Shown here piece by piece: positions 1-64,000 of a DNA stretch of 64,000 nt (the first letter of the stretch is position 1; each line of letters opens with the position of its first letter). The DNA is from a bacterium. Lineage in GTDB: Bacteria > Patescibacteriota > Microgenomatia > UBA1406 > GWC2-37-13. A program made the position numbers and the translations under genes. The stretch covers positions 112,241 to 176,240 of the forward strand of contig JAKQDR010000172.1 of assembly GCA_029573715.1 (NCBI GenBank). The letters are read 5' to 3'. The notes beneath the pieces are model-generated. The model was not told the origin of the DNA. It did not search any database and saw only the letters and a program-made list of their open reading frames with translations.

Positions 1-2
1 CG

Positions 3-638
3 CTGGACTATTGTGTCCCGGCGCCCACCCCCACCGCCACTTCGACGCCCACGCGTACGCCGACGACGCCTCCTCCCACGGCCACCGCGACCTGGACGCC
101 CTCCCCCACACCGACGACGCCTCCTCCCACGGCCACCGCGACCTGGACGCCGACGTCAACGGCCACAGCCACGCCGACGGCTACGCCCCCCACCGCGACG
201 CCAACCGCGACGAGCGTACCCCCGACGCCGACGGTCAGCCCTACGACAACTCCGACCACCCCCCCAGTCTGCGAAGGGGTGGTCATCAAGCTTTCCAAGC
301 GATCCGACGGGGGTAGCTGGGTCGCTTTTGGCAATCCGAGCGGCTATCCCTCGGCCGTGTTTTGGTATGGTCTCCCGCCATACCACTACACTTGGGAGCT
401 TCGTTTCGAGTTAACTGGTAGACCGGGAGTTGTCTACCAGTGGACCCATGTAGAGGTGAACGGTGCGGGGCAAGCGCAGCGGCCCAACCCGTTCACCTAT
501 GGTCCGTTCACGCCGTATGGAGCCTACCACTTCCTTTTCACTGGTAGCGCCGACGGAGTCGCATGTGGACAGTGGGATTTCGGCGGCAACGCCGACCCCA
601 TTGTTTACGAGGTATTTCTGCCTATCGTGATAAGGTAG
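3..638 (+). CDS. 3' part of a secreted/surface protein gene: long Pro/Thr-rich linker plus ~120-aa C-terminal domain (5' end outside window)
   Basis: Frame 3 is open from the window edge to TAG 636-638. It reads ...PTPTATSTPTRTPTTPPPTATATWTP... then VCEGVVIKLSKRSDGGSWVAFGN... Track ORF 279..638 is only the tail. Third codon positions are GC-rich. Confidence 0.6.
   Translation: MDYCVPAPTPTATSTPTRTPTTPPPTATATWTPSPTPTTPPPTATATWTPTSTATATPTATPPTATPTATSVPPTPTVSPTTTPTTPPVCEGVVIKLSKRSDGGSWVAFGNPSGYPSAVFWYGLPPYHYTWELRFELTGRPGVVYQWTHVEVNGAGQAQRPNPFTYGPFTPYGAYHFLFTGSADGVACGQWDFGGNADPIVYEVFLPIVIR
60..151 (+). repeat. exact 41-nt direct repeat (60-100 and 111-151, period 51) inside the Pro/Thr linker
   Basis: CCGACGACGCCTCCTCCCACGGCCACCGCGACCTGGACGCC occurs twice, read directly. 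Confidence 0.9.
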
Positions 639-745
639 GCAGGAACGGGGCGCAGGTCCCCGTTATCACCCTGCCTGAAACTTTCTCGGGGGTTCGCCGG
701 AATGGCGCGCCGGCGGACCCCCGTTCATTAGCTCTTCGGAAACCT

Positions 746-771
746 GCCCCTCACCACATGTGGTGAGGGGC
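746..771. repeat. perfect 26-nt palindrome GCCCCTCACCACATGTGGTGAGGGGC (copy 1 of 3 near-identical palindromes)
   Basis: Read directly. It lies ~110 nt after the stop of the GC-rich gene and has no T-tract after it. Confidence 0.9.
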
Positions 772-805
772 GGGCAATCCTTTTACAAACAAACATTGAT
801 TATTG

Positions 806-898
806 TTCGAGCGAAACGAAGCCACGTCAGACGTGGCGAAGTGCAGTCGAGAACCAAACCATTGGGACTTCTCGATTTCGCGTTCGCTCAACTCGAAG
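806..898 (+). repeat. ~90-nt structured intergenic repeat, copy 1 (TTCGAGCG ... CTCGAAG)
   Basis: CTTCTCGATTTCGCG (868-882) and GTCGAGAAC (846-854) are exact reverse complements of 8906-8920 and 8932-8940. The element has terminal TTCGAG/CTCGAA and internal TCGAGAA/TTCTCGA inverted repeats, plus hairpin GCCACGTCAGACGTGGC (821-837). Confidence 0.75.
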
Positions 899-947
899 CG
901 TAATCAAAGTTCAAACAAACGCAGAAAACAGATTCAAACCAAAAACT

Positions 948-2732
948 ATGTTCATATCTATTCGTCATTTGAGCCAAAGGCTCATCCGCCTATGGAGGAT
1001 ACCATTAGCCATTCGCCTATTGTTATTAGTGCTCTTCTTCCATCTCGTTGGCAACGTCGTATGGATTGCGCTCAATCAATCACCTCCTTCGTGGGATGAA
1101 GCAAACCATATCCGACGAAGCGTGCAATACACCTATTTCATCCAAGATCTTTTGGCAGGAAAGCCTGATTGGGGTATGGCATGGGATAGCTTTCAGGATG
1201 GCTATGGGCCACTCGTGCGTATCATCACGGGTATCTTCATGCTTTTTGCTGGTGTCGGTGTGGTGCAGACTCAAATAGTCTCGACACTATTTTTCCTTGC
1301 GACTATCGTGGCAGTGTATTTGCTTGCACGGGAAATAGCGAATAGCGAAACAGAAAACTGGCGAAGACATCTGTTTTGCGCAGTCAACGGGGTTCTCCCG
1401 AGGGGTACGTCGCAAGCAAAACACGGTGTCGAGACACAACAGCACTTCCCATCAACAATTATTGCGATAAGTACAGCACTGGTATTTTCATTCTATCAAC
1501 TTATCTATGCGCATTCGCGCTGGCTTCTTCTGGATATCCCCGTAACTTTATTTACAACACTTTCATACCTTTTCCTCATAAAAAGTGGATGGGGATGCAA
1601 ACGAAAAGAGACCATACTAGCAGGTGTGCTTGCCGCATGCGCAATGCTCACCAAGGCACAGGCTGTGGTGTATTTTGTAATTCCAGCTCTTTATGTTGTT
1701 GTGCGAATAGCGAATGGCGAATGGCGGATCAGATTACTTAATCTAGCTATCTCGCTCATCGTTTGCTTGTTACTCTTCTCCCTCTGGGCGCTTCCTAACC
1801 TTACCCACATGTACGAATACGTCAAAGCAGGCGCAACCATACGGCTTAATCATCCCGATGATCTGCGCTCCATCACGACCTGGACATTTTATCTAAAACT
1901 CATCATTAACAACATTACCACGCTGTGGGGGTTTTTGCTGTGGATACCTGCATGTTTTATCTTTCTGCGAAAGCATAAGAAACACACGCTTTTTATCATA
2001 TCCGTTGTTATTGGATATTATCTTTGGTTTAGCCTAATCTCAAACAAAGACTTGCGGTTCATATATCCCATATTCCCCATGTTTGCATACATTGGTGCAT
2101 ATGGATGGGCTCGCATTCTCATATATCTGCACGACAAGCGAAAAGCAGTATGGATGGGTGTTGCAATTGCAACCCTCTTGGTATTTCTCGTGTTTCAAAT
2201 CACTATGTACACAGTTCTCTCCTTCGGATGGCCATTTCCAAAAAATATTACCTCATATGTATTGGTGCCAGGCATAGATGATATTACGGTGCTTAATACC
2301 GCATCAGATTATCCAGTCAAAGCATACGGGGCGGACAAATGGCCTGTGCAAGAACTCGCGCAAGATCTAAAAGATTATTTCGCGGACAAACCGTTCACCT
2401 ATGTATTTCTTGTTCCGAATTTTGAATACTTTAATAACAACACCATCACATTGGAGCTTACTCGGATCCGCGCGCAAAATGTAGTGCTCATGGGCGGGAT
2501 AAACAAACAATCGTTTGAAAACCCGAGAGAATTGGATGACTTTGTCAAGCAGTATGCGCATTTCATTTATGTTGAAGGGGAATTCGGCCCCTACTTCCAG
2601 TGGGACAGGGCGTTTTATGCACAAGTACAACAGTATGTAGCGGATATCTATTCCCTAGGAAGGTCAAAGACACACAAATCATATCAGTTGCCCAATGGTC
2701 AGATAGTGCATTGGTTCATTATTGATCCATGA
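948..2732 (+). CDS. polytopic membrane glycosyltransferase, GT39 / ArnT-PMT-like (GT-C fold)
   Basis: 594-aa ORF with many hydrophobic segments. The N-terminal loop motif SPPSWDEANH resembles the conserved acidic loop of ArnT/PMT-type enzymes. Its stop overlaps the next start (ATGA 2729-2732). Confidence 0.6.
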   Translation: MFISIRHLSQRLIRLWRIPLAIRLLLLVLFFHLVGNVVWIALNQSPPSWDEANHIRRSVQYTYFIQDLLAGKPDWGMAWDSFQDGYGPLVRIITGIFMLFAGVGVVQTQIVSTLFFLATIVAVYLLAREIANSETENWRRHLFCAVNGVLPRGTSQAKHGVETQQHFPSTIIAISTALVFSFYQLIYAHSRWLLLDIPVTLFTTLSYLFLIKSGWGCKRKETILAGVLAACAMLTKAQAVVYFVIPALYVVVRIANGEWRIRLLNLAISLIVCLLLFSLWALPNLTHMYEYVKAGATIRLNHPDDLRSITTWTFYLKLIINNITTLWGFLLWIPACFIFLRKHKKHTLFIISVVIGYYLWFSLISNKDLRFIYPIFPMFAYIGAYGWARILIYLHDKRKAVWMGVAIATLLVFLVFQITMYTVLSFGWPFPKNITSYVLVPGIDDITVLNTASDYPVKAYGADKWPVQELAQDLKDYFADKPFTYVFLVPNFEYFNNNTITLELTRIRAQNVVLMGGINKQSFENPRELDDFVKQYAHFIYVEGEFGPYFQWDRAFYAQVQQYVADIYSLGRSKTHKSYQLPNGQIVHWFIIDP

Positions 2733-5629
2733 AAAAGTACATGCACCATATTGTCGCACTAGCGATTTTGACGAGCATCGCAGTCTTTGTGCTCACTCGT
2801 AATTATGTGCCAGGCACCACGATTGCCGGATGGGATGATTTGCATCCAGAATTTGATTTCGGCCTCGCATTATCGCGGACTTTTGAAGGTGTGTGGCGTG
2901 CCGATCAGGGGTTGGGCACTGTTGCAGGGCACTCGCATATGGTAGAGATGCCGCGCATCGTGGTCTTGTGGTTGATATCACATTTTGTACCTACAGAGCA
3001 GGTGCGGTTTGCATTTGTTGCATTGAGCATGCTTTTTGGCGTGTGGGGCATGTACGCATTTGTGTACTATATTTCAAGATACTTTGGCACCCATCTCCCA
3101 CACCATCTCACTTATACCCGTTCGGCAGTTGCCGTTATAGCGAGTCTCATATATATGCTCCACATCGGAGTAATACAGCAATTCATATTGCCGTTTGAGA
3201 TGTTTATGGTGCAGTTTGCTTTGACGCCATGGCTCATGCTGGGAGCATTGAGTTATGTTACATCAAGAAACACAATACATCTTCTCATTTTTGCATGTAT
3301 CACATTTTTCTATTCCTCTACTGCATATGCCGCTACTTTGTGGTATGTCTTTTTTGGAATGTTTCTACTTTGGGCTTTTGGGTATGTGCGCAAACGCACT
3401 ATCCGTCCTTTTCTCATATTGTTTATAGTATTTCTTGCGATGAATCTGTATTGGCTGGGTCCTAATATCTACTTTGCAATGCAAAGAGGTCATGAAGTGC
3501 AAACATCAAAAATTAACACCATCTTTTCACCGGATATATTTGCGGCTAACAAGCAGTTTGGAAATCCTGCGGACGCACTTCTTTTGAAAGGGTTTCTCTT
3601 TGATTGGAAAGTGTATGATCATCAGTCGCAGGAACATGTGCAGATCATGCAAGCATGGCGTGACCATCTACAAAACCCATGGGTTCGTACTCTATCTTAT
3701 ACTCTGTCACTTATTGCTCTGCTGGGTATTATTCTCTCATTAGTATTGCGCAATCGTATTGTAGCTTCATTTGCAGTGTTCTTCCTAGTGCCGCTAATGA
3801 TGCTTCTTAATGGAATGTGGCCCATAAGTGGTTGGTATGAAACGCTCTCTCACCATATTCCTCTTGCTAAAGAAGCACTCAGGACACCATTTACCAAGGT
3901 ATCTATTCCCGCTGTGTTTGGCATCGCACTCTTTTTTGCGTATGTGCTTTCTTTTATCTGTCGTTTAAGCAAATGGATGCGATGTGGTTTACTCGTTCTC
4001 TTTGCCATAGCTATACTGTGGGTGGGATGTCCGGCTTTTTACGGCGGATACATTCATAAATCTGTGCAGATACGTATACCTATAGAATACAAAGATGTAT
4101 TTACCTATTTCAGAAGTCAACCACCTCATGCCCGTGTGGCCTTGTTTCCGCTGCATACGTTTTGGAATTGGACACACTATGCATGGGGATACCAGGGAGC
4201 AGGGTTTCTACAGTTTGGGATACCCCAACCAATACTCGACAGAGATTATGACAGATGGAGCAAATACAATGAACAATACAATCGAGAGATGTCGTATGCG
4301 CTGTATGCTCAAAACTCCCTCATATTAGCCCATACGCTCAATAAATATAATGTTGATTACATACTCGTTGACACTAGTGTTTTTGAGCCTTCCCTCCCTT
4401 CTCAACACAGTTTGCTTCATTGGCTTATGCCAGAATATATTGCACAGACACAACTGTTTGAGGAGCCAGTGCAGTTTGGGGACCATATCTTGATATACAA
4501 ACGGCGTATGCAATTATCTCCGCAAGTATCACTCGTGCCAGACGCGATTGAGTTTGCTGCATCAACAGCACAAAGCCCGATGGACGCTCAGTATATTTCT
4601 GTAGGTAACTACTATACAAATGTATCTCATGACACTACCGATAGTACACAAAGTCAAATAGAACGCTCACCCAATTACGTAAATAGCGAATGGCGTGCAG
4701 ATTTCTCACGGGATAATTGGGGCATATGTGCCGAGGTGCATGATGGTCAGTCAAAAAGAGTGCGTGAAAACAATAGAGTATTGTACGAGGCATATGATAC
4801 TAATCTATGTGAAACCGTAGAATTTATAGAAGTAGATCATGCAAAGGCATATGAGCTCTCCATTACTCATGAGAATCTGGAGGGCCGACCTATCATGATT
4901 TGTCTAAAAAATTTGCTCACCGGGCATTGTGACGTAAATGAGCAGCTAACGTCAGGGTCACAAAAGCGCACAGATCGCTTTGCTGTGCAACCTCTTTGGG
5001 ATTATGGGTTCGGATATCAGCTTGAGCTGACCACCATCGCGAGAGGGCGAGGAGTAAGTCGCAACAATCTATATGATGTTGTTTTGCGTGAAGTAGAAAA
5101 AGAAATAGTGATAAGAGATGTTTCAGACAACAATATACAAATTGAATATGAGGATACATCACGGTATTGGAAAGAAGTCAAGGTTCAAACTAATATGAAA
5201 AAATTAGAACCTCAGCTACTTGTTCTCAACCAAGCCTACTCACCGGGGTGGATAGGGCTTTCGGTTCAAAGTTTAAAGTTCAAGGTTCATGGATTTGAGA
5301 TGTACTTACCAACATTAGTATTACTCCCCCATGTGAAGGTGAATGGGTGGGCGAACGGTTGGTCAATCGATAGTACAGAGTACAAAGTACAGGGTACAGA
5401 GCACAAAGAACTCAGCGCTCAGCACCCCGCTGAGATTTCAAAGAGCAAGAAGCAATCTAATCTAAGCACCATGAACCATGCGCCAAGCACCAAGAGCTAT
5501 GCACCAAGCACAAAAGTTCTCCTCCTCTTCTGGCCTCAATATTTGCAGTATGTGGGGTTTGGAATACTCTTGTTGACAATGGGCGTGCTTATCGGAATAC
5601 GCACAGTTAACCTAATAAAGGTCAGATAA
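2729..5629 (+). CDS. large (966 aa) polytopic membrane protein, probable GT-C type glycosyltransferase (AftD/DUF3367-like N-terminus) with extracytoplasmic C-terminal domain and C-terminal TM anchor
   Basis: Long ORF translationally coupled to the upstream GT39-like gene. The N-terminal half has more than 10 hydrophobic segments. The N-terminus GWDDLHPEFDF...W..DQGLG resembles AftD-like proteins by eye only. Confidence 0.5.
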   Translation: MKKYMHHIVALAILTSIAVFVLTRNYVPGTTIAGWDDLHPEFDFGLALSRTFEGVWRADQGLGTVAGHSHMVEMPRIVVLWLISHFVPTEQVRFAFVALSMLFGVWGMYAFVYYISRYFGTHLPHHLTYTRSAVAVIASLIYMLHIGVIQQFILPFEMFMVQFALTPWLMLGALSYVTSRNTIHLLIFACITFFYSSTAYAATLWYVFFGMFLLWAFGYVRKRTIRPFLILFIVFLAMNLYWLGPNIYFAMQRGHEVQTSKINTIFSPDIFAANKQFGNPADALLLKGFLFDWKVYDHQSQEHVQIMQAWRDHLQNPWVRTLSYTLSLIALLGIILSLVLRNRIVASFAVFFLVPLMMLLNGMWPISGWYETLSHHIPLAKEALRTPFTKVSIPAVFGIALFFAYVLSFICRLSKWMRCGLLVLFAIAILWVGCPAFYGGYIHKSVQIRIPIEYKDVFTYFRSQPPHARVALFPLHTFWNWTHYAWGYQGAGFLQFGIPQPILDRDYDRWSKYNEQYNREMSYALYAQNSLILAHTLNKYNVDYILVDTSVFEPSLPSQHSLLHWLMPEYIAQTQLFEEPVQFGDHILIYKRRMQLSPQVSLVPDAIEFAASTAQSPMDAQYISVGNYYTNVSHDTTDSTQSQIERSPNYVNSEWRADFSRDNWGICAEVHDGQSKRVRENNRVLYEAYDTNLCETVEFIEVDHAKAYELSITHENLEGRPIMICLKNLLTGHCDVNEQLTSGSQKRTDRFAVQPLWDYGFGYQLELTTIARGRGVSRNNLYDVVLREVEKEIVIRDVSDNNIQIEYEDTSRYWKEVKVQTNMKKLEPQLLVLNQAYSPGWIGLSVQSLKFKVHGFEMYLPTLVLLPHVKVNGWANGWSIDSTEYKVQGTEHKELSAQHPAEISKSKKQSNLSTMNHAPSTKSYAPSTKVLLLFWPQYLQYVGFGILLLTMGVLIGIRTVNLIKVR

Positions 5630-5643
5630 ACAGCAGATTGCAC

Positions 5644-6630
5644 TCACTTTACCACACGGTCCCTTCCATTTTTATAACGTATACAGTGTAATAGTTCATT
5701 CACTAAGGCGGCGAAATGCTGTTCATAGTTTTTACCCGTCCCACTGGAGGAGTGTTTTTTAAAAGGGATTACTTTTTTCACCTGTATGATGCGCTTTTGA
5801 TAGTTTTCCCCTGGAGCAATTGTGGGGTCAACCTCAAGTGACAAAGTACACACAATATCTCCTTCTTCACTAAGTTCCATTCGGTAGATGGCGCCTGGGT
5901 TATCATTCGGTGTATATGCCACTTCAATATACGGATTGCAGCATTCTGCAGTTTCTAAGATTTGATGAATCGTCGCAGGGTCATGTAGTCCATTCATTCT
6001 GCTCAGTGCAATGCTCGCTTCTTGCTTTGATGCGCCGTCTAGTTCTACAAGTGGTGCACCAGATGGTCTTTCATATTGAATATTTCGTTGAGGGGCGAGT
6101 CTCAGCGTGCACCTATCATTTGGTGGAAAATGAGATGATGGGTTTAGAGGTCGAAGCTCCAATTCATATACAACAGGGAATTTGTATGTGGCACCATATA
6201 CAAGCTCTTCACCGTCGGGGGAATGTTTATATGCACGAGGATTTGAGTTGATGAGTCGTTCTTCGGGGAGAATATTCATGGCACCTAGTTCACCTTTCTG
6301 ACTGCTCCCTGCTGGATTACCTAGTTGAAAAGTACCTTCTATTATATGTATGAGTTTTGACACGGCAGGCGAAAATAATATTTCTGTAATGCCTCGATCG
6401 ATATGAGGCGCGGTGTTATGCAGGGCGAGTGTGGTTTCAAGTGCCAAGGCCTGAGTGATCATTCGGTGCCACTGAGACCGTTGAGGTTCGGACAAGAATG
6501 GAAAGAGGTCAGGGGTTGTTTCAACTTTACAAGGTCCTTCTGGAGCGGGGAAGTCTACCAGTGGGAGTAGCATATCCGGTCGACGGGACAGCATAGGTTC
6601 AAAAGGGAGATTTTGTTCCGAAGGCGTCAT
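5644..6630 (-). CDS. hypothetical protein (328 aa), no motif recognised
   Basis: Long ORF convergent with 2729..5629. Amino-acid composition looks ordinary. The function is unknown. Confidence 0.6.
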   Translation of the reverse strand: MTPSEQNLPFEPMLSRRPDMLLPLVDFPAPEGPCKVETTPDLFPFLSEPQRSQWHRMITQALALETTLALHNTAPHIDRGITEILFSPAVSKLIHIIEGTFQLGNPAGSSQKGELGAMNILPEERLINSNPRAYKHSPDGEELVYGATYKFPVVYELELRPLNPSSHFPPNDRCTLRLAPQRNIQYERPSGAPLVELDGASKQEASIALSRMNGLHDPATIHQILETAECCNPYIEVAYTPNDNPGAIYRMELSEEGDIVCTLSLEVDPTIAPGENYQKRIIQVKKVIPFKKHSSSGTGKNYEQHFAALVNELLHCIRYKNGRDRVVK

Positions 6631-6798
6631 GGATGTATTGATTTTGTAACGATATTAAGATACCAGGGTATAGGGTAAATTACAAACCAAGGCAGTACAT
6701 ATAGCATAGGCTACGTCACACACTTCAAATGCTATAGACGAGGTGCGACACTCATATTCTGAGACATCTGTACCATGATACAACTAAACCTATAGTAC

Positions 6799-6827
6799 TT
6801 GACAAGGGGTTTTAAATCTGGTAATAT
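6799..6827 (+). promoter_or_regulatory. sigma70-like promoter candidate: TTGACA - 17 nt - TAATAT
   Basis: TTGACA at 6799-6804 and TAATAT at 6822-6827, read directly. It lies in a long AT-rich spacer, and the first downstream plus-strand CDS starts at 7530. Confidence 0.4.
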
Positions 6828-7225
6828 GAACCTGTTCAAACATCCCAAACGGACACGTCTGGAGGTTTTTATACCCTAGAAATGTTCGGGATGAAAGGAC
6901 AAAATCGCCCCACGTCGCATAAAGCTATGCGGGGCAAGCACCTTAACAAATCGCTTTGTAAGTAGTGGAGAGACAGAGGATATTCTCATTTCATCGTTAT
7001 GTTTCGAGCGTAGTCGAGAAATCGATGAGCACGAGATATAACACCATAGGTTCATCATACCAATCACGCTTTGCATGTGAACGATATGCTGCCCTATAAC
7101 ATATGAGGATATTCACTCAACTCTCCTCTACCATACAATTTTGCATGATAGATTTTAATTTAGTTAGTATAAGTGAATCCTCCAACAGGATTTGAGAAAG
7201 AATCGAAAGCGCCACGCCACAAAGC

Positions 7226-7352
7226 TTTTTTTGGTGGAAATAAGGATCAAAAATATCAAGTTCAATGTTCATAGTTCAAAGTTCATGGATAAAACCATGC
7301 ACCACGAACCATGCACTATGAACCATACTTTGGTTTTTGTTCCCACCAAAAG
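7226..7352. repeat. long imperfect hairpin built from two opposed heptamer arrays, at the left border of GC island 2
   Basis: The outer arms are CTTTTTTTGGTGGAA (7225-7239) and GTTCCCACCAAAAG (7339-7352). The inner arms are CAAGTTC AATGTTC ATAGTTC AAAGTTC (7257-7284) and CACCACG AACCATG CACTATG AACCATA (7300-7327). Confidence 0.7.
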
Positions 7353-7516
7353 GGCTCGCAGGCCGGCGCAGTGCGCACGACCCCCCCTGGCCAACCGGCC
7401 GGAGCCCAAGCCAAAAATGCCTTCAGTATTTCGGAAGGCACAAGTGCGCGGGCTTAGGTGGCCGCGCGACTCGATTTCTTCAACCGCCGGCCTTAAAAAC
7501 CGGCACACTTCCGTAC

Positions 7517-7521
7517 GGAGG
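7517..7521 (+). promoter_or_regulatory. Shine-Dalgarno GGAGG 8 nt upstream of ATG 7530
   Basis: The sequence is cGGAGGaaagtttcATG. Most native start codons I inspected in this window lack such a motif. Confidence 0.6.
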
Positions 7522-7529
7522 AAAGTTTC

Positions 7530-8546
7530 ATGAACGCGTTCTCGAAGTGGATCCGCCGGGTCTTCCAAACCCGGCCTCTGGCCCTGGCCTTGGTGGTATC
7601 GACCGCCCTGGCCGTCGTGTTCGTCTCGCTCATTGCCGTGGCACCCGCCGCGGCCCAGAACCCCGCCTGCAGCGACCAGATCGTCGGCACCAGGCTGACC
7701 TTACCTGCCATGACGGCAGGACAGGAGGCCGTGGTGCCTTCTGGCCTCTTGAATGGAGCAACCGCACTGTGCGTCGAAGGTATGGAAGCGGCTGAGAGCA
7801 TTGCCTTGAAGTTGAAGGGTACGAACCCTTACACAGCCGAAGGCAACTCAACCGCCCTGACCGTGGACGCCGAGTTTGCTACCAACTTGGCTCTCTCCGA
7901 CCCGTCGTTCAACGGCAGCCTGCTCAAGGCTGCTCCTGGTTTGCCGGCCGTGACGATTATCGCCTTGAGCGACCTGACCGAGGGCGTCACCGTCTGGGTG
8001 GGTAACCCCCGCCCCACGGTGATCGCGAATGTCAAAATCGACCAATGGCAGGACATCAAGATCCCGGGCAACATTTCCGAGCTCGCCGCCGGAACCACGA
8101 AGTGGTCCGGCAACGGAGTCTTGATCGTCATCACGTCTGGTGCGGCCTTTGCGGCCAACGGCACGGCCGTGCTCCCTGAGCCGACGAAGGTCGGCAGATA
8201 CGAGTTCTACGTCGACAGCGCAACTCAGTTGGTGCTGGCGGGCACGGTGCCCGGCCAGCGGTTCTACCTGAGCGTCGACGCTGACACGGTGACCGCTGAC
8301 TCGTGGCTTCAGCGGCGGGTCGAACCCACCACTGCCACCACTACCGGCGCGGCGGCCTCCACGGCAGGCGCCCAGTACACTGATCTCGGCGGCGCGTGCT
8401 TTAGCGCCGCCACCTGTTCGGCCGCCCAGGCCGTCGCCTGCGTCTCGGGGGCTCCCAAGCTCCCGTGCACGCCCGGCGACTCGATCGAGGTCTGGGGGGC
8501 CCCTGCCCCCATGACCTTGTGGGAGGCCTTGCAGCTCGTGAAGTAG
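7530..8546 (+). CDS. secreted protein of unknown function (338 aa), GC-rich foreign-looking gene
   Basis: The N-terminus KWIRRVFQTRPLALALVVSTALAVVFVSLIAVAPAAAQ looks like a signal peptide or anchor. A Thr/Ala-rich linker (EPTTATTTGAAAST) is followed by a Cys-rich tail. A strong SD precedes it. Long ORFs on both strands here are typical of high-GC DNA. Confidence 0.75.
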   Translation: MNAFSKWIRRVFQTRPLALALVVSTALAVVFVSLIAVAPAAAQNPACSDQIVGTRLTLPAMTAGQEAVVPSGLLNGATALCVEGMEAAESIALKLKGTNPYTAEGNSTALTVDAEFATNLALSDPSFNGSLLKAAPGLPAVTIIALSDLTEGVTVWVGNPRPTVIANVKIDQWQDIKIPGNISELAAGTTKWSGNGVLIVITSGAAFAANGTAVLPEPTKVGRYEFYVDSATQLVLAGTVPGQRFYLSVDADTVTADSWLQRRVEPTTATTTGAAASTAGAQYTDLGGACFSAATCSAAQAVACVSGAPKLPCTPGDSIEVWGAPAPMTLWEALQLVK

Positions 8547-8624
8547 CAGGGCCTTGAACCAGCGTCCGCTGCCCGCCAAAGGGCGCGCGGATAAGCCGAC
8601 CCCTATCCAGGGGCACGGGCGCTT

Positions 8625-8651
8625 CCCCCTCACCACACGTGGTGAAGGGGG
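8625..8651. repeat. palindrome CCCCCTCACCACACGTGGTGAAGGGGG (copy 2 of 3)
   Basis: Read directly. It lies ~80 nt after the stop of 7530..8546. Confidence 0.9.
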
Positions 8652-8883
8652 ACTCTATCATGCAAATCACTTCGTGCAACGCGGCGACCCAAGCTGGGGT
8701 CAATGCTTACGCACAGGTGCCTGTATGGTAGAGGGTTCACCTAAATCAATCACAAAACGTAATTGGTTGAGGTGAATGCAGCATACAAGTTCCAAATTTC
8801 ACGATGCGATGAGACATATGGCATACGGAATGCGGAACTTATTTTGGTATAAGGATGAGAGTAGTTGAATATGAAAAACTATT

Positions 8884-8970
8884 CTTCGAGTGTAGCGCTA
8901 TAAGGCGCGAAATCGAGAAGTTTACCTGATAGTTCTCGACTCATGACCCATGCGGTCATTTCACTCGAAC
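8884..8970 (-). repeat. ~90-nt structured intergenic repeat, copy 2 (inverted relative to copy 1)
   Basis: CTTCGAGT...CGCGAAATCGAGAAG(8906-8920)...GTTCTCGAC(8932-8940)...hairpin ATGACCCATGCGGTCAT...CACTCGAAC. It ends 25 nt before ATG 8995. Confidence 0.75.
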
Positions 8971-8994
8971 AATACACAGCATTAAATTGAAACT

Positions 8995-11900
8995 ATGGTA
9001 GAAGCACATGTGGCACGAATGCCACGATCACCATTCCAGATGCGACCGATAGAAAACCCTTTTCGAAGGGTTCTCCCTGCTGTGGTACAAATGCGTGATC
9101 GGGTTGCAGCCGGTGTGCGGGACGTGGGTAATTCGCTTGCCCAGCGAATGCAACGTTCACAAGCGCAGGATGTATCTCGCCTTGCACAGGCGCGCGCGAC
9201 AATCGCTCAATCTGTAGATGCCACTCGTACGTATGTCAACCGTGACAACGCGCGTATGGCCGTACAAATTGGTACACAAGCGGCCCGAGAAGCGACCCAT
9301 TATGTCGCGACTCACAAGATGGAAATAGCCAAAAAAGTTGCACCATCGCTCGCAATAAGTATTACTGCCAAAGTGGCTGGTGCAGCGCTTGCAGCCCCTG
9401 TCATTGTGGCAGGTGCGGTGGCAGGTGGCGCCAATGAAGCACGCCGAAATGTCAGCACGTTAAACGCTACAAAAGCAGATGGAATATTTGCCACATCTGC
9501 AGTACTGCGCAATGGGTTTGAAAGAAATACAGCAAGGGCACAAGCTGGTACACAAGATAACGCTAACTTTTCTTCAACAGAGGGAACATCGGTATTACAG
9601 CGTATCGCCCAATCCAAAGTGGGCCGTGGAATGCGCGCCTACATGCGTGCTGAGAAGTCAGCTGCATCATATGTCGCGTCGCACAATGCACATATCGATC
9701 GCGTCATGGACTTTGCCCCCGATGCAACTGCCCGAGCAAACGCGAGCATTGATATTGACTATCTCAATAGACTCAGGACGGATGCCGCTATGGCACGCAT
9801 GACCGCCACGACAGATGTGGAGCGGGCGGCCGCGCGTACAGTGCACCAGGCAGTACGTGAGCGCATGCGAACGCTTGAGTCTGCGGCAGGTCTTGATTCT
9901 GCGATACCATATATAAATGGTGTTGCGGAACGTCAGATACTTCGTGCCCAAAGGAGCGTACAGTTTGACAAGTCATATAAAAATATTGTCATTGGAAGCA
10001 TTGTTGCATCCTCCGGGGTGCGGGCAGTGAAGTCTGCACTCTCATCGGCAGCGATATTTTTGGGACTTTCGGCGGTAGGGGTCGATGCGGCAAGCCCTCT
10101 GCGCAGTTTGAAAGACACCATGTGGAGAGATGTTTCTGATGGAGTTGGGAATCTGGCCAAATCAGCTGGTTCATATATGGAAAATGCCATTACTCATATT
10201 CTCACAAACACAACTCCCTCAGCAGAAGCGGCAGAAATTACAGTTCCGACTATGCACGATGTGATAAATACCGTGCAAAATACTGCCCATGCAGTTTTCC
10301 AGGATCAACGAAATCAAAAACGTATAGAGGGGAGTTCCTTTAGACCCAATACTATGTCAGATTCATCCGTGCATGTGGGGGATAATCAATACTTTGACCC
10401 CCGCCTCACCACAACAGTACGGGTAGAAAATGGCGAAACAATTATTGAAGGAAAGGGAGTGCTTTCATCTGGTTATCCAAAAGCTGTTGACTCTTCTTAC
10501 GCTGCAGCTCCTCGAGATCCTTCGTTCGTGCGTGGTCCTGTGGCAGATCGTGTGGCCATTGCTCAAGAAGTGAATGCCCCTGTACCTATGCGAGAGGTTG
10601 CGCGGACCGTGCAAGAAGTACAAGAATATACTATTGAAGGTAAAGTGTCATGGACTCAAGATATCTTTGATCGAAAACTCCTTTCAGGCATGCAGGATGC
10701 TGCCCACTCTATGGATTGGTATGGTGCTCCCGGCACTGCAGAGCGCATGGTGAAGGAAGTATTCGCAATAAATTCAGACATTATGGATGCTGATGATATG
10801 CAGAAGATGCAAGAGTATCTTGCCGCACACCCAGACGCATCTTTCGTGCAAATGTGGAAAGATTTGCAACACACGGTATTTTCAGACGATATGGACAAGC
10901 TCACTGATGGAACGGCATACAAAGTGCTCTCGGAGCACACCGTCATGGTGCAAGAACCGGCCGAGTCTGTGGCAGATGCTCATGAGGCAGATGCACTCGT
11001 GATGGGTGCCAGCCGTGCTTCCAAACCTCCGGGGCTTGCCAAATATGTGTTGAACATCGACCAACAAGCAGCGCCTCCAACTTCTATACAATCATCTGGA
11101 ACAAATACTTCAGGGTATCAAGTGGTTAGGCCACCTCAAAGTACAGGAGTTACCAGTGGGGCAAATACAATACAAGGCACATATCAGCAAGTTGCTCCCC
11201 CAGGCGGAAATACTGCAGCCAACGGTACGGTGAATGGTTTTCAACAAGTAAGAAAACCAGGTGAGGTTTTATCGAATAGCGTAACAACAAATGCTCAGGT
11301 GGTTTCATCTCCACAAAATAGCATTGTGCCACCACCCCATCAAATGGGATCTCCAGATACCGGCAGCTCAGTATCAAATACAATGCATGGTTATCAACAA
11401 GTTGCTCCTCCCGGTGCAAATAGTGTAATTAATAACAGTTCTATGGTTGGGACATATCAAGAAGTTGGTCAGCCATCAGCCCCCAGGCCTGTCGTAGTAG
11501 CGCGCTCAAACAATGAGACCTTTCAAATAGTAAGCCCCCCAAAACCACAAGAGGATGTGAGCTTCCAAGTGGTATCACTGCCAAGAGCAGTGTTACCATA
11601 TGAAGTGTCACGTGACACGCAGCTCGCGAGTATTGTTGGCCCCTTTGATTTGAGTAGCGGAAACAATCATGTGGCTTCTATTCAGTCAACAAGTTCTTAT
11701 TTCCCCGCATCAGCTTCTATGCCGATATCTATGTACAGCGATAGAGCACCAGCTATTGGGGGAGGCGCTTATGAATACAATGCACTGGGCGGAACAAATA
11801 TATGGACCCATACCAGCTCATTTAAAGAAGGAGGAAAACAGTGGTTGGAAGACGCCCGAAGATATATGCAGGGGGGGAATGGTCAACCTCGGCTTGGACC

Positions 11901-12420
11901 TGTACAACAGCTTGCCAGAGCACAAGAGCTTATGCGATCAGCACCACACCTATTTATAAATATGGATAATCAGAATCAAGGTGGATTTACGCTCACGGCT
12001 ATTCACCACTTACGATTGAATACCGATGGCAGTCTGGACCTTTCCACCACAAACGGTATTATTGGTGGTGGGCCTGATACATTATCATTTATTGGGTGTG
12101 CCTATGGGCATGTTCAAGGTATCCAAATGATCCTCGATCATGCTTCAGAAGCCCCATCACACCTTGAGCAATGGTTTGATGTGCTCAATAATCCAAATGC
12201 TACAGGTGCGGACGTTGAAAATGCGGTCGATCAAATCGTGAAACAATGGTTTAGTGGTACAGCCTATTACAGTGATTTTTACAACCTGTATGGGTATCTT
12301 TTGAAAGAAATTCCTACCCCAGGTACACCGGAGCACTCGGCATTTCTAAACCAACTAGCAGGTAAAGGGTATATGGCATCTGGTAGGTTGGAGTTTGAGT
12401 TTACTATCGGCGGACAATAA
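8995..12420 (+). CDS. large (1141 aa) hypothetical protein with two hydrophobic segments and a block of degenerate Y/F-Q-x-V-x-P-P repeats
   Basis: Uninterrupted ORF. The repeats are GYQVVRPPQ, GTYQQVAPPG, NGFQQVRKPG, HGYQQVAPPG, GTYQEVGQPS, ETFQIVSPPK and VSFQVVSLPR, encoded at ~11100-11600. A terminator follows. Confidence 0.8.
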   Translation: MVEAHVARMPRSPFQMRPIENPFRRVLPAVVQMRDRVAAGVRDVGNSLAQRMQRSQAQDVSRLAQARATIAQSVDATRTYVNRDNARMAVQIGTQAAREATHYVATHKMEIAKKVAPSLAISITAKVAGAALAAPVIVAGAVAGGANEARRNVSTLNATKADGIFATSAVLRNGFERNTARAQAGTQDNANFSSTEGTSVLQRIAQSKVGRGMRAYMRAEKSAASYVASHNAHIDRVMDFAPDATARANASIDIDYLNRLRTDAAMARMTATTDVERAAARTVHQAVRERMRTLESAAGLDSAIPYINGVAERQILRAQRSVQFDKSYKNIVIGSIVASSGVRAVKSALSSAAIFLGLSAVGVDAASPLRSLKDTMWRDVSDGVGNLAKSAGSYMENAITHILTNTTPSAEAAEITVPTMHDVINTVQNTAHAVFQDQRNQKRIEGSSFRPNTMSDSSVHVGDNQYFDPRLTTTVRVENGETIIEGKGVLSSGYPKAVDSSYAAAPRDPSFVRGPVADRVAIAQEVNAPVPMREVARTVQEVQEYTIEGKVSWTQDIFDRKLLSGMQDAAHSMDWYGAPGTAERMVKEVFAINSDIMDADDMQKMQEYLAAHPDASFVQMWKDLQHTVFSDDMDKLTDGTAYKVLSEHTVMVQEPAESVADAHEADALVMGASRASKPPGLAKYVLNIDQQAAPPTSIQSSGTNTSGYQVVRPPQSTGVTSGANTIQGTYQQVAPPGGNTAANGTVNGFQQVRKPGEVLSNSVTTNAQVVSSPQNSIVPPPHQMGSPDTGSSVSNTMHGYQQVAPPGANSVINNSSMVGTYQEVGQPSAPRPVVVARSNNETFQIVSPPKPQEDVSFQVVSLPRAVLPYEVSRDTQLASIVGPFDLSSGNNHVASIQSTSSYFPASASMPISMYSDRAPAIGGGAYEYNALGGTNIWTHTSSFKEGGKQWLEDARRYMQGGNGQPRLGPVQQLARAQELMRSAPHLFINMDNQNQGGFTLTAIHHLRLNTDGSLDLSTTNGIIGGGPDTLSFIGCAYGHVQGIQMILDHASEAPSHLEQWFDVLNNPNATGADVENAVDQIVKQWFSGTAYYSDFYNLYGYLLKEIPTPGTPEHSAFLNQLAGKGYMASGRLEFEFTIGGQ

Positions 12421-12471
12421 CCCTTTTTCCCTCACTCCCCCTCACTTCGCTCTATACAATGACATACGAAA

Positions 12472-12501
12472 ATACCCGCCTGTTACGGCGGGTATTTTTT
12501 G
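12472..12501. terminator. intrinsic terminator hairpin with flanking A- and T-runs (bidirectional)
   Basis: The sequence is aaaATACCCGCCtgttacGGCGGGTATttttt, a 9-bp stem. It lies 52 nt after the stop of 8995..12420 and distal to the 16S 3' trailer on the other strand. Confidence 0.7.
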
Positions 12502-12555
12502 TTGCAAATTGAGTCGAGATTTTTTCCGCCAAAGGCGGATGCACAGATAGGCAAA

Positions 12556-12628
12556 CCTTTCAATTGAGCTGCAGGTAACATCCTGCAGGTTTCGTAAGTT
12601 TGAATCCCGCAATTAAGCGGGAAACCTG
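12556..12628 (-). repeat. loose relative of the tRNA-associated two-hairpin element, in the 16S 3' trailer
   Basis: The minus strand reads CAGGTTTCCCGCTTAATTGCGGGATTCAAACTTACGAAACCTGCAGGATGTTACCTGCAGCTCAATTGAAAGG. It has the same order as the tRNA-associated copies: GGTT, a CCCGC/GCGGG hairpin, A-rich linker ending AAC, a second hairpin, then TTGAA. Confidence 0.45.
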
Positions 12629-12756
12629 TTGTGTCACAATTCTTGTGACGATAGCCTTGACCGGCATGTCTTTTTCCTTGGATCGTACTTGTGGCGCCTT
12701 ATAAGCAAGCACCAAAAATACGTTTAGCGACTTTCTTCACTAAAAAGAAAAAAAGA

Positions 12757-14572
<1,816 letters not shown>

Positions 14573-14792
14573 GAAATTGCAGGAATACTCTTTTCATTGC
14601 TGAAAAGGTACCTACAGCTCAATTGCTAGGCTTGCTCGCCTCAATGTGCTTAAAGCACTTTGGGCGAGATGTGTGTGCATTCGGGCATCATACGACGCCC
14701 GAAATAATTTCCTCGATTTATCAATGTGCGGGACACTATTTTACTAGATACGAGACTCAAATACAATGGGCATAGCCTCGGGTGATCAGGAG

Positions 14793-15263
14793 CTATTGAG
14801 GTTGGCTTTGCGCACTTGTTTGTGCTTCAGCAAGACGTCTAGCTTCCTCTATAAGCTTTATACGTTGAGCATTATTTGGACAGCTGGAAGAGTAGCACTG
14901 AAGACCGCCTGCCCCCCACAGAACCCGACCCATTGCATAGCCCTGTTCTCGAGGTGGCCATGCGCAATGATAAAGGTCCTGGCCTTGTGGTAACAGATGG
15001 TCCAAAGGCAACTCGCCAGGGTATGTGCAATCGTAAATGGTTGCGTCCGAAGAAGGAGGTAAATAATCAACATGATGCGGGCAGCTTGGAGTAAGACACT
15101 GGTTTCCCAATGGACTCTTGTAAACACATCCATGTGTACCTGTTTCATGAAGTGGAATTGAACATTGAAGGTGAACAGGAATAGTGGCTTCCGTCAAATT
15201 TAATGAAAGATCACCTCCTCCATAAGCACAATTCTGAACAGGAAGACTTATATCAGGACTCAT
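14793..15263 (-). CDS. hypothetical Cys-rich protein (156 aa)
   Basis: The ORF starts 4 nt after the pheT stop (possible coupling). It has about 10 Cys and a C-terminal helical tail NNAQRIKLIEEARRLAEAQ. No motif was recognised. It ends ~220 nt upstream of the 16S gene. Confidence 0.4.
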   Translation of the reverse strand: MSPDISLPVQNCAYGGGDLSLNLTEATIPVHLQCSIPLHETGTHGCVYKSPLGNQCLTPSCPHHVDYLPPSSDATIYDCTYPGELPLDHLLPQGQDLYHCAWPPREQGYAMGRVLWGAGGLQCYSSSCPNNAQRIKLIEEARRLAEAQTSAQSQPQ

Positions 15264-15267
15264 ATTG

Positions 15268-17220
15268 TTATCGGATTATAGCAGAATAGGTTTTTTTTAA
15301 TGTTTCTGCGATAGCCTCAATGAGCACATGCTTATGGGTTGCACCACTTACGGTGCACTTAAGAAGCAAACCAACCATATTTGCATCTTTAGGTTGAAAC
15401 AGTTCATAATCAATATTCTCGACTTCTTTCCACCCATCTTTGACCGTTTGAATAACTACACCAGGCTGATGGGCTTTTGGTAAGTAGAGCGATATATCAA
15501 ATGTATGCAGATGAGGAATGGAGGTATACAGGCGTTTGTCGGCTTTGACTCGTGGGGTTTCAGGGCTCCAATAACGCTCTATTTCAAGTGCCACATAGAC
15601 ACTATTTTTGTCAAGAACACTGATTTGATAAAGGTTGTCGGTTAGGGTGTATCCTAGTTTTGTGCACAAAGAATCAACCACACCTTTCGCGCGCAAGTAC
15701 ACCTCTTGGGTAGGTGCATGTGCGTTATGCAGTATGAAACCAAGTTGTCTGCGCTCAGTATAGGGTGATTTGGGATGATCCGCTTTTTCATACACTTTTC
15801 CAAGCTCAAACAGCCTTACCTCCTCTCTTCCAAACTTTTTCTGATGAGAAAGCGCATGACGCAGCCCTTCTTGCAGGGTCAATCGGAGTGCATCCTTTTG
15901 AGAGTTGAGTGCGTTTTGCAACACCACTTGTCGTGTATCACCATCAGATTTGGTTAGTGGTTCAGTGATATGTTCGTCAAAAGAATGCGCGAGCATAATG
16001 TCTCGAATTTCTTCTTCGAGTGTGAACCAATAAGACGTGATGTTTTTGGGGGGAGCAAATGCCGGAATCACCACAGGTGTTCGTTCATAGCCATACATGC
16101 GCACCACTTCTTCCACCAAGTCTGCCTCACACAATATATCAGTGCGCCAATATGGAATAGAAACCTGAAGGGCTGAAAGTTCAGCGTTTAGGATAGAGAA
16201 TCCTAAGGATTTCAAATAACCAGATGCATCATTTGCAGAAATGGAAACACCCCCTAAACGCGCGAGCTCAGAGATTCTAAGCAAAATCTTAGGTGTCGAT
16301 TCGGGTTTTGGATAAGAATCAGCTTCAGCAACGATTTTCCCATTGCAAATATCAAGCACTAACTGGGCGGCCCGACCGAGTGCGACTTCTGCAAGTTGGG
16401 GGTGTAAAAACTTTTCGTGTCGTGATGACGCTTCGGTGCGCACTGAATGACGAATGGAACTGCGACGGATTGAAGCCTGATTATAAGTTGCAGCCTCAAG
16501 CACTATTTCTGTGGTGTCTGGACCAACTCCACTGTCTGCGCCGCCAATCATTCCTGCAAGTGAGAGTGCGTTTGATTTGCTTGCGACAACCAGGTCATCG
16601 TTTGTGAGCGTAAGGACCCTACCTCCGAGTATGGTAAGTTTTTCTCCCTCATGTGCTCTGCGGAATACCACTTCTCCATCTTCAATAAAACGCATATCAA
16701 ACGCATGCAGTGGCTCTCCCAGCTCTATAGTGACATAATTGGTGATATCAACAAGGGGAGAAATGACTTTAATTCCATACGCTGTTAGCCGATCTACCAT
16801 CCACTGCGGAGTACTTAGCCCTGAATTTCTTTGGGGGAGTTTTATGCGATATGCAATGAACCTGCGACAGAGGTCTGGTGCAGCATTTTCAATATGTAGT
16901 TTGTCTTTTCCATTTGTACTCTGTACAGCGCCTGTCCTGAGCGCAGTCGAAGGATACTGCGCACTTGGTGCTGTCACCAGTTTCCCCGTCACTGCTGCGA
17001 CTTCTCGTGCAACGCCCAGCACCGATAAACAATCAGGCCTATTCTGACGAACTTCCAGATCAATCACCGTATCATTCTCAACCTGCTCCGGCTTTTTGTC
17101 TTGCATGTGGCCAATGGAGGTGAGCTTGTCAGTAAGCTCATTTACAGAAACATCGATATCGACGTATTCCTTAAGCCAATGTAATGGGATTTTCATATCT
17201 TTGATTCTATCGTTCTCCAT
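15268..17220 (-). CDS. pheT: phenylalanine--tRNA ligase beta subunit (short form, 650 aa)
   Basis: MKIPLHWLKEYVDIDVS... is the canonical PheT N-terminus. The gene follows pheS, and B3/4 and B5-like regions are recognisable. The true start may be the internal MKIPLHWL Met. Confidence 0.93.
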   Translation of the reverse strand: MENDRIKDMKIPLHWLKEYVDIDVSVNELTDKLTSIGHMQDKKPEQVENDTVIDLEVRQNRPDCLSVLGVAREVAAVTGKLVTAPSAQYPSTALRTGAVQSTNGKDKLHIENAAPDLCRRFIAYRIKLPQRNSGLSTPQWMVDRLTAYGIKVISPLVDITNYVTIELGEPLHAFDMRFIEDGEVVFRRAHEGEKLTILGGRVLTLTNDDLVVASKSNALSLAGMIGGADSGVGPDTTEIVLEAATYNQASIRRSSIRHSVRTEASSRHEKFLHPQLAEVALGRAAQLVLDICNGKIVAEADSYPKPESTPKILLRISELARLGGVSISANDASGYLKSLGFSILNAELSALQVSIPYWRTDILCEADLVEEVVRMYGYERTPVVIPAFAPPKNITSYWFTLEEEIRDIMLAHSFDEHITEPLTKSDGDTRQVVLQNALNSQKDALRLTLQEGLRHALSHQKKFGREEVRLFELGKVYEKADHPKSPYTERRQLGFILHNAHAPTQEVYLRAKGVVDSLCTKLGYTLTDNLYQISVLDKNSVYVALEIERYWSPETPRVKADKRLYTSIPHLHTFDISLYLPKAHQPGVVIQTVKDGWKEVENIDYELFQPKDANMVGLLLKCTVSGATHKHVLIEAIAETLKKTYSAIIR

Positions 17221-17240
17221 TCAACAACTTTTAAATCTAT

Positions 17241-18239
17241 TTATTTCCAAACCAACTCACCGTTATACAAACTGCGGATGTCGGTGATTCCATAGCGCAT
17301 CATGACGAGCCTATCAAGGCCAAATCCAAATGCAAATCCACTCCACTCTTCCCCATCAATGCCACAAGCTGAGAGCATATTAGGATGCACCATACCGGCA
17401 CCTACAACCTCAAGCCATCCGCGATACTTGCATACGGCACATCCCACGCCTTGGCACAATTGGCACTGTATATCCATCCCCATACCGGGCTCTACCTGTG
17501 GATAATACTTACAGCGAAAGCGGGTAATGGTGTTTTCGCCATACAAAAATCGGGCAAATCCATCAAGCGTCGCTTTAAGATGCCCCATATGGACTCCTTT
17601 ATCAATAAACAACCCCTCAAGTTGATAAAATATAGCATTGTTAGATGCATTGGTGTTTTCATTTCGATAGCATTTGCCGGGGGTGATTATCTTCACAGGG
17701 AGTTTCTCTTGAGTGAGGCAGCGTATTTCAACTGATGAAGTATGTGTGCGAAGTAGGTATTCGGGCTCGAGAATGTAGAGTGTGTCTTGTAGTTCGCGCG
17801 CAGGATGGTCGGGGGGGAGGTTGAGTTTGGCAAAATTGTACTCTTCTGTTTCAATTTCGGGCCCTTCATACACACTGTATCCCAAGTAGGTGAAATACTC
17901 GTAGATCTCTCGCACCACTAAGCTTGTTGGGTGCAAATGTCCAGATTTTTGTTTTATACCAGGGAGGGAGGTGTCAAAATCAGTCAGATGCGATTGTTGT
18001 TCGTTTTGAATTTCATCTTTCTTTCTTTCAAATAGCTCCAAAACATCTTGCTTGAGGGCGTTGAGCTGGGCGCCTTTTTCCTTGCGCTCTTCAGGACTGA
18101 GCTTTTGGAGTGTTCGGGCCAGCGCATTAATGTGGCCGTTTCGGCCCAGGTACTCAATTTCAAGAGCAGCAAGTTGCTCTGCCGTTTTGATTTCTGCGAG
18201 TAGATTTGGCAAAGTAGATATATCACGCATGGTGACCAT
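17241..18239 (-). CDS. pheS: phenylalanine--tRNA ligase alpha subunit
   Basis: Class II core motifs are present (HPARELQDTLY, FRCKYYPQVEPGMGMD, GWLEVVGAGMVHPNML, GFAFGFGLDRL). Confidence 0.95.
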   Translation of the reverse strand: MVTMRDISTLPNLLAEIKTAEQLAALEIEYLGRNGHINALARTLQKLSPEERKEKGAQLNALKQDVLELFERKKDEIQNEQQSHLTDFDTSLPGIKQKSGHLHPTSLVVREIYEYFTYLGYSVYEGPEIETEEYNFAKLNLPPDHPARELQDTLYILEPEYLLRTHTSSVEIRCLTQEKLPVKIITPGKCYRNENTNASNNAIFYQLEGLFIDKGVHMGHLKATLDGFARFLYGENTITRFRCKYYPQVEPGMGMDIQCQLCQGVGCAVCKYRGWLEVVGAGMVHPNMLSACGIDGEEWSGFAFGFGLDRLVMMRYGITDIRSLYNGELVWK

Positions 18240-18289
18240 TATACACGAAGGTATTATTGAGTGAAATTGAGCGAAGAAAACTCAAGCGG

Positions 18290-18640
18290 TTAGGCTTTTT
18301 GTATTTGGGTCACAATACTGGAGAATGCCTTGGGGTGCTCAAGTGCAATCTGAGCGAGCACCTTCCGGTCCAGATCAACATTTTTTTGTTTGAGCGCCTT
18401 AATAAAAAGACTGTAACTCATACCATGTTCTCGAGATGCCGCATTCAGTCGCACGATCCACAGCGATCGAAAGTCACGCTTGCGTAATTTTCTGCCATGA
18501 TATGCATATTGTCCAGCATGAAGCACCGCTTCTGTCGCCTTTTTTATCTGCTTGCGTCGGGTCATTCGATACCCTTTGGCAAGCTTTAATGTTTTTTTAT
18601 GTGCCTTTTTTGTTTGTATACCGCCTTTTACCCGTACCAT
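18290..18640 (-). CDS. rplT: 50S ribosomal protein L20
   Basis: MVRVKGGIQTKKAHKKTLKLAKGYR... is a typical L20 sequence. The infC-rpmI-rplT order is kept. Confidence 0.95.
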   Translation of the reverse strand: MVRVKGGIQTKKAHKKTLKLAKGYRMTRRKQIKKATEAVLHAGQYAYHGRKLRKRDFRSLWIVRLNAASREHGMSYSLFIKALKQKNVDLDRKVLAQIALEHPKAFSSIVTQIQKA

Positions 18641-18680
18641 AAGTTAAAAAGTGAAAAAGATATATTCAACGTAACATTTC

Positions 18681-18881
18681 TTATTGAAGTCCAAGCAACC
18701 TCTTGATTTTCTTGGCATGTACTCCTTCAACTTCTTTCATTTGTTTGAGTCTACGTATTTGGTTTTTGCTCTTGGCTTTTCTTAAATGGCGAATGGTATG
18801 GCTCCGATGGAGCACCTTGCCCCCCGCAGTGACCTTGAATCGCTTTGAAGCGCCTTTATGAGTCCGTTGTTTATTTTTCAT
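18681..18881 (-). CDS. rpmI: 50S ribosomal protein L35
   Basis: 66-aa basic protein MKNKQRTHKGASKRFKVTAGGKVLHRSH... located between infC and rplT. Confidence 0.9.
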   Translation of the reverse strand: MKNKQRTHKGASKRFKVTAGGKVLHRSHTIRHLRKAKSKNQIRRLKQMKEVEGVHAKKIKRLLGLQ

Positions 18882-18915
18882 ACGAAGTGTTTAGGCAGAT
18901 AGTATACCACACAAA

Positions 18916-19458
18916 TCATTTTTTTCGTGCGACAACCGCACGCACCACGCGCGCCTCAAGACGAGGTTCTTTTGACACATTTACTTCGCCCAGTGCTTGA
19001 ATAAAAATGCGCATATGGTCAAGCGCCATAGGGACTCTGCCCAGTTGTCTGCCAACAAGCTTCATATTAATGCGCACTTGATTGCCCTCTTTGAGGAATT
19101 CTTTGGTTTTCTCGATGAGCCTGTTTTTGTCTGCTTCTCCCATAAACAAGGAAATGGGCACATCCTTTACCGTGCTTTTTTTGACTCCCTTTTTTGCTTC
19201 TTTCTCTTTTTTCGACTCCTGATAAAGGAATTTTTTGAAGTCAATGATTTTTGCAACGGGAGGAGTGGCATTTGGGGCGATAAGCACGAGGTCAAGATTT
19301 TTATTTTGCGCGTGTTTGAGGGCATCTGACTTTGAGAGCACGCCAATTTGTCCTTCTTGATCGTCAATGACGCGTAGCTCAGCAGCTTCTATGCGCAGAT
19401 TCACCGCGTAGTATTTGCGGGGTGCTCGTTGGATATGTCTTCTAGGTGCGATTCTCAA
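18916..19458 (-). CDS. infC: translation initiation factor IF-3
   Basis: LRVIDDQEGQIGVLSKSDALKHAQNKNLDLVLIAPNATPPVAKIIDFKKF is a typical IF-3 N-domain. The annotated ATG overlaps the thrS stop, and the real start may be a downstream non-ATG codon. Confidence 0.9.
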   Translation of the reverse strand: MRIAPRRHIQRAPRKYYAVNLRIEAAELRVIDDQEGQIGVLSKSDALKHAQNKNLDLVLIAPNATPPVAKIIDFKKFLYQESKKEKEAKKGVKKSTVKDVPISLFMGEADKNRLIEKTKEFLKEGNQVRINMKLVGRQLGRVPMALDHMRIFIQALGEVNVSKEPRLEARVVRAVVARKK

Positions 19459-21217
19459 TTTCGGAAATTAATTTCTGGACGAATGTGTCAACAGACATCT
19501 GTCCCATGTCTTGCCCAGATCTGCTTCGTAATGAAACAGCATCTGCGCTTACTTCTTTGTCCCCCATTATACCCATGTAGGGCACCTTTTGCAATGTTTG
19601 AAGGCGTATTTTCGCACCGATACTTCGTGCATTACAGTCCACCTCAATACGTACGCCATGTTTTTGCAACACTTCAGCGACATGCATTGCATATGTGTGG
19701 TGGTTCTCGCTTATGGGGAGCAGAGCAACTTGTACCGGGGCAAGCCACAGAGGAAATGCGCCCGCATAGTGCTCGATAAGCACTGATGTGAAGCGCTCAA
19801 TGGAGCCCATAATGGCACAGTGAATCATTACTATTCGCTCCTTCTCTCCCGCTTCATTCGTGCAGTGCAAGTCAAATCGTTCGGGCATATTTACATCAAG
19901 TTGAATAGTTGCAACCTGCCATTGCCTTCCGAGTGAGTCTTTTGCCATAAAGTCGATTTTTGGCCCATAAAATGCCGCTTCACCTGGTGCAACTTCATAT
20001 GTAGCCCCTCTTTGAGTTGCAAGGCCTTCAAGCGCTTGCTCAGCCTCTTGCCAAAGTGCTTCTGTCCCCAAATACGCCGACATATTATTTGGATCATGAA
20101 ATGACAGTCGAATGTGAAGTTCAAAACCAAAGGCGCCATAGAACGTGTCTACGATGTCCCACACCGATGAAGCCTCTGTTGCGATTTGACTTTTTCTACA
20201 AAACACATGGGCATCATCTTGGGTGATGCATCTCACCCGCGATAATCCCGCCAGCTCACCCGATTGTTCATCTCGATACACCATGGTTGTCTCGGCATAC
20301 CGTTGGGGGAGGTCCCGATAACTTCTTGGGAGGTGAGCATAAATCTGTGTGTGATGCGGGCAGTTCATTGGTTTCATGGCGAACGTGTGCCCTTCTCTGG
20401 TTTCTATCTTAAACAACTCTTGTTCGAATTTGGCCCAGTGCCCCGATGTTTCATACAAATCTTTTTTTGTAATATGAGGTATCGTCACCTTTTGATAGCC
20501 TTTTTCTTTGCGTAATTTCCAAACAAAATCATCTAATATATCGCGCACCAACGTGCCTTTTGGCGTCCACAACGGCAATCCTCCACCAACCAACTCAGAA
20601 AAGGTGAATAAATCTAAATCCCTTCCCAGTTTTTTGTGATCTCTCTTTTTCGCTTCCTCAAGCATTGTTAAATAGCCACCCAATTCTTCTTTCGTAAAAA
20701 ATGCAGTGCCATATATTCGGGTAAGCATAGTGTTTTTTTCATCGCCACGCCAATACGCACCCGCAACAGACATCAGTTTGAAATGTAGCAGTGTTTCACG
20801 GGGGTTCTGGATGTGTCCTCCACGGCACAAGTCAACAAATGACCCCGACTGATAGAGCGTCACCACTTCACCTTTGGAAACAATTTCATCAATGAGTTCA
20901 AGTTTGTATTTATTATTTGCAAACTCTTTTCGTGCTTCATCTGCGTGCACTTCCCGTCGTGAAAATGATTCCCACGATTTAACGATTCGCACCATTTCTT
21001 TTTCAATTTTGGTTAAATCTGCATCGGAAATTTTCTCGTCTCCAAAATCAAAATCATAATAAAATCCTTCTGCGGTTGAGGGCCCCAACGTAGGCTGGGC
21101 ATGGGGCCATATTGATTTGACTGCTGCGGCAAGCAGATGTGCGCAACTATGTCGAAGATCAGCAAGTGATGTGTTTTGGTCCATAAGAATAATGTGCAAA
21201 AAAGATGTGACTTTCAA
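19442..21217 (-). CDS. thrS: threonine--tRNA ligase
   Basis: 591 aa. It has a class II core, an HxxxH editing-like N-terminus (RHSCAHLLA) and a C-terminal anticodon-binding domain. It lies upstream of infC as in many bacteria. Confidence 0.95.
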   Translation of the reverse strand: MKVTSFLHIILMDQNTSLADLRHSCAHLLAAAVKSIWPHAQPTLGPSTAEGFYYDFDFGDEKISDADLTKIEKEMVRIVKSWESFSRREVHADEARKEFANNKYKLELIDEIVSKGEVVTLYQSGSFVDLCRGGHIQNPRETLLHFKLMSVAGAYWRGDEKNTMLTRIYGTAFFTKEELGGYLTMLEEAKKRDHKKLGRDLDLFTFSELVGGGLPLWTPKGTLVRDILDDFVWKLRKEKGYQKVTIPHITKKDLYETSGHWAKFEQELFKIETREGHTFAMKPMNCPHHTQIYAHLPRSYRDLPQRYAETTMVYRDEQSGELAGLSRVRCITQDDAHVFCRKSQIATEASSVWDIVDTFYGAFGFELHIRLSFHDPNNMSAYLGTEALWQEAEQALEGLATQRGATYEVAPGEAAFYGPKIDFMAKDSLGRQWQVATIQLDVNMPERFDLHCTNEAGEKERIVMIHCAIMGSIERFTSVLIEHYAGAFPLWLAPVQVALLPISENHHTYAMHVAEVLQKHGVRIEVDCNARSIGAKIRLQTLQKVPYMGIMGDKEVSADAVSLRSRSGQDMGQMSVDTFVQKLISEIENRT

Positions 21218-21243
21218 TCATACTATAAATCCCAATGGGGACA

Positions 21244-22560
21244 TTATGTCTTTGTGCTGTCCCCTTCTTTTCTATGACCAAACTCCTGCAGAATAAGATT
21301 CTTAAGCGTGTCATAATCATCTTCAATTGATGCAAAGCGAGATTTTCTATCTTTGCATCGCTCAAGTACCACCGTGTGATCAACATGTATCCCTGCACTT
21401 TTCTTAATTTCTTCTGCGTATTTATGAGGGGATGATGTGGTTACAATCACAATGTGTTTTTTGGGGGATGCAATCTCATCAGCCACAACCCATGCCCGAG
21501 CGGTGCCCGGCTCAGTAAGATAATGATACTCATGCCACACGGCATGCATCATGTGCATGGCTTTACTGTCACGCACGGCATATGCCTCAAAGAGCTCGGC
21601 AAACCGATGATGTGAATATCCGCAAAAGTGCATTATACGAGGGAAGTTAGTGAAGTTTTGATGTTCTGCTAAGGTGATTTGGTCTGATGAATAGGCTTTT
21701 CCATTATATTTTCCATTTTTCGAATATTCTGGTGCAAAACTCTCTTCCATAGTGGCCAATACAATTTTCTCAAACGGAATTCCCATAAGTTGGGCGAGAA
21801 GGGCCGAAATTGAGTTCCCAAAATTTGCAGTTGGGATGACAAGAGTCGCGAGGTTTGGATACATAAGCGCATACAAGTAGACGAAGTAGATGATTTGAGG
21901 CAGTATCCTCCCAATGTTTATTGAATTGGCCGATGTGAGGCCAAGTTTCTGTATTTCAGGATCTTCAAATGCTTGCCGCACGAGCCTATGGCATTGTGAA
22001 TAAGAACCATCAACCTCAACTGCAAGGACATTATCACCAATCTTAAGAAGCTGCTCTCGTTTCAGTTTATTTTGGAGATGTTTTGAAAATAGCAAAAGCA
22101 CTCGTGCATGTTCAATGTCGGTAAAACTATGTCCTACTGCGATGCCTGTGTCACCCGATGTAGCCATGAGCACATTCACACCTTTTTTCTTTTTTTTGAG
22201 ATATGCCTGCATTGTGTGGGCGAGCACTTTCGCGGCGACATCCTTGTGGGACATGGTTGGCCCATGGAAAAGCTCAAGCACCTTGTATCCTCCTACCTCA
22301 ACAAGGGGTATGGGAAAAGAAACTGCTTTTTGAGCGATGTTTTCAATCTCTTGTTTTGAAAGCTCATCCCCCATCCACTTCTCAAGAGTGAGCATCGCAA
22401 TGTCATGGAGCGTCATGTGGGGTATTTGTTCAAGCTCGCGTTTGGTGAACTGAGGCACATGCTCAGGCACATACATGCCTCCATCAGGGGCAACCCCTAA
22501 AAATATTGCATCTTCCATGCGGACCGGTGGTGATTTTTTTTTGAGACTTATGTATTTCAT
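21244..22560 (-). CDS. thrC: threonine synthase-like PLP enzyme
   Basis: FHGPTMSHKDVAA matches the FHGPT.SFKD PLP-lysine motif of ThrC. The length (438 aa) fits. Confidence 0.75.
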   Translation of the reverse strand: MKYISLKKKSPPVRMEDAIFLGVAPDGGMYVPEHVPQFTKRELEQIPHMTLHDIAMLTLEKWMGDELSKQEIENIAQKAVSFPIPLVEVGGYKVLELFHGPTMSHKDVAAKVLAHTMQAYLKKKKKGVNVLMATSGDTGIAVGHSFTDIEHARVLLLFSKHLQNKLKREQLLKIGDNVLAVEVDGSYSQCHRLVRQAFEDPEIQKLGLTSANSINIGRILPQIIYFVYLYALMYPNLATLVIPTANFGNSISALLAQLMGIPFEKIVLATMEESFAPEYSKNGKYNGKAYSSDQITLAEHQNFTNFPRIMHFCGYSHHRFAELFEAYAVRDSKAMHMMHAVWHEYHYLTEPGTARAWVVADEIASPKKHIVIVTTSSPHKYAEEIKKSAGIHVDHTVVLERCKDRKSRFASIEDDYDTLKNLILQEFGHRKEGDSTKT

Positions 22561-22573
22561 ACAGCGTGAACCT

Positions 22574-22598
22574 AAAAAAAATCCCGCTTTGTGCGGGG
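22574..22598 (-). terminator. intrinsic terminator between trpS and thrC
   Basis: The minus strand reads CCCCGCacaaaGCGGGAttttttttagg, a stem followed by a T8 run. It lies just upstream of the thrC start. Confidence 0.65.
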
Positions 22599-22730
22599 TT
22601 TCTTTGTGCTTATCAGACGAACCCCCCGCTTAGGCAGGAATTTTGCATCGGGTGATAAGATAAATATTCATTGGTATCGCAAACTATTGTATGTCATGAT
22701 ACAGTGCTTGTCAATGTAACATTTTATGCT

Positions 22731-23723
22731 CTATGCATTTATTCCACACGCGCGTTGTACTTTGGAAATGGTCTTTGTGGCAATTTCTCGTGCGCGTTCA
22801 CTCCCCGCTTTGCGAAGCGCAGAGAGTTTCGGTACATCGGCTGCCAATTCGACATGCGCATCTCTATACGGCTTGAAATAGTGCAAAAATTTTTCATAGA
22901 GCATTTCTTTAATCGCAACATCTCCTATCTTCCCTTCTCGATACTGTTCTCGCAATTCTTCCAACTGTTGGGCGTCAAAGTCAAGAAGTTGCAAGTACGA
23001 AAAACACACATTTTTTGCAGGATCTCCAGGGTCAGTTGGACGGATGCGAGATGGGTCTGTAGTGATGCGCATAATGTGCGTATAGAGCTCTTTCTCGTTG
23101 CCAAAGATTGGCAAGTCATTGCCCAATGATTTGCTCATTTTGCGCTGACCATCTGTTCCCAGTATGCGGGCGGTTTCCTTTTGAATCTTTACTTCCGGGA
23201 CAGTCAGCACATTCCCAAATCGGTTGTTAAACGTTCGGGCGATCTCACGTGTGATTTCAACGTGTTGTTTTTGGTCTTCTCCAACCGGCACCAAATCGAC
23301 ATCAAATAGCAATATGTCAGCAGCCATAAGAACCGGATATTCAAATAGTCCTGCAGATATCTCATCAGGACTTACTTCATGAGCAAGTTTATCTTTGTAT
23401 CCGTGCATGCGCTTCAACTCTGCGACAGTCACGACATTATTCAATATCGTCTGCAGATAGGGAATCTCCGGCACATCAGACTCAACAAAAAAGATTGATT
23501 TTTGTGGATCAATGCCGAGCGCAAGGTACTGCAAAAATATGGCGCTGGTGTTGTTTCGGATTTCATCCGGTGTATACACAGTATTAAGTGAATGGAGGTT
23601 TGCAACCAAAAACAAACACTCCCCTTCAGTCTGAAGCTCCACAAACCGCTTGACCATCCCAAAATAATTCCCGATGTGCAAACCCTTGCTTGATGACGGA
23701 TTGATGCCAGAAAGTATTCTCAT
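22731..23723 (-). CDS. trpS: tryptophan--tRNA ligase
   Basis: HIGH-like GLHIGNYFG and KMSKS (RKMSKSLGN) motifs are present. Length is 330 aa. Confidence 0.95.
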   Translation of the reverse strand: MRILSGINPSSSKGLHIGNYFGMVKRFVELQTEGECLFLVANLHSLNTVYTPDEIRNNTSAIFLQYLALGIDPQKSIFFVESDVPEIPYLQTILNNVVTVAELKRMHGYKDKLAHEVSPDEISAGLFEYPVLMAADILLFDVDLVPVGEDQKQHVEITREIARTFNNRFGNVLTVPEVKIQKETARILGTDGQRKMSKSLGNDLPIFGNEKELYTHIMRITTDPSRIRPTDPGDPAKNVCFSYLQLLDFDAQQLEELREQYREGKIGDVAIKEMLYEKFLHYFKPYRDAHVELAADVPKLSALRKAGSERAREIATKTISKVQRACGINA

Positions 23724-23731
23724 AGAATGTG

Positions 23732-24434
23732 TTATGAAATTGAGTAATTGTATACTGCATCAGCAAGTATTTGTAACGTATCATAGGTTTGAATTCCAAT
23801 GCGCTCGTTTTGTAGCGCCAGAGGAAGCTCAGTGCAGCCAAGCACCACTCCATCAACACCCTGCTTATTAGTATCAATGATGGATAGAAGCTCAGCCTTA
23901 GATTGTGGTGTTGGACCGTTATCAAGAACAGATGTTATGACGCCAAACAGTCGTTTTTGATCTGCATTGGTTGGCACCCGAACGCTCACCCCTGCTTTTT
24001 GCAATTTGTTTTGATAAAGTTTGTTTTTAAGCGTGAATGGTGTCCCAAGAAGCAAAACACGTTTCGCATCATGTGCAATTACCGCACGCACAGTTTCATC
24101 AATGATCGAAAGCAAGGGCACAGAAACCGCTTGCTGCATATCATCAAAAAACATATGCACTGTGTTGCAAGCAACAACAATCACATCACCTCCCGCCCGC
24201 TCAAGCGTTTGACAGCCGGATGCAAGTTGAGCGGCGATGAAGGCCCGGTCGATAGGAGCTCTGCCAGGGCATCACTGGATTGATGCTGTTTAAGATAATC
24301 TGTGGGAAATCAGAATCAAACTTCGCCCCGGCCTTGCATTGAAAGTTTCGCACAATGCGCAAAAACAAATCCGCCCCTGCCTGAGGGCCCATACCGCCTA
24401 ATATACCAATAGTCTTACGCGTTTTGCTATTCAT
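23732..24434 (-). pseudogene. aspartate/glutamate racemase-family gene split by a frameshift
   Basis: N-terminal ORF 24201..24434 (IGILGGMGPQAGADLF...) and C-terminal ORF 23732..24184 (..GGDVIVVACNTVH...VLGCTELPL) are two halves of one Asp/Glu racemase fold. The frames meet near 24255-24280. Confidence 0.7.
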
Positions 24435-24576
24435 ACTAAGAATTCAATTTATAAAGTGGGTTAAGGAAGAACAAGAGGAAAGGTCCTGATTAGGACCAAT
24501 AATGCAGAAGAGCCATAGTGATGGCTCTGTAGGGAAGTGATGAGTTTACCTCCTGAAGTTTCATATGGGTATTATA

Positions 24577-25386
24577 TCATGATACGACAATATATTCACG
24601 CGCAAGATTGAGCATTTCAGAGGAACATTCTTTGTTAGAAATGACGATGTATTTGGACGATGTGTATACATCAAGAGGATTACCATGCTCATCAAGCATT
24701 ACTCCTCCTGCGGCACGCACAATAATGTCTGAAGCTGCGCGATCCCACACAAATGCCGCCGGCGTGCATGCGCACTTAAGGTGCCCTGAAGCGACAAGGC
24801 TTGCGTAATAGCAAATAGAATGAATCTCTTCCGTGCGGATTTGTCGTTCATTCAACACGCGTGAAAGTGCAGTGCAATCAAAATGCATGACTGATTCTTT
24901 GATAAATGTATTTATGCCCACCACATCGCCAGCAGTTAAGTCACCTGATCTTGTGGTGATGGCACGATCATTGGCAAACGCCGGCGAACCTTCAAATGCA
25001 TGTAGTAAAATATCTTTGTACGGATCATACATGACCCCAAATATCGGTTGTTTGTTGCGATAGAGTGCTAAGGAAAATATGGAGCATGGTATGCGGATTG
25101 TGTAGGGAATTGTGCCATCTATCGGGTCACAAATCCACTCAAATTCCTCCTGGCCGGTAGAACGACTTCCTTCTTCAGCTACTATACCGTGAGAAGGAAA
25201 ATGCTTTGAAATGGTATCAAGCACAAGTTTATTGATCTGTGTATCGGCGACAGTGAGCGGGGTTGAGTCTTCTTTTATGGATTCTCGCATATCAGTTGCG
25301 AAGTGCGTTCTCATGATATCTCCAGCTTGGTGGGCCAATTTCTTTGCGGCTTCAAACTCTGTAGAGAAATCGTGAGGATTGATCAT
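24577..25386 (-). CDS. inositol monophosphatase family protein
   Basis: It has the WICDPIDGT metal-binding motif and the family's typical length. Confidence 0.8.
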   Translation of the reverse strand: MINPHDFSTEFEAAKKLAHQAGDIMRTHFATDMRESIKEDSTPLTVADTQINKLVLDTISKHFPSHGIVAEEGSRSTGQEEFEWICDPIDGTIPYTIRIPCSIFSLALYRNKQPIFGVMYDPYKDILLHAFEGSPAFANDRAITTRSGDLTAGDVVGINTFIKESVMHFDCTALSRVLNERQIRTEEIHSICYYASLVASGHLKCACTPAAFVWDRAASDIIVRAAGGVMLDEHGNPLDVYTSSKYIVISNKECSSEMLNLAREYIVVS

Positions 25387-25394
25387 ATGTCGAT

Positions 25395-25471
25395 TGGTGA
25401 TCCCGACTGGACTTGAACCAGTGACCTTTTCAATGTCAATGAAACGCTCTAGCCAACTGAGCTACGGGATC
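25395..25471 (-). tRNA. tRNA-Val(GAC), CCA encoded
   Basis: The reverse complement GATCCCGTAGCTCAGTTGGCTAGAGCGTTTCATTGACATTGAAAAGGTCACTGGTTCAAGTCCAGTCGGGATCACCA folds as a cloverleaf. Confidence 0.9.
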
Positions 25472-25512
25472 AATAATAACTGTTAGCTATAAGCGAATAG
25501 CTAATAGCTATT

Positions 25513-25589
25513 TGGCGAGACCAAGGGGACTCGAACCCCCAACCTCCGCCGTGACAGGGCGGCGCTCTGACCAATTGAGCTATGATCCC
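25513..25589 (-). tRNA. tRNA-Asp(GUC), CCA encoded
   Basis: The reverse complement GGGATCATAGCTCAATTGGTCAGAGCGCCGCCCTGTCACGGCGGAGGTTGGGGGTTCGAGTCCCCTTGGTCTCGCCA folds as a cloverleaf (two G-U pairs in the acceptor stem). Confidence 0.9.
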
Positions 25590-25675
25590 TTTCTGTGTAA
25601 TCTTCTACGTTCATTATACCAAAAGAAATCAGGGAGTAATACCTCCAAACCCAGTTTGATATCATTGATAGGAAT

Positions 25676-27469
25676 ATGCACGAAACATCCACACATCAAT
25701 TGTTCGCACATATAGCCGAAACAAAGGCAAGAAAACCTGAAGCACCGCAAGCAACAAAACCAATAGAAGCGTATCAAATTAAGGACACAGTTGTAATGGG
25801 AATGATGCAACGTATTCACCGCGAATTATTCCCGTCAGAGAGCGCAGATGCAAAAATGGTTGCCGAATATGCAAAACAGATGTTTTTTGAGATTACAAAT
25901 GTTGCACAGTGGATACAAAAATTGCCATCAATTGGAAGTTTAGAAGCGTCATTACCATCACTATCCGGAAAATTAGTTCACACAGCACGCATTCTTGCTG
26001 AATCCCCGCAGGTCACTCTAAGAGATCCTGCATTAGCATGGAAGGCGCGACGGATACTCGTCCATATGTTGAATACTCTTGAGATCGCAACAGATAGTAA
26101 GTCGGGGGAACTACGGCAAGGAGTAGGTGGTATATCTGGTGTTCAGTTGGCTCAGCACATTAATGCTGAAGCAACACGTCTCGCTGGCGTCCTCAGGGCA
26201 TTACCTGACACAAGAGACATCAAAGTAGTATGCATTACAGATGGCGTTTACGGATATAGATTTCAACTTCCCCAATATGGGCGTGATTCACTCAATATTG
26301 TAGTGAGTCAGATTGCTGATAATGCATCTGTGCAAAATCCACTCAGAATAGATAAATCTAACATGCGTGATCCCGAGGTGGCACGAGCACTTGTTGCCCG
26401 ATTGCAATCAAAAGCAGTTCGTCCTTTTGCGCAAGTACTTGTGTCGAGCAACGACATCTTTTTGATGCTTGACCCCAAACAATTTGACGGTTTTACACTA
26501 CAGGAACGGGCGACTCCTGTCCATACGCTTTTGCATTCAAACGCCGATATTTCTAAACAAAGTTCGGGTGAAGCATATGGAATTAATCAACCTATTCGCA
26601 GAGGTCCATTTATTTATGATGCACCTCAGAAAGAGCCTATCCCTATGGAATTATCAAAACAGAGTTTGTCAGCGTTGACCAAACAAGCTGAGGCGTCTTT
26701 ATTTTCTCGACTTGACACGAAAAGTAAACACTATATCGAAAGTCATGCGAATAGGGATAAAACAAGGCAACACGTTCAAATGACACTCAACGCTCTTTTA
26801 GATCTTGTGGACTTGCAATTACAAGTAGAACATAGCCGTCGCACACCTGAGTCAGGCAAAGGCTCAGAAGAATATAGCATGAGGGGAAAAGATATTTTGA
26901 GCCTCATTGAGTTGGTAAGTGATACGAGTGAGAATATAGCAGCTTTTGCGTCTGGGAGCAAAAAAGAGAAAGGTGCGTTTCGGCCGTGGGCTCGAGCCAT
27001 CATAGCCGATGTGGTTGAGGGATTTGTAGTTTCATCGGGGAACTCAGAAAAAGCTCAAATAATCGAAAAACTATATGCAGAAGTAATTATGCAGGCTGGC
27101 ATTCGTCGCAACTTATCAATCCTTGAGCCATCTGACGCGCAGGAAGACATGACATCACAGGTAGATTATTGGTTACGAGATGAAAGATCAAATACGCGCA
27201 TACCTGTGCAGATTAAACGTACGCGTGAATATACTGATGGTCCTATTCGAATCCATAAAAATAGCACACCGCTAGATATTGCCGCTAATCAAATAAATGG
27301 CCGCACACTAGCACGAAAGGCAAACACGTTCTTCGGATTACACCCGGGCGGGATGTTCATCATTCTCCCGTACTACATGATTGATCCGGTTAGTTTACGT
27401 ATACATCCTCATTACTGCGCTCAATCAGTCGACGACATCATTGCTCAGCTTAGAGAAGGTATAAAATAA
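25676..27469 (+). CDS. hypothetical protein (597 aa), no family recognised
   Basis: Long ORF followed by terminator 27510-27558. The C-terminal segment VDYWLRDE...IPVQIKRT is vaguely PD-(D/E)xK-like (weak, by eye). Confidence 0.65.
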   Translation: MHETSTHQLFAHIAETKARKPEAPQATKPIEAYQIKDTVVMGMMQRIHRELFPSESADAKMVAEYAKQMFFEITNVAQWIQKLPSIGSLEASLPSLSGKLVHTARILAESPQVTLRDPALAWKARRILVHMLNTLEIATDSKSGELRQGVGGISGVQLAQHINAEATRLAGVLRALPDTRDIKVVCITDGVYGYRFQLPQYGRDSLNIVVSQIADNASVQNPLRIDKSNMRDPEVARALVARLQSKAVRPFAQVLVSSNDIFLMLDPKQFDGFTLQERATPVHTLLHSNADISKQSSGEAYGINQPIRRGPFIYDAPQKEPIPMELSKQSLSALTKQAEASLFSRLDTKSKHYIESHANRDKTRQHVQMTLNALLDLVDLQLQVEHSRRTPESGKGSEEYSMRGKDILSLIELVSDTSENIAAFASGSKKEKGAFRPWARAIIADVVEGFVVSSGNSEKAQIIEKLYAEVIMQAGIRRNLSILEPSDAQEDMTSQVDYWLRDERSNTRIPVQIKRTREYTDGPIRIHKNSTPLDIAANQINGRTLARKANTFFGLHPGGMFIILPYYMIDPVSLRIHPHYCAQSVDDIIAQLREGIK

Positions 27470-27509
27470 CATCACTTGCATTACCTATAGTATGTGGTAC
27501 AATAACACC

Positions 27510-27558
27510 ATCCCTCCTGGTTTCTCGCTAAGGTTGAGAGGCTTCGGAGGATTTTTTT
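27510..27558 (+). terminator. intrinsic terminator candidate after 25676..27469
   Basis: ATCCCTCC ... GGAGGAT stem followed by TTTTTTT. Confidence 0.55.
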
Positions 27559-27634
27559 GTGGGAAAAATATACCGGTGAAATAGTCTTCCCATTTGAAAC
27601 CTTCATAGTACAATAGGTACAAATTAAAATCTTT

Positions 27635-28606
27635 ATGTACACATACACAAAAAAACAACTCCCCAAACACACCGTCGAGTTTACCGTTGAGATCGTGTGG
27701 GATCATGTCGAGAAAATGCGCGATACCACCTTTGCAAAGATGACCGAGAATGTGCAAGCCCCCGGTTTTCGTAAGGGTAAAGCTCCCAAAGAAATCGCAG
27801 CTCGATATATTGATCCGCAAAAGCTGTATGAGCAAGTTGTTCGATCACTGCTCCCCCCCATATATGATGAGCTTGTACAAAAAGAGAGCCTTAAGCCAAT
27901 CACGAGCCCCTCTGTTGAGCTTATTGAAGCAAAAGATAAAGCGCCATGGAAGTTAAAAATGATTGTCGCTCAAGTGCCCGAAGTCAAACTCAACGATTAT
28001 AAAAAGCACGTGAGCAAACTTCACAAAGATGCACAAAAGAAAAATGATGAGACACCCAAAGCATCAGATGAGTCAACGAACGAAAAAGCCACCAACGATA
28101 AAACTAAAAAATCCCCAGAAAAATCGCCCACAGAAACCGATGCAAACAAACCCGCTGCACACGATGACAACACCACCACTCAACAAAATGTTGAAACAAA
28201 AAAAGTTGCTACCTTGTCTGAAGTATTTTCCACATTACTCAAACACACTGAATGCGAAGTTCCTGATTTACTCTTGCAAGAGGAGGTTAATCGAAAGCTT
28301 GCACAGCTTGCCGATGATGTGCGGAAAGTGGGCCTGACAGTTGAAAAATATCTTGAAAGCAAAAAAACTACCGTTGAAGCGCTTCGTACACAATTTGCAA
28401 AAGATGCGCAAGAAATGTATCAAATAGAATTCGTGCTTGCAGAAATTGCCAAGACAGAAAAGCTCGAGGTAGATAAGGCTGAGCTTGAAGGCATATTGGC
28501 AGGTGCACGGACAGATAACGAGCGCGAAGTGGCTCAGGCGAATATGGCGTGGTATGAGACACTTCTTCGAAAACAAAAGGTGATTGACTTTCTGAACGGC
28601 CTATAG
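27635..28606 (+). CDS. tig: trigger factor lacking the PPIase domain
   Basis: The N-terminal ribosome-binding signature APGFRKGKAPKE and a typical C-terminal domain are present. The middle is a K/E/T/D-rich low-complexity linker. Total length is 323 aa. Confidence 0.8.
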   Translation: MYTYTKKQLPKHTVEFTVEIVWDHVEKMRDTTFAKMTENVQAPGFRKGKAPKEIAARYIDPQKLYEQVVRSLLPPIYDELVQKESLKPITSPSVELIEAKDKAPWKLKMIVAQVPEVKLNDYKKHVSKLHKDAQKKNDETPKASDESTNEKATNDKTKKSPEKSPTETDANKPAAHDDNTTTQQNVETKKVATLSEVFSTLLKHTECEVPDLLLQEEVNRKLAQLADDVRKVGLTVEKYLESKKTTVEALRTQFAKDAQEMYQIEFVLAEIAKTEKLEVDKAELEGILAGARTDNEREVAQANMAWYETLLRKQKVIDFLNGL

Positions 28607-28617
28607 TATAATTTAGC

Positions 28618-29376
28618 ATGGCCTCTATGAGCTCGGGTTCAGGCGGATCCAAAAAAAACCGCAATTACAACAATCGCAATACTCTTGAAGTTGAAAAGCA
28701 GTACTCTGCTTCCCCCTCCCGCACTTCAACTACGCGCAGAAAATCATTTGGCGAATCGGTCCAGGATGTGATGTATGGTGCTGCGCGTGCAGCTGGCGAT
28801 GCAATGACAGGCGCTGCCACCGGAGTCATCAATGAAATTTCAGGTTACAACCAAGATACGTATGATTATGGGGATGGTTATGAAAACGCTTCTCAAGCGC
28901 AGTCGCTTGATAGGGGCGGTGTCCGCATTCCAACCTACGCTGAATTTCAAAAAGAACAAGAGCAAAAAAACATGCAATTTTTCATGGAGCAACAGCGTGC
29001 TGCTGAAGCTGAGGCTCGCAAGCGCCTGGATGAGGATAGAAAAAAAATACAAGAAATCCACGACATGCTGCGTAAAGAAATTGAAAAGTACGAAAAAGCC
29101 CAGACCACCATGAATGAAAATTTAGAGAAAATTAAAAAGATACTTCTTTTGGAGGAACAGCAAGCGAAAACAGGCATATATCATATTACCCATGCGGAGG
29201 TGCTGGTGATGATGTTCCGATCATTCGTTGCAAATGTGAGCGAGTCAAACACCTGGCTTGAGGCGATGATATCGCGCAAGAAAAAGCGGGGCAGCCTCTT
29301 TGCAGTGCAAAGCAAATCCAAAGGTACACAATACTCAATGTCGCAAGAACTTGCAATCGCTCGATCGAGTGGATAA
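28618..29376 (+). CDS. hypothetical protein with coiled-coil segment (252 aa)
   Basis: The ORF has a Q/E/K-rich helical middle (FMEQQRAAEAEARKRLDEDRKKIQEIHDMLRKEIEKYEK). No motif was recognised. Confidence 0.6.
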   Translation: MASMSSGSGGSKKNRNYNNRNTLEVEKQYSASPSRTSTTRRKSFGESVQDVMYGAARAAGDAMTGAATGVINEISGYNQDTYDYGDGYENASQAQSLDRGGVRIPTYAEFQKEQEQKNMQFFMEQQRAAEAEARKRLDEDRKKIQEIHDMLRKEIEKYEKAQTTMNENLEKIKKILLLEEQQAKTGIYHITHAEVLVMMFRSFVANVSESNTWLEAMISRKKKRGSLFAVQSKSKGTQYSMSQELAIARSSG

Positions 29377-29444
29377 TGGCCATTGAGAGAGGAGTGTTTT
29401 ACGTTACATCTATAAATGACTATTGAAATATTACCTTAAATAAT

Positions 29445-29771
29445 ATGTATCTTGAAATTAGAAGATGGCCGGATAGTTGTGGTCGGATGCCTGGTTGTCA
29501 AGGTTGTCCTGTTGCTGAAGGTGTAGAGAGAGTTGAAATTGAGGGAGATAGTTTAACTCAAGAATCATATTCAGCTGCCCTGCGTGAGATGTTGGGAGTA
29601 GTTCCTGCGAATCGCCACAGACTGTCAGAGAATGGCCGTTGGGTAAGGGGGGACGTCAAGGCTTTGAGTAATCAGCCTAAAAACCCACGTAATGTTTATT
29701 GTGCAGGGGGCACTGTGGGTTTAGTGTTTATCAGGTCAGCAGCAGCGCAATCGAACGCCACAGCTGAATGA
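29445..29771 (+). CDS. small 4-Cys protein, paralog 1 (108 aa)
   Basis: It has the N-terminal motif SCGRMPGCQGCP (C-G-x4-C-x-G-C) and a fourth Cys near the C-terminus (VYCAGG). Confidence 0.55.
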   Translation: MYLEIRRWPDSCGRMPGCQGCPVAEGVERVEIEGDSLTQESYSAALREMLGVVPANRHRLSENGRWVRGDVKALSNQPKNPRNVYCAGGTVGLVFIRSAAAQSNATAE

Positions 29772-29804
29772 TTGAGTGATAAGATTATTTTTATTTTGTA
29801 AATT

Positions 29805-29963
29805 ATGGCATATAGAGCTGAGTATAGACTTGCAACCCATAAGGCTGATGAGCAGCCACCTTTGAAAGGTGAATGTGGCAAGTATGATGAGTGTTCGGGT
29901 TGTCCTTTACTACCAAGGGGCGGAGTGGTTTGGGTAAGAGGGCTACTGCCTCCGATTTATTAA
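29805..29963 (+). CDS. small Cys-motif ORF, paralog 2 N-terminal part (52 aa; below track cutoff)
   Basis: My translation is MAYRAEYRLATHKADEQPPLKGECGKYDECSGCPLLPRGGVVWVRGLLPPIY. It carries the same C-G-x4-C-x-G-C motif. TAA at 29961-29963 is in frame with the next ORF. Confidence 0.45.
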   Translation: MAYRAEYRLATHKADEQPPLKGECGKYDECSGCPLLPRGGVVWVRGLLPPIY

Positions 29964-29972
29964 GATCATACG

Positions 29973-30194
29973 ATGTTAGATAGAAGGCGGGGCCGCAAAC
30001 CATCGAATGTGCGACGCAACCGAAAGATAATCCATGAGCTTCAAGAAAAGCTGAAATTAACAGCTGTAGCACAAAAACCGGATCGAACACATGATCTAGC
30101 AGATGCTGTGAGAAGGTCGCAAGCTATTGAAACAACTTGTTTGGCGGGAAAACCGGTCACACTTTTTACTGAATGCACTGAGATCACCGGATAA
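29973..30194 (+). CDS. basic 73-aa ORF, same frame as 29805..29963 (possible C-terminal part of paralog 2)
   Basis: It starts 3 codons after the in-frame TAA. The C-terminus CLAGKPVTLFTEC weakly resembles the YCAGGTVGLVF tail of paralog 1. Confidence 0.45.
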   Translation: MLDRRRGRKPSNVRRNRKIIHELQEKLKLTAVAQKPDRTHDLADAVRRSQAIETTCLAGKPVTLFTECTEITG

Positions 30195-30235
30195 GGATAA
30201 TGTTAGGAAAAGATTAAGCAAATAATATAAGTCAT

Positions 30236-30538
30236 ATGCAATTTGAAATCAGCGATACCATACGTGCACTTGTTACACCTGGTGATGGTTCAGATCCGCA
30301 CTGTCACTTATGCGCGCATAGGTTGTGTTATTTAAAGCAAAATGGATTGAGGGGAACGGTGGTTCGCTTGGATCCTCGAGAGAGTGCCGCCAAACAATTA
30401 CGTGAACGATACGGGTTGAAAACTGGATTGCCAGGTGATCAATTTAACCGCAATTGGGCAAGACCAGATGTTGCGGGTGGATGCGTTACTTGTTTCGCAA
30501 ATGAGCGTTGTTTTGTGCAGAGGATAATGAATGAATAA
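30236..30538 (+). CDS. small Cys-rich protein, paralog 3 (100 aa)
   Basis: It has HCHLCAHRLC (C-x2-C-x4-C) near the N-terminus and GGCVTCFANERC near the C-terminus. Confidence 0.5.
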   Translation: MQFEISDTIRALVTPGDGSDPHCHLCAHRLCYLKQNGLRGTVVRLDPRESAAKQLRERYGLKTGLPGDQFNRNWARPDVAGGCVTCFANERCFVQRIMNE

Positions 30539-30599
30539 GGCAGCACTATTTATAACCATTAATTAACGTGGTTTTCAGTTTACAGTAATTATCAGAAAT

Positions 30600-30866
30600 A
30601 TGACAGATACAATAGGTGCGATGTCTGCTGGAAAGTATATTCATTGTGGTGGATGTGACCAAAGAGAAGCGTGTGGCTTATGGAGATTGGGTGGCATGAG
30701 TGCAAGACATACAAGGCCTGCTACAACTGATGAAGCAGGCACACTGTTGCAACGACTGAATTTGACTCCAGAGGCAACCACAGAAGACGTTCTCTTACGA
30801 TTTATATCACCATCAGGTAGTATATTTGTGCGTTGTATTAACAATCATCGTGTCAGGCTTAAATAA
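30600..30866 (+). CDS. small 4-Cys protein, paralog 4 (88 aa)
   Basis: It has HCGGCDQREACG (C-x2-C-x5-C) near the N-terminus and a single C-terminal Cys (FVRCIN). Confidence 0.5.
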   Translation: MTDTIGAMSAGKYIHCGGCDQREACGLWRLGGMSARHTRPATTDEAGTLLQRLNLTPEATTEDVLLRFISPSGSIFVRCINNHRVRLK

Positions 30867-30871
30867 CGTCT

Positions 30872-31060
30872 ATGTCTTACATATATGAACTCAAAATTAT
30901 TGGGCCTGCTCGGTCAGATTGTGGTACGCATCCAAACTGTGCTGGTTGTGGGTTGCGTGCTTTAGGGCCCGGTGAATCCGCCTCAACCACTGTTGAAAGC
31001 CCACTTGAGCCAACAACCAATGAAGCAAATGCATGGCTCAGTAGAGCGATTCAGTTTTAG
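30872..31060 (+). CDS. small Cys-motif ORF, paralog 5 N-terminal part (62 aa)
   Basis: The motif is SDCGTHPNCAGCG (C-G-x4-C-x-G-C). It ends at TAG 31058-31060. Confidence 0.5.
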   Translation: MSYIYELKIIGPARSDCGTHPNCAGCGLRALGPGESASTTVESPLEPTTNEANAWLSRAIQF

Positions 31061-31282
31061 AATGATCCGGATTTAAATTATCCTTTTACAAAAGGTTTAC
31101 GGCGGCTGGGCGTTAGAGCATCTAACTGGTTTGACAGAGCATTAAGAAGAATAAATAAGGCTGCTCCTGAATCTGCTATTGTTATAACAAATGCTTCTGG
31201 ATTTGGAACAGTGTACTCTGCAATGTGTCCGGCAAATAGACAAGTAATTATAGATGCACGTCCAATTGCAGCACAAGAATAA
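31061..31282 (+). other. 73 stop-free codons in the same frame directly after the TAG of paralog 5, with no plausible own start
   Basis: My codon-by-codon translation is NDPDLNYPFTKGLRRLGVRASNWFDRALRRINKAAPESAIVITNASGFGTVYSAMCPANRQVIIDARPIAAQE then TAA 31280-31282. The tail weakly resembles that of paralog 1. Confidence 0.45.
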
Positions 31283-31346
31283 AAAGTGTTTCATCGTTCA
31301 ATCCAGATATATAATGTCGATGCACGTCTTCATCTTTGTTGAACAC

Positions 31347-31952
31347 TTACTGTTTATCTATCTGCCGATACACCCATTCAATTTTTGTTGCCCAGACGCC
31401 ATTGGGGGAGCTTGGTGTGTAAACCTTCATAATGGCGCTTGGTGACGACATACCTTTGTCATAATACTGCTCGCGCAAGCCTCGGCTGATGGTACGTATG
31501 GCCTGCTCATAACTTTCAAAACGGGTGACTTTATTGCCATATATCCCCCACCCCCAACAGTTATATGAGTTGGAGTGAATGTTTTTGCAAAGTGTTGATT
31601 CATTCATGGCGATAGCGGGCAACAGTCGATAGTCAATGCCATACTGCTCTGCTTGCTCAACGATAAGTCGTGCGTAGGGATACAAAGGAGATTCATGCTG
31701 TGCAAAAAACGATTCAAGTTTGCGCACATTCTCCCGCCTTATAATTTGTAAGGCAGATTCACTTGGTGTATATGCCGTCGTCATTTGATGTGCTTGAAGT
31801 GTGTGATGAATGCTTCGCCATGTATATGCAAGTACCGCCACCGATAAACACGTGATGATAAACAATGCAAATAGCGCTATATCAATCGGCGTATGGAGCA
31901 GCGCGTGTAAACGGCGCAGTAATCGCGATTTGTGATTTACTTGATGTTTCAT
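31347..31952 (-). CDS. membrane-anchored lysozyme-like / transglycosylase-like protein
   Basis: It has an N-terminal TM segment. The segment LLPAIAMNESTLCK...NCWGWGIYG resembles catalytic-Glu regions of SLT/glucosaminidase-type muramidases (by eye). Confidence 0.45.
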   Translation of the reverse strand: MKHQVNHKSRLLRRLHALLHTPIDIALFALFIITCLSVAVLAYTWRSIHHTLQAHQMTTAYTPSESALQIIRRENVRKLESFFAQHESPLYPYARLIVEQAEQYGIDYRLLPAIAMNESTLCKNIHSNSYNCWGWGIYGNKVTRFESYEQAIRTISRGLREQYYDKGMSSPSAIMKVYTPSSPNGVWATKIEWVYRQIDKQ

Positions 31953-32007
31953 AGCAGGGATAAGGATAGTATAATAACAGGTGTAAAATCAACATTAAGC
32001 AGTTCTT

Positions 32008-32081
32008 GCGCCTGTAGCTTAATTGGATAGAGCGTCAGTCTTCGGAACTGAAGGTTGCAGGTTCAAGTCCTGCCAGGCGCA
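32008..32081 (+). tRNA. tRNA-Arg(UCG), CCA not encoded
   Basis: GCGCCTGTAGCTTAATTGGATAGAGCGTCAGTCTTCGGAACTGAAGGTTGCAGGTTCAAGTCCTGCCAGGCGCA folds as a canonical cloverleaf. Confidence 0.9.
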
Positions 32082-32112
32082 CAAGTGGATATACGCATCG
32101 AATCCGTGTCAA

Positions 32113-32214
32113 GCAGGTTCCCCGCAATCGTGTGCGATATGCGGGACTAACTGTCCGTAATGCTCGAGTTTCACTCGTCGCAAACGGTCAGTTGAGCAAG
32201 TCCTGCCAGGCGCA
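32113..32214 (+). repeat. truncated second copy of the tRNA-Arg(UCG) T-arm and acceptor 3' strand, split inside the T-loop by a 76-nt two-hairpin element (32121-32196)
   Basis: GCAGGTTC (32113-32120) plus CAAGTCCTGCCAGGCGCA (32197-32214) reproduce the tRNA 3' part exactly. The insert is CCCGCAATCGTGTGCGATATGCGGGACTAACTGTCCGTAATGCTCGAGTTTCACTCGTCGCAAACGGTCAGTTGAG. Confidence 0.8.
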
Positions 32215-32264
32215 CATTGTTGTATCTTAACGATACGAAGTGAGTTTAGATACAACAGTGACAA

Positions 32265-32336
32265 GGGCTCGTAGCTCAACGGTAGAGCAGTTCCCTCTTA
32301 AGGAATTGGTTGAGAGTTCGAATCTCTCCGAGCTCA
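32265..32336 (+). tRNA. tRNA-Lys(CUU), CCA not encoded
   Basis: GGGCTCGTAGCTCAACGGTAGAGCAGTTCCCTCTTAAGGAATTGGTTGAGAGTTCGAATCTCTCCGAGCTCA folds as a canonical cloverleaf. Confidence 0.9.
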
Positions 32337-32381
32337 CAGACAGTATCAGAAACAGCAATTGCCCCCTCGATGACCCACCAT

Positions 32382-32602
32382 AGAGTTAAGAGCAGTCCGC
32401 CAGTGGGCGGATTGGTTGAGAGTTCGAATCTCTCCGGACTCACATACACCAAGGGGAGGGGTTTCCGCCAAAAGCGGACAGGTTTTGAGAGTTCTCCCGA
32501 TAGTCATTAATAGCTATCGGGACAAATCCCGCAAAGCGGGGAAATCTCTCCGGACTCACATAAACCAAGGGGAGGGGTTTCCGCCAAAGGCGGACAGGGT
32601 TT
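32382..32602 (+). repeat. array of tRNA-like 3' halves and 52-nt direct repeats downstream of tRNA-Lys
   Basis: An uninterrupted T-arm plus acceptor strand GAGAGTTCGAATCTCTCCGGACTCA ends at 32442. A second copy (32487-32558) is split after TTC by TCCCGATAGTCATTAATAGCTATCGGGACAAATCCCGCAAAGCGGGG. The repeat CGGACTCACATAMACCAAGGGGAGGGGTTTCCGCCAAARGCGGACAGGKTTT occurs at 32435-32486 and 32551-32602. Confidence 0.8.
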
Positions 32603-32607
32603 GGAAG

Positions 32608-33279
32608 TTACTTCGCCAGCAGATTTGTGACCAGCTCTTCAATGCCAATGCGTTTCTTCGCGGATGTTTTGACGATTAATATATCAGGATTTACATCGTA
32701 GATATTTTGGATGGCTTTTTGTTCATCAAACTCAGCTACTGATGCCAGATCAATTTTAGAAATCACGCATATATCTGCAGAATGAAACATGGTGGGGTAT
32801 TTGAGCGGCTTATCTTCCCCTTCAGTCACTGCCATAAGTACCATGCGCTTTGTTTCTCCCAGATCATAGCTTGCGGGGCACACTAGATTGCCCACGTTCT
32901 CAATAAATAATATGTCAGCATCTCGCCATGGAAGGGTTTTAAGCCCTTGCTTCACCATACGCGCATCCAGATGACAGGCGCCATGCGTGTTGATCTGATA
33001 TGTGTGAGCTCCGCTTGATGCGAGCCTTTTTGCGTCATGGTCGGTTGATAAATCTCCCACAATGGCACAGACATGCAATCCCTTTGTTATAAGTTCGCGC
33101 GACACGACAGTAAGGAGTTCAGTTTTTCCCGACCCAGGGCTTGATACGACATTGATAACGGTGGTTTTATTTTTTGCAAAGTTGCGCCTCAAAATTTGCG
33201 CCCGCCGATCATTCTCTTCCAATATACCTGTCCGAATGGTCATGATTTTTGGATTGTTACTCATAGGTGATGCGGTCAA
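32608..33279 (-). CDS. hypB: hydrogenase/urease nickel-incorporation GTPase HypB
   Basis: It has the P-loop SSPGSGKTELL, CHLDARMV and ENVGNLVCPASYDLGE motifs typical of HypB. Confidence 0.9.
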   Translation of the reverse strand: MTASPMSNNPKIMTIRTGILEENDRRAQILRRNFAKNKTTVINVVSSPGSGKTELLTVVSRELITKGLHVCAIVGDLSTDHDAKRLASSGAHTYQINTHGACHLDARMVKQGLKTLPWRDADILFIENVGNLVCPASYDLGETKRMVLMAVTEGEDKPLKYPTMFHSADICVISKIDLASVAEFDEQKAIQNIYDVNPDILIVKTSAKKRIGIEELVTNLLAK

Positions 33280-33601
33280 TGGTCATTTCGGTTCCCTTAA
33301 TTATGCGAGAAGTGCGCTTCCCACAACTTGCGCATTGTAACCGAAAGCCATTTTTTATGGTGGATTGTCGTTTACAGCTATCGCAATACACAACGAGTTC
33401 ACATTCCTTAATATTGAGCTTGGTAGTATGAAAAAGTGTTTGCTTTGGCATAAGGGAAAAGCTCTCAAGGAGCGCACCCTTCTCAACCCCAGAAAGTACA
33501 CCAAGCGTCACATAAATGCGCGAAACTTTGCGGATATTCTTATTTTCTAGATGCGAGGACACTGTTTGGATTATGCTTTGGGCAACGGCAAGCTCATGCA
33601 T
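33257..33601 (-). CDS. hypA: hydrogenase nickel insertion protein HypA
   Basis: It starts MHELAVAQSII, has two CxxC pairs (CDSC...CASCG) and is 114 aa long. It overlaps the hypB start. Confidence 0.88.
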   Translation of the reverse strand: MHELAVAQSIIQTVSSHLENKNIRKVSRIYVTLGVLSGVEKGALLESFSLMPKQTLFHTTKLNIKECELVVYCDSCKRQSTIKNGFRLQCASCGKRTSRIIKGTEMTIDRITYE

Positions 33602-33678
33602 GATGAACAGTATACTTTATGATTGGTATGACCAGAAATGCAGTAGACTTTCTTTGATGTATACTTGGCGCCAGTAAA

Positions 33679-34605
33679 ATGCTCAATATGAATCGCAGCA
33701 CCTCGAACCTCGCCCTCATCAACGTTTCCCTGTTTTCCTTATTTTGGGCCCTGCAACTGATCGTAAGTAAAATGGCCTTTCAGGCAGGGGCACAACCGGT
33801 ATCCTTTGCACTGCATCAAGGGGTTGTTGCGCTTTTGTTTTTGATGATCCTATTTTTCCGACCTCATGTTAAAAGCATTGTAGTGCTTCCAAAATCGGTT
33901 TTGGTTGGGATCTTAGCTGCTAATGCTATTCACTTTGGCTTTGGTACATTTTTTGGGAATGCAGGTGTGGCGCTCACCTCTGCAGTCAATGTCGGTTTTT
34001 TGGTGAAATTCACACTTGCGACCACCATTCTTCTTGCATGGATTGTACTGAAAGAGCCACTCACTAAACTCAAAATCGGCATTGCACTGTTGATGCTCAC
34101 CGGCTCCTACCTCATTTCAACCGGAGGTAAGTCACTTGTTCCTCACATTGGAGATGTGTTAATTATTATGGCTTGTTTGTCATGGTCGACCGGCAACATT
34201 TTGGTTCGTAAGGCGTTGCATGGTACACATATTAGTGGTGATCTTATCTCCCTTATGCGCCCAATCGCAGGTCTGCCAACTCTTCTTGTGTTTATTGCAC
34301 TATCCCCTCTGTATCCTCCCTCCGTTCAACAAATGTTTGCAATTTCTTATGCTAACTTCCAGTACGCGATATATTTCATCCCCAGCGGTATCTTCACTGC
34401 CCTTTTGTGGATATATCTCAATCGAACGCTTAAGGTTGCGACCGCATCATATATGACCATGATGTCCACAATGACATCGCTTATAGTGCTTGCGCTTGCA
34501 GTTTTGGTGCTTCGGGAATCTGTATCATTGGTGCAAATCGCAGGTGGGGCACTCATTATTATCTCAAGTGTGGTGACGCATTTATTTGGAGAACGTAGAA
34601 AATAA
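33679..34605 (+). CDS. EamA/DMT-family transporter
   Basis: 308 aa with about 10 hydrophobic segments in two similar halves. Confidence 0.65.
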   Translation: MLNMNRSTSNLALINVSLFSLFWALQLIVSKMAFQAGAQPVSFALHQGVVALLFLMILFFRPHVKSIVVLPKSVLVGILAANAIHFGFGTFFGNAGVALTSAVNVGFLVKFTLATTILLAWIVLKEPLTKLKIGIALLMLTGSYLISTGGKSLVPHIGDVLIIMACLSWSTGNILVRKALHGTHISGDLISLMRPIAGLPTLLVFIALSPLYPPSVQQMFAISYANFQYAIYFIPSGIFTALLWIYLNRTLKVATASYMTMMSTMTSLIVLALAVLVLRESVSLVQIAGGALIIISSVVTHLFGERRK

Positions 34606-34619
34606 CATAACGTAACGTT

Positions 34620-36437
34620 TTATTTCGCCAGCACTCCCACAATAAGCGCATCGGGGCCAATATGAATGCCTGCCACCGGCGAGAGGAGTGAATCTTGGAT
34701 AAGAGAAAATGATGTGCCTCCTAAGTATTTGGTGAGTTGTTTCAGTTCTTCGGGATTGTCAGCATGATGCACTATCACATCATATTTTTTACCATCTCCA
34801 TAGGTATCTTTAATATATCGAAATGCCATTTCAGCAAGTGATTCTCTTCGCTTCACAAAACCACGCACCCCAAGTTTTCCATTTTTAACCCCCACTACCG
34901 GCTGTATACCGAGCGCAAGTAGCATGGTGAGTGCGCGCGCCTTGCGCGTGCCAAGCCTCCCCCCCTTAGCAAGCCAATAGGCGTCGCTTCCAAATCCAAA
35001 CACGTCAACACACTCTGCTATCTTTTGAAGTGAGTTTACAAGTTCAGATATTGAACATCTATTTTGGACGCATGCAACTGCCTGATGTACCAAGAGTGCG
35101 TGGCCAGCCAGAGCCTGCTGCAGATCGGGCACAAACACACGATTTTTATGGGCTTGGGAAAGCTGCTCTCGTGCTTGTAGTGCGCTATTAAATGTGCCTG
35201 AAACACGTGATGATGTTGTCAAGCACACCACGTGTTCATACTTTTGCAGATGATCTTTAAATGTTTTGAGAAACGTGTAAATTGAGGGTTGAGATGTTTT
35301 GGGAGCGGGCAGAGTCCCCATCGATTTTCGGACTTGTCGCATTTGTTCATACAGGTGCAAATGTGCCAGCCTTTTATGTTTCCTGATGTGTTCCCATTCA
35401 TATTGAAAAGGTACAACGGCAACATCGTGTTCTATCGCGTATGACAAGGGGATTGATGCGCCTTCATCAGTAATTATCCCGATGGAACCCTCATTTTTTG
35501 CACCCTCTCCCTCATTCATGTCAACGGTCTTGATATGCAAAATAGTGCCGAAATCGCTGAGCATAGTATGGATGATGTGAGGATGATCGGTGTGGATATG
35601 TATTTTCATTTTGTCATGAACACTCACAATGTCGATGGAATCGCCATGGTCAATGAGGCGGGACATAACAGTTGATTGGTCAATGCGTATATCGCCCACG
35701 ATGCCCACCACCTCAAACTGTCTCGAGGTAATTTCGATAAGTGGTTTTTTGTGTGTATATGTTGATTCAGTCAACTCTTGTGTGGCGATACTTTGATTTT
35801 GAATTCCATAGAGAAATCCTTGCAGCATATATACAAATCCCAAACCTCCCGCATCCACCACTCTCGCTTTTTTGTATACGGCCATATGTTTTTGCGTTTG
35901 CTCAAGGGCTTGCTCAGACACCGTAATGATTTGTTCGAGTATGGGCACAAAAGAGGTGTTGGTTTGACTTGAGTGCAGATGATGGGTAACCGCTTGCATC
36001 ACATCCAATATGGTGCCCCTTTTTGGTTCTTGTACAGATTGAAATGCCCTATCTGTGCCCAAGGCGAATGCTTGTATGAATGTTGATGTATTAATGTGTT
36101 CATCAGAGAAAAGATGCAACAATCCCCCCAAGAAACTTGTTGTTATGATGCCGGCATTGCCCGCCGCCGCGGTAAGCGCACCCTCAAGCGCTTCATGGGT
36201 TAGATCAGACATGGTTGCAAACGTTCTCGTATTGAGCGCATCGTACACCCCCCGCAGTGTTCGTGTAAGATTGCTCCCGGTGTCTTGGTCGGGGACAGGA
36301 AACATGTTTATGCTGTTGACTGCCTCCTTATGTGAAGCGACATTGATATATCCACCGATAAGCATGCGTTTCACGTCTTCGGGTGTAAGTGTGTTCATTA
36401 TGAATAGATAAGAACATAAATTCCTTACTTTGTGCAC
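34620..36437 (-). CDS. DAK2 (DhaL) domain protein with DegV-like C-terminal half (YloV-like)
   Basis: It has NSINMFPVPDQDTGSNLTRT (the DAK2 signature VPDGDTG-like) and a C-terminal IGIITDEGASIP DegV-like segment. The real start is probably the internal MNTLTPEDV. Confidence 0.75.
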   Translation of the reverse strand: MHKVRNLCSYLFIMNTLTPEDVKRMLIGGYINVASHKEAVNSINMFPVPDQDTGSNLTRTLRGVYDALNTRTFATMSDLTHEALEGALTAAAGNAGIITTSFLGGLLHLFSDEHINTSTFIQAFALGTDRAFQSVQEPKRGTILDVMQAVTHHLHSSQTNTSFVPILEQIITVSEQALEQTQKHMAVYKKARVVDAGGLGFVYMLQGFLYGIQNQSIATQELTESTYTHKKPLIEITSRQFEVVGIVGDIRIDQSTVMSRLIDHGDSIDIVSVHDKMKIHIHTDHPHIIHTMLSDFGTILHIKTVDMNEGEGAKNEGSIGIITDEGASIPLSYAIEHDVAVVPFQYEWEHIRKHKRLAHLHLYEQMRQVRKSMGTLPAPKTSQPSIYTFLKTFKDHLQKYEHVVCLTTSSRVSGTFNSALQAREQLSQAHKNRVFVPDLQQALAGHALLVHQAVACVQNRCSISELVNSLQKIAECVDVFGFGSDAYWLAKGGRLGTRKARALTMLLALGIQPVVGVKNGKLGVRGFVKRRESLAEMAFRYIKDTYGDGKKYDVIVHHADNPEELKQLTKYLGGTSFSLIQDSLLSPVAGIHIGPDALIVGVLAK

Positions 36438-36482
36438 ACGTACCGCATACGTGCATAAAGTAAGGACAAAAGGTATCCCGCG

Positions 36483-37070
36483 CTAGATGGCCAGTTTCTT
36501 TTCATTGCCCGTGCGCAGTCGAGCAATATTTTCTCGATGAGCCCACCATATGATAAGAGCAACAAATGCACTGGCGATCGTATATGCAAGCGACTGGGTC
36601 GTGGCATATACATAGACGGGAAGAAGTGCAAAAAGCACCAAATTAACCAAGCTCATTATCTTAATGATTTTTAATGCTACTATCCATATGGCAATGCTCA
36701 CCACTGCAAACAGTACACCAAGTACATACATCAGTCCTCCAAATGCGACACTCACTCCTTTTCCTCCCTTGAAATTAAGCCACACGGGATAGATATGTCC
36801 CACAATGGGGGCAAGCAATAAAAACCACTGTAAAGTCGTTTGTGTGGGAGTTAATGTGTCGAGTAGGAATATGAACACCAGACCTTTAGCTAAATCAAGC
36901 ATGCCGGAAAGCGCGGCCCAGCGTATACCGAGGGCCCGATATACGTTGGTGCCCCCCGTGCTCCCACTTCCAACAGTGCGCAAGTCAACGCCGTGCATTA
37001 TTCCTGCAATATATCCAAACGGAATGCTCCCGATTAAATATCCGACAATTGCAAGGACCATGATTTCCAT
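36483..37070 (-). CDS. plsY: glycerol-3-phosphate acyltransferase PlsY
   Basis: It has GSIPFGYIAG and VGSGSTGGTNVYRALG motifs and is a 195-aa membrane protein. Confidence 0.9.
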   Translation of the reverse strand: MEIMVLAIVGYLIGSIPFGYIAGIMHGVDLRTVGSGSTGGTNVYRALGIRWAALSGMLDLAKGLVFIFLLDTLTPTQTTLQWFLLLAPIVGHIYPVWLNFKGGKGVSVAFGGLMYVLGVLFAVVSIAIWIVALKIIKIMSLVNLVLFALLPVYVYATTQSLAYTIASAFVALIIWWAHRENIARLRTGNEKKLAI

Positions 37071-37078
37071 AAGGTGGG

Positions 37079-37987
37079 TTAGCCGGTGTGTAAAAAGCGA
37101 ATAAATAGCTCTTTAACTTTCTCCGGATTCTTGGTTTGTATCATATCATAGACCAGCTGTGCGAGTGGCAATTTCACTCCGTAGTGCAAGGCAATCTTGG
37201 GGACTGAAAGCGCAGTATTATATCCTTCAACAGTCGAGGCAATGCGATTGAGCGCATCCTGCACGCAGTAGGTGGCGAGTGCTTTTCCAAAGCGATAATT
37301 TCTACTTTCTTCACTGTAAGTGGTAAGCACCAAATCACCTACGGTGCCGGCCAGTGATGTGCGTTGTATGGCAAGATGTGATATGCGCATCATCTCATAC
37401 AACTCTTCAAGAGCGAGGATGAGCAGCTTTGCCTGCGTATTTGCCCGCATACCCATTCCGTGTGCCAGTCCGGCGGCGATTGCATAGACGTTTTTGAAAG
37501 CAGCAAAAAGTTCAATTACTGCAACATCAGGAGTAAGTCGCACATGAAACGCACTGGTTTTAAATAAGGCCTGCACCGAATGTGCATAAGTGTCATCATG
37601 ATATCCGATGTTTACCATGGTGGGTGTTTGTGTGGCGACTTCTGCCGCAAAGCTGGGGCCAATGAGTGTGAAATAGTGGGCATGGGGGGCAAATTTTTGC
37701 ACCATTTGATACGGAAGCAGTATTGTCTTTTGCTCGATACCTTTTGATGTATTTATGATGATGGCATGTGGGTTGAGTGTCGGGTTGGAAAGCACCTGGG
37801 ATAATGATGCGGTAGGAACGGTAAGCAATACAATATCAAATTGGTCCAGTGACGAAACCCTATCCCACATAATCACATGTTGATGATTGTTGCGCACCAC
37901 TGTATGAAGTGCCTTTCCCCATGCGCCATCCCCGATAATTACCATAGGGCGGTTGGGGATATTTTTTTTGTGAGTTTGAGTGCTCAT
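37079..37987 (-). CDS. gpsA: NAD(P)H-dependent glycerol-3-phosphate dehydrogenase
   Basis: It has IIGDGAWGKAL (Rossmann), NTSKGIE and GDLVLTTYSEESRNYRFG motifs. Confidence 0.9.
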   Translation of the reverse strand: MSTQTHKKNIPNRPMVIIGDGAWGKALHTVVRNNHQHVIMWDRVSSLDQFDIVLLTVPTASLSQVLSNPTLNPHAIIINTSKGIEQKTILLPYQMVQKFAPHAHYFTLIGPSFAAEVATQTPTMVNIGYHDDTYAHSVQALFKTSAFHVRLTPDVAVIELFAAFKNVYAIAAGLAHGMGMRANTQAKLLILALEELYEMMRISHLAIQRTSLAGTVGDLVLTTYSEESRNYRFGKALATYCVQDALNRIASTVEGYNTALSVPKIALHYGVKLPLAQLVYDMIQTKNPEKVKELFIRFLHTG

Positions 37988-38769
37988 ATAGTGAAAAGAT
38001 TTAGAAGCTTTTGGATATATTGTTTATCTTCTGAACTACACTGAACCTCAAAAGACAGCTCGGCTGGCTGTATTAATGCTTGGCTTATCTCAGTATGACG
38101 GGAGAGATATGCTGAAAGTGTATCAGCAATTATGCTCGATTGATGGATGAGCTTTGCGAGTGGTCGCTCTTGCTGCAACAACTGTGCAGCCCATGCATAG
38201 TGCGTACATGCAGTGTAAACGTATATGGGTTTATCATAAGGTATTGGTTGAGTATAGAGTTTGCAATAGTGACTGACCTGCGCGTCTGACAGGTAATTTT
38301 CGCTTTTCTCAATAACTTCTGCGAGTTTAGGACAAGCAATCTCAAAAAAATGTGCAACTTGGTTTATTTTTGCAAGCTCTTTATCATATGCACGCGAGGC
38401 AACGGTGATGGGGGTTGCGAGTATATATACCTCATGTTCGTGCGCGTGCATTGCTATATCTTCTGCGGTCGGACGTATTATGCCTAATACTTTTTTACCT
38501 GGAAAGTGAGCAGGAAGCCATTCTTGTTGAATGCGCGGAAGCACGGTGCTTGCTGAATTACAGGCGAGAATTACCAGTGTACATGAATGTTCAAACATGC
38601 GTGTTAGTGCGTGAGTGGTAAGCGCAAACACCTCATCGGGCGATCGTTCTCCATACGGCATGTGTGCGTCATCAGCAAAGTAGAGATAGGAAAATGAAGG
38701 ATTATTCCTAATGAATGTTTTTGCAACAGATACACCACCGATTCCAGAGTCAAAAAATCCGATACGCAT
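37984..38769 (-). CDS. murI: glutamate racemase
   Basis: It has FFDSGIGGVSV, ILACNSAST and ACTHYAW motifs. Confidence 0.9.
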   Translation of the reverse strand: MRIGFFDSGIGGVSVAKTFIRNNPSFSYLYFADDAHMPYGERSPDEVFALTTHALTRMFEHSCTLVILACNSASTVLPRIQQEWLPAHFPGKKVLGIIRPTAEDIAMHAHEHEVYILATPITVASRAYDKELAKINQVAHFFEIACPKLAEVIEKSENYLSDAQVSHYCKLYTQPIPYDKPIYVYTACTHYAWAAQLLQQERPLAKLIHQSSIIADTLSAYLSRHTEISQALIQPAELSFEVQCSSEDKQYIQKLLNLFTI

Positions 38770-38771
38770 GG

Positions 38772-39524
38772 TTAAGGTATGGTCACGAAATGCTCAACCA
38801 CCCAGGCGAGCCCATCATCTTCAAATGAAGGAGCGATATGTTGTGCCAGCTCTTTAAGCCTGCTGGTTGAGCTTCCCATGGCAACTTTGATACCGCAAAA
38901 GTTTAGCAGGGTAATGTCTGCTGCCGCATCTCCAACCCCAATGCATTGCTTTGGGTCGAGCTTTAATAATTTCGCTATAGTTTGCAATGCCATAAATTTG
39001 GTTGCATGGATATGCTTGATGTTGATAAGCGACATGCCTTTAGTTGCAGAAGGCAACACCTCAACATTGAGTAGGGGTATCTTTTTAATGAGCTTTACCG
39101 CACTTTGCGCCTCTTTGTCGGCGACTTGAAGTACCACAATTGGTTCCACCGATTTAACCTTATATGATTTGGGGGATACGAATTTATTGTGATCATAGTC
39201 GTAGACTTTTGCCTTAATTTCTTTTGCGATTTCAATAAGCTTTGCAGGGACGCCCGGATCAAGATCTTGCTCCCATATTACTTTATTATTGGTAGGGTCA
39301 ACCACCTGAGAACCGCCGAGTGTGACACAAGGGCTGGTAATGTTCATTAGTTTTGCGTAGTCTTTTGCCGTTTTCCAGCTTCGATTTGTGGCGAATATGA
39401 CAAATGCGTGCTCATGAGCTTGTGTAAGGGCAGCAAGCACTTTTTTTGATGGTTTTGATTTGGGTTTTTTCGGCAATGCAGTGCCGTCCAATTCAAAAAT
39501 GAGGGCTTTGTTTATGGTATTCAT
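38772..39524 (-). CDS. HAD-superfamily (Cof-like) hydrolase
   Basis: It has the FELDGT motif I and the GVGDAAADI motif IV. Confidence 0.7.
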   Translation of the reverse strand: MNTINKALIFELDGTALPKKPKSKPSKKVLAALTQAHEHAFVIFATNRSWKTAKDYAKLMNITSPCVTLGGSQVVDPTNNKVIWEQDLDPGVPAKLIEIAKEIKAKVYDYDHNKFVSPKSYKVKSVEPIVVLQVADKEAQSAVKLIKKIPLLNVEVLPSATKGMSLINIKHIHATKFMALQTIAKLLKLDPKQCIGVGDAAADITLLNFCGIKVAMGSSTSRLKELAQHIAPSFEDDGLAWVVEHFVTIP

Positions 39525-41164
39525 ACGATTTCCTCCTTTTTATTGCGGGTGAAGCTTATCCATTCCTCGACAACTTCAATGATTAATTTATAGGGCGCCT
39601 CAATTAGTATGTCGAACAAAAATGTAAAGAAGTTGAGTTTGGCAAGTTCACTCGAGAAAAATTTCCCCATTGCAAGCATGGGCATAAAGAAAAAGTCGGC
39701 AAATGGGGTGAAGAATGAATCTTTTTCGATCAGTTTATATTCGTTAGTCACTTGTTTAATGCGATGTGCGAAGAAAGCGATCGTTGATACGAAGAATAAG
39801 AATATTGCTTGACTAATAATGTTAAACTTGAGTGCTGAAAGTACCAACCACATGAGGTAGAGGGTGACAATAAATGTTGCAACATAGAAAAATGAAAAAC
39901 CAATCTGGAGTGCCGGTCGGCGCGGTTTAACTTTCTGTGCGAGCATTGCAACTTTGTTTTCAAAGCTGGGGTCGGTGTCAAGAATGTCGATGATACGGGT
40001 ATAAATCCGATTAGTGTTTTCTTCATCAGGAATGCGGTTAAACAGGATGATTACGAGCATGAACAAAGGAGGAAAGAGTGAGTTTATGATGATAGATATC
40101 CACTCTACTTCTCCAAAAAAATACTGAGAAAGAGGTCCCTCCAATATGATCGCGAAAAGCATTTTTGTGATAAACACATAAATAAGCGATCGAACGGCAA
40201 GCGCACGCAGTCGTTTTTGTACAGCGGCGTACTTTTGTCTGCACAGCAAATCGACTTCGGACCATAATTTTGCTTTATCAGATAGTATTGCTTTCAGATC
40301 TGCCCCCTCATGGTTTTTAATGATGTCAAACAAAATGAGAAAGGGCGGGAGTTGTTTTTTCACAAATTTTTTAATCTTGTCGACCAAGGGGTTTTTCAGC
40401 GTATCGTCAATCTTTTCAAAAATCTTTGGGAATTTAGGCGCAAGCTCTTTCAGCTCCTGGGGTGTGTATTGCGCTATAGGTTTATAAAACACATTGAAAA
40501 GATGAAAGCGCTGATACGCGATGTCTGATTTACGATATGATTTTTCAATAGTAGTAAGCAGAAGTGCATTTTGAACATCGATACTCAAATCGGCAACTTT
40601 CACTTTATTTTTCAGGAGTTGAAAAATAAAGTAGGTGAATATATTTTCGCGTTGTGCGACGTCGGGGCTGAGGTATTCTTCTATCTCGCATGTCAGTAAG
40701 TCATAAAGAAATTCATCAAGAAAATTTGCAGTATCCTTTGGTCTACCTGTGGTGAGTGAGGCTTTCAGGCCTACATATATATCGATAATTTTTTGAATCT
40801 CGTTTGAATCGACGTCTGAAAAAGAGTCCGCGGGAAAATAGCGAGCCCATAGGAGTTCGCGAATAATGTGCGCACCTTCTCCAGTGCCTAGTGGGTTCAT
40901 AGAAAGTCGACGCTTGGCAATGCGCTCTATTGCAGCTCGACGCATGAGGTGCTCCTCTCGAAACTCTATGGTGTTTCGGACTTTTTCATACGCAATCGCA
41001 AAGAAGCTTACCGCTCGCGATACGGTTATTTTGGTATATTCGTCCGGCTTTTTCTTGGGTGCAATCGACTTGGTAGCTTGCAGAAGAGCTTGAGTAACCT
41101 GAGAAAGCTCTATAGCACCCTGAGGCCCATTTGTATCGTCAGTCATGCGTGTATTATACCCCAT
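39521..41164 (-). CDS. conserved-looking hypothetical multi-pass membrane protein (547 aa)
   Basis: The N-terminal half is soluble and the C-terminal half has several TM segments. The gene overlaps its downstream neighbour by 4 nt. Confidence 0.6.
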   Translation of the reverse strand: MGYNTRMTDDTNGPQGAIELSQVTQALLQATKSIAPKKKPDEYTKITVSRAVSFFAIAYEKVRNTIEFREEHLMRRAAIERIAKRRLSMNPLGTGEGAHIIRELLWARYFPADSFSDVDSNEIQKIIDIYVGLKASLTTGRPKDTANFLDEFLYDLLTCEIEEYLSPDVAQRENIFTYFIFQLLKNKVKVADLSIDVQNALLLTTIEKSYRKSDIAYQRFHLFNVFYKPIAQYTPQELKELAPKFPKIFEKIDDTLKNPLVDKIKKFVKKQLPPFLILFDIIKNHEGADLKAILSDKAKLWSEVDLLCRQKYAAVQKRLRALAVRSLIYVFITKMLFAIILEGPLSQYFFGEVEWISIIINSLFPPLFMLVIILFNRIPDEENTNRIYTRIIDILDTDPSFENKVAMLAQKVKPRRPALQIGFSFFYVATFIVTLYLMWLVLSALKFNIISQAIFLFFVSTIAFFAHRIKQVTNEYKLIEKDSFFTPFADFFFMPMLAMGKFFSSELAKLNFFTFLFDILIEAPYKLIIEVVEEWISFTRNKKEEIV

Positions 41165-41307
41165 CTTAGCCCCCCGACTAACCCGAACTGATTACGAGGT
41201 TTAACTACTTATATATCAAATAGTAACAAAATGTATCATTTTACTATCCAATTTACTGAGTTTTTGACATATGAAAAGAAAGTGTGATACTCTAAGATCG
41301 TATTTGT

Positions 41308-41865
41308 ATGAAAAATGCCATTATTCTTCACGGCATAAGCTCCAAGCCAACTGATTTTTGGTTCCCTTATGTGGGCGAACAACTTCGATCACGGGGATAC
41401 AATGTGTGGACGCCCAATCTGCCCCAACCCGATGCGCCAGACATAGACGTTGTCGTCCCTTTTCTTCTTCAAAATGGCACGTTCACCTCTGAAACCGTTG
41501 TCATTGGGCATTCATCAGGTGCATCACTCATCTTGGCACTATTGGAAAAACTCTCTTCCTCTGTCGATTGCGCACTACTCGTTGCAGGATTTGTAGAGCG
41601 CGGGGGTACTCGTCCAAAAGAAGCAGTGAAACCAACGGTTGATTCTTACGCGTGGGACAAGATACGTGGTAACGCTCATAGAATTTTCATCATCAATTCA
41701 GTGAATGACCCGTGGGGGTGTGATGAAACGCAAGGACGCATTATGTTTGATCGGCTCGGAGGGACTATGATTACCAATCATGATGGTCACATGGGATCTC
41801 AATACTACAGCCAACCTTATCGTGAATTTCCTCTTCTTCTTAGTTTAGTTGATACAGTGGCCTAA
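41308..41865 (+). CDS. alpha/beta serine hydrolase, YdeN/RBBP9-like
   Basis: 185 aa, with the nucleophile elbow GHSSGA. Confidence 0.6.
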   Translation: MKNAIILHGISSKPTDFWFPYVGEQLRSRGYNVWTPNLPQPDAPDIDVVVPFLLQNGTFTSETVVIGHSSGASLILALLEKLSSSVDCALLVAGFVERGGTRPKEAVKPTVDSYAWDKIRGNAHRIFIINSVNDPWGCDETQGRIMFDRLGGTMITNHDGHMGSQYYSQPYREFPLLLSLVDTVA

Positions 41866-42626
41866 ACGCTCAAGAATTCTTCAATCTCTTGTGCGAGATT
41901 GGGATGAGCACAAATGTAGAGATCGTAACCATTGAGCAGATGATGTCGTACGACGGCTCCGGCTTCCTCATGTAAAAGGAATCGAGGAGCGATATCATAG
42001 AGGTGGTTTGGTCCATTGTAGTAACGTATGTACGCTTGAATGGTGTTTGTCAGAAGGTATGGGGCAAGTAATGTTGAAACCATCATGAGCCGATTCACAC
42101 CCGATGCAATTTTTTGAGCAAATGCAATGTGGGGGCCATTGGCAGGAAGTTTTCCTATCTCAAGCCCCACCAGGCTTTGAGCGAGTGGGCCATCATAATG
42201 CACTGTCATTTTTTGACTATTAAGGAATGCCCCCATTCCTTTTCCGGCCCAAAAGAGTTGCTTAGAAACAGGCGTGTATATTGCGGCGAAAATCACCGCA
42301 TCGGCTTCCATGAGGGCTATTTGAGTGAAATAGACGGGGTAGTGTGTGGAGAAAAACTTGGTGCCATCAATCGGGTCGATGACCCAATTGTACTGCGCGC
42401 TTTTTATCGTTTCTCCTTCTTCAACGATAAATCCCGCACCAGGCAAAATTGCAGAGAGTTTTTGGCGGAGCATCACTTCTGCCTGGACATCTATGTCTGT
42501 CTGAGGATTTTTTACCCCCTTCATTTTGAGCTCTCCAATATGATCTTGAGATTTTGCGACATAATCTCCCACCGCTACAACGGCGCTCAATGCAGCGTCT
42601 TTGACTAAATCAAGTTGAAATGCCAT
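41862..42626 (-). CDS. inositol monophosphatase family protein (second paralog)
   Basis: It has the WVIDPIDGTKFF motif. Confidence 0.75.
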   Translation of the reverse strand: MAFQLDLVKDAALSAVVAVGDYVAKSQDHIGELKMKGVKNPQTDIDVQAEVMLRQKLSAILPGAGFIVEEGETIKSAQYNWVIDPIDGTKFFSTHYPVYFTQIALMEADAVIFAAIYTPVSKQLFWAGKGMGAFLNSQKMTVHYDGPLAQSLVGLEIGKLPANGPHIAFAQKIASGVNRLMMVSTLLAPYLLTNTIQAYIRYYNGPNHLYDIAPRFLLHEEAGAVVRHHLLNGYDLYICAHPNLAQEIEEFLSV

Positions 42627-42631
42627 GATAA

Positions 42632-44125
42632 TTATAAGAATCCAAGTTTTCCGGTCGGCGATGCAACCTCATGACGATTGAGCTTTTCTTCTATCTCAAC
42701 TATCGGGTCAAGCACATCAGCAAACTCATTTTTGATGTGCAAGACTTCATCTGTGGTGAGTCCTTCTATCCGTATAGTCAGATAGGGTGACGTGTTGGAC
42801 GCCCGTACAAGGCCCCATGATTTCTCCGTGAAATTGATGCGAACACCATCAATTGTCGTGCCCGAATATTTCTTGAGTAATAATTCTTTTACCTTGTCTA
42901 CCACTGCAAACTTTACTTCATCCTTGCAGGGGAGCTTAATTTCGGGCGTACGGACACGAGCAGGGATAAATTTCATAACTTCAGAAAATGGCTTATCTTG
43001 TTCTGACAAAATTTTCAAAACCTGCGCTATCGCATAGAAACCATCATCTGATCGGGTATAGTTTTCAACAAAATAAAAGTGTCCCGACACTTCTCCACCA
43101 AGTGCAATGTCAGTGTCTTTGCGCAACATGTCTTTGATTGGTGCATGGCCGGTTCGATGCATAAGCGGCTTCATGCCAAATTCAGGCAACATTTCCTCCA
43201 TAAGCTGTGAACATTTCACATCAAAAAGCACCTGGTGTCCGGGGAGGCGTTTTGCAACATCTCGAGCTAAAAGGAGCAAAATGTCATCGCCACTGATCAT
43301 TTCTCCTTTTTCATTTACAAATCCTGCTCTATCACCGTCTGCATCAAGCGCCACTCCAACATCTGCACCAGTCTCCTTGACTGCCTGTTGCAAGAAGCGC
43401 ATATTCTGGGGTTGCTCAGGATCGGGTACATGGTTGGGAAAATGTGCGTCGGGCTCGAGGAACAATCCCTTCACCACCTGTGCGCCAATTGCTTCAAGAA
43501 AATCTACAATATACATGCCCGGTGTGCCATTTCCGGTATCAACAACCACTTTAAGGGGGCGTTGTAACTTCGTTTGTCCAGCGACGTAATCGCGATATGT
43601 TTCATAGGGGTGCTCGACCAGAGTGAGTGTGCCCGGAGTTTGTGCCACTTCATAATCGTCTTTCACCACCATCTCATATAAGCTTTGCAACTCTTCACCA
43701 TAAATGGGCGTTGAATTAAGCCCCATCATTTTAAACCCATTGTAAAAGTAAATGTTATGACTGCCGGTGATGTTCACTCCTCCATCGTAATTGAGTCGAG
43801 CAGTAAGGTAGTAAATAAAAGGAGTCGGTGTTTTCTCAACTGAGTCAACATGCACACCCGTTGAAAGTACACCTTTAACAAATGCATCTCGCAGATCAGT
43901 GGCGTATGGCCGATATTCATAGCCCACAAGCACTTTTTTCCCTCCCTTTCTGCGGATAATACTCCCAAAAGCTTTCCCAATCGCTTCAGAGATGTTGGGT
44001 GTAATGTTTATGCCGGGGAATTTGCCGTACCATTTTTCATATTCGGCGACGAGCTCCGGCTCAAATTTCACGCCGGCAATTCCTCGGATGTCGTATTCTC
44101 GAAATATTGATTGAGTTACCTGCAT
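42632..44125 (-). CDS. phosphomannomutase/phosphoglucomutase
   Basis: It has the active-site loop VNITGSHN and the metal loop ALDADGDR. Confidence 0.9.
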   Translation of the reverse strand: MQVTQSIFREYDIRGIAGVKFEPELVAEYEKWYGKFPGINITPNISEAIGKAFGSIIRRKGGKKVLVGYEYRPYATDLRDAFVKGVLSTGVHVDSVEKTPTPFIYYLTARLNYDGGVNITGSHNIYFYNGFKMMGLNSTPIYGEELQSLYEMVVKDDYEVAQTPGTLTLVEHPYETYRDYVAGQTKLQRPLKVVVDTGNGTPGMYIVDFLEAIGAQVVKGLFLEPDAHFPNHVPDPEQPQNMRFLQQAVKETGADVGVALDADGDRAGFVNEKGEMISGDDILLLLARDVAKRLPGHQVLFDVKCSQLMEEMLPEFGMKPLMHRTGHAPIKDMLRKDTDIALGGEVSGHFYFVENYTRSDDGFYAIAQVLKILSEQDKPFSEVMKFIPARVRTPEIKLPCKDEVKFAVVDKVKELLLKKYSGTTIDGVRINFTEKSWGLVRASNTSPYLTIRIEGLTTDEVLHIKNEFADVLDPIVEIEEKLNRHEVASPTGKLGFL

Positions 44126-44166
44126 AGGGGAATAAAAAAAACGAATAACGATGAAAGATCATTGTA

Positions 44167-44898
44167 TCATAATGCCATCATGATAAGCACCTCAAGCTGT
44201 GCTTGCAAGCTCAAAGGGGTTTTTCTACCCGTCTTAACGTTTATGTCAATGGAAAGAAGTCGCTCATATAATTTTAACGCTTGTTGTGGGGTGAAATGGG
44301 AGAGGGATATTCGCGCAAGCCGGATTAAAAAGGGATTGTCTTTTGGAGTCAGCCCCGCGGCAAGCTGTGTGATGAGGCGAACGTGTCGAAGGATCATGGC
44401 GAATGTCACTTCAATCGGTTGATGAGCAGATAATGATCGAAGCGCTTTAAGGCACGCGTTCTTGTGACCGGGGATGAGAGTGGGAAGCAGTGTGAATGTC
44501 GAGTGCGGGAGTTTGTATTCCTTAAGAAATGAGAATTTATCTTTATCAATGCCCAAATCATATGCAGACTTATCTTCCCAATCAAGAAGGAGCATGGCCT
44601 GGTCCGCATGCAAGTCGCGCAGTTGCTGTTTAGCCTTCCTCCCATAGATTTTTTTACATGCAGAAACGAGCCCGGTCGTTTCATATACGGACATCTCGCC
44701 AAACAAATTCACGACATCCGCACCAGTAGACTGGACAATGTCGGCGACTGCACTGGCTTCAATTGGAATGACTTCTCTTCCACTCTGGGTGAGCTGAGCT
44801 CGCTTGGATATATACGCAGCTCGGGATGAGGCAGTGTCGTCGCCACAGAAAATATGAAGCATGGAGATATTGTACACATTCCATCCCAGATTGTGCAT
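44167..44898 (-). CDS. possible DNA polymerase III delta subunit (HolA-like)
   Basis: The size and a weak by-eye resemblance (LFGEMSVYE..., helical C-terminal half) support this. The assignment is uncertain. Confidence 0.4.
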   Translation of the reverse strand: MHNLGWNVYNISMLHIFCGDDTASSRAAYISKRAQLTQSGREVIPIEASAVADIVQSTGADVVNLFGEMSVYETTGLVSACKKIYGRKAKQQLRDLHADQAMLLLDWEDKSAYDLGIDKDKFSFLKEYKLPHSTFTLLPTLIPGHKNACLKALRSLSAHQPIEVTFAMILRHVRLITQLAAGLTPKDNPFLIRLARISLSHFTPQQALKLYERLLSIDINVKTGRKTPLSLQAQLEVLIMMAL

Positions 44899-45239
44899 TA
44901 TTCTCGGCCCGACTTTCTATGTGGTATTTTGTGACTATACAAAATTCTGGGACCTGCTTTAAGATCAGCGGTTTTTTGATTTATGGGCAAGCCAAGGGCA
45001 CAGGCTTTTTTTCGTGGCCGGTGGAATATACAGCCAGCGCAATCATACTGAGACTTCGATTTTAACCATCCCTTTTCTTTATATATACAACATACTTTTG
45101 ATGGTAGATTTGCCACCTCTCTTTTGATTGTAGTAATATTAGCCCCAAAACGTTCAACCAAGCTTTCAACCATGACAGGCTGTTTTTTTTTGGCGAACAT
45201 GCTGGACAATATTTCCAAGAAGACGGTGCTGCGTTTCAA
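44898..45239 (-). CDS. hypothetical small protein (113 aa), possible N-terminal HTH plus Cys cluster
   Basis: The ORF abuts the downstream gene by a 1-nt overlap. It contains CC...CAGC...C residues. Confidence 0.45.
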   Translation of the reverse strand: MKRSTVFLEILSSMFAKKKQPVMVESLVERFGANITTIKREVANLPSKVCCIYKEKGWLKSKSQYDCAGCIFHRPRKKACALGLPINQKTADLKAGPRILYSHKIPHRKSGRE

Positions 45240-45265
45240 TTCTAAAGCCCATAATTTTATGGAAC

Positions 45266-48250
45266 TTAATGAGTAACATCTTTCGAACTTCCTATGTAAT
45301 TCTTCTCAAACAAATACTCTCTCGTATACGATTGCTTTTCCTTCGCAAGGCCTTCACGCTTTCCCTGATAAAGAATATAGCCTCCCGCATCTCCTCCCTC
45401 AGGCCCCATATCAACGACATATTCACAATGTCTTATGATATCAAGGTTATGTTCAATGACGACCACAGTGTTTCCTTGCTCAACAAGTTTCGTGAGTGCG
45501 GTAAGCAACTTTTGCACATCGGCAAAGTGGAGCCCTGTTGTGGGCTCATCAAGAATGTAGAGCGTTCGACCGCTTCCCCCACGTGAGAGTTCATCGGCAA
45601 GTTTGATGCGTTGTGCTTCACCTCCGGAGAATGTTGGAGCAGCCTGACCGAGCTCAATATAGCCAAGCCCCACTTCTTGGAGAAATTGCAATTTTGGATA
45701 AATCTGGTGAAAGTTGACAAAGAACTCTGCCGATTCATCTACTGTCATTTTTAAAATGTCATAAATGCTTTTTCCTTTAAATCTCACCTCAAGCGTTTCA
45801 TGATTGTAGCGATGTCCTTTACACACATCGCAAGTGATATACACATCAGAGAGAAACTGCATTTCAATTTTTATCATCCCGGCACCTTGACATTTCTCAC
45901 ATCGCCCCCCCTTCACATTAAATGAAAATCGTCCCTTGTCAAACCCTCGCGCTTTAGCATCTTGTGTGTTGGCAAAAAGTTCTCGTATCGCATCAAAAAA
46001 CCCGATATATGTTGCGGGGTTTGATCGTGGAGTGCGACCAATGGGCGATTGATCAACCAAATACACTCGATCTACATAATGAAATCCCTCAAGTTTTTCA
46101 TATGCGCCCATAAATCCGCCATAGTGCCCGTCGAGATGATATTTAAGGGCAGGATATAGCGTTTCGGTGATAAGGGTGGATTTCCCCGACCCCGAAACTC
46201 CCGTGACCGCGATCAAATTGCCCAAAGGCAGGTTGAGTGACACATCTTTAAGATTAAATTGAGATGCACGACGAAGCACAATTTCCCCTTTGCTGTCCTC
46301 CAGCGTACGTGTTGGCACGGAAACAGACTTCTTCTTTGATAGATAAGCACCGGTCAGTGATTTTTTGGTTTTTTGAATAGCACTAACTGTTCCATCAAAC
46401 ACCATCTCTCCTCCCTGCTTACCGGCGCCTGGGCCGAGTTCAATGATATGGTCGGCAGATCGTATTGTCTCTTCATCATGCTCCACAATCAACAATGTGT
46501 TGCCTATGTCACGCAAATGCTTGAGTGTTTCAATCAGAGCAGCAACATCACGGGGATGAAGCCCGATAGAAGGTTCATCAAGTACATACAGGACTCCTGT
46601 GAGTCCGGTGCCGATTTGGCTGGCGAGGCGAATGCGTTGAAGCTCACCTCCCGATAAGGTTTTGCCCTTGCGGCTTAAGGTGAGGTATCCCAGTCCAACA
46701 TTGGTGAGAAATTGCAAGCGGGTGATGATTTCTTTGAGGATGGGTTTTGAGATTTGTGATTCATAATCATCCAACACCTGAGGGAGGTTTGTTTGAAAGT
46801 ACTCAATAATGTCTTTTACCGATAAGTCTCCAATTTGTGCAATATTAAAATTATCAATGGTAATGGCGAGCACTTCGGGCTTGAGTTTATCACCTTTACA
46901 ACTTTGACAAATTTCTTCGCGCATATAGCGCCCAACATCGTGCCATCCATCCTCATTTGATCCTGAAGAATTGTAGTATCTTCGCTCAAGCTCGGCAACG
47001 ATGCCATCGAATTTTTCTTGGATAATGGTGTCTTTTCCAAATCTGTTCTGTCCATTTACCCGGTATATTTTTCCGGTTCCATGCAATATAGTTTTCATTT
47101 GGTCTGAAGACAGTTTTTCGATTGGCTTATTCAGATTGATTTTCTCTACGTCGCACACTGTTTTTACCAGTCGTGTGTACCAGGTTTCTGCAAAAAAGAT
47201 TTTGGTAAAAGGAAGAATACCCCCTTCATTAATAGAGAGCTTGGGAGCAAACAGCAGGTCTGGATCTACTTTGTTCACGACACCCAGCCCTCGACATGTC
47301 TCGCATGCACCTAAGGGTGAATTAAATGAAAACATGCGCGGTTCAATCTCGGGAAGAGAAAAACCACAAACAGAACACGAGAATTTTTCGGAATATAATT
47401 GTTGTCTTATGGTGGGAGCGTATTTTTTACGACCGTCTTTACGCACCGCTTCAACATCAGATTCTTGTGTGAGTGTTTCGTGATATTGCAATATCGTAAG
47501 CCCATCTGACAATTTTGCAGCTTGTTCAACGGCTTGAGTCACTCGAACACGGAGTCCATCGGTAAAATAGGCGGCTTTCAGCTCTTTATTACTCGCATGT
47601 ATCACATCGATATATACAGAAATGGAATGCTTGTTTGTTTTAAGAAGCGGAATGTCCTCTTCAAGTGATCTCACCTCATCATCAACGATGACGGTGCGAT
47701 ACCCTTTTTGTTGAAGATTGTTAAAAAGATCAAGGAACTCGCCCTTTTTTTGTCTGACAACGGGGGAAAGTATGGTGAATTCATGGGGAGCTAATTTATT
47801 GGTAGCACATACTCGTTTCATCTCATCAAGTATTTGTCCCACAACCTGATCGACCGACAAACGTTTAATGGTTGAACCATCTTTGGGACAATGCGGCACC
47901 CCAACGCGTGCAAAGAGCACACGCAAATAGTCATACACTTCAGTGATGGTGCCAACCGTCGAGCGGGGGTTGTGACTGACCGTCTTTTGATCGATGGAAA
48001 TGCTGGGAGAAAGCCCCTCAATCATATCTACATCAGGCTTGTCCATGATGCCCAAAAACTGACGGGCATAGGCTGAGAGGCTTTCAACATATCGGCGTTG
48101 ACCTTCGGCATATACGGTGTCAAATGCAAATGAAGACTTTCCGGACCCAGACACTCCCGTCACGACCACAAAAGTATTTTTGGGAATATCAACATCGATG
48201 TTTTTGAGGTTGTGTTGGCGCGCACCACGCACCTTAATGGCCGAAAGCAT
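45266..48250 (-). CDS. uvrA: excinuclease ABC subunit A
   Basis: 994 aa, with two ABC ATPase modules ([23 protein letters not shown] signatures) and zinc-finger Cys clusters. Confidence 0.97.
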
Positions 48251-48273
48251 AGGGGGGCGTAATTATACCTCAA

Positions 48274-49230
48274 ATGCTACACAGAGACAATCCATGTATC
48301 GTTATGGTGCTGCTGCTCCTGTGCACTCCTTATGGCCTCATGGCGGCATCCCCGTATGTTATACTCCCAGCCATGATTTGGATACTTCTTGTGGTTACCC
48401 ACTTGATAGGGCTTACGGCCTATACGCTCCTTTTACGAAAACAAACGTCTTCACCCTCAAGCAAACTATTCATCGCGTTTTTGATGCAGGTTGGTTTGTT
48501 TGTTCCCGCCTTGCTGTATCTGCCACTAAACATGATAACGTTTAGCCATTCTTTCGTATCATGGGTTGGTCTTGGTGTGGGCGCCCTTCTTCTGGCAGGA
48601 TACATGGTGTTTAACGTCATGGCACTTTCAAAGCTTGATGCATCGGTCTTTACGATTCTCTTTAATGTCCGTATCTTTGTGGTAACGCTCTTGGGATATG
48701 TGCTTTTAGGAGAGTTGCCAACCAGTGCTCAAGTGGTTGGTGGCATTGTAATTTTTGGGAGCATTGTGTATTTGTATATGGGTAAACAATCTCATTGGAA
48801 TACGCGCTCAACATATTTGGGTATTGTGACGATGGGGTGGTTTAGTATGCATGCACTACTTGAGAAATATAACCTACGGTCATGGAGCCCTGAAAACTAC
48901 TTATTTTTCATAAATTTACTCGTGCTTCTCATATTATTGTTTGTGGTTCTTTTGAGACGAATACTAATAGTTCAAGAGCTTAAGCGCTCTTGGAATAAAT
49001 CTATGTTACTGCTTATGATTGCTCGCTCGCTTTCTGCATATGGCTATGTGTATGCGCTTATGTATGGATCTTTAGCAGTGACCAGCTATATATCAAGCAT
49101 GAGTGTGGTACTCATTGTCGTTTTCGGTATTTACATTCTCAAAGAACATGATCATAGGCTTCGAAAAATTGGAGCTGCGGGCATTGCACTTATCGGAATG
49201 ACCATTATTTTTTTGTCTCAGTTGATATGA
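48274..49230 (+). CDS. EamA/DMT-family transporter (second)
   Basis: 318 aa with about 10 hydrophobic segments. Confidence 0.55.
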
Positions 49231-49263
49231 TTATGACTCAATTATCAATGTGCTGACACCACT

Positions 49264-49974
49264 ATGAAAGTAGCTTATGAGAACATGCCCTCACACGTTG
49301 CCATAATTCCCGACGGAAACCGGCGGTGGGCCAAGCAGAGGGGTTTATCATCCATTAAAGGGCACCGACGTGGATACGAGGTTACTCGAGTAATCACCAA
49401 AGAAGCCTTTAAGCACGGCATTAAAGTGATGACTTGGTGGGGATTTTCAACCGAGAACTGGAAACGCGCATCAGATGAAGTCGAATCCATTATGGATATT
49501 TTTGTAAGCGGAATAGATGCGGTCATGCAAGATAACAGTGAGAATAAGGCGCGGTTTGTGAATATTGGCCGAAAAGACAGGCTCAGTGGTGCGCTTGCCC
49601 GCAAACTATCGCAGATGGAGCATGACACCGCTCACTATACCGACCGATTTCTTGTTGTGGCAATAGACTATGGAGGACGTGATGAGCTTACTCGCGCTGT
49701 AGAACGTCTGATGAGTGCGCATGTAACAACCGAAGCTAATGTAATTTCATCGCCGGACATCTCACTCCATCTTGACACCGCGGTTCTCCCCTACCCCGAC
49801 CCCGATTTGATTATTCGCACCGGTGGAGAAAACCGCACATCGGGTTTTATGATTTGGCAATCTGCTCATAGTGAGTGGATATTTCTCGACACACTCTTTC
49901 CGGATTTTACTGCGGATGATCTTCACGCGTGTTTGCGTGAATACGCATCGCGTCAGCGTCGACTGGGAAAATAG
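49264..49974 (+). CDS. uppS: undecaprenyl-diphosphate synthase
   Basis: It has HVAIIPDGNRRWAK and the C-terminal RRLG. Confidence 0.95.
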   Translation: MKVAYENMPSHVAIIPDGNRRWAKQRGLSSIKGHRRGYEVTRVITKEAFKHGIKVMTWWGFSTENWKRASDEVESIMDIFVSGIDAVMQDNSENKARFVNIGRKDRLSGALARKLSQMEHDTAHYTDRFLVVAIDYGGRDELTRAVERLMSAHVTTEANVISSPDISLHLDTAVLPYPDPDLIIRTGGENRTSGFMIWQSAHSEWIFLDTLFPDFTADDLHACLREYASRQRRLGK

Positions 49975-50018
49975 TGTAAATCGCTTTACTCCCTCAACTT
50001 ATGCATTACAATTGAGGT

Positions 50019-50174
50019 ATGAAAAAGGCCGTCCGCACTGTTACTGTTCGTATTCAAAATCTCTTTTCCAAAAAGAGGGCTACTGAATTGTCGCATCAAG
50101 ATAAACTTCGTCAGTCGGCCCGTGCAACACTTAAAAAATATCACACCACATTTCGTAAACTTGCTCAAGAATGA
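50019..50174 (+). CDS. small ORF (51 aa) overlapping the doc start; candidate antitoxin
   Basis: My translation is MKKAVRTVTVRIQNLFSKKRATELSHQDKLRQSARATLKKYHTTFRKLAQE. Its TGA overlaps ATG 50171 (ATGA). GAGG lies just upstream. It is too short for the ORF track. Confidence 0.45.
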   Translation: MKKAVRTVTVRIQNLFSKKRATELSHQDKLRQSARATLKKYHTTFRKLAQE

Positions 50175-50665
50175 AATCTGTACGCTACCTGACCTTTGAA
50201 GATTTTGCGATTATCATTGAAGAATACCGGAATCACTTCAAAAACTTCTCCGATCCACTTCCTGACATGACTTCGTGCCATACAGAAAAACTCGAATCGA
50301 TCATTGCAATTCCTCAAAAGACATTTAGCGGCAAGGATTTATATTCCAGCTTATATGAGAAAGCAGCTTGTTATTTTTACTTCATCAATAAACTCCATCC
50401 GTTTTACAATGGAAATAAGCGCATGTCTGTCTTTGTAACAACCATTTTTCTTATGATGAATGGAATGGAGTTGAAGTATGACAACGAGCAAATGTATGCG
50501 CTTGCAAAGTCAGTCACGTTGTCCGATCATGACCAAACTAAAAAAATGAAAGCGTTAAGCCACGATCTCAAAAAACATGCCCGGCGCATGGGTGATCCGT
50601 GGGCCCCGCTCAGAAACACATGGTATTTAGTAACAAGCTTATTTAAATCTACTCATCGGAGATAA
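50171..50665 (+). CDS. doc: Fic/Doc-family protein, Doc-type toxin
   Basis: The motif HPFYNGNKR matches the Doc variant (H-x-F-x-[DN]-[AG]-N-K-R) of the Fic motif. Confidence 0.8.
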   Translation: MKSVRYLTFEDFAIIIEEYRNHFKNFSDPLPDMTSCHTEKLESIIAIPQKTFSGKDLYSSLYEKAACYFYFINKLHPFYNGNKRMSVFVTTIFLMMNGMELKYDNEQMYALAKSVTLSDHDQTKKMKALSHDLKKHARRMGDPWAPLRNTWYLVTSLFKSTHRR

Positions 50666-50714
50666 ACATTCGAGATCTTGAAAACATGAGTACACCTGGT
50701 ATAAAGGTTGTGCT

Positions 50715-51011
50715 ATGGATATTGAAAAAAGAAAATTCGGACAAGCCGTAAGACTCACACGCGACGAAATAGCGGCTTTTACAGATGAAAGTATTGTCCG
50801 AGATACGATTTTTGATAGGGATGGCAAAATGCATAGACATTGGAAGTCAGACAAAGCTCATCATGGTGCAATTGTTATGCAAGTATGCCCGTGGCAACTC
50901 ACAAGAAGAGCACAAACCAATCTTCTCGAAGAAGCAGCCATTAATGATGGCTTTCCAGTAAACAGAACCGGTTTTTCTCGCCCAGCAGCAGGAACTATTC
51001 ACATTAAGTAG
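50715..51011 (+). CDS. hypothetical protein (98 aa)
   Basis: ORF only; no motif was recognised. Confidence 0.4.
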   Translation: MDIEKRKFGQAVRLTRDEIAAFTDESIVRDTIFDRDGKMHRHWKSDKAHHGAIVMQVCPWQLTRRAQTNLLEEAAINDGFPVNRTGFSRPAAGTIHIK

Positions 51012-51017
51012 TTGCTA

Positions 51018-53105
51018 TCAGGCGAGTGATTTGATCTTCTCGCGTAGCGCGATGGCCGCTTCAAAATCCATAGCTTCTGCTCTTCTTTTCATCTCGCGCT
51101 CAAGGCGCCTAATCAACTTTGTTCTATCATATGGCGTAAGCCCACTGGGGTTTATGTTTTTGAGTTTTCCGAAATCAAATGCCGTTTCTTTGGTTTGTCG
51201 TGGGTCAAGTAGATCTGCAGGATTCTCTTCTTTCACAATTATCTTTTCTCTGATGGCTTTTTGTATTGATTCTGGTGTGATGCCATGAGTTTTATTATAT
51301 TGCATTTGATAAGTACGACGTCTGTCTATTTCTGCAAGCGCTTCTTCCATGCTGCGCGTCATCTTGTCTGCATACATTATCACTTCACCTCGTATATTGC
51401 GCGCTGCCCTCCCCATGGTTTGAATGAGTGAGGTACGAGAGCGCAAAAAGCCCTCCTTATCCGCATCGAGAATGGCAACTAAAGTTACTTCTGGTAAGTC
51501 TAACCCTTCACGAAGCAAGTTAACGCCGATAAGCACATCGTAGGTGTTGTTTCGCAAACTATCAAGCACATCAGAACGCTCCAGCGTGTGGATGTCAGAG
51601 TGCAGATATGCCGCATTGATCCCTTTATCTTTGACATACTCGGTAAGATCCTCAGCTGTTTTTTTCGTGAGAGTGGTGATAAGCACTCGCTCTTTGCGCT
51701 TCGCGCGTGTTTGCACCTCAGCAATGACATCGGGAATTTCCGAAGATGCCGGCCGAACCACTACCATAGGATCAATAATGCCCGTGGGCCGTATTAGTTG
51801 TTCGACAATGCCGTTGTTCGCCTTGCTTTCTACCTTTCCATCGTGCGCGTGAGATTTGGCATGCGCTTGAGTGAGGCTCAGCTCCCATTCGTGAGGAGTT
51901 GCTGAAATATAAACGATATGCGGTGCTTTTGGATAAAACTCGTCAAATGTGAGTGGCCTGTTGTCAAGCGCTGATCTAAGGCGAAAGCCGAAATCAATAA
52001 GTGTATTTTTGCGTGACTTATCTCCGTTGTACATACCGCGAATTTGCGGCACAGTCATATGGCTTTCGTCAATACATACAATGAAATTCTCACCATATGC
52101 TGCATGAAAATAATCAAGCAAACTATAAGGAGCATCACCTGGCTTTCTGCCATCAAAATATCTGCTGTAGTTTTCAATGCCATTCACGTACCCCACTTCT
52201 TTAATGATCTCAAGATCATAATTTACTTTTTGAGTGAGTCTGCGTGCTTCAAGTTCTTTCCCCGCACGTCGGAGTGCGTCAGATTCAACAGCCAAATCAT
52301 GACGGATTTGGGCTTCGGCATTTGCGAATGCCGGGGAGCTCGTGATATTGTGTTTGGCGGGCGAAACTATGATTGATTCGACCACCTTTTGATCTATGCG
52401 TTTCCCAGACATGGGGTCGACTATTTCAATAGTGCTTATCTTCCCCCCCTGGTCGATAAGTCGGTAACAATAATCTTCATACGCCGGATATATATCCATG
52501 TATGATCCTCTCACTCTGAATGTACCCCGCTTAAACTCAAACTCAGATCGCTCATATTGCAAATCAACGAGCTTGACGGCAAGTGCACGCCAATCCGCAG
52601 GCTCCCCAACCCGTATGGGGAGCATCATGTTTTCCCATGAACTTGGATCACCGATGTTATAGATACAACTGACTGATGCAACAACAATCGTGTCTTTACG
52701 AGTGAGTATATTTGCGGTCGATTGAAGGCGCAACTTGTCGATTTGGTCATTAATTTGGGCCTCTTTTTCAATGTAGGTGTCGGAGCTGGGAATGTAGGCT
52801 TCCGGTTGATAATAATCATAATATGAAACGAAATATGAAACGGCATTATTAGGAAAAAAGTCTCGAAATTCCTGATAGAGCTGGCCCGCAAGTGTTTTGT
52901 TATGTGAAATGACAAGCGCGGGCATCTGAAGTTTTTGGATGACATTGGCGATGGTAAACGTTTTGCCCGAGCCTGTTACACCTAATAACACCTGGTTTTT
53001 GAGTCCCACAGATATGCCATGTGCGAGCTTTTCAATGGCCTGAGGCTGATCGCCAGTGGGCTTGAAGGGAGAACGAAGAACAAACATAAAGGTATTATAT
53101 GCCAT
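51018..53105 (-). CDS. uvrB: excinuclease ABC subunit B
   Basis: It has GVTGSGKTFT, the helicase motifs and a C-terminal UVR domain (EMKRRAEAMDFEAAIALREKI). Confidence 0.97.
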   Translation of the reverse strand: MAYNTFMFVLRSPFKPTGDQPQAIEKLAHGISVGLKNQVLLGVTGSGKTFTIANVIQKLQMPALVISHNKTLAGQLYQEFRDFFPNNAVSYFVSYYDYYQPEAYIPSSDTYIEKEAQINDQIDKLRLQSTANILTRKDTIVVASVSCIYNIGDPSSWENMMLPIRVGEPADWRALAVKLVDLQYERSEFEFKRGTFRVRGSYMDIYPAYEDYCYRLIDQGGKISTIEIVDPMSGKRIDQKVVESIIVSPAKHNITSSPAFANAEAQIRHDLAVESDALRRAGKELEARRLTQKVNYDLEIIKEVGYVNGIENYSRYFDGRKPGDAPYSLLDYFHAAYGENFIVCIDESHMTVPQIRGMYNGDKSRKNTLIDFGFRLRSALDNRPLTFDEFYPKAPHIVYISATPHEWELSLTQAHAKSHAHDGKVESKANNGIVEQLIRPTGIIDPMVVVRPASSEIPDVIAEVQTRAKRKERVLITTLTKKTAEDLTEYVKDKGINAAYLHSDIHTLERSDVLDSLRNNTYDVLIGVNLLREGLDLPEVTLVAILDADKEGFLRSRTSLIQTMGRAARNIRGEVIMYADKMTRSMEEALAEIDRRRTYQMQYNKTHGITPESIQKAIREKIIVKEENPADLLDPRQTKETAFDFGKLKNINPSGLTPYDRTKLIRRLEREMKRRAEAMDFEAAIALREKIKSLA

Positions 53106-53114
53106 CTATTGAAT

Positions 53115-53702
53115 TTAATTACTCAAACGAAGCTTCGCATAATTTATCATAGTAAGAACAAGTGCTGCGCTGCCATAAAAGAGGGTAACAATAATCGCAG
53201 TAGGATCTGTAAATGTGCTCCACACATCTGCGACGACCCGCCAAGGCTGAGAAAATACATACCACGAATTAGTTCGATGCAGCCGTCCCATGGCAATGGC
53301 AAACCCAACAGCATACGAGAAAAGCAAAAAGATAGTCAGTCGCATCAGTGGAGATACTCTCACAAGTGATGAGTGAAATACGCGCAAAACCGGTTGTGTC
53401 GCGCGCCAGAAAGTGAATGGTCCCAGAACAATAATCGTGGCATAGAGCCCAATGCCAAGCATGATAAATGGACCAGTCATTTGTATGAATCGATAGTTAA
53501 AGACATGAATTACGTCTGTGACGAGATATAACGTGTTTGGCACAAATAATATCCAGAGTCCTAAAAGCGCCATGCGCTTCCACACGTTGTGCGTTCTTTT
53601 CACCTGGTGACCGAGCGCTATGGCAAATGTTGCCAGCAGAATATTCCACCCCATCCACACACAGTTAAACAGAAAATATGATAATGACTGGGCGTGATCC
53701 AT
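53115..53702 (-). CDS. integral membrane protein, DUF1361-like
   Basis: 195 aa with 5-6 TM segments and the motif LFVPNTLYLVTDVIH. Confidence 0.5.
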   Translation of the reverse strand: MDHAQSLSYFLFNCVWMGWNILLATFAIALGHQVKRTHNVWKRMALLGLWILFVPNTLYLVTDVIHVFNYRFIQMTGPFIMLGIGLYATIIVLGPFTFWRATQPVLRVFHSSLVRVSPLMRLTIFLLFSYAVGFAIAMGRLHRTNSWYVFSQPWRVVADVWSTFTDPTAIIVTLFYGSAALVLTMINYAKLRLSN

Positions 53703-53777
53703 GAAAATGTAGGAATAATAGCTGTGTGGGTATGCATTCTACCATATCCCTTGCCTTTCATATCGTAACACCTTATT

Positions 53778-54710
53778 ATGAAGTATATGGATGCGCATAT
53801 CACGTGGCTCACAGACTACCACGACTCTGACATAGATCCGTATGCGAAGGCGCTCGATCTTGGCCTACCCCTGGCCTATGGATTTGTCATACCACGTGCG
53901 CTTATGCATAGCACATTTCTGCCAATTGGAGTGCAGCAAAAACTTATCCCTCTTTTCGAGCTCGCCCAGCATCACAGTGCTCATGAGATTGAGCATTCTC
54001 AAAAACTTATCCATAAGATAATTGAGGGTATCAAAATATTCCCGATATTTCTGCGTCAAATACACACATCATACGAATCCTTGCTGGAGCATGAACGCAA
54101 GTATTTACGTTTACATGTCACCGATTTGCATCGAGCTCATCATATTTTGCGACATGTGTATGCTCCGCCGCCCGTATCTGTGCGCTTTCTCCCCAATACT
54201 CCCGCCACGCTTCATTGTGCAGGAGAGCAAAGTTTGGTGCACACCATAGCGCTTTTGGTGATAGAAAGTCTTAAAAAAAACCTGATATCTGGCGCCTCGC
54301 CTCATGTGCAAAGTGTGCTCGTACAGCGGATGTATAACGGTCAATATTCTGGATATTGTGACACCACAAATACAGTACGATCTATGCAAAATCAGCTGGT
54401 CGTGTATGGCAACGCAGGGGCTCGGATGCTTGATGAGGCCGGCGACATGTATATCGTTGATAAAGAAAACATGCAAATTATTGACAAACATGTGCTTACT
54501 CAGCCGTTCAAATACACACTCAAAGGAGCAGAATATAAAAAAATCGCACTTCACGAACAAGATGGAGACAGACAAACGTTGCCCGATTCGCTTGTATTAA
54601 AAGTCGCTTACACCGCAAAAGATGTTGAAAAAAAGTTGTATTTCCCCCATCGAGTACATTGGACATTTGAAAATGGATTGCTATACATTACAAAATTACG
54701 TCCTTTGTAA
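53778..54710 (+). CDS. PEP/pyruvate-binding (PPDK N-terminal, ATP-grasp-like) domain protein
   Basis: The resemblance is weak and by eye (GLPLAYGFVIP..., C-terminal LLYITKLRPL). Confidence 0.35.
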   Translation: MKYMDAHITWLTDYHDSDIDPYAKALDLGLPLAYGFVIPRALMHSTFLPIGVQQKLIPLFELAQHHSAHEIEHSQKLIHKIIEGIKIFPIFLRQIHTSYESLLEHERKYLRLHVTDLHRAHHILRHVYAPPPVSVRFLPNTPATLHCAGEQSLVHTIALLVIESLKKNLISGASPHVQSVLVQRMYNGQYSGYCDTTNTVRSMQNQLVVYGNAGARMLDEAGDMYIVDKENMQIIDKHVLTQPFKYTLKGAEYKKIALHEQDGDRQTLPDSLVLKVAYTAKDVEKKLYFPHRVHWTFENGLLYITKLRPL

Positions 54711-54727
54711 CTTATTTATCCCATTTT

Positions 54728-55294
54728 ATGATTGGAAAAATAAAGGGCGCATTGGTAGAAGTGGACGGGAGCGAGGGCTTGATAGCAACACCTGGTGGGG
54801 TGAGTTATCGGGTGCATATACCACAGAGTATGCGCCGGCCTGATGAAGTGCAGATGATTGACGTATACACATACTTGCACGTTCGAGAAGACCAACATGT
54901 GCTGTATGGCTTTGAAACCAAACAGCACTACACTATGTTTCTTATGTTGCTAGATGTTGACGGCGTCGGCCCAAAAACAGCACATACTATCGTGGGGAAG
55001 CTAAGCATGCAAGAGCTCATGGATGCAGTACGCACAAAGAGTGTTGATATTCTCACTCAAATTCCGGGATTGGGGAAAAAAACTGCGCAAAAAATAATTC
55101 TTGAGCTTTCAAGTAAACTGAAAACAGATCTTGATGTCGCTTCTCTTATTGAAGATCCTGTTAATAATGAAGTTCTTGAGGCGCTCGTTGCGTTGGGCTA
55201 TAAAGCAAGTGAGGCGCGAAAATTACTTAAAGGAGTTGATGTTAAATCCTCAACGGAAGATCAGATTAGATTCGCATTACAAAAGAAAACATAA
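54728..55294 (+). CDS. ruvA: Holliday junction DNA helicase RuvA
   Basis: It starts MIGKIKGALVE, has HhH motifs (GVGPKTAHTIV, IPGLGKKTAQKI) and is 188 aa long. Confidence 0.9.
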   Translation: MIGKIKGALVEVDGSEGLIATPGGVSYRVHIPQSMRRPDEVQMIDVYTYLHVREDQHVLYGFETKQHYTMFLMLLDVDGVGPKTAHTIVGKLSMQELMDAVRTKSVDILTQIPGLGKKTAQKIILELSSKLKTDLDVASLIEDPVNNEVLEALVALGYKASEARKLLKGVDVKSSTEDQIRFALQKKT

Positions 55295-55299
55295 CCTCT

Positions 55300-55947
55300 A
55301 TGGGGAAAGTAAAGTTTCTTCCAATCTTGCTCGTACTGGGCATGGTGATAGGATTGTCAGCATTAGGAATTACATACTTGATGAAGGCCGGACATGTGGT
55401 TGATAGTGTAAAAATCAAGGGCGTGCGTGCGTATGGTGGATTTTTGCAACAGTCTGAAGCAGATGTTCTCGGTACACAAGCAAAAACTGAAGCGGGAGAA
55501 TATCATACGTATATTTATTATTTTAATGAAGACAAGTTCAACACATTGGGAGCAAATGACTATACGAGCTCAATCACTCGGACGACTCCGCGTACCGATC
55601 TTGCAACTTTTTCAATTGAGCAAATAGTGCGCGGCCCTGTGGAAGATGAAATGCTTCAGGGTTTTCGACCAACATTTGGAACAGGTGCCATTGCACAATT
55701 TGCTGGTGAATCACGTTGTGGTATAAAACAGTTTTTCGTGACGCTCGACCCTGAAAACTATTTTGCACAGGTTACGTTTTGTAAGCCGATCACAACAGAT
55801 GTAGACTGGGGTTATCGATTTATCACCCAGCAGATTCGAAAAACCCTCATTCAATTTGAACGCATACACAAAGTGCGAATTGTTACTATTGATGATACGT
55901 GTCTGGATGGATCCCCATCACTTGAACCAACTGATTGTGTCTACTAG
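55300..55947 (+). CDS. membrane-anchored hypothetical protein, possibly GerMN-like
   Basis: It has an N-terminal TM segment. The segment EQIVRGPVEDEMLQGFRP is weakly GerMN-like. Confidence 0.4.
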   Translation: MGKVKFLPILLVLGMVIGLSALGITYLMKAGHVVDSVKIKGVRAYGGFLQQSEADVLGTQAKTEAGEYHTYIYYFNEDKFNTLGANDYTSSITRTTPRTDLATFSIEQIVRGPVEDEMLQGFRPTFGTGAIAQFAGESRCGIKQFFVTLDPENYFAQVTFCKPITTDVDWGYRFITQQIRKTLIQFERIHKVRIVTIDDTCLDGSPSLEPTDCVY

Positions 55948-55968
55948 CAGTATCTCTGATAGCGCGTT

Positions 55969-56985
55969 GTGCATTTTTGGCTCGTATCTTCTATAATGCG
56001 AATCATGAAACAACAGCAACCGCTGACTAATAATCTGCGCCCTCATACCATTAAAGATTATATCGGACAGGAATCGGCAATCAAAACACTCAAACTATTT
56101 TTAGAAGGGGTGCGCAGACGAGGCTTTGCTTCAGAACATGTATTGTTTTATGGCCCCCCGGGCATCGGGAAAACCACCCTTTCCTACATCATTGCGAAAG
56201 AGTTAAAAGGCGATCTCAAAGTAGCCACCGGCGCCACTCTCACCAAAACGGGTGACTTGGCAGCGATCCTCACCAATTTGAAGGATAACGATGTGCTTTT
56301 TATTGACGAGATACATCGTATGCCCAAAGCCGTTGAAGAAATTTTGTACCCAGTAATGGAAGAATACTCACTTGATATTGTCATTGGCAAGGGGCCTTCA
56401 GCTCGAACTATGCGCCTGCCTGTTCCTCGCATTACCATTGTGGGGGCTACTACCAAATTGGCACTCTTGTCTGCGCCACTTCGCGATCGATTTGGCCTTG
56501 TGCTTCGTCTTGATTTTTATCATCATCATGAAATGACAAGCATAATCAAACGATCCGCCCAACTTATCGGCATCAGTATTTCCGATACTGCAGCTGCCAA
56601 TGTTGCAAAACGGAGTAGGCGTACGCCTCGAATTGCGAATCGCATTTTGAAGCGCGCACATGACGTTGCCCAATCCCAAGGCGCCGACACCATAGATGAG
56701 GCGCTGCTTGAAAAGTTGTTTGGCCTTCTGGAAATTGATTCAGTCGGACTGACGGATATTGATTTGCAGTATTTGCGTGCTATAGCCCTCACGTTTGAAA
56801 ATAAGCCGGTCGGAGTTGACACCTTGTCATCATCGCTTGCCGAAGACAGACGAACCATTGAGGAGTTTATTGAGCCGTATCTTTTGCAAATTGGCTACAT
56901 TCGAAAAACTCCACGTGGGAGGGTGGTTACAACAGCGGGCCTTATGCATCTTAAGACACATAACAACGATACATTGCCTTTTTGA
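55969..56985 (+). CDS. ruvB: Holliday junction DNA helicase RuvB
   Basis: It has LRPHTIKDYIGQ, Walker A GPPGIGKTTL and Walker B LFIDEIHR. The real start is probably the internal MKQQQPL. Confidence 0.95.
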   Translation: MHFWLVSSIMRIMKQQQPLTNNLRPHTIKDYIGQESAIKTLKLFLEGVRRRGFASEHVLFYGPPGIGKTTLSYIIAKELKGDLKVATGATLTKTGDLAAILTNLKDNDVLFIDEIHRMPKAVEEILYPVMEEYSLDIVIGKGPSARTMRLPVPRITIVGATTKLALLSAPLRDRFGLVLRLDFYHHHEMTSIIKRSAQLIGISISDTAAANVAKRSRRTPRIANRILKRAHDVAQSQGADTIDEALLEKLFGLLEIDSVGLTDIDLQYLRAIALTFENKPVGVDTLSSSLAEDRRTIEEFIEPYLLQIGYIRKTPRGRVVTTAGLMHLKTHNNDTLPF

Positions 56986-57026
56986 AGATGATTTATTCGT
57001 GTTAAAATAGTGATAATGCATTGTGT

Positions 57027-57126
57027 GCCGCGGTGGTGGAACATTCAACTCGGACTTGCCGATACGTAAGTACGGCTTAGAGCGAGTGAATCCCCTCACC
57101 ACGTGTGGTGAGTGGGGGCAGACACG
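57027..57126 (+). repeat. 5' fragment of tRNA-Leu(UAA) (acceptor 5' strand plus D-arm) split in the D-loop by a 74-nt two-hairpin element in inverted orientation (57043-57116)
   Basis: GCCGCGGTGGTGGAAC (57027-57042) plus GGCAGACACG (57117-57126) equal positions 1-26 of the intact gene at 57183. The reverse complement of the insert is CCCACTCACCACACGTGGTGAGGGGATTCACTCGCTCTAAGCCGTACTTACGTATCGGCAAGTCCGAGTTGAAT. Confidence 0.8.
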
Positions 57127-57182
57127 ATGCGAAGCATCGCTATAATGACAAGATGAATTGATAGTGACAAATGTGAGAGTAC

Positions 57183-57266
57183 GCCGCGGTGGTGGAACGG
57201 CAGACACGCAGGACTTAAAATCCTGTTCCTGTATAAGGAGTGAGGGTTCGACCCCCTCCCGCGGCA
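57183..57266 (+). tRNA. tRNA-Leu(UAA), long variable arm, CCA not encoded
   Basis: GCCGCGGTGGTGGAACGGCAGACACGCAGGACTTAAAATCCTGTTCCTGTATAAGGAGTGAGGGTTCGACCCCCTCCCGCGGCA. Confidence 0.9.
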
Positions 57267-57335
57267 CTTGCAAAGGGATGGGGGGAGAAGTTTGTCGAAG
57301 GACAGCGAGGATGTATTAAGGCTCAAGCCCGTAAC

Positions 57336-59051
57336 ATGGAGGGCAATACTCGTATGCACGACTCACCACCGTCATCAAAACAATCATTGCAATGGCCACA
57401 GATACTCTTGTATGGCCTGGTCATACTCGGCACTGTGCTTAATCTACTCTATATTATTCCCAATGGCCATGTTACATGTGTTGATGCAACATGTGGCATT
57501 CGAATTGGAGAATGGCATTATCACGATGCACTCTGGCATATCGCCGTAGCGCGCAATTCATTTACCTCATTTCCACTACTCTTCCCTTCTGCATCTGGCT
57601 TTGAACTTACATCATACAACTACCTGTTGGGCTTCATAATATTTCTATTTGAGTGGACAAAGCTCGATCCATTTTTTGTATATTTTAAACTACTACCACT
57701 AATTGGCAATGTGCTCCTAGTTTACACACTTTTTCGATATTTTAGTCATACGCAAAAGACAAGATGGCAACAGATATGGATTACATTTTTCATGTACTTT
57801 GGATCCTCGCTTTCGTACCTGCTCATATGGTATCGAGGTAATCTTGTTGAATTTAGCATACTTAAAGGTTTTCCGGTCGTTGCAACCGTGCAGCCTGCAT
57901 TTGTACTTTCGAATGTGCAGTTTTTTCTCACCATACCTATCATCCTCTATATTTTCACCGATATCGTGACCAGAAACAGATCCCCCCATACACGTCTTAT
58001 CCACGCATCTCTACTCGCTCTTTCTATTGGTCTTAAAATCTATAGCGGGCTATTTGTCGGACTTATTCTTCTTATTGGCCTTATAGACGAATTCATTTCA
58101 AACAATAATTTTAAAAGTACATTGATATCGGGAGCCACCTATTTGTGTGTATCAATTGTTTCCGTACTAATCTTTTATCTTCCATTTCGCATGAGTTCTT
58201 CAGCATTTCCATTTGTGTGGGCTCCCTTTGCCATACCTCATGTCATCACAGAATCGCCCGGCTTGTTCTATCATAAAGATTTTACGCTCGGCAGATATTT
58301 TATGTATGGGCTCGGCACGATTTCTCCACGTCTAATCTTCTATGAACTTCTAAGCACCATGTTTTTTATTTTGTGGAATTTGGGGAGTCGTGTCATTGTG
58401 TTTGTCATCGTGCCCCTTTTAATCTTTCGTAAGGCAATACATCGAGAACACAGCATATTGTTTGCACTCGGATCTATAGGGCTCATCCTCCCCATACTGT
58501 TTATTCAATCAGGTGGTGGATGGTACAACACCATTCAATTTGCATACGTAGGGGTGTATTTGCTGGGTGTTCTTGCGGGTCTTTGTCTAGCTGTAATGAC
58601 TCAAAGTCGATTCTTATTGATGCGTGTATTTGTCATTTTCTTCGTGATAATTACTATTCCCAACAATCTACTCATGTTTTCATTGCTCGCGAAAGAAAAA
58701 TTACTTATTTCAAGTGAAGAAATACACGTGTTGACGGCCCTCAAGCAGGAGCCGCGCGGAGTTGTCTTGTCGTTTCCCGATGATAAAAATTCATCTTATG
58801 TCCCCGCTTTGTCAAACAAAATTGGTTACATGATTGACTACGAGCAGGCTCGATTGCTTGGACTACCGGTAGAAGAGCGCATTAAAAAAGTTGAGGCAAG
58901 AGATTGTTCAGTGCTTGCTGACGTTCGGTATGTGTACGTGAATTCTATCAAAGGGACAGAATATCTTGAGTGTCCCGGATTTATTGATGTGTTTAGATTG
59001 CGTCATACAAAGGGTGAGATAAGCCTGTACATGAAAATTGATTATCTTTAG
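57336..59051 (+). CDS. large polytopic membrane protein (GT-C / O-antigen-polymerase-like), function unknown
   Basis: The track ORF starts at 57240 inside the tRNA gene. I moved the start to the first ATG after the tRNA (MEGNTRMHDS...). The protein has more than 10 hydrophobic segments. Confidence 0.6.
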   Translation: MEGNTRMHDSPPSSKQSLQWPQILLYGLVILGTVLNLLYIIPNGHVTCVDATCGIRIGEWHYHDALWHIAVARNSFTSFPLLFPSASGFELTSYNYLLGFIIFLFEWTKLDPFFVYFKLLPLIGNVLLVYTLFRYFSHTQKTRWQQIWITFFMYFGSSLSYLLIWYRGNLVEFSILKGFPVVATVQPAFVLSNVQFFLTIPIILYIFTDIVTRNRSPHTRLIHASLLALSIGLKIYSGLFVGLILLIGLIDEFISNNNFKSTLISGATYLCVSIVSVLIFYLPFRMSSSAFPFVWAPFAIPHVITESPGLFYHKDFTLGRYFMYGLGTISPRLIFYELLSTMFFILWNLGSRVIVFVIVPLLIFRKAIHREHSILFALGSIGLILPILFIQSGGGWYNTIQFAYVGVYLLGVLAGLCLAVMTQSRFLLMRVFVIFFVIITIPNNLLMFSLLAKEKLLISSEEIHVLTALKQEPRGVVLSFPDDKNSSYVPALSNKIGYMIDYEQARLLGLPVEERIKKVEARDCSVLADVRYVYVNSIKGTEYLECPGFIDVFRLRHTKGEISLYMKIDYL

Positions 59052-59106
59052 TGTCGCACTACTTATAGTATGTTTGGCCTCTCGATGATAAAATATGAGG
59101 GTTGTC

Positions 59107-59178
59107 GCCGCCTTAGCTCAGTGGTAGAGCACTCGCTTTGTAAGCGAATGGTCGCGGGTTCGAATCCGGCAGGCGGCT
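59107..59178 (+). tRNA. tRNA-Thr(UGU), CCA not encoded, one G-G mismatch in the T-stem
   Basis: GCCGCCTTAGCTCAGTGGTAGAGCACTCGCTTTGTAAGCGAATGGTCGCGGGTTCGAATCCGGCAGGCGGCT. The acceptor stem is perfect, while T-stem GCGGG/CCGGC has a central mismatch. Confidence 0.75.
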
Positions 59179-59197
59179 CATAGCTTGGAGTAACAAC

Positions 59198-59225
59198 AGA
59201 TATGAGTTGGTAGATATGAGTTGGT
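59198..59225 (+). repeat. exact 14-nt tandem duplication AGATATGAGTTGGT x2
   Basis: Read directly. It lies inside the decayed tRNA-Thr copy. Confidence 0.9.
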
Positions 59226-59230
59226 CGATC

Positions 59231-59326
59231 GGGTTCCCCGCTTCGCATATTGCTTTGCGGGATAAACTGGCAGGTAATGCTCATTGCATTCGCAAACTGC
59301 CAGTTGAACGAATCCGGCAGGCGGCT
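59231..59326 (+). repeat. truncated copy of the tRNA-Thr T-arm and acceptor 3' strand, split in the T-loop by a 72-nt two-hairpin element (59237-59308)
   Basis: GGGTTC plus CGAATCCGGCAGGCGGCTCATAG reproduce the tRNA 3' end and 5 trailer nt. The insert is CCCGCTTCGCATATTGCTTTGCGGGATAAACTGGCAGGTAATGCTCATTGCATTCGCAAACTGCCAGTTGAA. Confidence 0.8.
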
Positions 59327-59336
59327 CATAGTTCAA

Positions 59337-59413
59337 GGCCTCATAGCTCAATTGGACAGAGCAACTCCCTTCTAAGGAGTAGGTTGGCCGTTCGATTCGG
59401 CCTGAGGTCACCA
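59337..59413 (+). tRNA. tRNA-Arg(UCU), CCA encoded
   Basis: GGCCTCATAGCTCAATTGGACAGAGCAACTCCCTTCTAAGGAGTAGGTTGGCCGTTCGATTCGGCCTGAGGTCACCA. The final A is also the A of ATG 59413. Confidence 0.9.
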
Positions 59414-60675
59414 TGAATTCAGTAAGTAGTAACAAAAAGAAGTATCTATTCTTCCCTATCGAGATCGGACTTGCCCATATTTGCCGTTCTCTCGCTGTTG
59501 CCGAGGAGCTTGTTGCGCGGGGTCACACGGTGTATTTTGCTCTCCCTAAGCGCAAATGGAAGTTGTTTTCTCATACCACCGTTACTTTAGTTTCGATTGA
59601 AAGTTATGTAGCTGCTGACGATTTCGGCATGAATGTGAAACTGTTTCGAGATCCAAAACTTATCGATCGGGTGGTATCAGAGGAATTAGCGCTCATTGAC
59701 AAGTACAATCCTGATGCAGTAATTGTTGATTTCCGTATTTCTGCTTTTGCGGCAGCTACCATACGAGGTATATGCACGTTTGCTATTTTTGTGGGCGACG
59801 GCCTCCCTTATGGTGCTCATTTGCCTAATCCCGGCCTGCCTCGATGGGCATATCGATTGTTTCGTAATGTCTTTCCAAAATTGTATGATGTGGCATCACG
59901 CTGGTACCTCAACCCGTTTATCAAATATATGCGAAATCATGGGGTACACACATCATTTGATGCGTGGATGCGTGCAGTTACCTATATCGTCCCTGAAGCG
60001 CCGTTTTATATGCCTCCTGCCTCATCAACACTCCAGGTGCATCACACAGGTACCCTCGGTTGGTATGCATTTGATAATCCAATACCCCCATGGCTTGACA
60101 AGATGTGCCCGGATGGACGCACCGTGTATGTAAGTTTTGGAGGTACCGGGTTTGATAAAAACAAACCAATCGAAATCTGCATGGCCCTTGTGAAGAAGGG
60201 TTATCGTGTAATTGTCACAACAGGATCAATTTCAAACCCGTCCGACTATCCATCACATCCCAATCTTTTTGTCACGACTTTTTTGCCAGGCAACACAATA
60301 TCTAAAAAAATTGATGTGCTTGTGTGTCATGGGGGGTATGGCACGATGATGGATGCGATTCAATGTGGGGTACCGGTTGTTGCAATTCCTTTTAATCCCG
60401 ATCAGATATTACACGCAGCACGCATGCAGGAGCTTGGGCTTGCCAAATCTCTTCTGACGCTTTCCGCCCGTGACACATATAATGCGTTTACGTTTCAATG
60501 GAAACATATTGAGGAAAAAGGCAAGCAAATACCATCAAGCACCATTGTCCAGGCAGTGGATGAGTTGATAAAGAAGAAAGATTTGTATCAAACCAATATT
60601 CGAAACTTTAACGCGAAATATCCCAGCACCAACGGCGCATCAGAAGCTGCTGATATAGTTGAAAAGGGCCGTTAG
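59413..60675 (+). CDS. GT1-family (MGT/UDP-glycosyltransferase-like) glycosyltransferase
   Basis: It has the C-terminal nucleotide-sugar signature VCHGGYGTMMDAIQCGVPVVAIPFNPDQ. Confidence 0.75.
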   Translation: MNSVSSNKKKYLFFPIEIGLAHICRSLAVAEELVARGHTVYFALPKRKWKLFSHTTVTLVSIESYVAADDFGMNVKLFRDPKLIDRVVSEELALIDKYNPDAVIVDFRISAFAAATIRGICTFAIFVGDGLPYGAHLPNPGLPRWAYRLFRNVFPKLYDVASRWYLNPFIKYMRNHGVHTSFDAWMRAVTYIVPEAPFYMPPASSTLQVHHTGTLGWYAFDNPIPPWLDKMCPDGRTVYVSFGGTGFDKNKPIEICMALVKKGYRVIVTTGSISNPSDYPSHPNLFVTTFLPGNTISKKIDVLVCHGGYGTMMDAIQCGVPVVAIPFNPDQILHAARMQELGLAKSLLTLSARDTYNAFTFQWKHIEEKGKQIPSSTIVQAVDELIKKKDLYQTNIRNFNAKYPSTNGASEAADIVEKGR

Positions 60676-60708
60676 TCCCGCGGAGTCTTGACGAACCGGG
60701 AAACCTCC
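60671..60708 (-). repeat. truncated copy (T-stem strand plus hairpin 1 plus ACTAAC) of the tRNA-Leu(GAG)-associated element, overlapping the GT1 stop codon
   Basis: The minus strand reads GGAGGTTTCCCGGTTCGTCAAGACTCCGCGGGACTAAC. Compare GGAGGTTCCCCACTTCGTCAAGACTTCGCGGGACTAAC at 61032-60995. Confidence 0.75.
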
Positions 60709-60935
60709 ACCAGCTTCCTTATTTACTATGAACACATGTGGGTGGCCCGCCACAGTTCGGGCTTTCGGCTTAGGTCGCATATCTGCGACACAAGAATCGT
60801 ATTTCTAACTATCTTGCAATAGTTAGAAACGATCTCTATGCATATTTTCGCTGCGCCTCATGCGCTCACTTATCGGCGGGCATTGATATACCTAACCTCG
60901 CCATATGTTGCTTTGCTCGCTAAGGTATATCAATG

Positions 60936-61032
60936 TGCCCGAGAGAGGATTTGCTCAACGGGCAGTATACGAATGCAATGAGTAGTACCTGCCCGTTAGT
61001 CCCGCGAAGTCTTGACGAAGTGGGGAACCTCC
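60936..61032 (-). repeat. truncated copy of the tRNA-Leu(GAG) T-arm and acceptor 3' strand, split in the T-loop by a 71-nt two-hairpin element (60954-61024)
   Basis: The minus strand reads GGAGGTTC [CCCACTTCGTCAAGACTTCGCGGGACTAACGGGCAGGTACTACTCATTGCATTCGTATACTGCCCGTTGAG] CAAATCCTCTCTCGGGCACA. Confidence 0.8.
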
Positions 61033-61079
61033 AGGTGATAAGGTAATAAAAAGTGTTGCTGCGTGACTCAGATTATATG

Positions 61080-61161
61080 TGCCCGAGAGAGGATTTGAAC
61101 CTCCACTTCTTACGAAACACGCCCCTCAAGCGTGCGCGTCTGCCAGTTCCGCCACTCGGGC
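61080..61161 (-). tRNA. tRNA-Leu(GAG), long variable arm, CCA not encoded
   Basis: The reverse complement is GCCCGAGTGGCGGAACTGGCAGACGCGCACGCTTGAGGGGCGTGTTTCGTAAGAAGTGGAGGTTCAAATCCTCTCTCGGGCA. Confidence 0.9.
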
Positions 61162-61178
61162 AACGAGCTCATATTATA

Positions 61179-62555
61179 TCATTTGTTGCGCGTGACCGTA
61201 AAGATATATGGGTAGTAGAGAAATACCGCAGGCGCATCATCTACGATTTTATTTTGAAATTCAATCAGTAGCTCCTTTTGCATAGAGGCACTATCTGTTG
61301 CTCGATAATCTTCCAAAAGTTTATCAACCTTCGGATTTTCATAACGGGTTATATTAGAGCGTCCTTTCTGACTTGAGTGCCACATGAAATATTGATTAAC
61401 ATCAGAAGGGATGTCCCACATTCCCAATATCATGTCGGCACGCTCACCTGGTCGAAGTCCCTCCACATCTACCGTGATTGTGCCACTAGCGCCCTCCACG
61501 ACATCTTTAATAGTGTGTGCCAAGTTGATGAGTTCTAACGATGTTGCAAGTTTAAGATGAGCAGATTCGGTTGCTTCCGAAAAGAACTTCTTTAAAATTG
61601 CTCGGTTCACTTCAGGGTTTTCAGCAATACGCGGTATTGTAGGGTCATAGTTGACAGATAGAGGAGATATTGGTGAAACTGCGATATTTCCATATTGTTC
61701 AAGAAGAGTAACCGGTATGCTCCCATACAAAGCCATACGCGCATCTCGCTCTTTCAGTATCGGGTGCTCCATATCAAAAAATAGTGCGAGCACGCGTTTG
61801 AAATCACTTGTTTGAGTTGTCTTTGTGTCACTCCACTCACTAAATGTTTCTGTAACAATACTGCCCGTGGTAGAAAATGTGTCAATTTCTCGAAGCTTAT
61901 ATGCAGTAATAAGATCTGCTTCTGATCGATAAAATCGAAAAACCAACTTAGGTTTATTGACCATAAGAGGTGATAAAACGATCTTCTCTAGTCTGTCTCC
62001 TCCCCGCACATAGCGAACCTGAGTGAGGATGTATTCCCCCTTCACTCCTCGAAATGGATTAGTGCTATAAACCGGTTTGGCTAAATACGAGATAAAAAGA
62101 GGAAAAGGTTTGGATAGTTCAAAAAGAATCTTCTCAGGTGTGGGATAACTAATGGTCACATCTTTAAACACAAATGGAATATCATGCGAGGTAAACGGTG
62201 TTCCGTCGGTGTAGACAAGATCACGATGAAGAGTAAGTTCATACTTCGTAAAATCACTGTTATAGCTGTAGGATTTGACGATATCGCTTTCATAGGTGCC
62301 ATCAACTTTTTGTACAAACAAAGGAACAGTAATCACATCAATTACTTCACGGGGCAGATTATCAAGCGTGTATGCTCCACTGAGCCCGACGCGTTGAGTA
62401 TTGGTTGCAAAAAGCTGAATGATTTCTCGTGAGAAAAAGATGTAGAGCGCTATTACGATTGAAGTTATAAAAAACGACCCGATGACATAAAGTGCATACT
62501 TCTTGAGGAAAGCAAGAACGATCCAGTAGTACAAGCGAAACTTCTTTTGGGGCAT
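61179..62555 (-). CDS. membrane-anchored solute-binding protein, family 5 (peptide/nickel ABC type)-like
   Basis: It has an N-terminal TM segment followed by a ~420-aa soluble domain. The resemblance to SBP family 5 is by eye only. Confidence 0.5.
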   Translation of the reverse strand: MPQKKFRLYYWIVLAFLKKYALYVIGSFFITSIVIALYIFFSREIIQLFATNTQRVGLSGAYTLDNLPREVIDVITVPLFVQKVDGTYESDIVKSYSYNSDFTKYELTLHRDLVYTDGTPFTSHDIPFVFKDVTISYPTPEKILFELSKPFPLFISYLAKPVYSTNPFRGVKGEYILTQVRYVRGGDRLEKIVLSPLMVNKPKLVFRFYRSEADLITAYKLREIDTFSTTGSIVTETFSEWSDTKTTQTSDFKRVLALFFDMEHPILKERDARMALYGSIPVTLLEQYGNIAVSPISPLSVNYDPTIPRIAENPEVNRAILKKFFSEATESAHLKLATSLELINLAHTIKDVVEGASGTITVDVEGLRPGERADMILGMWDIPSDVNQYFMWHSSQKGRSNITRYENPKVDKLLEDYRATDSASMQKELLIEFQNKIVDDAPAVFLYYPYIFTVTRNK

Positions 62556-62560
62556 ACGTC

Positions 62561-62779
62561 TTATTTTAGCAGAAGGGCTGCGATTGAGACGCCCAGAAAC
62601 ACCACGATAAAGACCACAGTTAGGCGCATCATGATAAGCTCAACACCGCGTCGTGTTTGAAACGTCTCTCCCCCACCCCCCCATGCGCTCCCAAGGCCAG
62701 CGCCTCTTCCTTGTATAAGGATAAACGTCACAATGAGCACAGACAATAATATGGTAGCTATAGCGGCAACTTGATGCAT
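62561..62779 (-). CDS. secG: preprotein translocase subunit SecG
   Basis: 72 aa with two TM segments flanking the Gly-rich loop LIQGRGAGLGSAWGGGGETF. Confidence 0.85.
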   Translation of the reverse strand: MHQVAAIATILLSVLIVTFILIQGRGAGLGSAWGGGGETFQTRRGVELIMMRLTVVFIVVFLGVSIAALLLK

Positions 62780-62792
62780 ATGTGTGTAGGCA

Positions 62793-64000
62793 TTATACCA
62801 AAGATTTCGTCTTATCTCTCAAATACGTGTGGTATTTTTTCGCAAAACGATGGGCTTCATCGCGCAAGTGTTGTATCAAACGAAAGCCGCGGTGATGTCT
62901 TAGTGGGCGCAGTGTCGGAAATCCCGGAACTCCGATGATTATCCTGTCAGGATGCTTCGCAATGCCGATATATGGAACTTGTGTAATTGGGGAGGGAGTG
63001 CCCATTTGATGTGCAAGCTGACTCATCACCTTTTCAACGGCTTTAAGCTGTGGTTTTCCTCCGTCAATAACGATAAGATGCGGCTTGCTCCACTTTGTGT
63101 TTTGATTGCGTCGTATCATAACTTCTTGCATCATTTCAAAGTCGCTGGTGTGCGAAAGCTTTAATTTAAAACGCTTGTACTCTTTTTTATCGATACGTCC
63201 ATCAGTAAACACAACCATACTTGCGGTAGCATGGTCAAAGTCCAGTGTTGAATTGTCATAGCACTCAATACGATGTAGTTTCGTAAGAGTAGGAAAGAAA
63301 GGGGTGATGAGCTCTTTGAGCTCATGGAGCGCTTTTTCAGGAGTGCTTGCCATCTGTGTTGTAGTATGAATGAAAGATCCATGTGTCAGAAGCTTTTCAA
63401 GGTGATAAAGTGAATCTCGTAACTTCATGGCGTGTTCATATTCTTGTTTTTGGGTATGAAGGCGTATTTCTTTTTGCAGATATCGAGAAACCAGTTCAGT
63501 TTTTCCCTCCAAAATCTTCACAATAAGTCGGATATTTGCGCGATATGTGCGCTTGAGTTTCTCTTGAATTATTTTATTTTCAACTGAGTGAATTGCACTA
63601 GGACAGGGATCACAGAGTCCAAGTTTGTGATAGAAGCAGGCTCGTTTTTGGAGTGATTTCTGCATGCAAAATGGCACTACCCTGCGCACTCCACGCAGTA
63701 CCCCCTCAACAGACTTCATTGAGTCAAATGGACCAAAGTATTTTGCCTTGTCGTCATATTCCTTTCGTACAATAAGCACTTTAGGATATGGCTCTTTCAC
63801 GGTGATTTTAATATAGAGATAACTCTTATCATCGCGCCAGCGCACATTATATTTTGGCTTGAAGTGGGAAATAAGTTCTGACTCAAGCACCAGAGCAAGA
63901 AATTCAGATTCGGTGTATACGACATCTATGGCATCGGCAAGTTCCTGGATTTGAGCTTCCTTAAGATCGGTCTTTGCGTTTTGTCGATGTGAGGCTAGAC
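62793..64000 (-). CDS. uvrC: excinuclease ABC subunit C (5' end beyond window)
   Basis: The frame stays open upstream of the track start (..VVYTESEFLALVLESELISHFKPKYNVRWRDDKSYLYIKI). A UVR-like segment and the C-terminal endonuclease/RNase H-like region IDGGKPQL are present. Confidence 0.9.
   Translation of the reverse strand, partial: LASHRQNAKTDLKEAQIQELADAIDVVYTESEFLALVLESELISHFKPKYNVRWRDDKSYLYIKITVKEPYPKVLIVRKEYDDKAKYFGPFDSMKSVEGVLRGVRRVVPFCMQKSLQKRACFYHKLGLCDPCPSAIHSVENKIIQEKLKRTYRANIRLIVKILEGKTELVSRYLQKEIRLHTQKQEYEHAMKLRDSLYHLEKLLTHGSFIHTTTQMASTPEKALHELKELITPFFPTLTKLHRIECYDNSTLDFDHATASMVVFTDGRIDKKEYKRFKLKLSHTSDFEMMQEVMIRRNQNTKWSKPHLIVIDGGKPQLKAVEKVMSQLAHQMGTPSPITQVPYIGIAKHPDRIIIGVPGFPTLRPLRHHRGFRLIQHLRDEAHRFAKKYHTYLRDKTKSLV

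Follow-up and report, generated by a model that had tools for sequence, protein, structure and literature searches.

Two of five adjacent open reading frames in the 64,000-nucleotide stretch of bacterial DNA analyzed here (the window) are interrupted by in-frame stop codons, which raises the question of whether these stops are read through, split a protein into two working pieces, are errors in the assembly, or have inactivated the genes. Checking the ORFs and their translations, we found that positions 29445-31282 hold five same-strand ORFs (U1 to U5), each with three N-terminal cysteines and one C-terminal cysteine (Table 1). All five tri-Cys motifs quoted in the initial annotation are present in these ORFs, and both interruptions are as it described them: the U2 stop is followed by an in-frame ATG, and the U5 stop is followed by stop-free codons that have no nearby in-frame start. 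The spacers between the units are 33, 41, 61 and 5 nt long.

Table 1. Features of the four-cysteine array, its two nonsense codons and its flanks (window positions)
Feature	Position	Strand	Details
DUF5660 gene, conserved left flank	28618..29376	+	Pfam PF18904, E 3.4e-19; co-directional with the array
U1	29445..29771	+	108 aa, intact; Cys 12/18/21/86 (CX5CX2CX64C)
U2, whole unit	29805-30194	+	Interrupted by in-frame TAA
U2, N-terminal fragment	29805..29963	+	52 aa; Cys 24/30/33; ends at the nonsense codon
Left CGGA microhomology	29921..29924	+	Breakpoint of the U2-truncating deletion in L006, L007 and L009; blastn pieces overlap by 4 nt at the junction
U2 nonsense codon	29961..29963	+	TAA, codon 53; GAA (Glu) in L008; T/G difference at 29961
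U2, C-terminal fragment	29973..30194	+	73-aa ORF; in-frame ATG 9 nt past the TAA; C-terminal Cys strand TTCLAGKPVTLFTEC
Right CGGA microhomology	30188..30191	+	Other end of the U2-truncating deletion in L006, L007 and L009
U3	30236..30538	+	Intact, 100 aa; Cys 23/26/31 form a type II motif (CX2CX4C); C-terminal Cys 83/86/92
U4	30600..30866	+	Intact, 88 aa; Cys 16/19/25 form a type II motif (CX2CX5C); fourth Cys at 79
U5, whole unit	30872-31282	+	Cys 17/23/26/119; interrupted by in-frame TAG
U5, N-terminal fragment	30872..31060	+	62 aa; Cys 17/23/26; ends at the nonsense codon
U5 nonsense codon	31058..31060	+	TAG, codon 63; TGG (Trp) in L008; A/G difference at 31059
U5, C-terminal remnant	31061..31282	+	73 open codons and TAA; no in-frame start near its head; holds Cys 119
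Lysozyme-like (glucosaminidase/SLT-like) gene, conserved right flank	31347..31952	-	Weak Pfam and PHROG matches, all under cut-offs

Most members have exactly four cysteines in a 3+1 layout, and the lone cysteine is on the C-terminal side in every member. U1, U2, U5, the paralog L006-A and the U1 ortholog of locus L010 have CX5CX2C plus a distant cysteine (type I), whereas U3, U4, G003 and L006-B have CX2CX4-5C instead (type II); in these last four, the first cysteine is gone and a new one occurs 4-5 residues past the third, which keeps the 3+1 layout. Since only 1.1% of the genome's ORFs of at least 80 aa have a motif of this class (Cx5Cx2C or Cx2Cx4-5C among the first 50 residues), five consecutive carriers are not due to chance. 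Using a leave-one-out HMM for each unit, scored against 20,705 six-frame genome segments, we recovered U2 (E 0.015), U4 (E 0.015) and U5 (E 0.07) as the top matches outside the training set and did not recover U1 (E 7.8) or U3 (E 21). Sequence similarity does not support U1 and U3 as paralogs of the other units with statistical significance; they are placed in the family by their motif, the layout that they share with the others, a start region that is similar over 25 nt, and their position.

We found the alternative to both stops in a metagenome contig (L008) that aligns to window positions 27199-31277 at 99.46% identity without gaps. There, both sites are sense codons (Table 1), and the 52-aa piece of U2 is the start of a 129-aa ORF. 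Hence, each stop is a single-base change. The tryptophan at the aligned position of the U5 stop is found in L006-A as well, which confirms Trp as the ancestral residue.

The same two stops recur in independent data. Contigs from JGI (L113, 448 kb), Logan (L114) and ENA (L115) match the window at 100% identity over 2.9-4.7 kb; the first two cover both stops, and the third, which ends at window position 30353, covers the U2 stop alone. Hence, the stops are not sequencing errors. The source bin is fragmented and probably composite (313 contigs and 1.79 Mb versus ~1 Mb in relatives), which would favor errors of sequencing or assembly, but given the agreement of the three assemblies, we regard the probability of this explanation as negligible. 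The split U2 is present on 13 contigs, where its 73-aa C-terminal piece is called as a separate protein, and the 62-aa U5 fragment is called as a protein on 7 contigs. The double-stop haplotype is the one commonly sampled, and the intact one turned up a single time. The changes GAA to TAA in U2 and TGG to TAG in U5 are real single-base nonsense mutations and occur together in one clone, which is present in several samples (JGI 3300010356, SRR4236648 and ERZ27257434).

As for recoding, all three stop codons are in use in this genome (TAA ends 506, TGA 297 and TAG 193 of its long ORFs), two release-factor genes (with the PCRF domain) are present, and none of the 62 tRNAs has the stop anticodon of a suppressor. 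Hence, the genome uses the standard genetic code and does not recode. Looking for conservation of the stop codons in relatives, we found the L008 sense codons and, in the remaining strains, units that do not have these codons or are broken elsewhere.

These results bear on whether the interruptions are functional, in that U2 and U5 might each yield an N-terminal Cys-knuckle peptide and a separate C-terminal piece or might be subject to programmed readthrough. The ATG just past the U2 stop could permit re-initiation, breaks between knuckle and tail occur in the units of other strains too, and the double-stop haplotype is sampled more often than the intact one, so a benefit of the truncated state is possible. 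However, the two stops are different codons (TAA and TAG), neither is in the 99.46% identical strain, the U5 tail has no start codon, no suppressor tRNA was found among the tRNAs, and both release factors are there. In addition, the disruptions of other strains differ in kind (deletion, frameshift, stop inside the motif) and range over codons 34-99. We therefore consider a functional interruption quite improbable, and the programmed readthrough that had been suggested finds no support. The similar position of the two stops, to which the initial annotation had drawn attention, is not meaningful, since disruptions across strains occur at about codons 34, 41, 53, 55, 63 and 99.

We found the array inside a junction that is usually tight: the DUF5660 gene and the lysozyme-like gene are convergent, with a gap of just 13-52 bp in ~30 related loci. 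The lysozyme-like gene, which encodes an N-terminal hydrophobic segment, is convergent with the array. The neighbors had been named correctly in the initial annotation, except that the DUF5660 gene stands between tig and the array. Within the species, strains hold one to five units, and these change by deletion, frameshift, nonsense mutation and cassette replacement. By blastn comparison, L006 and L007 are missing 29925-30187, between two CGGA microhomologies, and have 30527-31345 swapped for ~800 bp that hold two different members of the family, of which one is frameshifted and the other has a TAA within the Cys motif. In L009, all that is left is a truncated U2 and a U1 that ends at 98 aa. 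The orthologs of U1 are 83% identical in L006 and L007, 74% in L009 (the truncated one) and 39-43% in L010 (intact), and the U3 ortholog in L006 is 99 aa long. Hence, strains that are ~95% identical in nucleotides hold different sets of divergent units at one spot, and two relatives in the genus have no unit whatever.

This variation in unit content between strains agrees with the earlier description of the locus as accessory DNA. Mobility, which had been suggested along with it, is not borne out: no mobility gene was seen in the island, which also lacks terminal repeats, a second copy in the genome and a genuine viral relative. The ORFs read beside the island (tig, DUF5660, the lysozyme-like gene and HypA/HypB) include none for defense or mobility. 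There are also no attC-like imperfect inverted repeats, as in integron cassettes, and no inverted repeat recurs between the units.

Between strains, dN/dS is 1.2-1.4 for U1 and 0.45 for U3; the values for the neighboring genes are 0.16 for tig, 0.05 for DUF5660 and 0.01-0.02 for the lysozyme-like gene. Between the window and L008, the flanking genes have 4 synonymous and 0 nonsynonymous changes, and in the island, 1 change is synonymous, 8 are nonsynonymous and 2 are nonsense; random mutation is expected to give 23.6% synonymous, 71.6% nonsynonymous and 4.8% nonsense changes. Since dN of U1 (0.09-0.14) is not above the synonymous rate of the flanking genes (0.13-0.21), evolution above the neutral rate is not seen. 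The units in the window's species are under no detectable purifying selection now and evolve neutrally, and within this species the unit genes look dispensable.

Between species, we found a different history for U1. The locus L010 is from another species (its flanks are ~80% identical), and its U1 ortholog is open and keeps all four cysteines. Compared with the window, pN of U1 is 0.39 versus a saturated pS of 0.755, and the chance of U1 remaining open under neutral drift to L010 is ~0.02. Hence, U1 is a real gene now or was one recently.

No Shine-Dalgarno sequences were found at the units, nor at tig and DUF5660, and scans for promoters and terminators and folding of the spacers gave nothing above shuffled controls (no significant hairpins in the 5-61 nt spacers, z-scores -0.85 to +0.72). 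Codon-usage scores of the units are 0.00-0.15 versus 0.215 ± 0.079 for typical genes, although the well-conserved lysozyme-like gene also scores just 0.089. No hydrophobic segment or leader was seen in the units (the Kyte-Doolittle maximum over a 19-residue window is at most 1.13 in all members). Hence, the proteins are probably cytoplasmic, as judged from their sequences.

We searched for relatives of the family at several scales. A profile search of 1.84 billion representative proteins (clusters of ~15 billion predicted ones) gave just proteins of this locus and two long unrelated ones. Scans of the units against Pfam, PHROGs, NCBIfam and PADLOC gave nothing above cut-off, and the family profile gave nothing among PDB sequences at E up to 10; the statement in the initial annotation that the family is not a known one was thus right. 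There is no second copy in the genome by tblastn of the units or by blastn and tblastx of the island, nothing in 60 relatives with U1 and the family profile, and no further member in 80 metagenome loci fetched via the lysozyme-like neighbor. Among 223 genomes of the order, G000 alone scored with the family profile.

Several weak matches were considered individually. Two IMG/VR matches to U1 were due to chance (the seed peptide ENGRWVRG lies in an unrelated 350-aa protein that has no Cys motif), U3 had no match among viral sequences, and a match in G007 (locus L002) at E 0.03 was noise. The 119-aa ORF of G003 is a probable, not proven, member; by hhalign, just its C-terminal Cys strand aligns to the family, with a probability of 2%. 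By these searches, the family is confined to the DUF5660/lysozyme-like junction, and to a few species in a single genus, which is Woesebacteria-like (Microgenomates, CPR).

Taken together, these results are best explained by an orphan family under birth-and-death evolution, with units that are real genes now or were recently and two fresh pseudogenes, a reading to which we give a probability of roughly three in four. We observed tandem duplication of units, their deletion at microhomologies, their replacement with divergent paralogs, and frameshift and nonsense mutations. The suggestion in the initial annotation that U2 and U5 are fresh pseudogenes gains support from the intact L008 allele at both sites, the neutral substitution pattern between the window and L008, and the other strains, which break other units in other ways. 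What marks a recent pseudogene was found in full: a near-identical intact allele, a reproducible mutation and relaxed selection at the locus. The array resembles strain-variable islands of orphan tandem gene families in that copy number differs between close strains, the paralogs are divergent, pseudogenes arise via nonsense mutation, frameshift and deletion, the place between conserved genes is fixed, and dN/dS is neutral. Unlike such islands, it has no mobility, defense or secretion genes seen beside it, its four-Cys layout is strict, and no relatives were found outside the one locus.

The turnover could also be read as an arms race, in which the family has a function and diversifies under selection from a conflict (with phages or a host cell, for example), and the inactivated copies are part of the conflict rather than decay. 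The dN/dS of U1 above 1 within the species, the divergent sets of units in strains of ~95% nucleotide identity and the retention of U1 as an open four-Cys ORF between species point in this direction. Against it, the dN of U1 stays within the neutral rate of the flanking genes, the substitution spectrum fits random mutation, PADLOC and PHROGs families give no match, the neighbors are not defense or mobility genes, and two relatives in the genus do without any unit; we consider an arms race unlikely. We are equally doubtful of a broader version, in which a genus-restricted, Fe-S- or zinc-binding family that has no traceable ancestor, maybe born de novo in the 13-52 bp junction, is in flux driven by conflict with a phage or a host cell, a flux that includes the truncated alleles. 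Less probable still is that the ORFs are not genes and are chance open frames in a non-coding, strain-variable spacer. Low codon-usage scores, neutral evolution within the species, the lack of homologs elsewhere and the missing Shine-Dalgarno sequences (missing at tig and DUF5660 likewise) would fit chance frames, but five consecutive same-strand ORFs of 88-136 codons share a motif found in 1.1% of ORFs, U1 stayed open across the species split with four cysteines and several other conserved positions despite the low probability of doing so, and the relocation of a Cys ligand between the two motif types is compensating.

Returning to birth-and-death evolution, we considered what the units may have encoded. 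In each protein, the N-terminal tri-Cys knuckle and the single cysteine of the C-terminal strand probably hold one metal center (an Fe-S cluster or Zn), as the cysteine spacing suggests. A stop between the knuckle and the fourth cysteine would remove a ligand and give an inactive protein. If the metal site is real, this loss is certain for U5, whose tail has no start codon: since the fourth cysteine lies in the U5 remnant, the truncated product would be without one ligand. U2 might still give two pieces, owing to the ATG 9 nt after its stop.

For this putative site, we found sub-threshold Pfam matches to the endonuclease III Fe-S loop (E 0.008) and to an Fe-hydrogenase Fe-S domain (E 0.02), both under the curated cut-offs. 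As for a beta-grasp fold like that of [2Fe-2S] ferredoxins, the two AlphaFold2 models have low confidence (pLDDT 47.1 and 54.7), and a Foldseek search of these models against the PDB gave no match at E ≤0.001 (best TM 0.32).

Among known systems, the units were compared with [2Fe-2S] ferredoxins, RseC and WhiB-like proteins. In ferredoxins, the Cys knuckle comes after a beta-beta-alpha-beta unit; in the units, it is at residues 12-33, directly after the first predicted strand. The units resemble adrenodoxin/plant-type [2Fe-2S] ferredoxins (Fer2, PF00111) in size (~100 aa) and in their fourth cysteine, which is in a strand-like 'h-x-C-x-x-x-V' context. The pattern CX5CX2CXnC is the signature of many 2Fe-2S ferredoxins, listed in one table as CX5CX2CX27-82C (PMC8928951). 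U1 (CX5CX2CX64C) and U2 (X78) fit this Fer2-type signature, and U5 differs from them in form just by a longer spacer (X92); unlike ferredoxins, however, no member has a Fer2 match even at E 10.

RseC has the motif CX5CX2CX5C, whose CX2CX5C core binds an Fe-S cluster (PMC11729352). The units are like RseC/MucC in that type I units have CX5CX2C and type II members have CX2CX5C (U4, G003 and L006-B; CX2CX4C in U3), which are two overlapping halves of the RseC motif. A short N-terminal strand precedes the motif in E. coli RseC, and likewise in the units. Unlike RseC, with its two transmembrane helices, the units have no hydrophobic segment and no Pfam match, and their fourth ligand would be a distant C-terminal cysteine.

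WhiB-like (Wbl) [4Fe-4S] proteins are ~80-130 aa long, with four cysteines and a CX2CX5C core, and the C-x-x-C-P-V of U1 resembles the 'CxxCPV' motif of Wbl proteins. Their lone cysteine is N-terminal to the triad, whereas that of the units is C-terminal; also unlike Wbl proteins, the units have neither the G[VI]WGG turn nor a match to Pfam Whib (PF02467). Wbl proteins are not known outside Actinobacteria and their phages. Metal binding by the units, whether of Fe-S or Zn, is suggested by the spacing of their cysteines only.

The recoding question is answered in the negative: the in-frame TAA and TAG are plain knock-outs of U2 and U5 in a CPR genome with the standard code, and both units are to be marked as pseudogenes in its annotation. 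If Fe-S or zinc binding is true, the family would be a new minimal metal-binding scaffold. The locus shows gene birth and death cleanly and on a small scale in a reduced CPR genome: a usually tight convergent junction has turned into the nursery and graveyard of a family of four-cysteine mini-proteins.

We confirmed an array of five consecutive small units (U1 to U5), two of which carry in-frame stops. As the initial annotation had claimed, the ORF listing and the translations of the window give five successive ORFs on one strand, and the Cys motifs it cited for the five units are all found in the translations. The spacers measure 33, 41, 61 and 5 nt. In most members the Cys count is exactly four: the first three make up an N-terminal knuckle, and the last lies in a C-terminal strand. 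No member of the family has a hydrophobic segment. Only 1.1% of the genome's ORFs of 80 aa or longer have a motif of this class; hence, five consecutive ones are not explained by chance.

Positions of the array units and neighboring features in the window
Feature	Position	Strand	Description
DUF5660 gene	28618-29376	+	left flank, after tig
U1	29445-29771	+	108 aa (ORF listing, translation)
U2	29805-30194	+	in-frame TAA 29961-29963; in-frame ATG at 29973
Antisense ORF over U2	29803-30090	-	95 aa
U3	30236-30538	+	100 aa
U4	30600-30866	+	88 aa
U5	30872-31282	+	TAG 31058-31060, then 73 open codons, no start near their head
Lysozyme-like gene	31347-31952	-	right flank
Repeat	32064-32216		153 bp, tRNA-Arg repeat region

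U3 codon 92 (window 30511) is TGT (Cys) in the window strain vs TGG (Trp) in the related contigs L008 and L006, and this sixth Cys of U3 is a recent gain. The antisense ORF over U2 is open too in the related contigs L006 (93 aa) and L009 (85 aa), has a poor codon score, and most likely owes its existence to the sense frame. No Shine-Dalgarno sequence lies upstream of tig (27590-27634), DUF5660 (28573-28617) or any unit start, although the 16S 3' end has the canonical CCUCC. These genes seem to be initiated without an SD, from AT-rich leaders.

BLASTP between the units gave weak matches (E from 6e-4 to insignificant) centered on the Cys knuckle. In three alignments (A1-A3) of the window units with units from related contigs, we found a common layout: Met1 and a short strand, the Cys knuckle, a central 'L..R.G..P' helix, and a C-terminal 'V-x-C-x-x-G/N-x-x-V' strand. 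The knuckle is type I (CGx4CxxC) in U1, U2 and U5 and type II (xGx4CxxCx4-5C) in U3 and U4. Members lacking the first Cys gain a new one after the third; hence, the 3+1 arrangement is preserved. With a leave-one-group-out HMM scored on all 20,705 six-frame segments of the genome, the best non-training matches were U2 (E 0.015), U4 (E 0.015) and U5 (E 0.07), and U1 (E 7.8) and U3 (E 21) were not recovered. That U1 and U3 belong to the family is suggested by their motif, their layout, their place in the array and a start region similar over 25 nt.

For the two stops, the initial annotation had offered fresh pseudogenes, programmed readthrough or a deliberate split. Sequencing or assembly errors are ruled out at the level of assemblies by the 73-aa post-stop ORF of U2, present on 13 contigs, and by three contigs of different sources 100% identical to the window: L113 (JGI 3300010356, 448 kb) and L114 (SRR4236648), which span both stops, and L115 (ERZ27257434), which ends at window 30353 and spans the U2 stop only. 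We found three close relatives of U1 among 5.8 billion protein clusters and retrieved their contigs. Contig L008 (JGI 3300027924) matches window 27199-31277 at 99.46% identity without gaps (22 differing positions) and has GAA where the window has TAA (U2 codon 53) and TGG where it has TAG (U5 codon 63); its U1 to U4 are intact and its U5 is open as far as the contig end. Since a U5-like paralog from another strain also has Trp at the aligned position, TGG is ancestral there. Hence, with sense codons in L008 and the stops real in independent contigs, fresh pseudogenes is the one reading of the three that is supported.

Readthrough found no such backing: the genome uses the standard code, its long ORFs end in TAA (506), TGA (297) and TAG (193), none of its 62 tRNAs reads a stop, and it has two release-factor (PCRF-domain) genes. 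The stops had also been said to lie at a similar position. Across strains, disruptions of four different kinds fall at about codons 34, 41, 53, 55, 63 and 99; hence, the position is not a programmed site. As for a split, U2 might in principle yield two polypeptides, the second begun at the ATG 9 nt past its stop; the U5 product is certainly truncated.

We found that window and L008 differ by four synonymous and zero nonsynonymous changes in the flanking tig and DUF5660, and by 1 synonymous, 8 nonsynonymous and 2 nonsense changes in the island. Were these ORFs to mutate at random, the expected shares would be 23.6% synonymous, 71.6% nonsynonymous and 4.8% nonsense, and two or more nonsense among 11 changes would occur with probability 0.095. 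Against roughly 95%-identical strains, dN/dS was 0.16 for tig, 0.05 for DUF5660, 0.01-0.02 for the lysozyme-like gene, 1.2-1.4 for U1 and 0.45 for U3. The dN of U1 (0.09-0.14) is not above the rate of synonymous change in the flanking genes, and what U1 shows within the species is neutral drift, not acceleration. In another species (L010, flanks about 80% identical to the window), the U1 ortholog is intact, an ORF of 104 aa that retains the four Cys at about 40% identity (pN 0.39; pS 0.755, saturated). Simulated neutral change of that size left the ORF open with only ~2% chance; hence, U1 was maintained as a gene between species. Within the window's own species, the array seems to be under relaxed selection.

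The Cys pattern is the only functional lead. The two structure models were poor (pLDDT 47 and 55) and matched no known fold; in these low-confidence predictions a first strand is followed by the Cys loop, a second strand, helices and the C-terminal strands. Type I units share CX5CX2C plus a distant Cys with many 2Fe-2S ferredoxins (PMC8928951), and RseC, with CX5CX2CX5C (core CX2CX5C), binds an Fe-S cluster (PMC11729352). Two members matched, below threshold, the Fe-S loops of Fe-hydrogenase and of endonuclease III (16.9 bits against a cut-off of 20.5). We infer a single putative tetra-Cys metal site linking knuckle and C-terminal strand; a stop ahead of the fourth Cys would remove one ligand.

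DUF5660 and the lysozyme-like gene are convergently oriented, with a stop-to-stop gap of 13-52 bp in about 30 related loci from metagenomes and genomes, and the island is an insertion into this junction. Relatives of the source organism carry the name Candidatus Woesebacteria.

Contents of the DUF5660/lysozyme-like junction in related contigs and genomes
Locus	Junction	Content
Window and L008	1970 bp	five units
L006/L007	1698 bp	U1, truncated U2, U3, two other divergent members
L009	610 bp	U1 shortened to 98 aa, truncated U2
L010	930 bp	U1, fusion remnant, another unit
G003 (same genus)	411 bp	one 119-aa ORF, CX2CX5C and C-terminal Cys strand
G001 and G009 (same genus)		no island
G006/L027	2.5 kb	includes 153-aa protein with YGYQPQQDLPAGGY repeats
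L083	1.4 kb	AT-rich DNA

In L006/L007, U2 was truncated by deletion between two CGGA microhomologies, and of the two divergent members one is frameshifted and the other has TAA inside its Cys motif. The G003 ORF is a probable family member (HMM E 0.07, hhalign weak). In the lysozyme-like protein tree G003 groups with G001 and G009, sister to the window clade, which points to old presence of the island followed by losses, or to independent gains. The gene pair is widely kept in this CPR group (e.g. L032, L036, L041). Since a few genomes hold unrelated insertions in the same junction (equivalent to window 29376-31347), among them G006/L027 and L083, insertion at this spot seems to recur. We found no evidence at this locus that the array is mobile DNA, as had been proposed, and none in the family or locus for recoding or a defense role. 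L113, otherwise 100% identical, has one additional tandem copy of the 153-bp repeat (L113 4725-4877); hence, this tRNA-end repeat varies in copy number within one clone. ARAGORN found five tRNA-Cys(GCA) and four tRNA-Gly(GCC) in the source genome, most of them paired as Gly-Cys and lying on small contigs (C25, C97, C177, C217, C252, C260). This bin (1.79 Mb, 313 contigs; relatives about 1 Mb) is probably a mixture of several related strains or species.

The family had been described as unknown, and searches of Pfam, PHROGs, NCBIfam, PADLOC and the sequences of the PDB indeed gave no match above cut-off. When 1.84 billion representatives, standing for about 15 billion proteins, were searched with a profile, the only matches were proteins of this locus and two long unrelated ones, and among 223 genomes of the order the source genome alone scored. 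Two IMG/VR matches resting on a seed peptide were rejected as chance. Our searches found no relatives away from the DUF5660/lysozyme-like junction. We regard as mildly novel this orphan family of four-Cys mini-proteins and its setting, a single junction in a few CPR species, with birth-and-death turnover.

Follow-up and report, generated by a model that had tools for sequence, protein, structure and literature searches.

What kind of sequence divides the T-loop of a partial tRNA gene copy, directly beside an intact copy of the same gene, and how did it get there? We address this question for tRNA-Arg(UCG) in a 64-kb stretch of DNA from a member of the CPR/Patescibacteria (the window, meaning the whole stretch that was analysed). 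tRNA genes are classic landing sites for mobile DNA, and their known invaders are kilobase elements that encode an integrase. An initial annotation of the locus, made from the sequence, had described a short insert and offered two explanations for it. We compared this insert with others in the window and in related genomes.

A split partial copy follows tRNA-Arg(UCG)

We found that the intact tRNA-Arg(UCG) gene is followed by a partial copy that is split in its T-loop, as initially annotated. ARAGORN, Rfam and an exact 20-nt repeat all support this arrangement (Table 1). The tRNA gene is followed by a spacer (S) of 29-30 nt, an 8-nt stub (a) of the copied T-arm, an insert that we call E, and a piece (R) that completes the copied gene end. 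R matches 32064-32083 at 20 of 20 positions and extends 2 nt beyond the discriminator base. Below, we refer to arrangements of this type as E units.

The insert (76/77 nt, CCCGC...GTTGAG) divides the copied T-loop at T55/C56. The position given in the initial annotation was correct; the precise junction is uncertain by 1 nt because C56 is found on both sides of the insert. Relatives place E between T55 and C56, with T or C as its first nucleotide. The Arg copy of E folds with a z-score of -3.4.

The spacer had been taken for a degraded D/anticodon region. Local alignment with 2000 shuffles did not bear this out (p ~0.1 for Arg and 0.5-0.9 for the other units).

Table 1. Intact tRNA genes, E copies and tRNA-derived pieces in the 64-kb window. 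D2 to D8 are repeats; R2 is the covariance model described in the text.
Feature	Position	Strand	Evidence and remarks
Intact tRNA-Arg(UCG), CCA not encoded	32008..32082	+	ARAGORN; Rfam tRNA, 74.1 bits
Spacer S, Arg unit	32084..32112	+	No significant likeness to the rest of the tRNA (shuffle test, p ~0.1)
Stub a, Arg unit, GCAGGTTC	32113..32120	+	Copied T-stem 5' strand and T54-T55(-C56)
E, Arg unit	32121..32196	+	H1, linker ACTAAC, long H2, tail GTTGAG; R2 56.5 bits, E-value 1e-12
R, Arg unit, CAAGTCCTGCCAGGCGCACA	32197..32216	+	Exact 20-nt copy of C56 to 3' end plus 2 nt; repeat D7
E relic, H2 only (38 nt)	32219..32256	-	Family-consensus loop CTCACTTCGTATCG; R2 18.1 bits, E-value 0.012
Intact tRNA-Lys(CUU)	32265..32337	+	ARAGORN; Rfam
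Decayed tRNA-Lys piece	32411..32448	+	Variable loop, unsplit T-arm, changed acceptor 3' strand; repeat D4, 92%
E2, short diverged E-like two-hairpin insert	32495..32542	-	Model match 32491-32540; R2 15.6 bits, E-value 0.055; repeat D2
R of D-type unit	57027..57042	+	Exact copy of tRNA-Leu(UAA) nt 1-16, upstream of the gene; repeat D8
E, Leu(UAA) unit	57043..57116	-	Opposite to the tRNA; copied D-loop split at G18/G19, edge +/-2 nt; R2 32.3 bits, E-value 2e-6
Stub, Leu(UAA) unit, GGCAGACACG	57117..57126	+	Copy of D-loop 3' part and D-stem 3' strand
Intact tRNA-Leu(UAA)	57183..57267	+	ARAGORN; Rfam
Intact tRNA-Thr(UGU)	59107..59179	+	ARAGORN; Rfam
Stub, Thr unit, CGGGTTC	59230..59236	+	
E in copied Thr T-loop	59237..59308	+	R2 54.7 bits
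R, Thr unit	59309..59331	+	Exact 23-nt copy of tRNA-Thr 3' end plus CATAG; repeat D5
Truncated second unit	60669..60709	-	Stub TGGAGGTTT, H1, ACTAAC; repeat D3, 90%
R, Leu(GAG) unit	60933..60953	-	Exact 21-nt copy of tRNA-Leu(GAG) 3' end plus CAT; repeat D6
E in copied Leu(GAG) T-loop	60954..61024	-	R2 48.3 bits
Stub, Leu(GAG) unit, TGGAGGTTC	61025..61033	-	
Intact tRNA-Leu(GAG)	61079..61161	-	ARAGORN; Rfam

The same layout recurs at other tRNA genes in the window

The Arg-type layout recurs at tRNA-Thr and tRNA-Leu(GAG) and, in mirror image in the D-loop, at tRNA-Leu(UAA). These copies, also part of the initial annotation, were confirmed by exact repeats of 23, 21 and 16 nt, respectively. The window contains three E relics besides. 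The truncated second unit near tRNA-Leu(GAG) ends where the 3' end of a glycosyltransferase gene begins.

The decayed Lys copy at 32411..32448 has the hairpin TCCGCCAGTGGGCGGA directly upstream, in place of the anticodon arm. E2 divides a third copy of the Lys T-loop, between GAGAGTTC and AATCTCTCC, in antisense orientation, and the Lys unit repeats with a period of 116 nt.

It had been proposed that tRNA genes with such companions lack an encoded CCA. This holds within the window, where tRNA-Val, tRNA-Asp and tRNA-Arg-TCT encode CCA. It does not hold more widely: a tRNA-Val gene (locus L034) and a tRNA-Leu gene (L035) encode CCA and nevertheless bear an E unit.

No integrase, transposase or reverse transcriptase (RT) domain turned up among the gene calls for the window, in agreement with the initial annotation; several of these genes match nothing in Pfam. 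We likewise saw none of these three kinds of gene in the window or across ~0.5 Mb of related loci.

E belongs to a family found in CPR bacteria

We built a covariance model, R2, from 36 copies of E from other genomes and no sequences from the window. R2 found all four window copies (E-values of 1e-12 to 2e-6; bit scores in Table 1). In the rest of the 64 kb, there were only weaker matches, to the H2 relic at 32219-32256(-) and to the Lys insert.

We counted copies by pattern scans that were blind to the target, in a sample that is biased to copies retaining the H2 motif. Species genomes in GTDB yielded 24 CPR loci and two chance matches, and metagenomes yielded 20 loci. In total there were 42 non-identical copies of E, every one on a CPR/Patescibacteria contig. 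A search of phages had been suggested. The pattern scans of viral contigs in IMG/VR found none, and we rejected the notion that E is carried by phage.

E is 60-77 nt long across the family and non-coding. It begins with H1, a GC-clamped hairpin (YCCCRC...GYGGG) that is followed by A-YTAAC. H2 is a long hairpin with the conserved internal motifs GTAAT and GAAAC, and in most lineages it has the apical loop CTCACTTCGTATCG; the tail is GTTGAR. The loop and motif sequences are kept across genera. In the alignment, 96.8% of cells are paired, compensatory changes occur in 13 of 19 pairs, and none of 500 shuffles was equal to this. Mismatches of the G-T and A-C types are equally frequent in the stems (9 versus 11). 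This balance marks neither strand as the one that folds, and it speaks for an element acting as DNA.

E does not correspond to a known RNA family. Searches of the window and two related loci (L018 and L025) against Rfam 15, at gathering thresholds and with E-values up to 10, gave nothing on E; the matches were to 16S rRNA and tRNA models and fell on intact genes only. No description of the family was found in the literature searched, and the initial view that no such bacterial element has been described still stands. E is a member of a previously uncatalogued and apparently undescribed family that is, as far as sampled, confined to CPR/Patescibacteria.

E lies at a fixed point in tRNA arm loops

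The initial annotation had proposed that miniature two-hairpin elements with no coding capacity form a family tied to the elbow loops of tRNAs. Both the covarying structure and the positions of the copies support this: 38 of the 42 non-identical copies split the loop of a tRNA arm. These comprise 17 in T-loops in sense orientation, 4 in T-loops in antisense orientation (tRNA-Tyr), and 17 in D-loops in antisense orientation (tRNA-Leu). Antisense copies therefore make up 21 of the 38. Since E is found on both strands relative to the tRNA, its placement points to a process at the level of DNA and not to insertion into tRNA transcripts.

In T-loops the insertion point is TT|CRA, and both orientations are found where the loop is the palindrome TTCGAA. 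In the D-loop of tRNA-Leu it is G18|G19, read on the opposite strand. The two sides of E rejoin into an intact loop with an ambiguity of at most 1 nt, and the edges of the tRNA fragments are at positions 55-57 or 15-19. The 5' flank of E is GGTT in T-loops versus TGC, GCC or CCA in D-loops. No single sequence rule fits both kinds of target.

Two ideas about how the site is specified were set aside. IS91-like targeting of GTTC does not fit, because relatives show GGTT|T..., so that the cut precedes C56 and does not follow GTTC. The lower stem of H2 might have been templated by the tRNA flank; the 6-nt matches at Thr and Leu(GAG) that suggested this were not repeated, by eye, at other loci.

E was found only in truncated gene copies. 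Copies in otherwise intact tRNAs had been listed as something to look for; half of the tRNA is missing from every copy that bears E, and the partial copy is always beside an intact gene. Each end-piece is made up of an arm and the acceptor strand together with a short run of flanking nucleotides; 3' pieces follow the gene and 5' pieces precede it. Mirror-image 5' pieces, found upstream of tRNA-Leu, match the 3' pieces in frequency. E is seen only in redundant end-pieces because an insertion at this point of the loop would destroy a working tRNA. The units are 116 to ~160 nt long. Among 7 old copies with an acceptor part that has ceased to match the adjoining tRNA, 4 retain full complementarity in the closing arm stem of E.

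Uninterrupted partial copies, which would be expected if E colonised pre-existing duplicates, are almost missing (1 of ~34).

Units are gained and lost as a whole

We compared the window to related loci for signs of gain and loss. In the relative L040, in which RuvB is 83% identical, tRNA-Thr and tRNA-Arg are 0 nt apart and there is no partial copy. In the same genome a gene starts 4 nt after tRNA-Leu(GAG), again with no partial copy. In L042, a decayed distal Thr piece adjoins tRNA-Arg exactly as the tRNA-Thr gene of L040 does, and the native leader of tRNA-Leu(UAA) lies upstream of the distal 5' piece. The distal piece is thus the one that is joined to the native flank. Because the empty sites in a sister genome have no partial copy, E and the duplication must be gained or lost as one unit. 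This anatomy suits a further suggestion of the initial annotation, that the copies reflect an integration system that regenerates the tRNA.

Tandem units are found in L008, L001/L002, L028 and L048. Copy number differs among assemblies of one species (three copies at Arg, two to three at Thr), and some contigs end inside a unit. Truncated copies of E are common; they include 60669-60709 in the window, the Thr copy in L042, and copies in L017 and L022. Near full-length pseudo-tRNA copies are found in L021 and L031. An assembly artefact had been named as a possible source of the duplicated ends. The junctions are identical in at least seven independent assemblies (JGI, NCBI, ENA and Logan) and recur in many species.

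Copies of E at different tRNAs of one genome are 81-92% identical, versus 57-79% for copies at the same tRNA in different genomes. This greater likeness within a genome indicates mobility.

The order ruvB, E unit, tRNA-Leu(UAA) recurs in genomes with 67-83% RuvB identity. The presence of E at this place at only 67% RuvB identity would also fit a host-selected function, as would the conservation of loops and motifs across genera, and to that extent both count against mobility.

Small GIY-YIG nuclease genes lie next to tRNA genes in relatives

The initial annotation had suggested looking for a linked protein. A tblastn search found no GIY-YIG gene in the window; relatives, on the other hand, carry small GIY-YIG nuclease genes inside or beside such units. 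These ORFs are in the spacer of a unit or adjoin a unit in L021, L031, L040, L042, L048, L075 and L076. In L021 (Lys), L048 (Gly) and L076 (Leu-GAG), the ORF has the intact tRNA on one side and the interrupted piece on the other; in L042 and L075, it separates the 5' pieces from the intact tRNA. In 435 kb, all six GIY-YIG ORFs are 1-74 nt from a tRNA, and bases within 300 nt of a tRNA make up 12.3% of the sequence. In L021 and L076, a remnant of the start of the ORF follows the distal piece, and in L040 the ORF lies between 44-nt direct repeats of the tRNA leader.

The proteins are 66-98 aa long (80-98 aa for those encoded in spacers), match PF01541 and consist of the catalytic domain only, with no DNA-binding domain. 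The nearest solved structures are of UPF0213 proteins, with a distant match to SLX1. Only ~5 of ~50 units hold such an ORF, and the inserts in the L048 and L076 units are a different hairpin and not E. With more than 85% of units lacking a GIY-YIG gene, the link may be a parallel phenomenon in which the nuclease gene merely favours the flanks of tRNA genes.

Discussion

Our preferred reading, to which we assign a probability of about 0.5, is that E is a non-autonomous mobile DNA element that is aimed at the arm loops of tRNA genes and survives only in redundant gene ends. We infer that E is mobile DNA rather than a host-selected RNA and that the UPF0213-type GIY-YIG genes in the longer spacers of relatives are the driver. 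E would be mobile within genomes and moved in trans by an enzyme encoded outside the window. New gene end, spacer, arm stub and E would together act as an intragenic insertion that regenerates the gene and pushes the original gene end outward, still attached to its native flank. The repeat of ~20 nt could then permit tandem amplification or precise loss of the unit. The duplication might originate in a partial tandem duplication or unequal sister exchange that rescues an otherwise lethal insertion, or in a cassette that brings its own replacement gene end.

The nuclease genes also allow a reading in which E is the end-piece of a homing-type cassette made up of a replacement tRNA end, a GIY-YIG nuclease gene, an arm stub and E. 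The nuclease would cut a naive tRNA gene, and repair would copy the cassette with flanking tRNA sequence as homology arms; E would break the displaced arm and so guard against re-cutting or recombination, and the window units would be cassettes minus the nuclease gene. We regard this as possible, though rather improbable. The ORFs inside units of L021, L048, L076, L042 and L075, each paired with a duplicated gene end, the strict adjacency of these ORFs to tRNA genes, the ORF-start remnants and the leader repeat around the L040 ORF all speak for such a cassette. Fungal mitochondrial endonuclease genes, which bring in a substitute for a gene end and push the original end aside, provide a precedent. 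Fungal mitochondrial GIY-YIG and LAGLIDADG ORFs with duplicated gene ends are a close comparison (PMC7315562), and in phage T4 the GIY-YIG homing endonuclease SegB lies within a tRNA gene cluster (PMC2330249). However, the ORF that in relatives separates the regenerated gene from the displaced end is absent from the window and from most E units. In addition, UPF0213 proteins have no shown homing activity, and E has no counterpart among free-standing homing endonuclease genes. The carrier's own intact tRNA would also be a target, unless the recognition site takes in the native flank, and stub a is left with no role. It is unlikely, in our judgement, that E and its closing arm stem form a host-selected module, either a structured RNA from tRNA leaders or trailers or a cis-acting signal such as a terminator, processing signal or protein-binding insulator, with gene conversion keeping the tRNA-derived flanks alike. 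Conserved loops and motifs, covarying stems, stable folds, the persistence of the closing stem in old copies and the retained order next to ruvB would all be accounted for. But with 21 of 38 copies antisense there is no single RNA that is made, and there is no Rfam match. Further, the close relative L040 has the same gene order and no units, copy number varies within a species, truncated copies are common, and homogeneity across the tRNAs of one genome is the pattern of spreading elements.

Two further explanations were considered. After integration into a tRNA gene, the tRNA is intact and a direct repeat of its 3' end, starting in or near the T-loop, comes behind it; the units might accordingly be attL/attR remnants of integrase-type elements, with the body deleted and E a later passenger in attR. 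The parallels extend to insertion inside the gene, regeneration of the gene, retention of the displaced end as a direct repeat (D5-D8 here) and accumulation of tandem gene-end repeats, for which the tandem ssrA repeats in Dehalococcoides offer a comparison (PMC3146451). In contrast to such elements, E units are merely 116-157 nt long and non-coding, with no tyrosine or serine integrase gene adjoining and no integrase in the window or any related locus. Their displaced arm is always split by a hairpin, insert-free att repeats are almost never seen, 5' D-loop pieces are equally frequent, and viral contigs have no matches. This origin is very unlikely. Finally, it is hard to believe that the units are no more than tandem pseudo-tRNAs in ordinary decay, or that they stem from an assembly artefact, the hairpins being incidental. 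The near full-length pseudo-copies in L021 and L031 and the disagreement of short-read assemblers on copy number would fit; however, a spacer that is not tRNA-like and a conserved, covarying family at a fixed position in the loop do not, and the recurrence of the same junctions across independent assemblies and many species effectively refutes the artefact.

E also invites comparison with other small elements. REP/BIME sequences and PATEs (the latter derived from IS200/IS605) are built from one or two hairpins and moved in trans by HUH Y1 transposases, which are active on single-stranded DNA. Like these, E is short and non-coding and has hairpins towards both ends (H1 at the 5' end, H2 near the 3' end). 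It likewise lacks terminal inverted repeats and does not itself duplicate its target. Unlike them, E has no constant 4-5-nt target directly 5' of its left end, the target being instead the loop of a tRNA arm, and it has no strand bias, with orientations -, + and - within 4 kb of the window. Neither the 64-kb window nor the related loci examined showed a TnpA/RAYT Y1 HUH gene. With its variable target, lack of strand bias and no TnpA seen there, E was not assigned to IS200/IS605.

E resembles integron attC sites in that H2 is an imperfect hairpin with the base ...AAC / GTT.... The 3' ends of E (GTTGAGC, GTTGAAC and GTTGAAT) fit the core site GTTRRRY, and the 5' sequence (G)AYTAAC partly fits RYYYAAC. 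In contrast to attC, the junction comes after GTTGAR and not at G|TT, E has an extra hairpin (H1) and a tRNA context that integrons do not share, and neither an integron integrase nor gene cassettes were seen among the annotated genes of the window and related loci. We rejected this assignment despite the GTTRRRY-like tail, given the misplaced junction and the missing integrase.

The mobile tRNA introns of Thermoproteales, which occupy non-canonical positions, are related short inserts at T-loop and D-loop positions in many tRNAs per genome. Archaeal introns are in complete, functional genes, in sense orientation, and form a bulge-helix-bulge that is cut by the splicing endonuclease. In contrast, E is bacterial, on either strand and only in truncated copies. 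We also rejected a reading in which E is a scaffold and R a guide, as in the omega RNA of TnpB: E is too short and does not overlap with any nuclease gene. That R matches exactly is uninformative here because identity of R follows trivially from insertion.

It is conceivable, though we hold it as speculative, that E, perhaps with the tRNA-adjacent UPF0213 GIY-YIG mini-nucleases, represents a new class of mobile element. Such an element might recognise not a sequence but the shape that a tRNA gene takes up when its DNA is folded, as a single strand or a cruciform. It would insert in each loop between the two nucleotides that take part in the elbow pairs (55|56 and 18|19, in whichever strand is folded), and that one event would also regenerate the gene.

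Our results describe a gene-free unit of 116 to ~160 nt, built on a structured element with a nucleotide-exact position in the elbow loop, that is widespread in the CPR, a vast and little-known branch of bacteria with minimal genomes. The units have practical consequences, in that they break short-read assemblies and their pseudo-tRNA pieces confuse the annotation of CPR genomes. If E is host-selected, it would be a new conserved nucleic-acid structure linked to tRNA genes. If E is mobile, it would have a new, structure-guided logic of target recognition that works on both strands, and it may provide a function for the orphan UPF0213/YhbQ-type GIY-YIG proteins. The layout of E points to an unfamiliar way of invading tRNA genes without killing them.

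Interrupted tRNA pieces in the window

The window contains eight tRNA genes, as identified by ARAGORN and Rfam. Next to tRNA-Arg(UCG), tRNA-Thr, tRNA-Leu(GAG) and tRNA-Leu(UAA) we found the split-copy layout described in the initial annotation, visible as repeat pairs D5-D8, with the intact genes called by ARAGORN and Rfam. Beside the intact gene lie a spacer, an arm stub and E, a non-coding DNA element composed of a first hairpin (H1), a linker, a second, long hairpin (H2) and a GTTGAR tail; a second gene end is outermost. At Arg, the gene-end copy spans C56 through the discriminator plus two further bases, and a single C at the T-loop junction could belong to either side. At Leu(UAA), the inverted insert splits a copied D-loop. 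The tRNA-derived repeats in the window run 2-5 nt past the gene. At Lys, a shorter insert of two hairpins interrupts the third T-arm copy after GAGAGTTC; this insert resembles the Tyr type (T-loop, opposite orientation), and the repeating unit is 116 nt.

Four other same-species assemblies have an extra 88 nt after tRNA-Leu(UAA) (L001, one of the related contigs, 7647-7734) that are absent from the window (57293/57294). These 88 nt comprise a 43-nt repeat (T-loop A58 to +27), a 35-nt hairpin and GTCGAAGGA, a further tRNA-end duplication unit without E.

Features of the units in the window and in related loci (L handles)
Feature	Locus	Coordinates	Details
tRNA-Arg(UCG)	window	32008-32082	intact; 74.1 bits (Rfam tRNA model)
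Arg-unit spacer	window		29-30 nt, directly after tRNA-Arg(UCG)
Arg-unit stub GCAGGTTC	window	32113-32120	octamer; copy of T-stem 5' strand plus T54-T55-C56
Arg-unit insert E, CCCGC...GTTGAG	window	32121-32196	76 nt
Arg gene-end copy CAAGTCCTGCCAGGCGCACA	window	32197-32216	20/20 match to 32064-32083; repeat D7
H2 relic	window	32219-32256	38 nt; not listed in initial annotation
Thr unit	window, 3' of tRNA-Thr		layout as at Arg; exact 23-nt repeat D5
Leu(GAG) unit	window, 3' of tRNA-Leu(GAG), minus strand		layout as at Arg; 21-nt repeat D6
Truncated second Leu(GAG) unit	window	60669-60709	repeat D3; missed by initial annotation
Leu(UAA) mirror-image unit	window, 5' of tRNA-Leu(UAA)		first 16 nt of gene repeated upstream; D8
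Decayed tRNA-Lys copy and third T-arm copy	window, 3' of tRNA-Lys		D2, D4; not in initial annotation
GC-rich hairpins in redundant tRNA copies	window	32395-32410
	L031	about 4769-4784
	L021	73-100, 497-524
	L036	1381-1412
	L048	9951-9987
GIY-YIG ORF	L021, Lys	230-469	between intact tRNA and interrupted 3' piece
GIY-YIG ORF	L048, Gly	10199-10453	same position
GIY-YIG ORF	L076, Leu-GAG	2001-2264	same position
GIY-YIG ORF	L042, Leu-GAG	17512-17742	between interrupted 5' pieces and intact tRNA
GIY-YIG ORF	L075, Ser	284-580	same position as in L042
GIY-YIG ORF	L040	11122-11415	adjoins tRNA; 44-nt repeat of tRNA leader on its flanks
GIY-YIG ORFs	L031	4396-4638, 7565-7786

Junctions are shared by independent assemblies

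The window's glycosyltransferase and EamA genes are present with identical sequence on contigs of independent JGI, NCBI (GCA_035343395.1), ENA and Logan assemblies. The unit junctions recur on these contigs, and repeat number is the sole difference. The possibility that the duplicated tRNA ends are assembly artefacts is contradicted by junctions common to independent assemblies. L008 has three copies of the Arg unit (133 nt; 8064-8540), whereas the Thr unit (148 nt) occurs as two copies in L001 and three in L002 (around 9600-9770 in both); the tandem number of these units ranges from 1 to 3 across assemblies. Several contigs break off within a unit (the starts of L009, L012 and L013). Based on the differing repeat numbers and the contigs that end in a unit, copy number is polymorphic or beyond short-read resolution. 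The Arg and Thr repeats break up short-read assemblies of the window's organism.

E is a structured family in CPR genomes

We scanned one-genome-per-species GTDB contigs with a pattern of H2 only that contained no tRNA sequence. There were 26 matches: 24 in CPR/Patescibacteria MAGs, including Gottesmanbacteria, Roizmanbacteria and Microgenomates, and two evidently by chance. A second pattern matched 20 metagenome contigs. E is thus found in sibling CPR genomes, as had been proposed for checking; neither pattern matched viral contigs, where phage copies had also been sought. E was present in TPA MAGs titled 'uncultured Gammaproteobacteria' (L014, L019, L020, L027, L032, L033, L035-L037, L039). 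In those with ruvB (L027, L035, L037), RuvB is 67-68% identical to that of the window, and from this identity the MAGs are probably CPR genomes under a placeholder label.

The consensus begins with Y and CCCRC-loop-GYGGG (H1, of variable length), followed by A-YTAAC. H2 has a covarying lower stem, the internal motifs GTAAT and GAAAC, an upper stem of 3 bp that also covaries, and an apical loop that is conserved and reads CTCACTTCGTATCG in most lineages; the tail is GTTGAR. In an alignment of 30 copies, which had been fitted to the model, 96.8% of cells were paired and 13 of 19 stem pairs had changes on both sides; none of 500 shuffles and no slid register approached this. A second covariance model (R2), built from 36 copies with the window left out, recovered all four window copies (56.5, 54.7, 48.3 and 32.3 bits), with no comparable match elsewhere in the 64 kb. 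No Rfam family matched E.

Related hairpins were also seen. L019 (about 7300-7390) has tandem 29-nt mini-units CCCTCGAAGCGGGATTAACTTCGTTGAAT (H1 plus a minimal AAC/GTT stem) directly 5' of a full E. In the window, an H1-like GC hairpin CCCACGTCGCATAAAGCTATGCGGGG (6909-6934) scored weakly with the first E model; it lies in 900 nt (6630-7530) that have no convincing gene and no Rfam match.

E splits the elbow loops of partial tRNA copies

The target-blind pattern yielded 42 non-identical copies, and 38 of them split a recognisable tRNA arm loop. These results bear out the suggested tie to tRNA elbow loops. Seventeen copies split the T-loop in tRNA sense (...GGTT/Y-E/CRAnTCC..., the T55/C56 boundary). 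Four split it in the opposite orientation, in 3' pieces of tRNA-Tyr (GGATT/E/CGAACC); the TTCGAA loop is palindromic, so TT/CGAA reads likewise on the other strand. The remaining 17 split the D-loop of a 5' piece from a tRNA-Leu isoacceptor, in every case on the opposite strand (...TGC/E/CATTCC...); in tRNA sense the split is G18/G19, with one subgroup 2 nt further 5'. E lies on the strand opposite to the tRNA in 21 of the 38, and G-T and A-C mismatches are equally frequent in its stems. Based on both orientations and the mismatch counts, we infer that insertion is a DNA-level process and not insertion into tRNA transcripts.

Among the copies examined, a complete tRNA never hosts E; copies in otherwise intact tRNAs had been proposed for checking, and the interrupted arm always belongs to a partial copy. 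Such a copy comprises the arm, the acceptor strand and flanking sequence of 0-12 nt. The intact tRNA gene beside it is 8-70 nt away and in most cases has the same identity, with 3' pieces downstream and 5' pieces upstream. Direct partial duplicates were present at 34 of 102 tRNAs in the fetched CPR loci, with inner boundaries at tRNA position 55-57 or 15-19. Only the window's Lys pseudo-copy has an uninterrupted T-arm. The 31-nt Arg spacer had been read as a degraded D/anticodon region; the window spacers have no detectable tRNA derivation. In L021 and L031, the interrupted copy is nearly full length and its anticodon arm is swapped for a small GC hairpin. Other small hairpin families occupy similar positions in L036, L047, L048 and L076.

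In some redundant tRNA copies (see table), a small GC-rich hairpin of the CCCGC...GCGGG or ...GCGGGCAGG type takes the place of the anticodon arm or interrupts the D-loop, and a CCGTAGCCTTGGCGAAGG-type hairpin is common to L047 and L048. In L034 (4139-4290), L023 (3990-4155) and L035 (3542-3708), the E-bearing 3' piece is mismatched to the adjoining tRNA; one such piece, found after tRNA-Val, ends in AACGGCCACC. The mismatch suggests that these units are old and persisted while the tRNA gene beside them changed or was replaced.

Empty and filled sites

We traced sister genomes with the same gene order through RuvB homologues. In L040 (RuvB 83% identical), tRNA-Thr abuts tRNA-Arg(UCU) with 0 nt between, and a gene begins 4 nt after tRNA-Leu(GAG). 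Empty sites in the form of a pseudo-tRNA without insert had been proposed for checking; these two have neither E nor a partial copy. In L042 (RuvB 82%), the Thr unit has decayed: its spacer is 25 nt and its stub 11 nt, H1 is all that is left of E, and the gene end is mutated but adjoins tRNA-Arg exactly like the real gene end in L040. Also in L042, the native promoter/leader at Leu(UAA) is upstream of the distal 5' piece. This comparison indicates that the unit (new gene end, spacer, stub and E) is an insertion within the gene, with the original end displaced outward. E and the duplication thus come or go as one. If recombination between the ~20-nt repeats removed the unit precisely, the L040 state would be recreated, so the change may be gain or loss.

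E copies at Leu(UAA) and Leu(GAG) in L042 are 92% identical, and those at Thr and Leu(GAG) in the window 81%, compared to only 57-79% for the same tRNA in different genomes. The higher identity within genomes fits within-genome spread and turnover, or gene conversion. Genomes whose RuvB is 67% identical also have the unit beside ruvB at tRNA-Leu(UAA), so either the site was re-invaded or the unit is long-lived.

GIY-YIG ORFs near tRNA genes

The called genes of the window, several of which have no Pfam match, include no integrase or transposase, as had been stated, and no RT or free GIY-YIG domain. In relatives, ORFs encoding 66-98 aa match the GIY-YIG domain model PF01541 (E 1e-15 to 1e-19). 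All six in 435 kb of CPR loci are 1-74 nt from a tRNA gene, and only 12.3% of bases there are within 300 nt of one. In L031, such an ORF lies between tRNA-Phe and tRNA-Gly, and an E unit follows the Gly gene. Among solved structures, the UPF0213 proteins BH0048 and EF2693 are nearest, and I-TevI and SLX1 match distantly; the sole NCBIfam match, to group I intron endonucleases, was below threshold. As for a linked protein, ORFs are in or near units of relatives, and more than 85% of units have none. In L048 and L076 the insert in the ORF-bearing unit is not E. The link, from gene positions, is a lead. GIY-YIG ORFs are often embedded in mosaics of tRNA pieces and GC hairpins.

Other features of the window

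The 16S rRNA match (12756-14575, minus strand) is 1820 nt versus a 1533-nt model, indicating about 290 nt of insertion(s) in the gene. Insertions in rRNA genes are often seen in CPR. Degenerate 51-nt tandem repeats, C- and G-rich, at 24-233 are probably low-complexity sequence at the window edge.

Discussion

The best-supported reading, to which we give a probability of about 0.5, takes E to be a mobile but non-autonomous DNA element targeting the loops of tRNA-arm hairpins. E would persist only in redundant tRNA-gene ends. Redundancy could arise by selection, if partial tandem duplication or unequal sister exchange rescued an otherwise lethal hit, or E might travel inside a cassette carrying the replacement gene end. 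A homing cassette with the GIY-YIG nuclease as putative driver is the main variant of the mobile-element reading, and we consider it a minority possibility. It is quite unlikely that E is an RNA or DNA signal selected by the host: deep conservation of loop sequence and position favors this, but the two orientations, copy-number polymorphism, truncated copies and absence from a close relative weigh against it. Relics of integrase-type elements fit poorly and are improbable, and plain decay or artefact, also a poor fit, is very improbable.

E resembles several known families, but lacks one or more of the defining features in every family compared. It is like REP/PATE-type hairpin elements, and its tail is attC-like (GTTRRRY). 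Archaeal mobile tRNA introns share loop positions with E but, unlike E, are within functional genes and in sense orientation. The unit acts as a miniature version of a tRNA-integrating island, and like the gene-end-displacing endonuclease genes of mitochondria and phage. T4 SegB is a phage example (PMC2330249).

In the literature searched, which was limited in coverage, we found no account of such units in bacteria, in agreement with the initial annotation. Site-specific miniature mobile elements and gene-regenerating insertions are already known as kinds, and there is a moderate chance that the E family is something categorically new. The family itself is real and widespread and seems not to have been described before, and its relation to tRNA elbow loops is unusually precise and symmetric.

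Follow-up and report, generated by a model that had tools for sequence, protein, structure and literature searches.

A gene-less array of hairpin-plugged tRNA-Lys pieces in a Patescibacteria genome, probably a relic of small SegB-like cassettes that invade tRNA genes

Introduction

SegB is a free-standing GIY-YIG homing endonuclease from the tRNA cluster of phage T4, and its 27-bp site contains the T-psi-C motif (PMC2330249). The enzyme cuts inside tRNA genes at RAWTSGAAC, which is the reverse complement of the T-loop sequence GTTCSAWTY, and drives a recombination-dependent tandem amplification of tRNA segments (PMC13096335). Flanking tRNA DNA is co-converted, and SegB homologues are statistically associated with tRNAs (PMC2330249; PMC13096335). 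The array described here lies behind a tRNA-Lys(CUU) gene, and the loci with which we compare it resemble the SegB system in having a GIY-YIG gene among tRNAs, units bounded by GTTC/GAATC, changes in copy number and an apparent co-conversion of alleles. They differ from it in four respects. They are located in bacterial chromosomes (Patescibacteria and other phyla), whereas SegB is found in T-even phages; their nuclease, 80-90 aa in length, consists of the catalytic domain alone and lacks the DNA-binding part of SegB; they contain plugged partial tRNA copies and use sites in the D-loop and the anticodon arm; and the array locus itself is without the gene.

In the atp6 gene of Allomyces, Paquin and colleagues reportedly described in 1994 mobile endonuclease ORFs that bring a replacement gene end with them and displace the resident end. 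As at the loci discussed below, the cassette supplies a part of the gene, the target stays intact, and the displaced fragment is dead and may differ from its replacement (a foreign allele). The targets in Allomyces are organelle protein genes, however, and a hairpin plug at a defined structural position is not known from them.

Bacterial REP/BIME sequences and MITEs are repetitive hairpin-forming elements. So are the double-hairpin elements of Allomyces, the GC clusters of yeast mitochondria and the RHEs of sponges (PMC2800124). The hairpin modules of the array share with these elements a short, GC-rich structure of one or two hairpins, multiple copies, conserved stems with variable loops, and nested or tandem arrangements. 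A further likeness is that such elements are tolerated in variable regions of rRNA and are not removed from transcripts. The modules studied here differ in having a near-exclusive and exact target (56/57 of the partial tRNA copies) and a linkage to GIY-YIG genes.

Duplicates left at att sites by integrases are also direct 3' partial tRNA copies behind an intact gene, and they too involve the anticodon loop and the T-loop, which Williams is said to have named in 2002 as the classical integrase crossover sublocations. The present locus is unlike them in that it has no integrase or island, units of about 100 nt, hairpins in the loops, and a tandem arrangement. SINEs and tRNA-like small RNAs have in common with the array that they are derived from tRNA. 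The possibility of SINE-like units, raised by an earlier sequence-only reading of this DNA, was not borne out: retroelement features were looked for and none were found, a 5' half and an anticodon arm are absent, and the units are not dispersed.

Results

Anatomy of the array

The window (the whole stretch of DNA analysed, 64,000 nt) contains a pair of intact tRNA genes followed by an array of tRNA-like modules; the tRNA-Lys, modules and hairpins recognized by the sequence-only reading were all recovered at their positions. Except for hypB, all features below are on the plus strand. The first gene of the pair, tRNA-Arg(UCG), is located at 32008..32082 (ARAGORN; Rfam, 74.1 bits), with a promoter-like site upstream at 31948-31975 (promoter scan). 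Reading of the sequence behind it revealed a spare 3' piece of tRNA-Arg at 32113..32215, made up of GCAGGTTC, a two-hairpin insert of 76 nt, and CAAGTCCTGCCAGGCGCAC. This piece is followed by a trailer hairpin, CATTGTTGTATCT..AGATACAACAGTG (32215..32260, inverted repeat I2), a motif that recurs behind other tRNA genes: a 25-nt exact copy is found after tRNA-Ile, and similar hairpins are present in genome G009 and on contig C123 of the genome studied here. The second intact gene, tRNA-Lys(CUU), is at 32265..32337 (ARAGORN; Rfam, 71 bits). Its acceptor is GGGCTCG/CGAGCTC, and the gene is 100% identical to that of the relative G003. With the Rfam tRNA model (RF00005), only these two intact genes scored (74 and 71 bits); the modules were not matched even at E <= 10.

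One plan is repeated three times in tandem in the array: the 3' strand of a D-stem (where retained), a hairpin that we call SH in place of the anticodon arm, the variable region, the T-arm, the 3' strand of the acceptor, and a trailer. None of the units has a 5' acceptor strand or an anticodon loop. Unit 1 (32390..32444) is the least decayed. It begins with the D-stem 3' strand GAGCAG (32390-32395), followed by SH (TCCGCC-AGTG-GGCGGA, 32396-32411) at the position of the anticodon arm, an intact T-arm (32417-32434) and the acceptor 3' strand CGGACTCA (32435-32442). The tetraloop hairpin ahead of an intact T-arm had already been recognized in this module; the tRNA-like part, however, reaches further in the 5' direction than first described, to GAGCAG and to a decayed hairpin insert of the D-loop, TGCCCCCTCGATGACCCACCATAGAGTTAA (32360..32389), which includes CGATGACCCA at 32367-32376. 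The same CGATGACCCA occurs in the insert of a split pseudo-tRNA-Lys elsewhere in the genome (C152/C239), and in both cases the insert directly precedes GAGCAG. The first 23 nt past tRNA-Lys were compared with the 5' acceptor and D-arm expected for unit 1, and the identity of 5/21 is at the random level.

The trailer CAAGGGGAGGGG and the start of unit 2 occupy 32443..32494, and a homologous trailer exists in genome G001 (C16:1-100). Unit 2 extends from 32462 to 32558. Its SH (TCCGC-CAAAA-GCGGA, 32464-32478) is followed by the T-stem 5' strand TGAGAGTTC (32486-32494), after which the T-loop is interrupted by a double hairpin, here called DH (CCCGATAG..CTATCGGG, a spacer, and TCCCGC-AAA-GCGGGG; 32495..32542; covariance model R1, 60 bits). 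The insertion point is between C56 and G57, after GTTC. The split T-loop had already been read from the sequence; the insert measures 48 nt. The rest of unit 2, AATCTCTCCGGACTCA (32543..32558), comprises AATC, the T-stem 3' strand and a second acceptor strand CGGACTCA (32551-32558). Units 1 and 2 are an empty/filled pair for DH.

Unit 3 starts at 32578 and is truncated. The segment 32559..32609 contains the trailer, an SH (TCCGCC-AAA-GGCGGA, 32580-32594) and a degenerate T-stem 5' strand, TTTGGAAGTT, which runs into the stop codon of hypB (32608-32610); the last hairpin and this stop codon are 13 nt apart, as previously observed. The convergent hypB gene (32608..33279, minus strand; CobW/HypB GTPase in the ORF list, with a Pfam match to PF02492 for the identical protein of other assemblies) bounds the array. 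The 52-nt direct repeat with 3 mismatches reported before holds, and it extends to 67 nt at 93% identity (32427-32493 and 32543-32609), with unit 3 in the second copy; a repeat search placed this far above chance in 800 nt. The period of 116 nt can also be described as a stretch that starts at position 57 of one T-loop and ends at position 56 of the following one, with DH added, and the spacing between units is 106-116 nt.

The 373 nt from tRNA-Lys to hypB are present with 0 mismatches in 8 independent assemblies (JGI, Logan, ENA and NCBI), and the array is thus not an assembly artefact. These assemblies were found through a look-up of HypB from its ATG starts (residues 6 and 13); the TTG start gave no match. 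The identity reflects only one species (HypB is 100% identical). Since the array does not vary among these assemblies, mobility of the array itself is at most putative, a point that we count against the explanation preferred below. Because of the promoter-like site before tRNA-Arg, and because no canonical terminator was found before hypB, the array is probably transcribed as the tail of the tRNA operon. Searches against known RNA families (Rfam 15, at the gathering threshold and at E <= 10) returned only chance-level matches, to plastid UTR models mimicking antisense tRNA.

Origin of the acceptor strand

A search for tRNAs in the genome (1.79 Mb, 313 contigs) identified tRNA-Lys(UUU) on contig C239 as the gene with a CGGACTC acceptor (GGGTCCG/CGGACTC). 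The acceptor strand of the modules, CGGACTCA or CGGACTC, is exactly complementary to the 5' strand GGGTCCG in that gene. The claim that it cannot pair with the 5' strand of tRNA-Lys(CUU) was overstated, since CGGACTC against GGGCTCG leaves one C-A mismatch and one extra G-U. The two bases that differ from the resident tRNA-Lys(CUU) are exactly those needed for perfect pairing with GGGTCCG instead of GGGCTCG, which argues that the pieces derive from a Lys gene of the GGGTCCG acceptor type. Judged by these alignments, the modules are tRNA-derived repeat units, as had been suggested, and are to be read as pieces displaced from the 3' end of a tRNA-Lys gene whose acceptor was of the GGGTCCG type. 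In agreement with the first reading, they are no simple att-type copies of the tRNA-Lys(CUU) resident here.

Over their 3' 34 nt, the modules match tRNA-Lys(UUU) at 33/34 positions (unit 1 against the gene on C239) and the resident tRNA-Lys(CUU) at 32/34; we count this small difference, of one position against two, against the explanation that we prefer below. The array trailer (CAAGGGGAGGGG-TTTCCGCC..GGCGGA-CAGG) differs from the trailer of the present Lys(UUU) locus, and the array-type trailer recurs after a CGGACTCA end in G001 (C16:1-100), a genome of the same genus. A strict patch model predicts a displaced piece of the resident type, and here the piece is of a foreign type. This is a further point against our preferred explanation; a block transfer or an earlier resident allele must therefore be assumed.

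Mosaics of this kind are found at other tRNA genes. At the Lys(UUU) locus of the genome studied here, the intact GGGTCCG-type gene is nested inside a split pseudo-tRNA-Lys whose acceptor and T-arm (GGGCCCA.., TCAGAGTTC) match the intact Lys(UUU) gene in the close relative G003. In genome G006, the intact tRNA-Arg and the plugged piece behind it belong to two allele types. Foreign spares are thus a recurring feature, and such pieces fit a horizontal replacement of tRNA alleles.

Hairpin elements in tRNA loops

The following comparisons indicate that DH and SH are elements and not mutated tRNA arms. The 18-nt SH of unit 1, GTCCGCCAGTGGGCGGAT, has an identical copy at C86:10906-10923, in the D-loop of a 5' fragment of tRNA-Leu(TAG); the chance expectation for this match is 5e-5. 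Besides units 1-3, an SH replaces the anticodon arm in seven other genomes (G006, G007, G009, G010, G108, G280 and G357). The DH family, as detected with covariance model R1, is present in 9/11 genomes of the genus versus 2 of about 290 other genomes of the class, at roughly 1-7 copies per genome. In about 24/26 cases, DH has GGTTC on one side and (G)AATCC on the other, within a partial tRNA copy that lies behind an intact tRNA. Two copies are inverted, and the orthologous tRNA-Ile spares of G003 and G006 carry DH in opposite orientations. Owing to compensatory changes the stems stay paired: 99.3% of stem cells are paired, and 5/9 pairs of hairpin 1 have changed on both sides. The loops are free to vary and accept nested hairpins (G001 C16).

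DH has inverted termini of 5-6 nt (CCCCG..CGGGG). No target-site duplication could be read at its copies, which are not dispersed and are confined to tRNA loops. The modules had also been described as MITE-like. The likeness would lie with the inserted hairpins DH and SH, which exist in multiple copies, can be oriented either way and act like mobile units; it does not apply to the tRNA-like modules themselves. An exact-pattern search of JGI metagenome contigs for DH and the trailer yielded no match. A loose regular expression for the D-loop insert gave 499 chance matches, of which no use was made.

Partial tRNA copies and copy-number change

At least 17/61 tRNA genes of the genome have a partial copy within 700 nt. 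The 3' pieces begin at T-loop positions 55-57, whereas a 5' piece breaks off in either the D-loop or the anticodon loop. Several hairpin families are represented among the inserts: besides SH and the DH of 48 nt, there is a D-loop type, and a type of 76 nt is found at Arg, at Thr and at two Leu genes.

The tRNA-Arg spare together with a 31-nt spacer forms a unit of 133 nt that is bounded at the T-loop. It is present as one copy in the window and in L159, and as three perfect copies in L157; assemblies that are otherwise identical differ in the number of these units, 1 versus 3. In two further assemblies, the region of the unit is a scaffold gap. Tandem arrays at tRNA-Glu break the assembly, and a tandem array in G010 has a nuclease gene inside each unit. 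The content of the tRNA-Lys array locus is different in every genome of the genus.

GIY-YIG nuclease genes in relatives and at other loci

In relatives and at other loci, an ORF of 80-90 aa that comprises the GIY-YIG catalytic domain only (Pfam E 1e-14 to 1e-18) is located between the intact tRNA and the plugged copy. The predicted catalytic residues Y5, Y16, G18, R26, H30 and E62 are conserved (alignment A3). The ORFs can be divided by the loop that is interrupted. In the T-loop type, found at tRNA-Ser in G001, at C265 in the genome studied here and at others, the stop codon is in the DH spacer. In the D-loop type (tRNA-Gln and tRNA-Asn, both on C123, and Lys(UUU) in G003), it is the tRNA's own U8-A9-G10. 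In the anticodon-arm type, at tRNA-Lys(CUU) of G007, it is in the SH loop, and the anticodon-arm hairpin is the same; this type was also found at tRNA-Lys(UUU) in two other genera of the family. The protein is 78 aa long at the Ser locus of G001 and 84 aa long at the Lys locus of G007. The locus in G007 is homologous to the tRNA-Lys(CUU) locus of the window, and Lys(UUU) loci with the ORF are present in G003, G108 and G357.

We scanned the named genomes with a five-member GIY-YIG alignment, which gave 559 relatives, and analysed the loci of the best 80. These best 80 of 559 are from Patescibacteria, Bacteroidota, Ignavibacteriota, Omnitrophota and others. A tRNA is located within 700 nt in 53 of the best 80 of the 559, nearly always on the same strand. 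A partial copy of that tRNA is present at about 35 of the best 80, with a frequent break at 57/58 and an insert of about 22 nt.

The tRNA-Lys array has same-strand partial copies beside an intact tRNA and a hairpin at the exact loop position. An ORF of 80-90 aa with a GIY-YIG domain is missing between the intact tRNA and the partial copies, and neither such an ORF nor a remnant of one was found at the locus (tblastn; ORF list). We therefore file the array as a gene-less relic and not as a complete member, and the nuclease link for the array rests on relatives and other loci. In a search of the full-text literature, no description of a bacterial arrangement of tRNA, GIY-YIG gene and plugged spare was found.

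Discussion

The array is probably a gene-less relic of small selfish SegB-like cassettes that invade tRNA genes at the DNA coding for their loops. A complete cassette, as seen in relatives, consists of a GIY-YIG gene flanked by an intact tRNA gene and by a partial copy of it with a GC-rich hairpin in the D-, anticodon- or T-loop. By analogy with phage SegB, which acts at the T-loop motif, the nuclease would cut the loop-coding DNA of a cassette-free tRNA allele. Recombinational repair would then copy the cassette, whose tRNA piece would keep one gene intact, and the other piece would be left as a spare; the architecture of the loci and the allele mosaics point to this step. A hairpin module in the loop of the spare destroys the loop motif, as is seen in the sequence itself. 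With the nuclease gene lost, units bounded at the T-loop could amplify or contract, as they have at the neighbouring tRNA-Arg. In the array, SH would have come to stand in place of the anticodon arm in all three pieces first, and DH would then have hit the T-loop of unit 2. The plugs would shield the spare or be of service to the nuclease, and this array presumably once had a nuclease gene. The three units are most likely co-transcribed junk without tRNA function.

An explanation that we consider unlikely is that DH and SH are autonomous miniature mobile elements that seek out the loop DNA of dispensable tRNA copies, that the duplicates are ordinary, and that the GIY-YIG genes are unrelated neighbours. 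Most plugged copies in the genus are without an ORF, at the orthologous tRNA-Ile spares DH is oriented one way in G003 and the other way in G006, unit 2 contains DH and unit 1 does not, and an identical SH is found in two unrelated spares. Moreover, mitochondrial hairpin elements spread without a linked gene (PMC2800124). Against this, the nuclease is strongly enriched beside tRNAs (53 of the best 80), with partial copies across the ORF, and the ends of the ORFs are welded to the hairpins, the stop codon being in the DH spacer or the SH loop. Autonomous elements would also have no known transposase candidate, and no target-site duplication is visible.

Distinctly improbable, in our estimate, is the alternative that the plugged pieces are working parts of a new structure-guided nuclease system, and not scars, and that they are either transcribed together with the tRNA operon or extruded as DNA cruciforms. 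The hairpins could then be the handle for the bare GIY-YIG domain, the tRNA arms could target tRNA genes or shield those of the host as decoys, and the foreign Lys acceptor could be a retained targeting or immunity specificity directed at the other Lys isoacceptor.

We give still less weight to the suggestion that the units are working tRNA-like RNAs or processing signals, such as mini-helices recognised by RNase P, by RNase Z or by the enzyme that adds CCA, elements that stabilise or terminate the 3' end of the Arg-Lys transcript, or decoys for a nuclease directed at tRNAs. The lack of a canonical terminator between the tRNA promoter and hypB, which makes transcription of the array probable, speaks for such a role, as do its predicted folding, which is more stable than that of shuffled sequence (z = -3.9), the occurrence in several genera of a pseudo-tRNA-Lys with a replaced anticodon arm (in G280 with a complete cloverleaf), and the identity of the array in 8 assemblies. 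That identity, however, is within one species, and the content of the locus differs across the genus. A functional RNA is also difficult to reconcile with the missing 5' acceptor strand of every unit, with the broken T-stem of unit 3, which is cut off by hypB, with the failure of the tRNA model to match any unit, and with hairpin loops that vary freely and accept nested hairpins.

It is very unlikely that the modules are a degraded second tRNA-Lys, that is a tandem paralogue, with duplicates made by slippage and no mobile element, the outcome that the sequence-only reading had named as its own refutation. In favour of it, unit 1 goes back as far as the D-stem and has an intact T-arm, and the acceptor of this unit suits a type found in real Lys tRNAs. 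In the comparison with relatives, among which G003 and G001 have tRNA-Lys loci that run off their contigs, however, an intact second tRNA was found at this site in none of them, and the building blocks of the array recur widely. The anticodon-arm hairpin is found verbatim elsewhere, the insert in the T-loop is one of a family whose many copies share a fixed site of insertion, and the same pattern is seen at no fewer than 17 tRNA loci. The att scars (attL/attR) of an integrase-mediated insertion and loss of a phage or island at tRNA-Lys are the least credible source of the modules: they would account for direct partial 3' duplicates of a tRNA, but there is no integrase or island gene within 29.5-35.5 kb (where the ORFs encode small Cys-rich proteins, a 201-aa protein, HypA/HypB, an EamA transporter and a Dak2/DegV protein), the units follow each other at distances of 106-116 nt, crossover makes no loop hairpins, and the acceptor is not of the resident type.

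We also considered candidates for the T-loop insert on its own and rejected them. A hammerhead core (CUGANGA/GAAA) does not fit by eye, and 48 nt are too short for a group I intron. An IS200/IS605-like insertion 3' of GTTC was set aside given DH in both orientations at the same site and the lack of a TnpA gene.

The best reading is that the units are not tRNAs, SINEs or integrase att scars. Taken as a relic of SegB-like cassettes, the array is an ordinary gene-less member of an unusual and apparently unpublished class, to which it adds an anticodon-arm variant, successive hits (SH, then DH), and a spare with the acceptor type of another isoacceptor. From the genomes compared, the cassettes look like a widespread class, undescribed as far as we searched the literature, whose invasion leaves the affected tRNA genes alive.

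Little DNA in biology is as conserved as tRNA genes, and selfish DNA therefore has ideal sites to land in them. The locus studied here and those related to it exemplify a compact exploitation of tRNA genes in bacterial chromosomes, by means of a nuclease, a tRNA piece and hairpin plugs. For annotation, the warning is that such fragments are neither tRNAs nor att sites. If the proposed mechanism is true, it would account for pseudo-tRNA fragments and assembly breaks at the tRNA loci of CPR genomes, as well as for the horizontal replacement of tRNA alleles, and the cassettes could give very small nucleases that recognise sequence or structure. It would also carry biology of the SegB type beyond phages, into the smallest bacterial genomes and into many phyla.

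Hairpin-plugged tRNA copies in the window

Three partial tRNA copies with interrupted loops lie towards the end of the window. A 3' piece of tRNA-Thr(UGU) (59227-59327, plus strand) and a 3' piece of tRNA-Leu(GAG) (60935-61032, minus strand) each carry a 76-nt insert in the T-loop; a 5' piece of tRNA-Leu(UAA) (57027-57126, plus strand) has its insert in the D-loop. The window also contains a tRNA-Arg unit of 133 nt, composed of the 3' end, a spacer, the T-stem, and a 76-nt double hairpin; its partial tRNA copy lies at 32113-32215. On the minus strand, the 16S rRNA gene (12756-14575) is 1820 nt long compared to the 1533 positions of the model, and therefore contains roughly 290 nt of insertions.

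A further hairpin, CATTG..TATCTTARCGA..TAGATA..CAATG, is conserved directly 3' of several tRNA genes (window 32215-32260; contigs C248:103835-103859 and C123:2236-2280; and locus L016 of the relative G009). This trailer hairpin may be a processing signal, a termination signal, or another repeat family.

Reading frames and a nested tRNA gene

In relatives (loci L065, L068, and L061), the GIY-YIG ORFs located upstream of an intact tRNA encode a C-terminus ending in ..GP*, and their TAG stop codon is the invariant U8-A9-G10 of the tRNA itself. Where the ORF is located downstream of the intact tRNA, the stop is a TAG either in the spacer (CTAG) of the 48-nt double hairpin that interrupts the T-loops of partial copies, or in the loop (TTTAG) of the short GC hairpin that replaces the anticodon arm.

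Contigs C152 and C239 of G000, the genome that holds the window, overlap by 141 nt; here an intact tRNA-Lys(UUU) is enclosed by a split pseudo-tRNA-Lys of a different allele type. The nested gene is flanked by the stems TCCCGTACC and GGTAAGGTGCGGGA, which resemble a short GC hairpin that has been opened.

Genome bin, record labels, and contig ends

The G000 bin comprises 1.79 Mb in 313 contigs, versus 0.8-1.3 Mb for its relatives. Several tRNA species are duplicated (tRNA-Cys, for example, is present five times), and a second, dissimilar tRNA-Lys(UUU) is found on contig C208. The bin may contain strain mixtures or foreign contigs. Among the public records, the cassette-bearing CAZUKL010000008.1 (59323 nt, like contig C8 of G008) is titled "uncultured Gammaproteobacteria bacterium" and is probably mislabelled; the title of its congener, equivalent to contig C7 of G006, gives "Patescibacteria group".

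The tRNA-Arg unit is present once in the window versus three perfect tandem copies in an otherwise identical 448-kb JGI contig; in two NCBI assemblies the sequence is interrupted here by a scaffold gap. A tRNA-Glu(UUC) array, whose unit is the 3' end, a 66-nt trailer, the T-stem, and the 48-nt double hairpin, occupies C247:1-250 and the end of C248 in G000, and the ends of both contigs fall within it. Because C247:1-100 is near-identical to the end of C248 (its first 100 nt in reverse complement), the two contigs probably adjoin through this repeat. Contigs also break at tRNA-Lys in the relatives G003 and G001. In these genome bins, tandem arrays of tRNA units are probably a general reason why contigs stop at tRNA loci.
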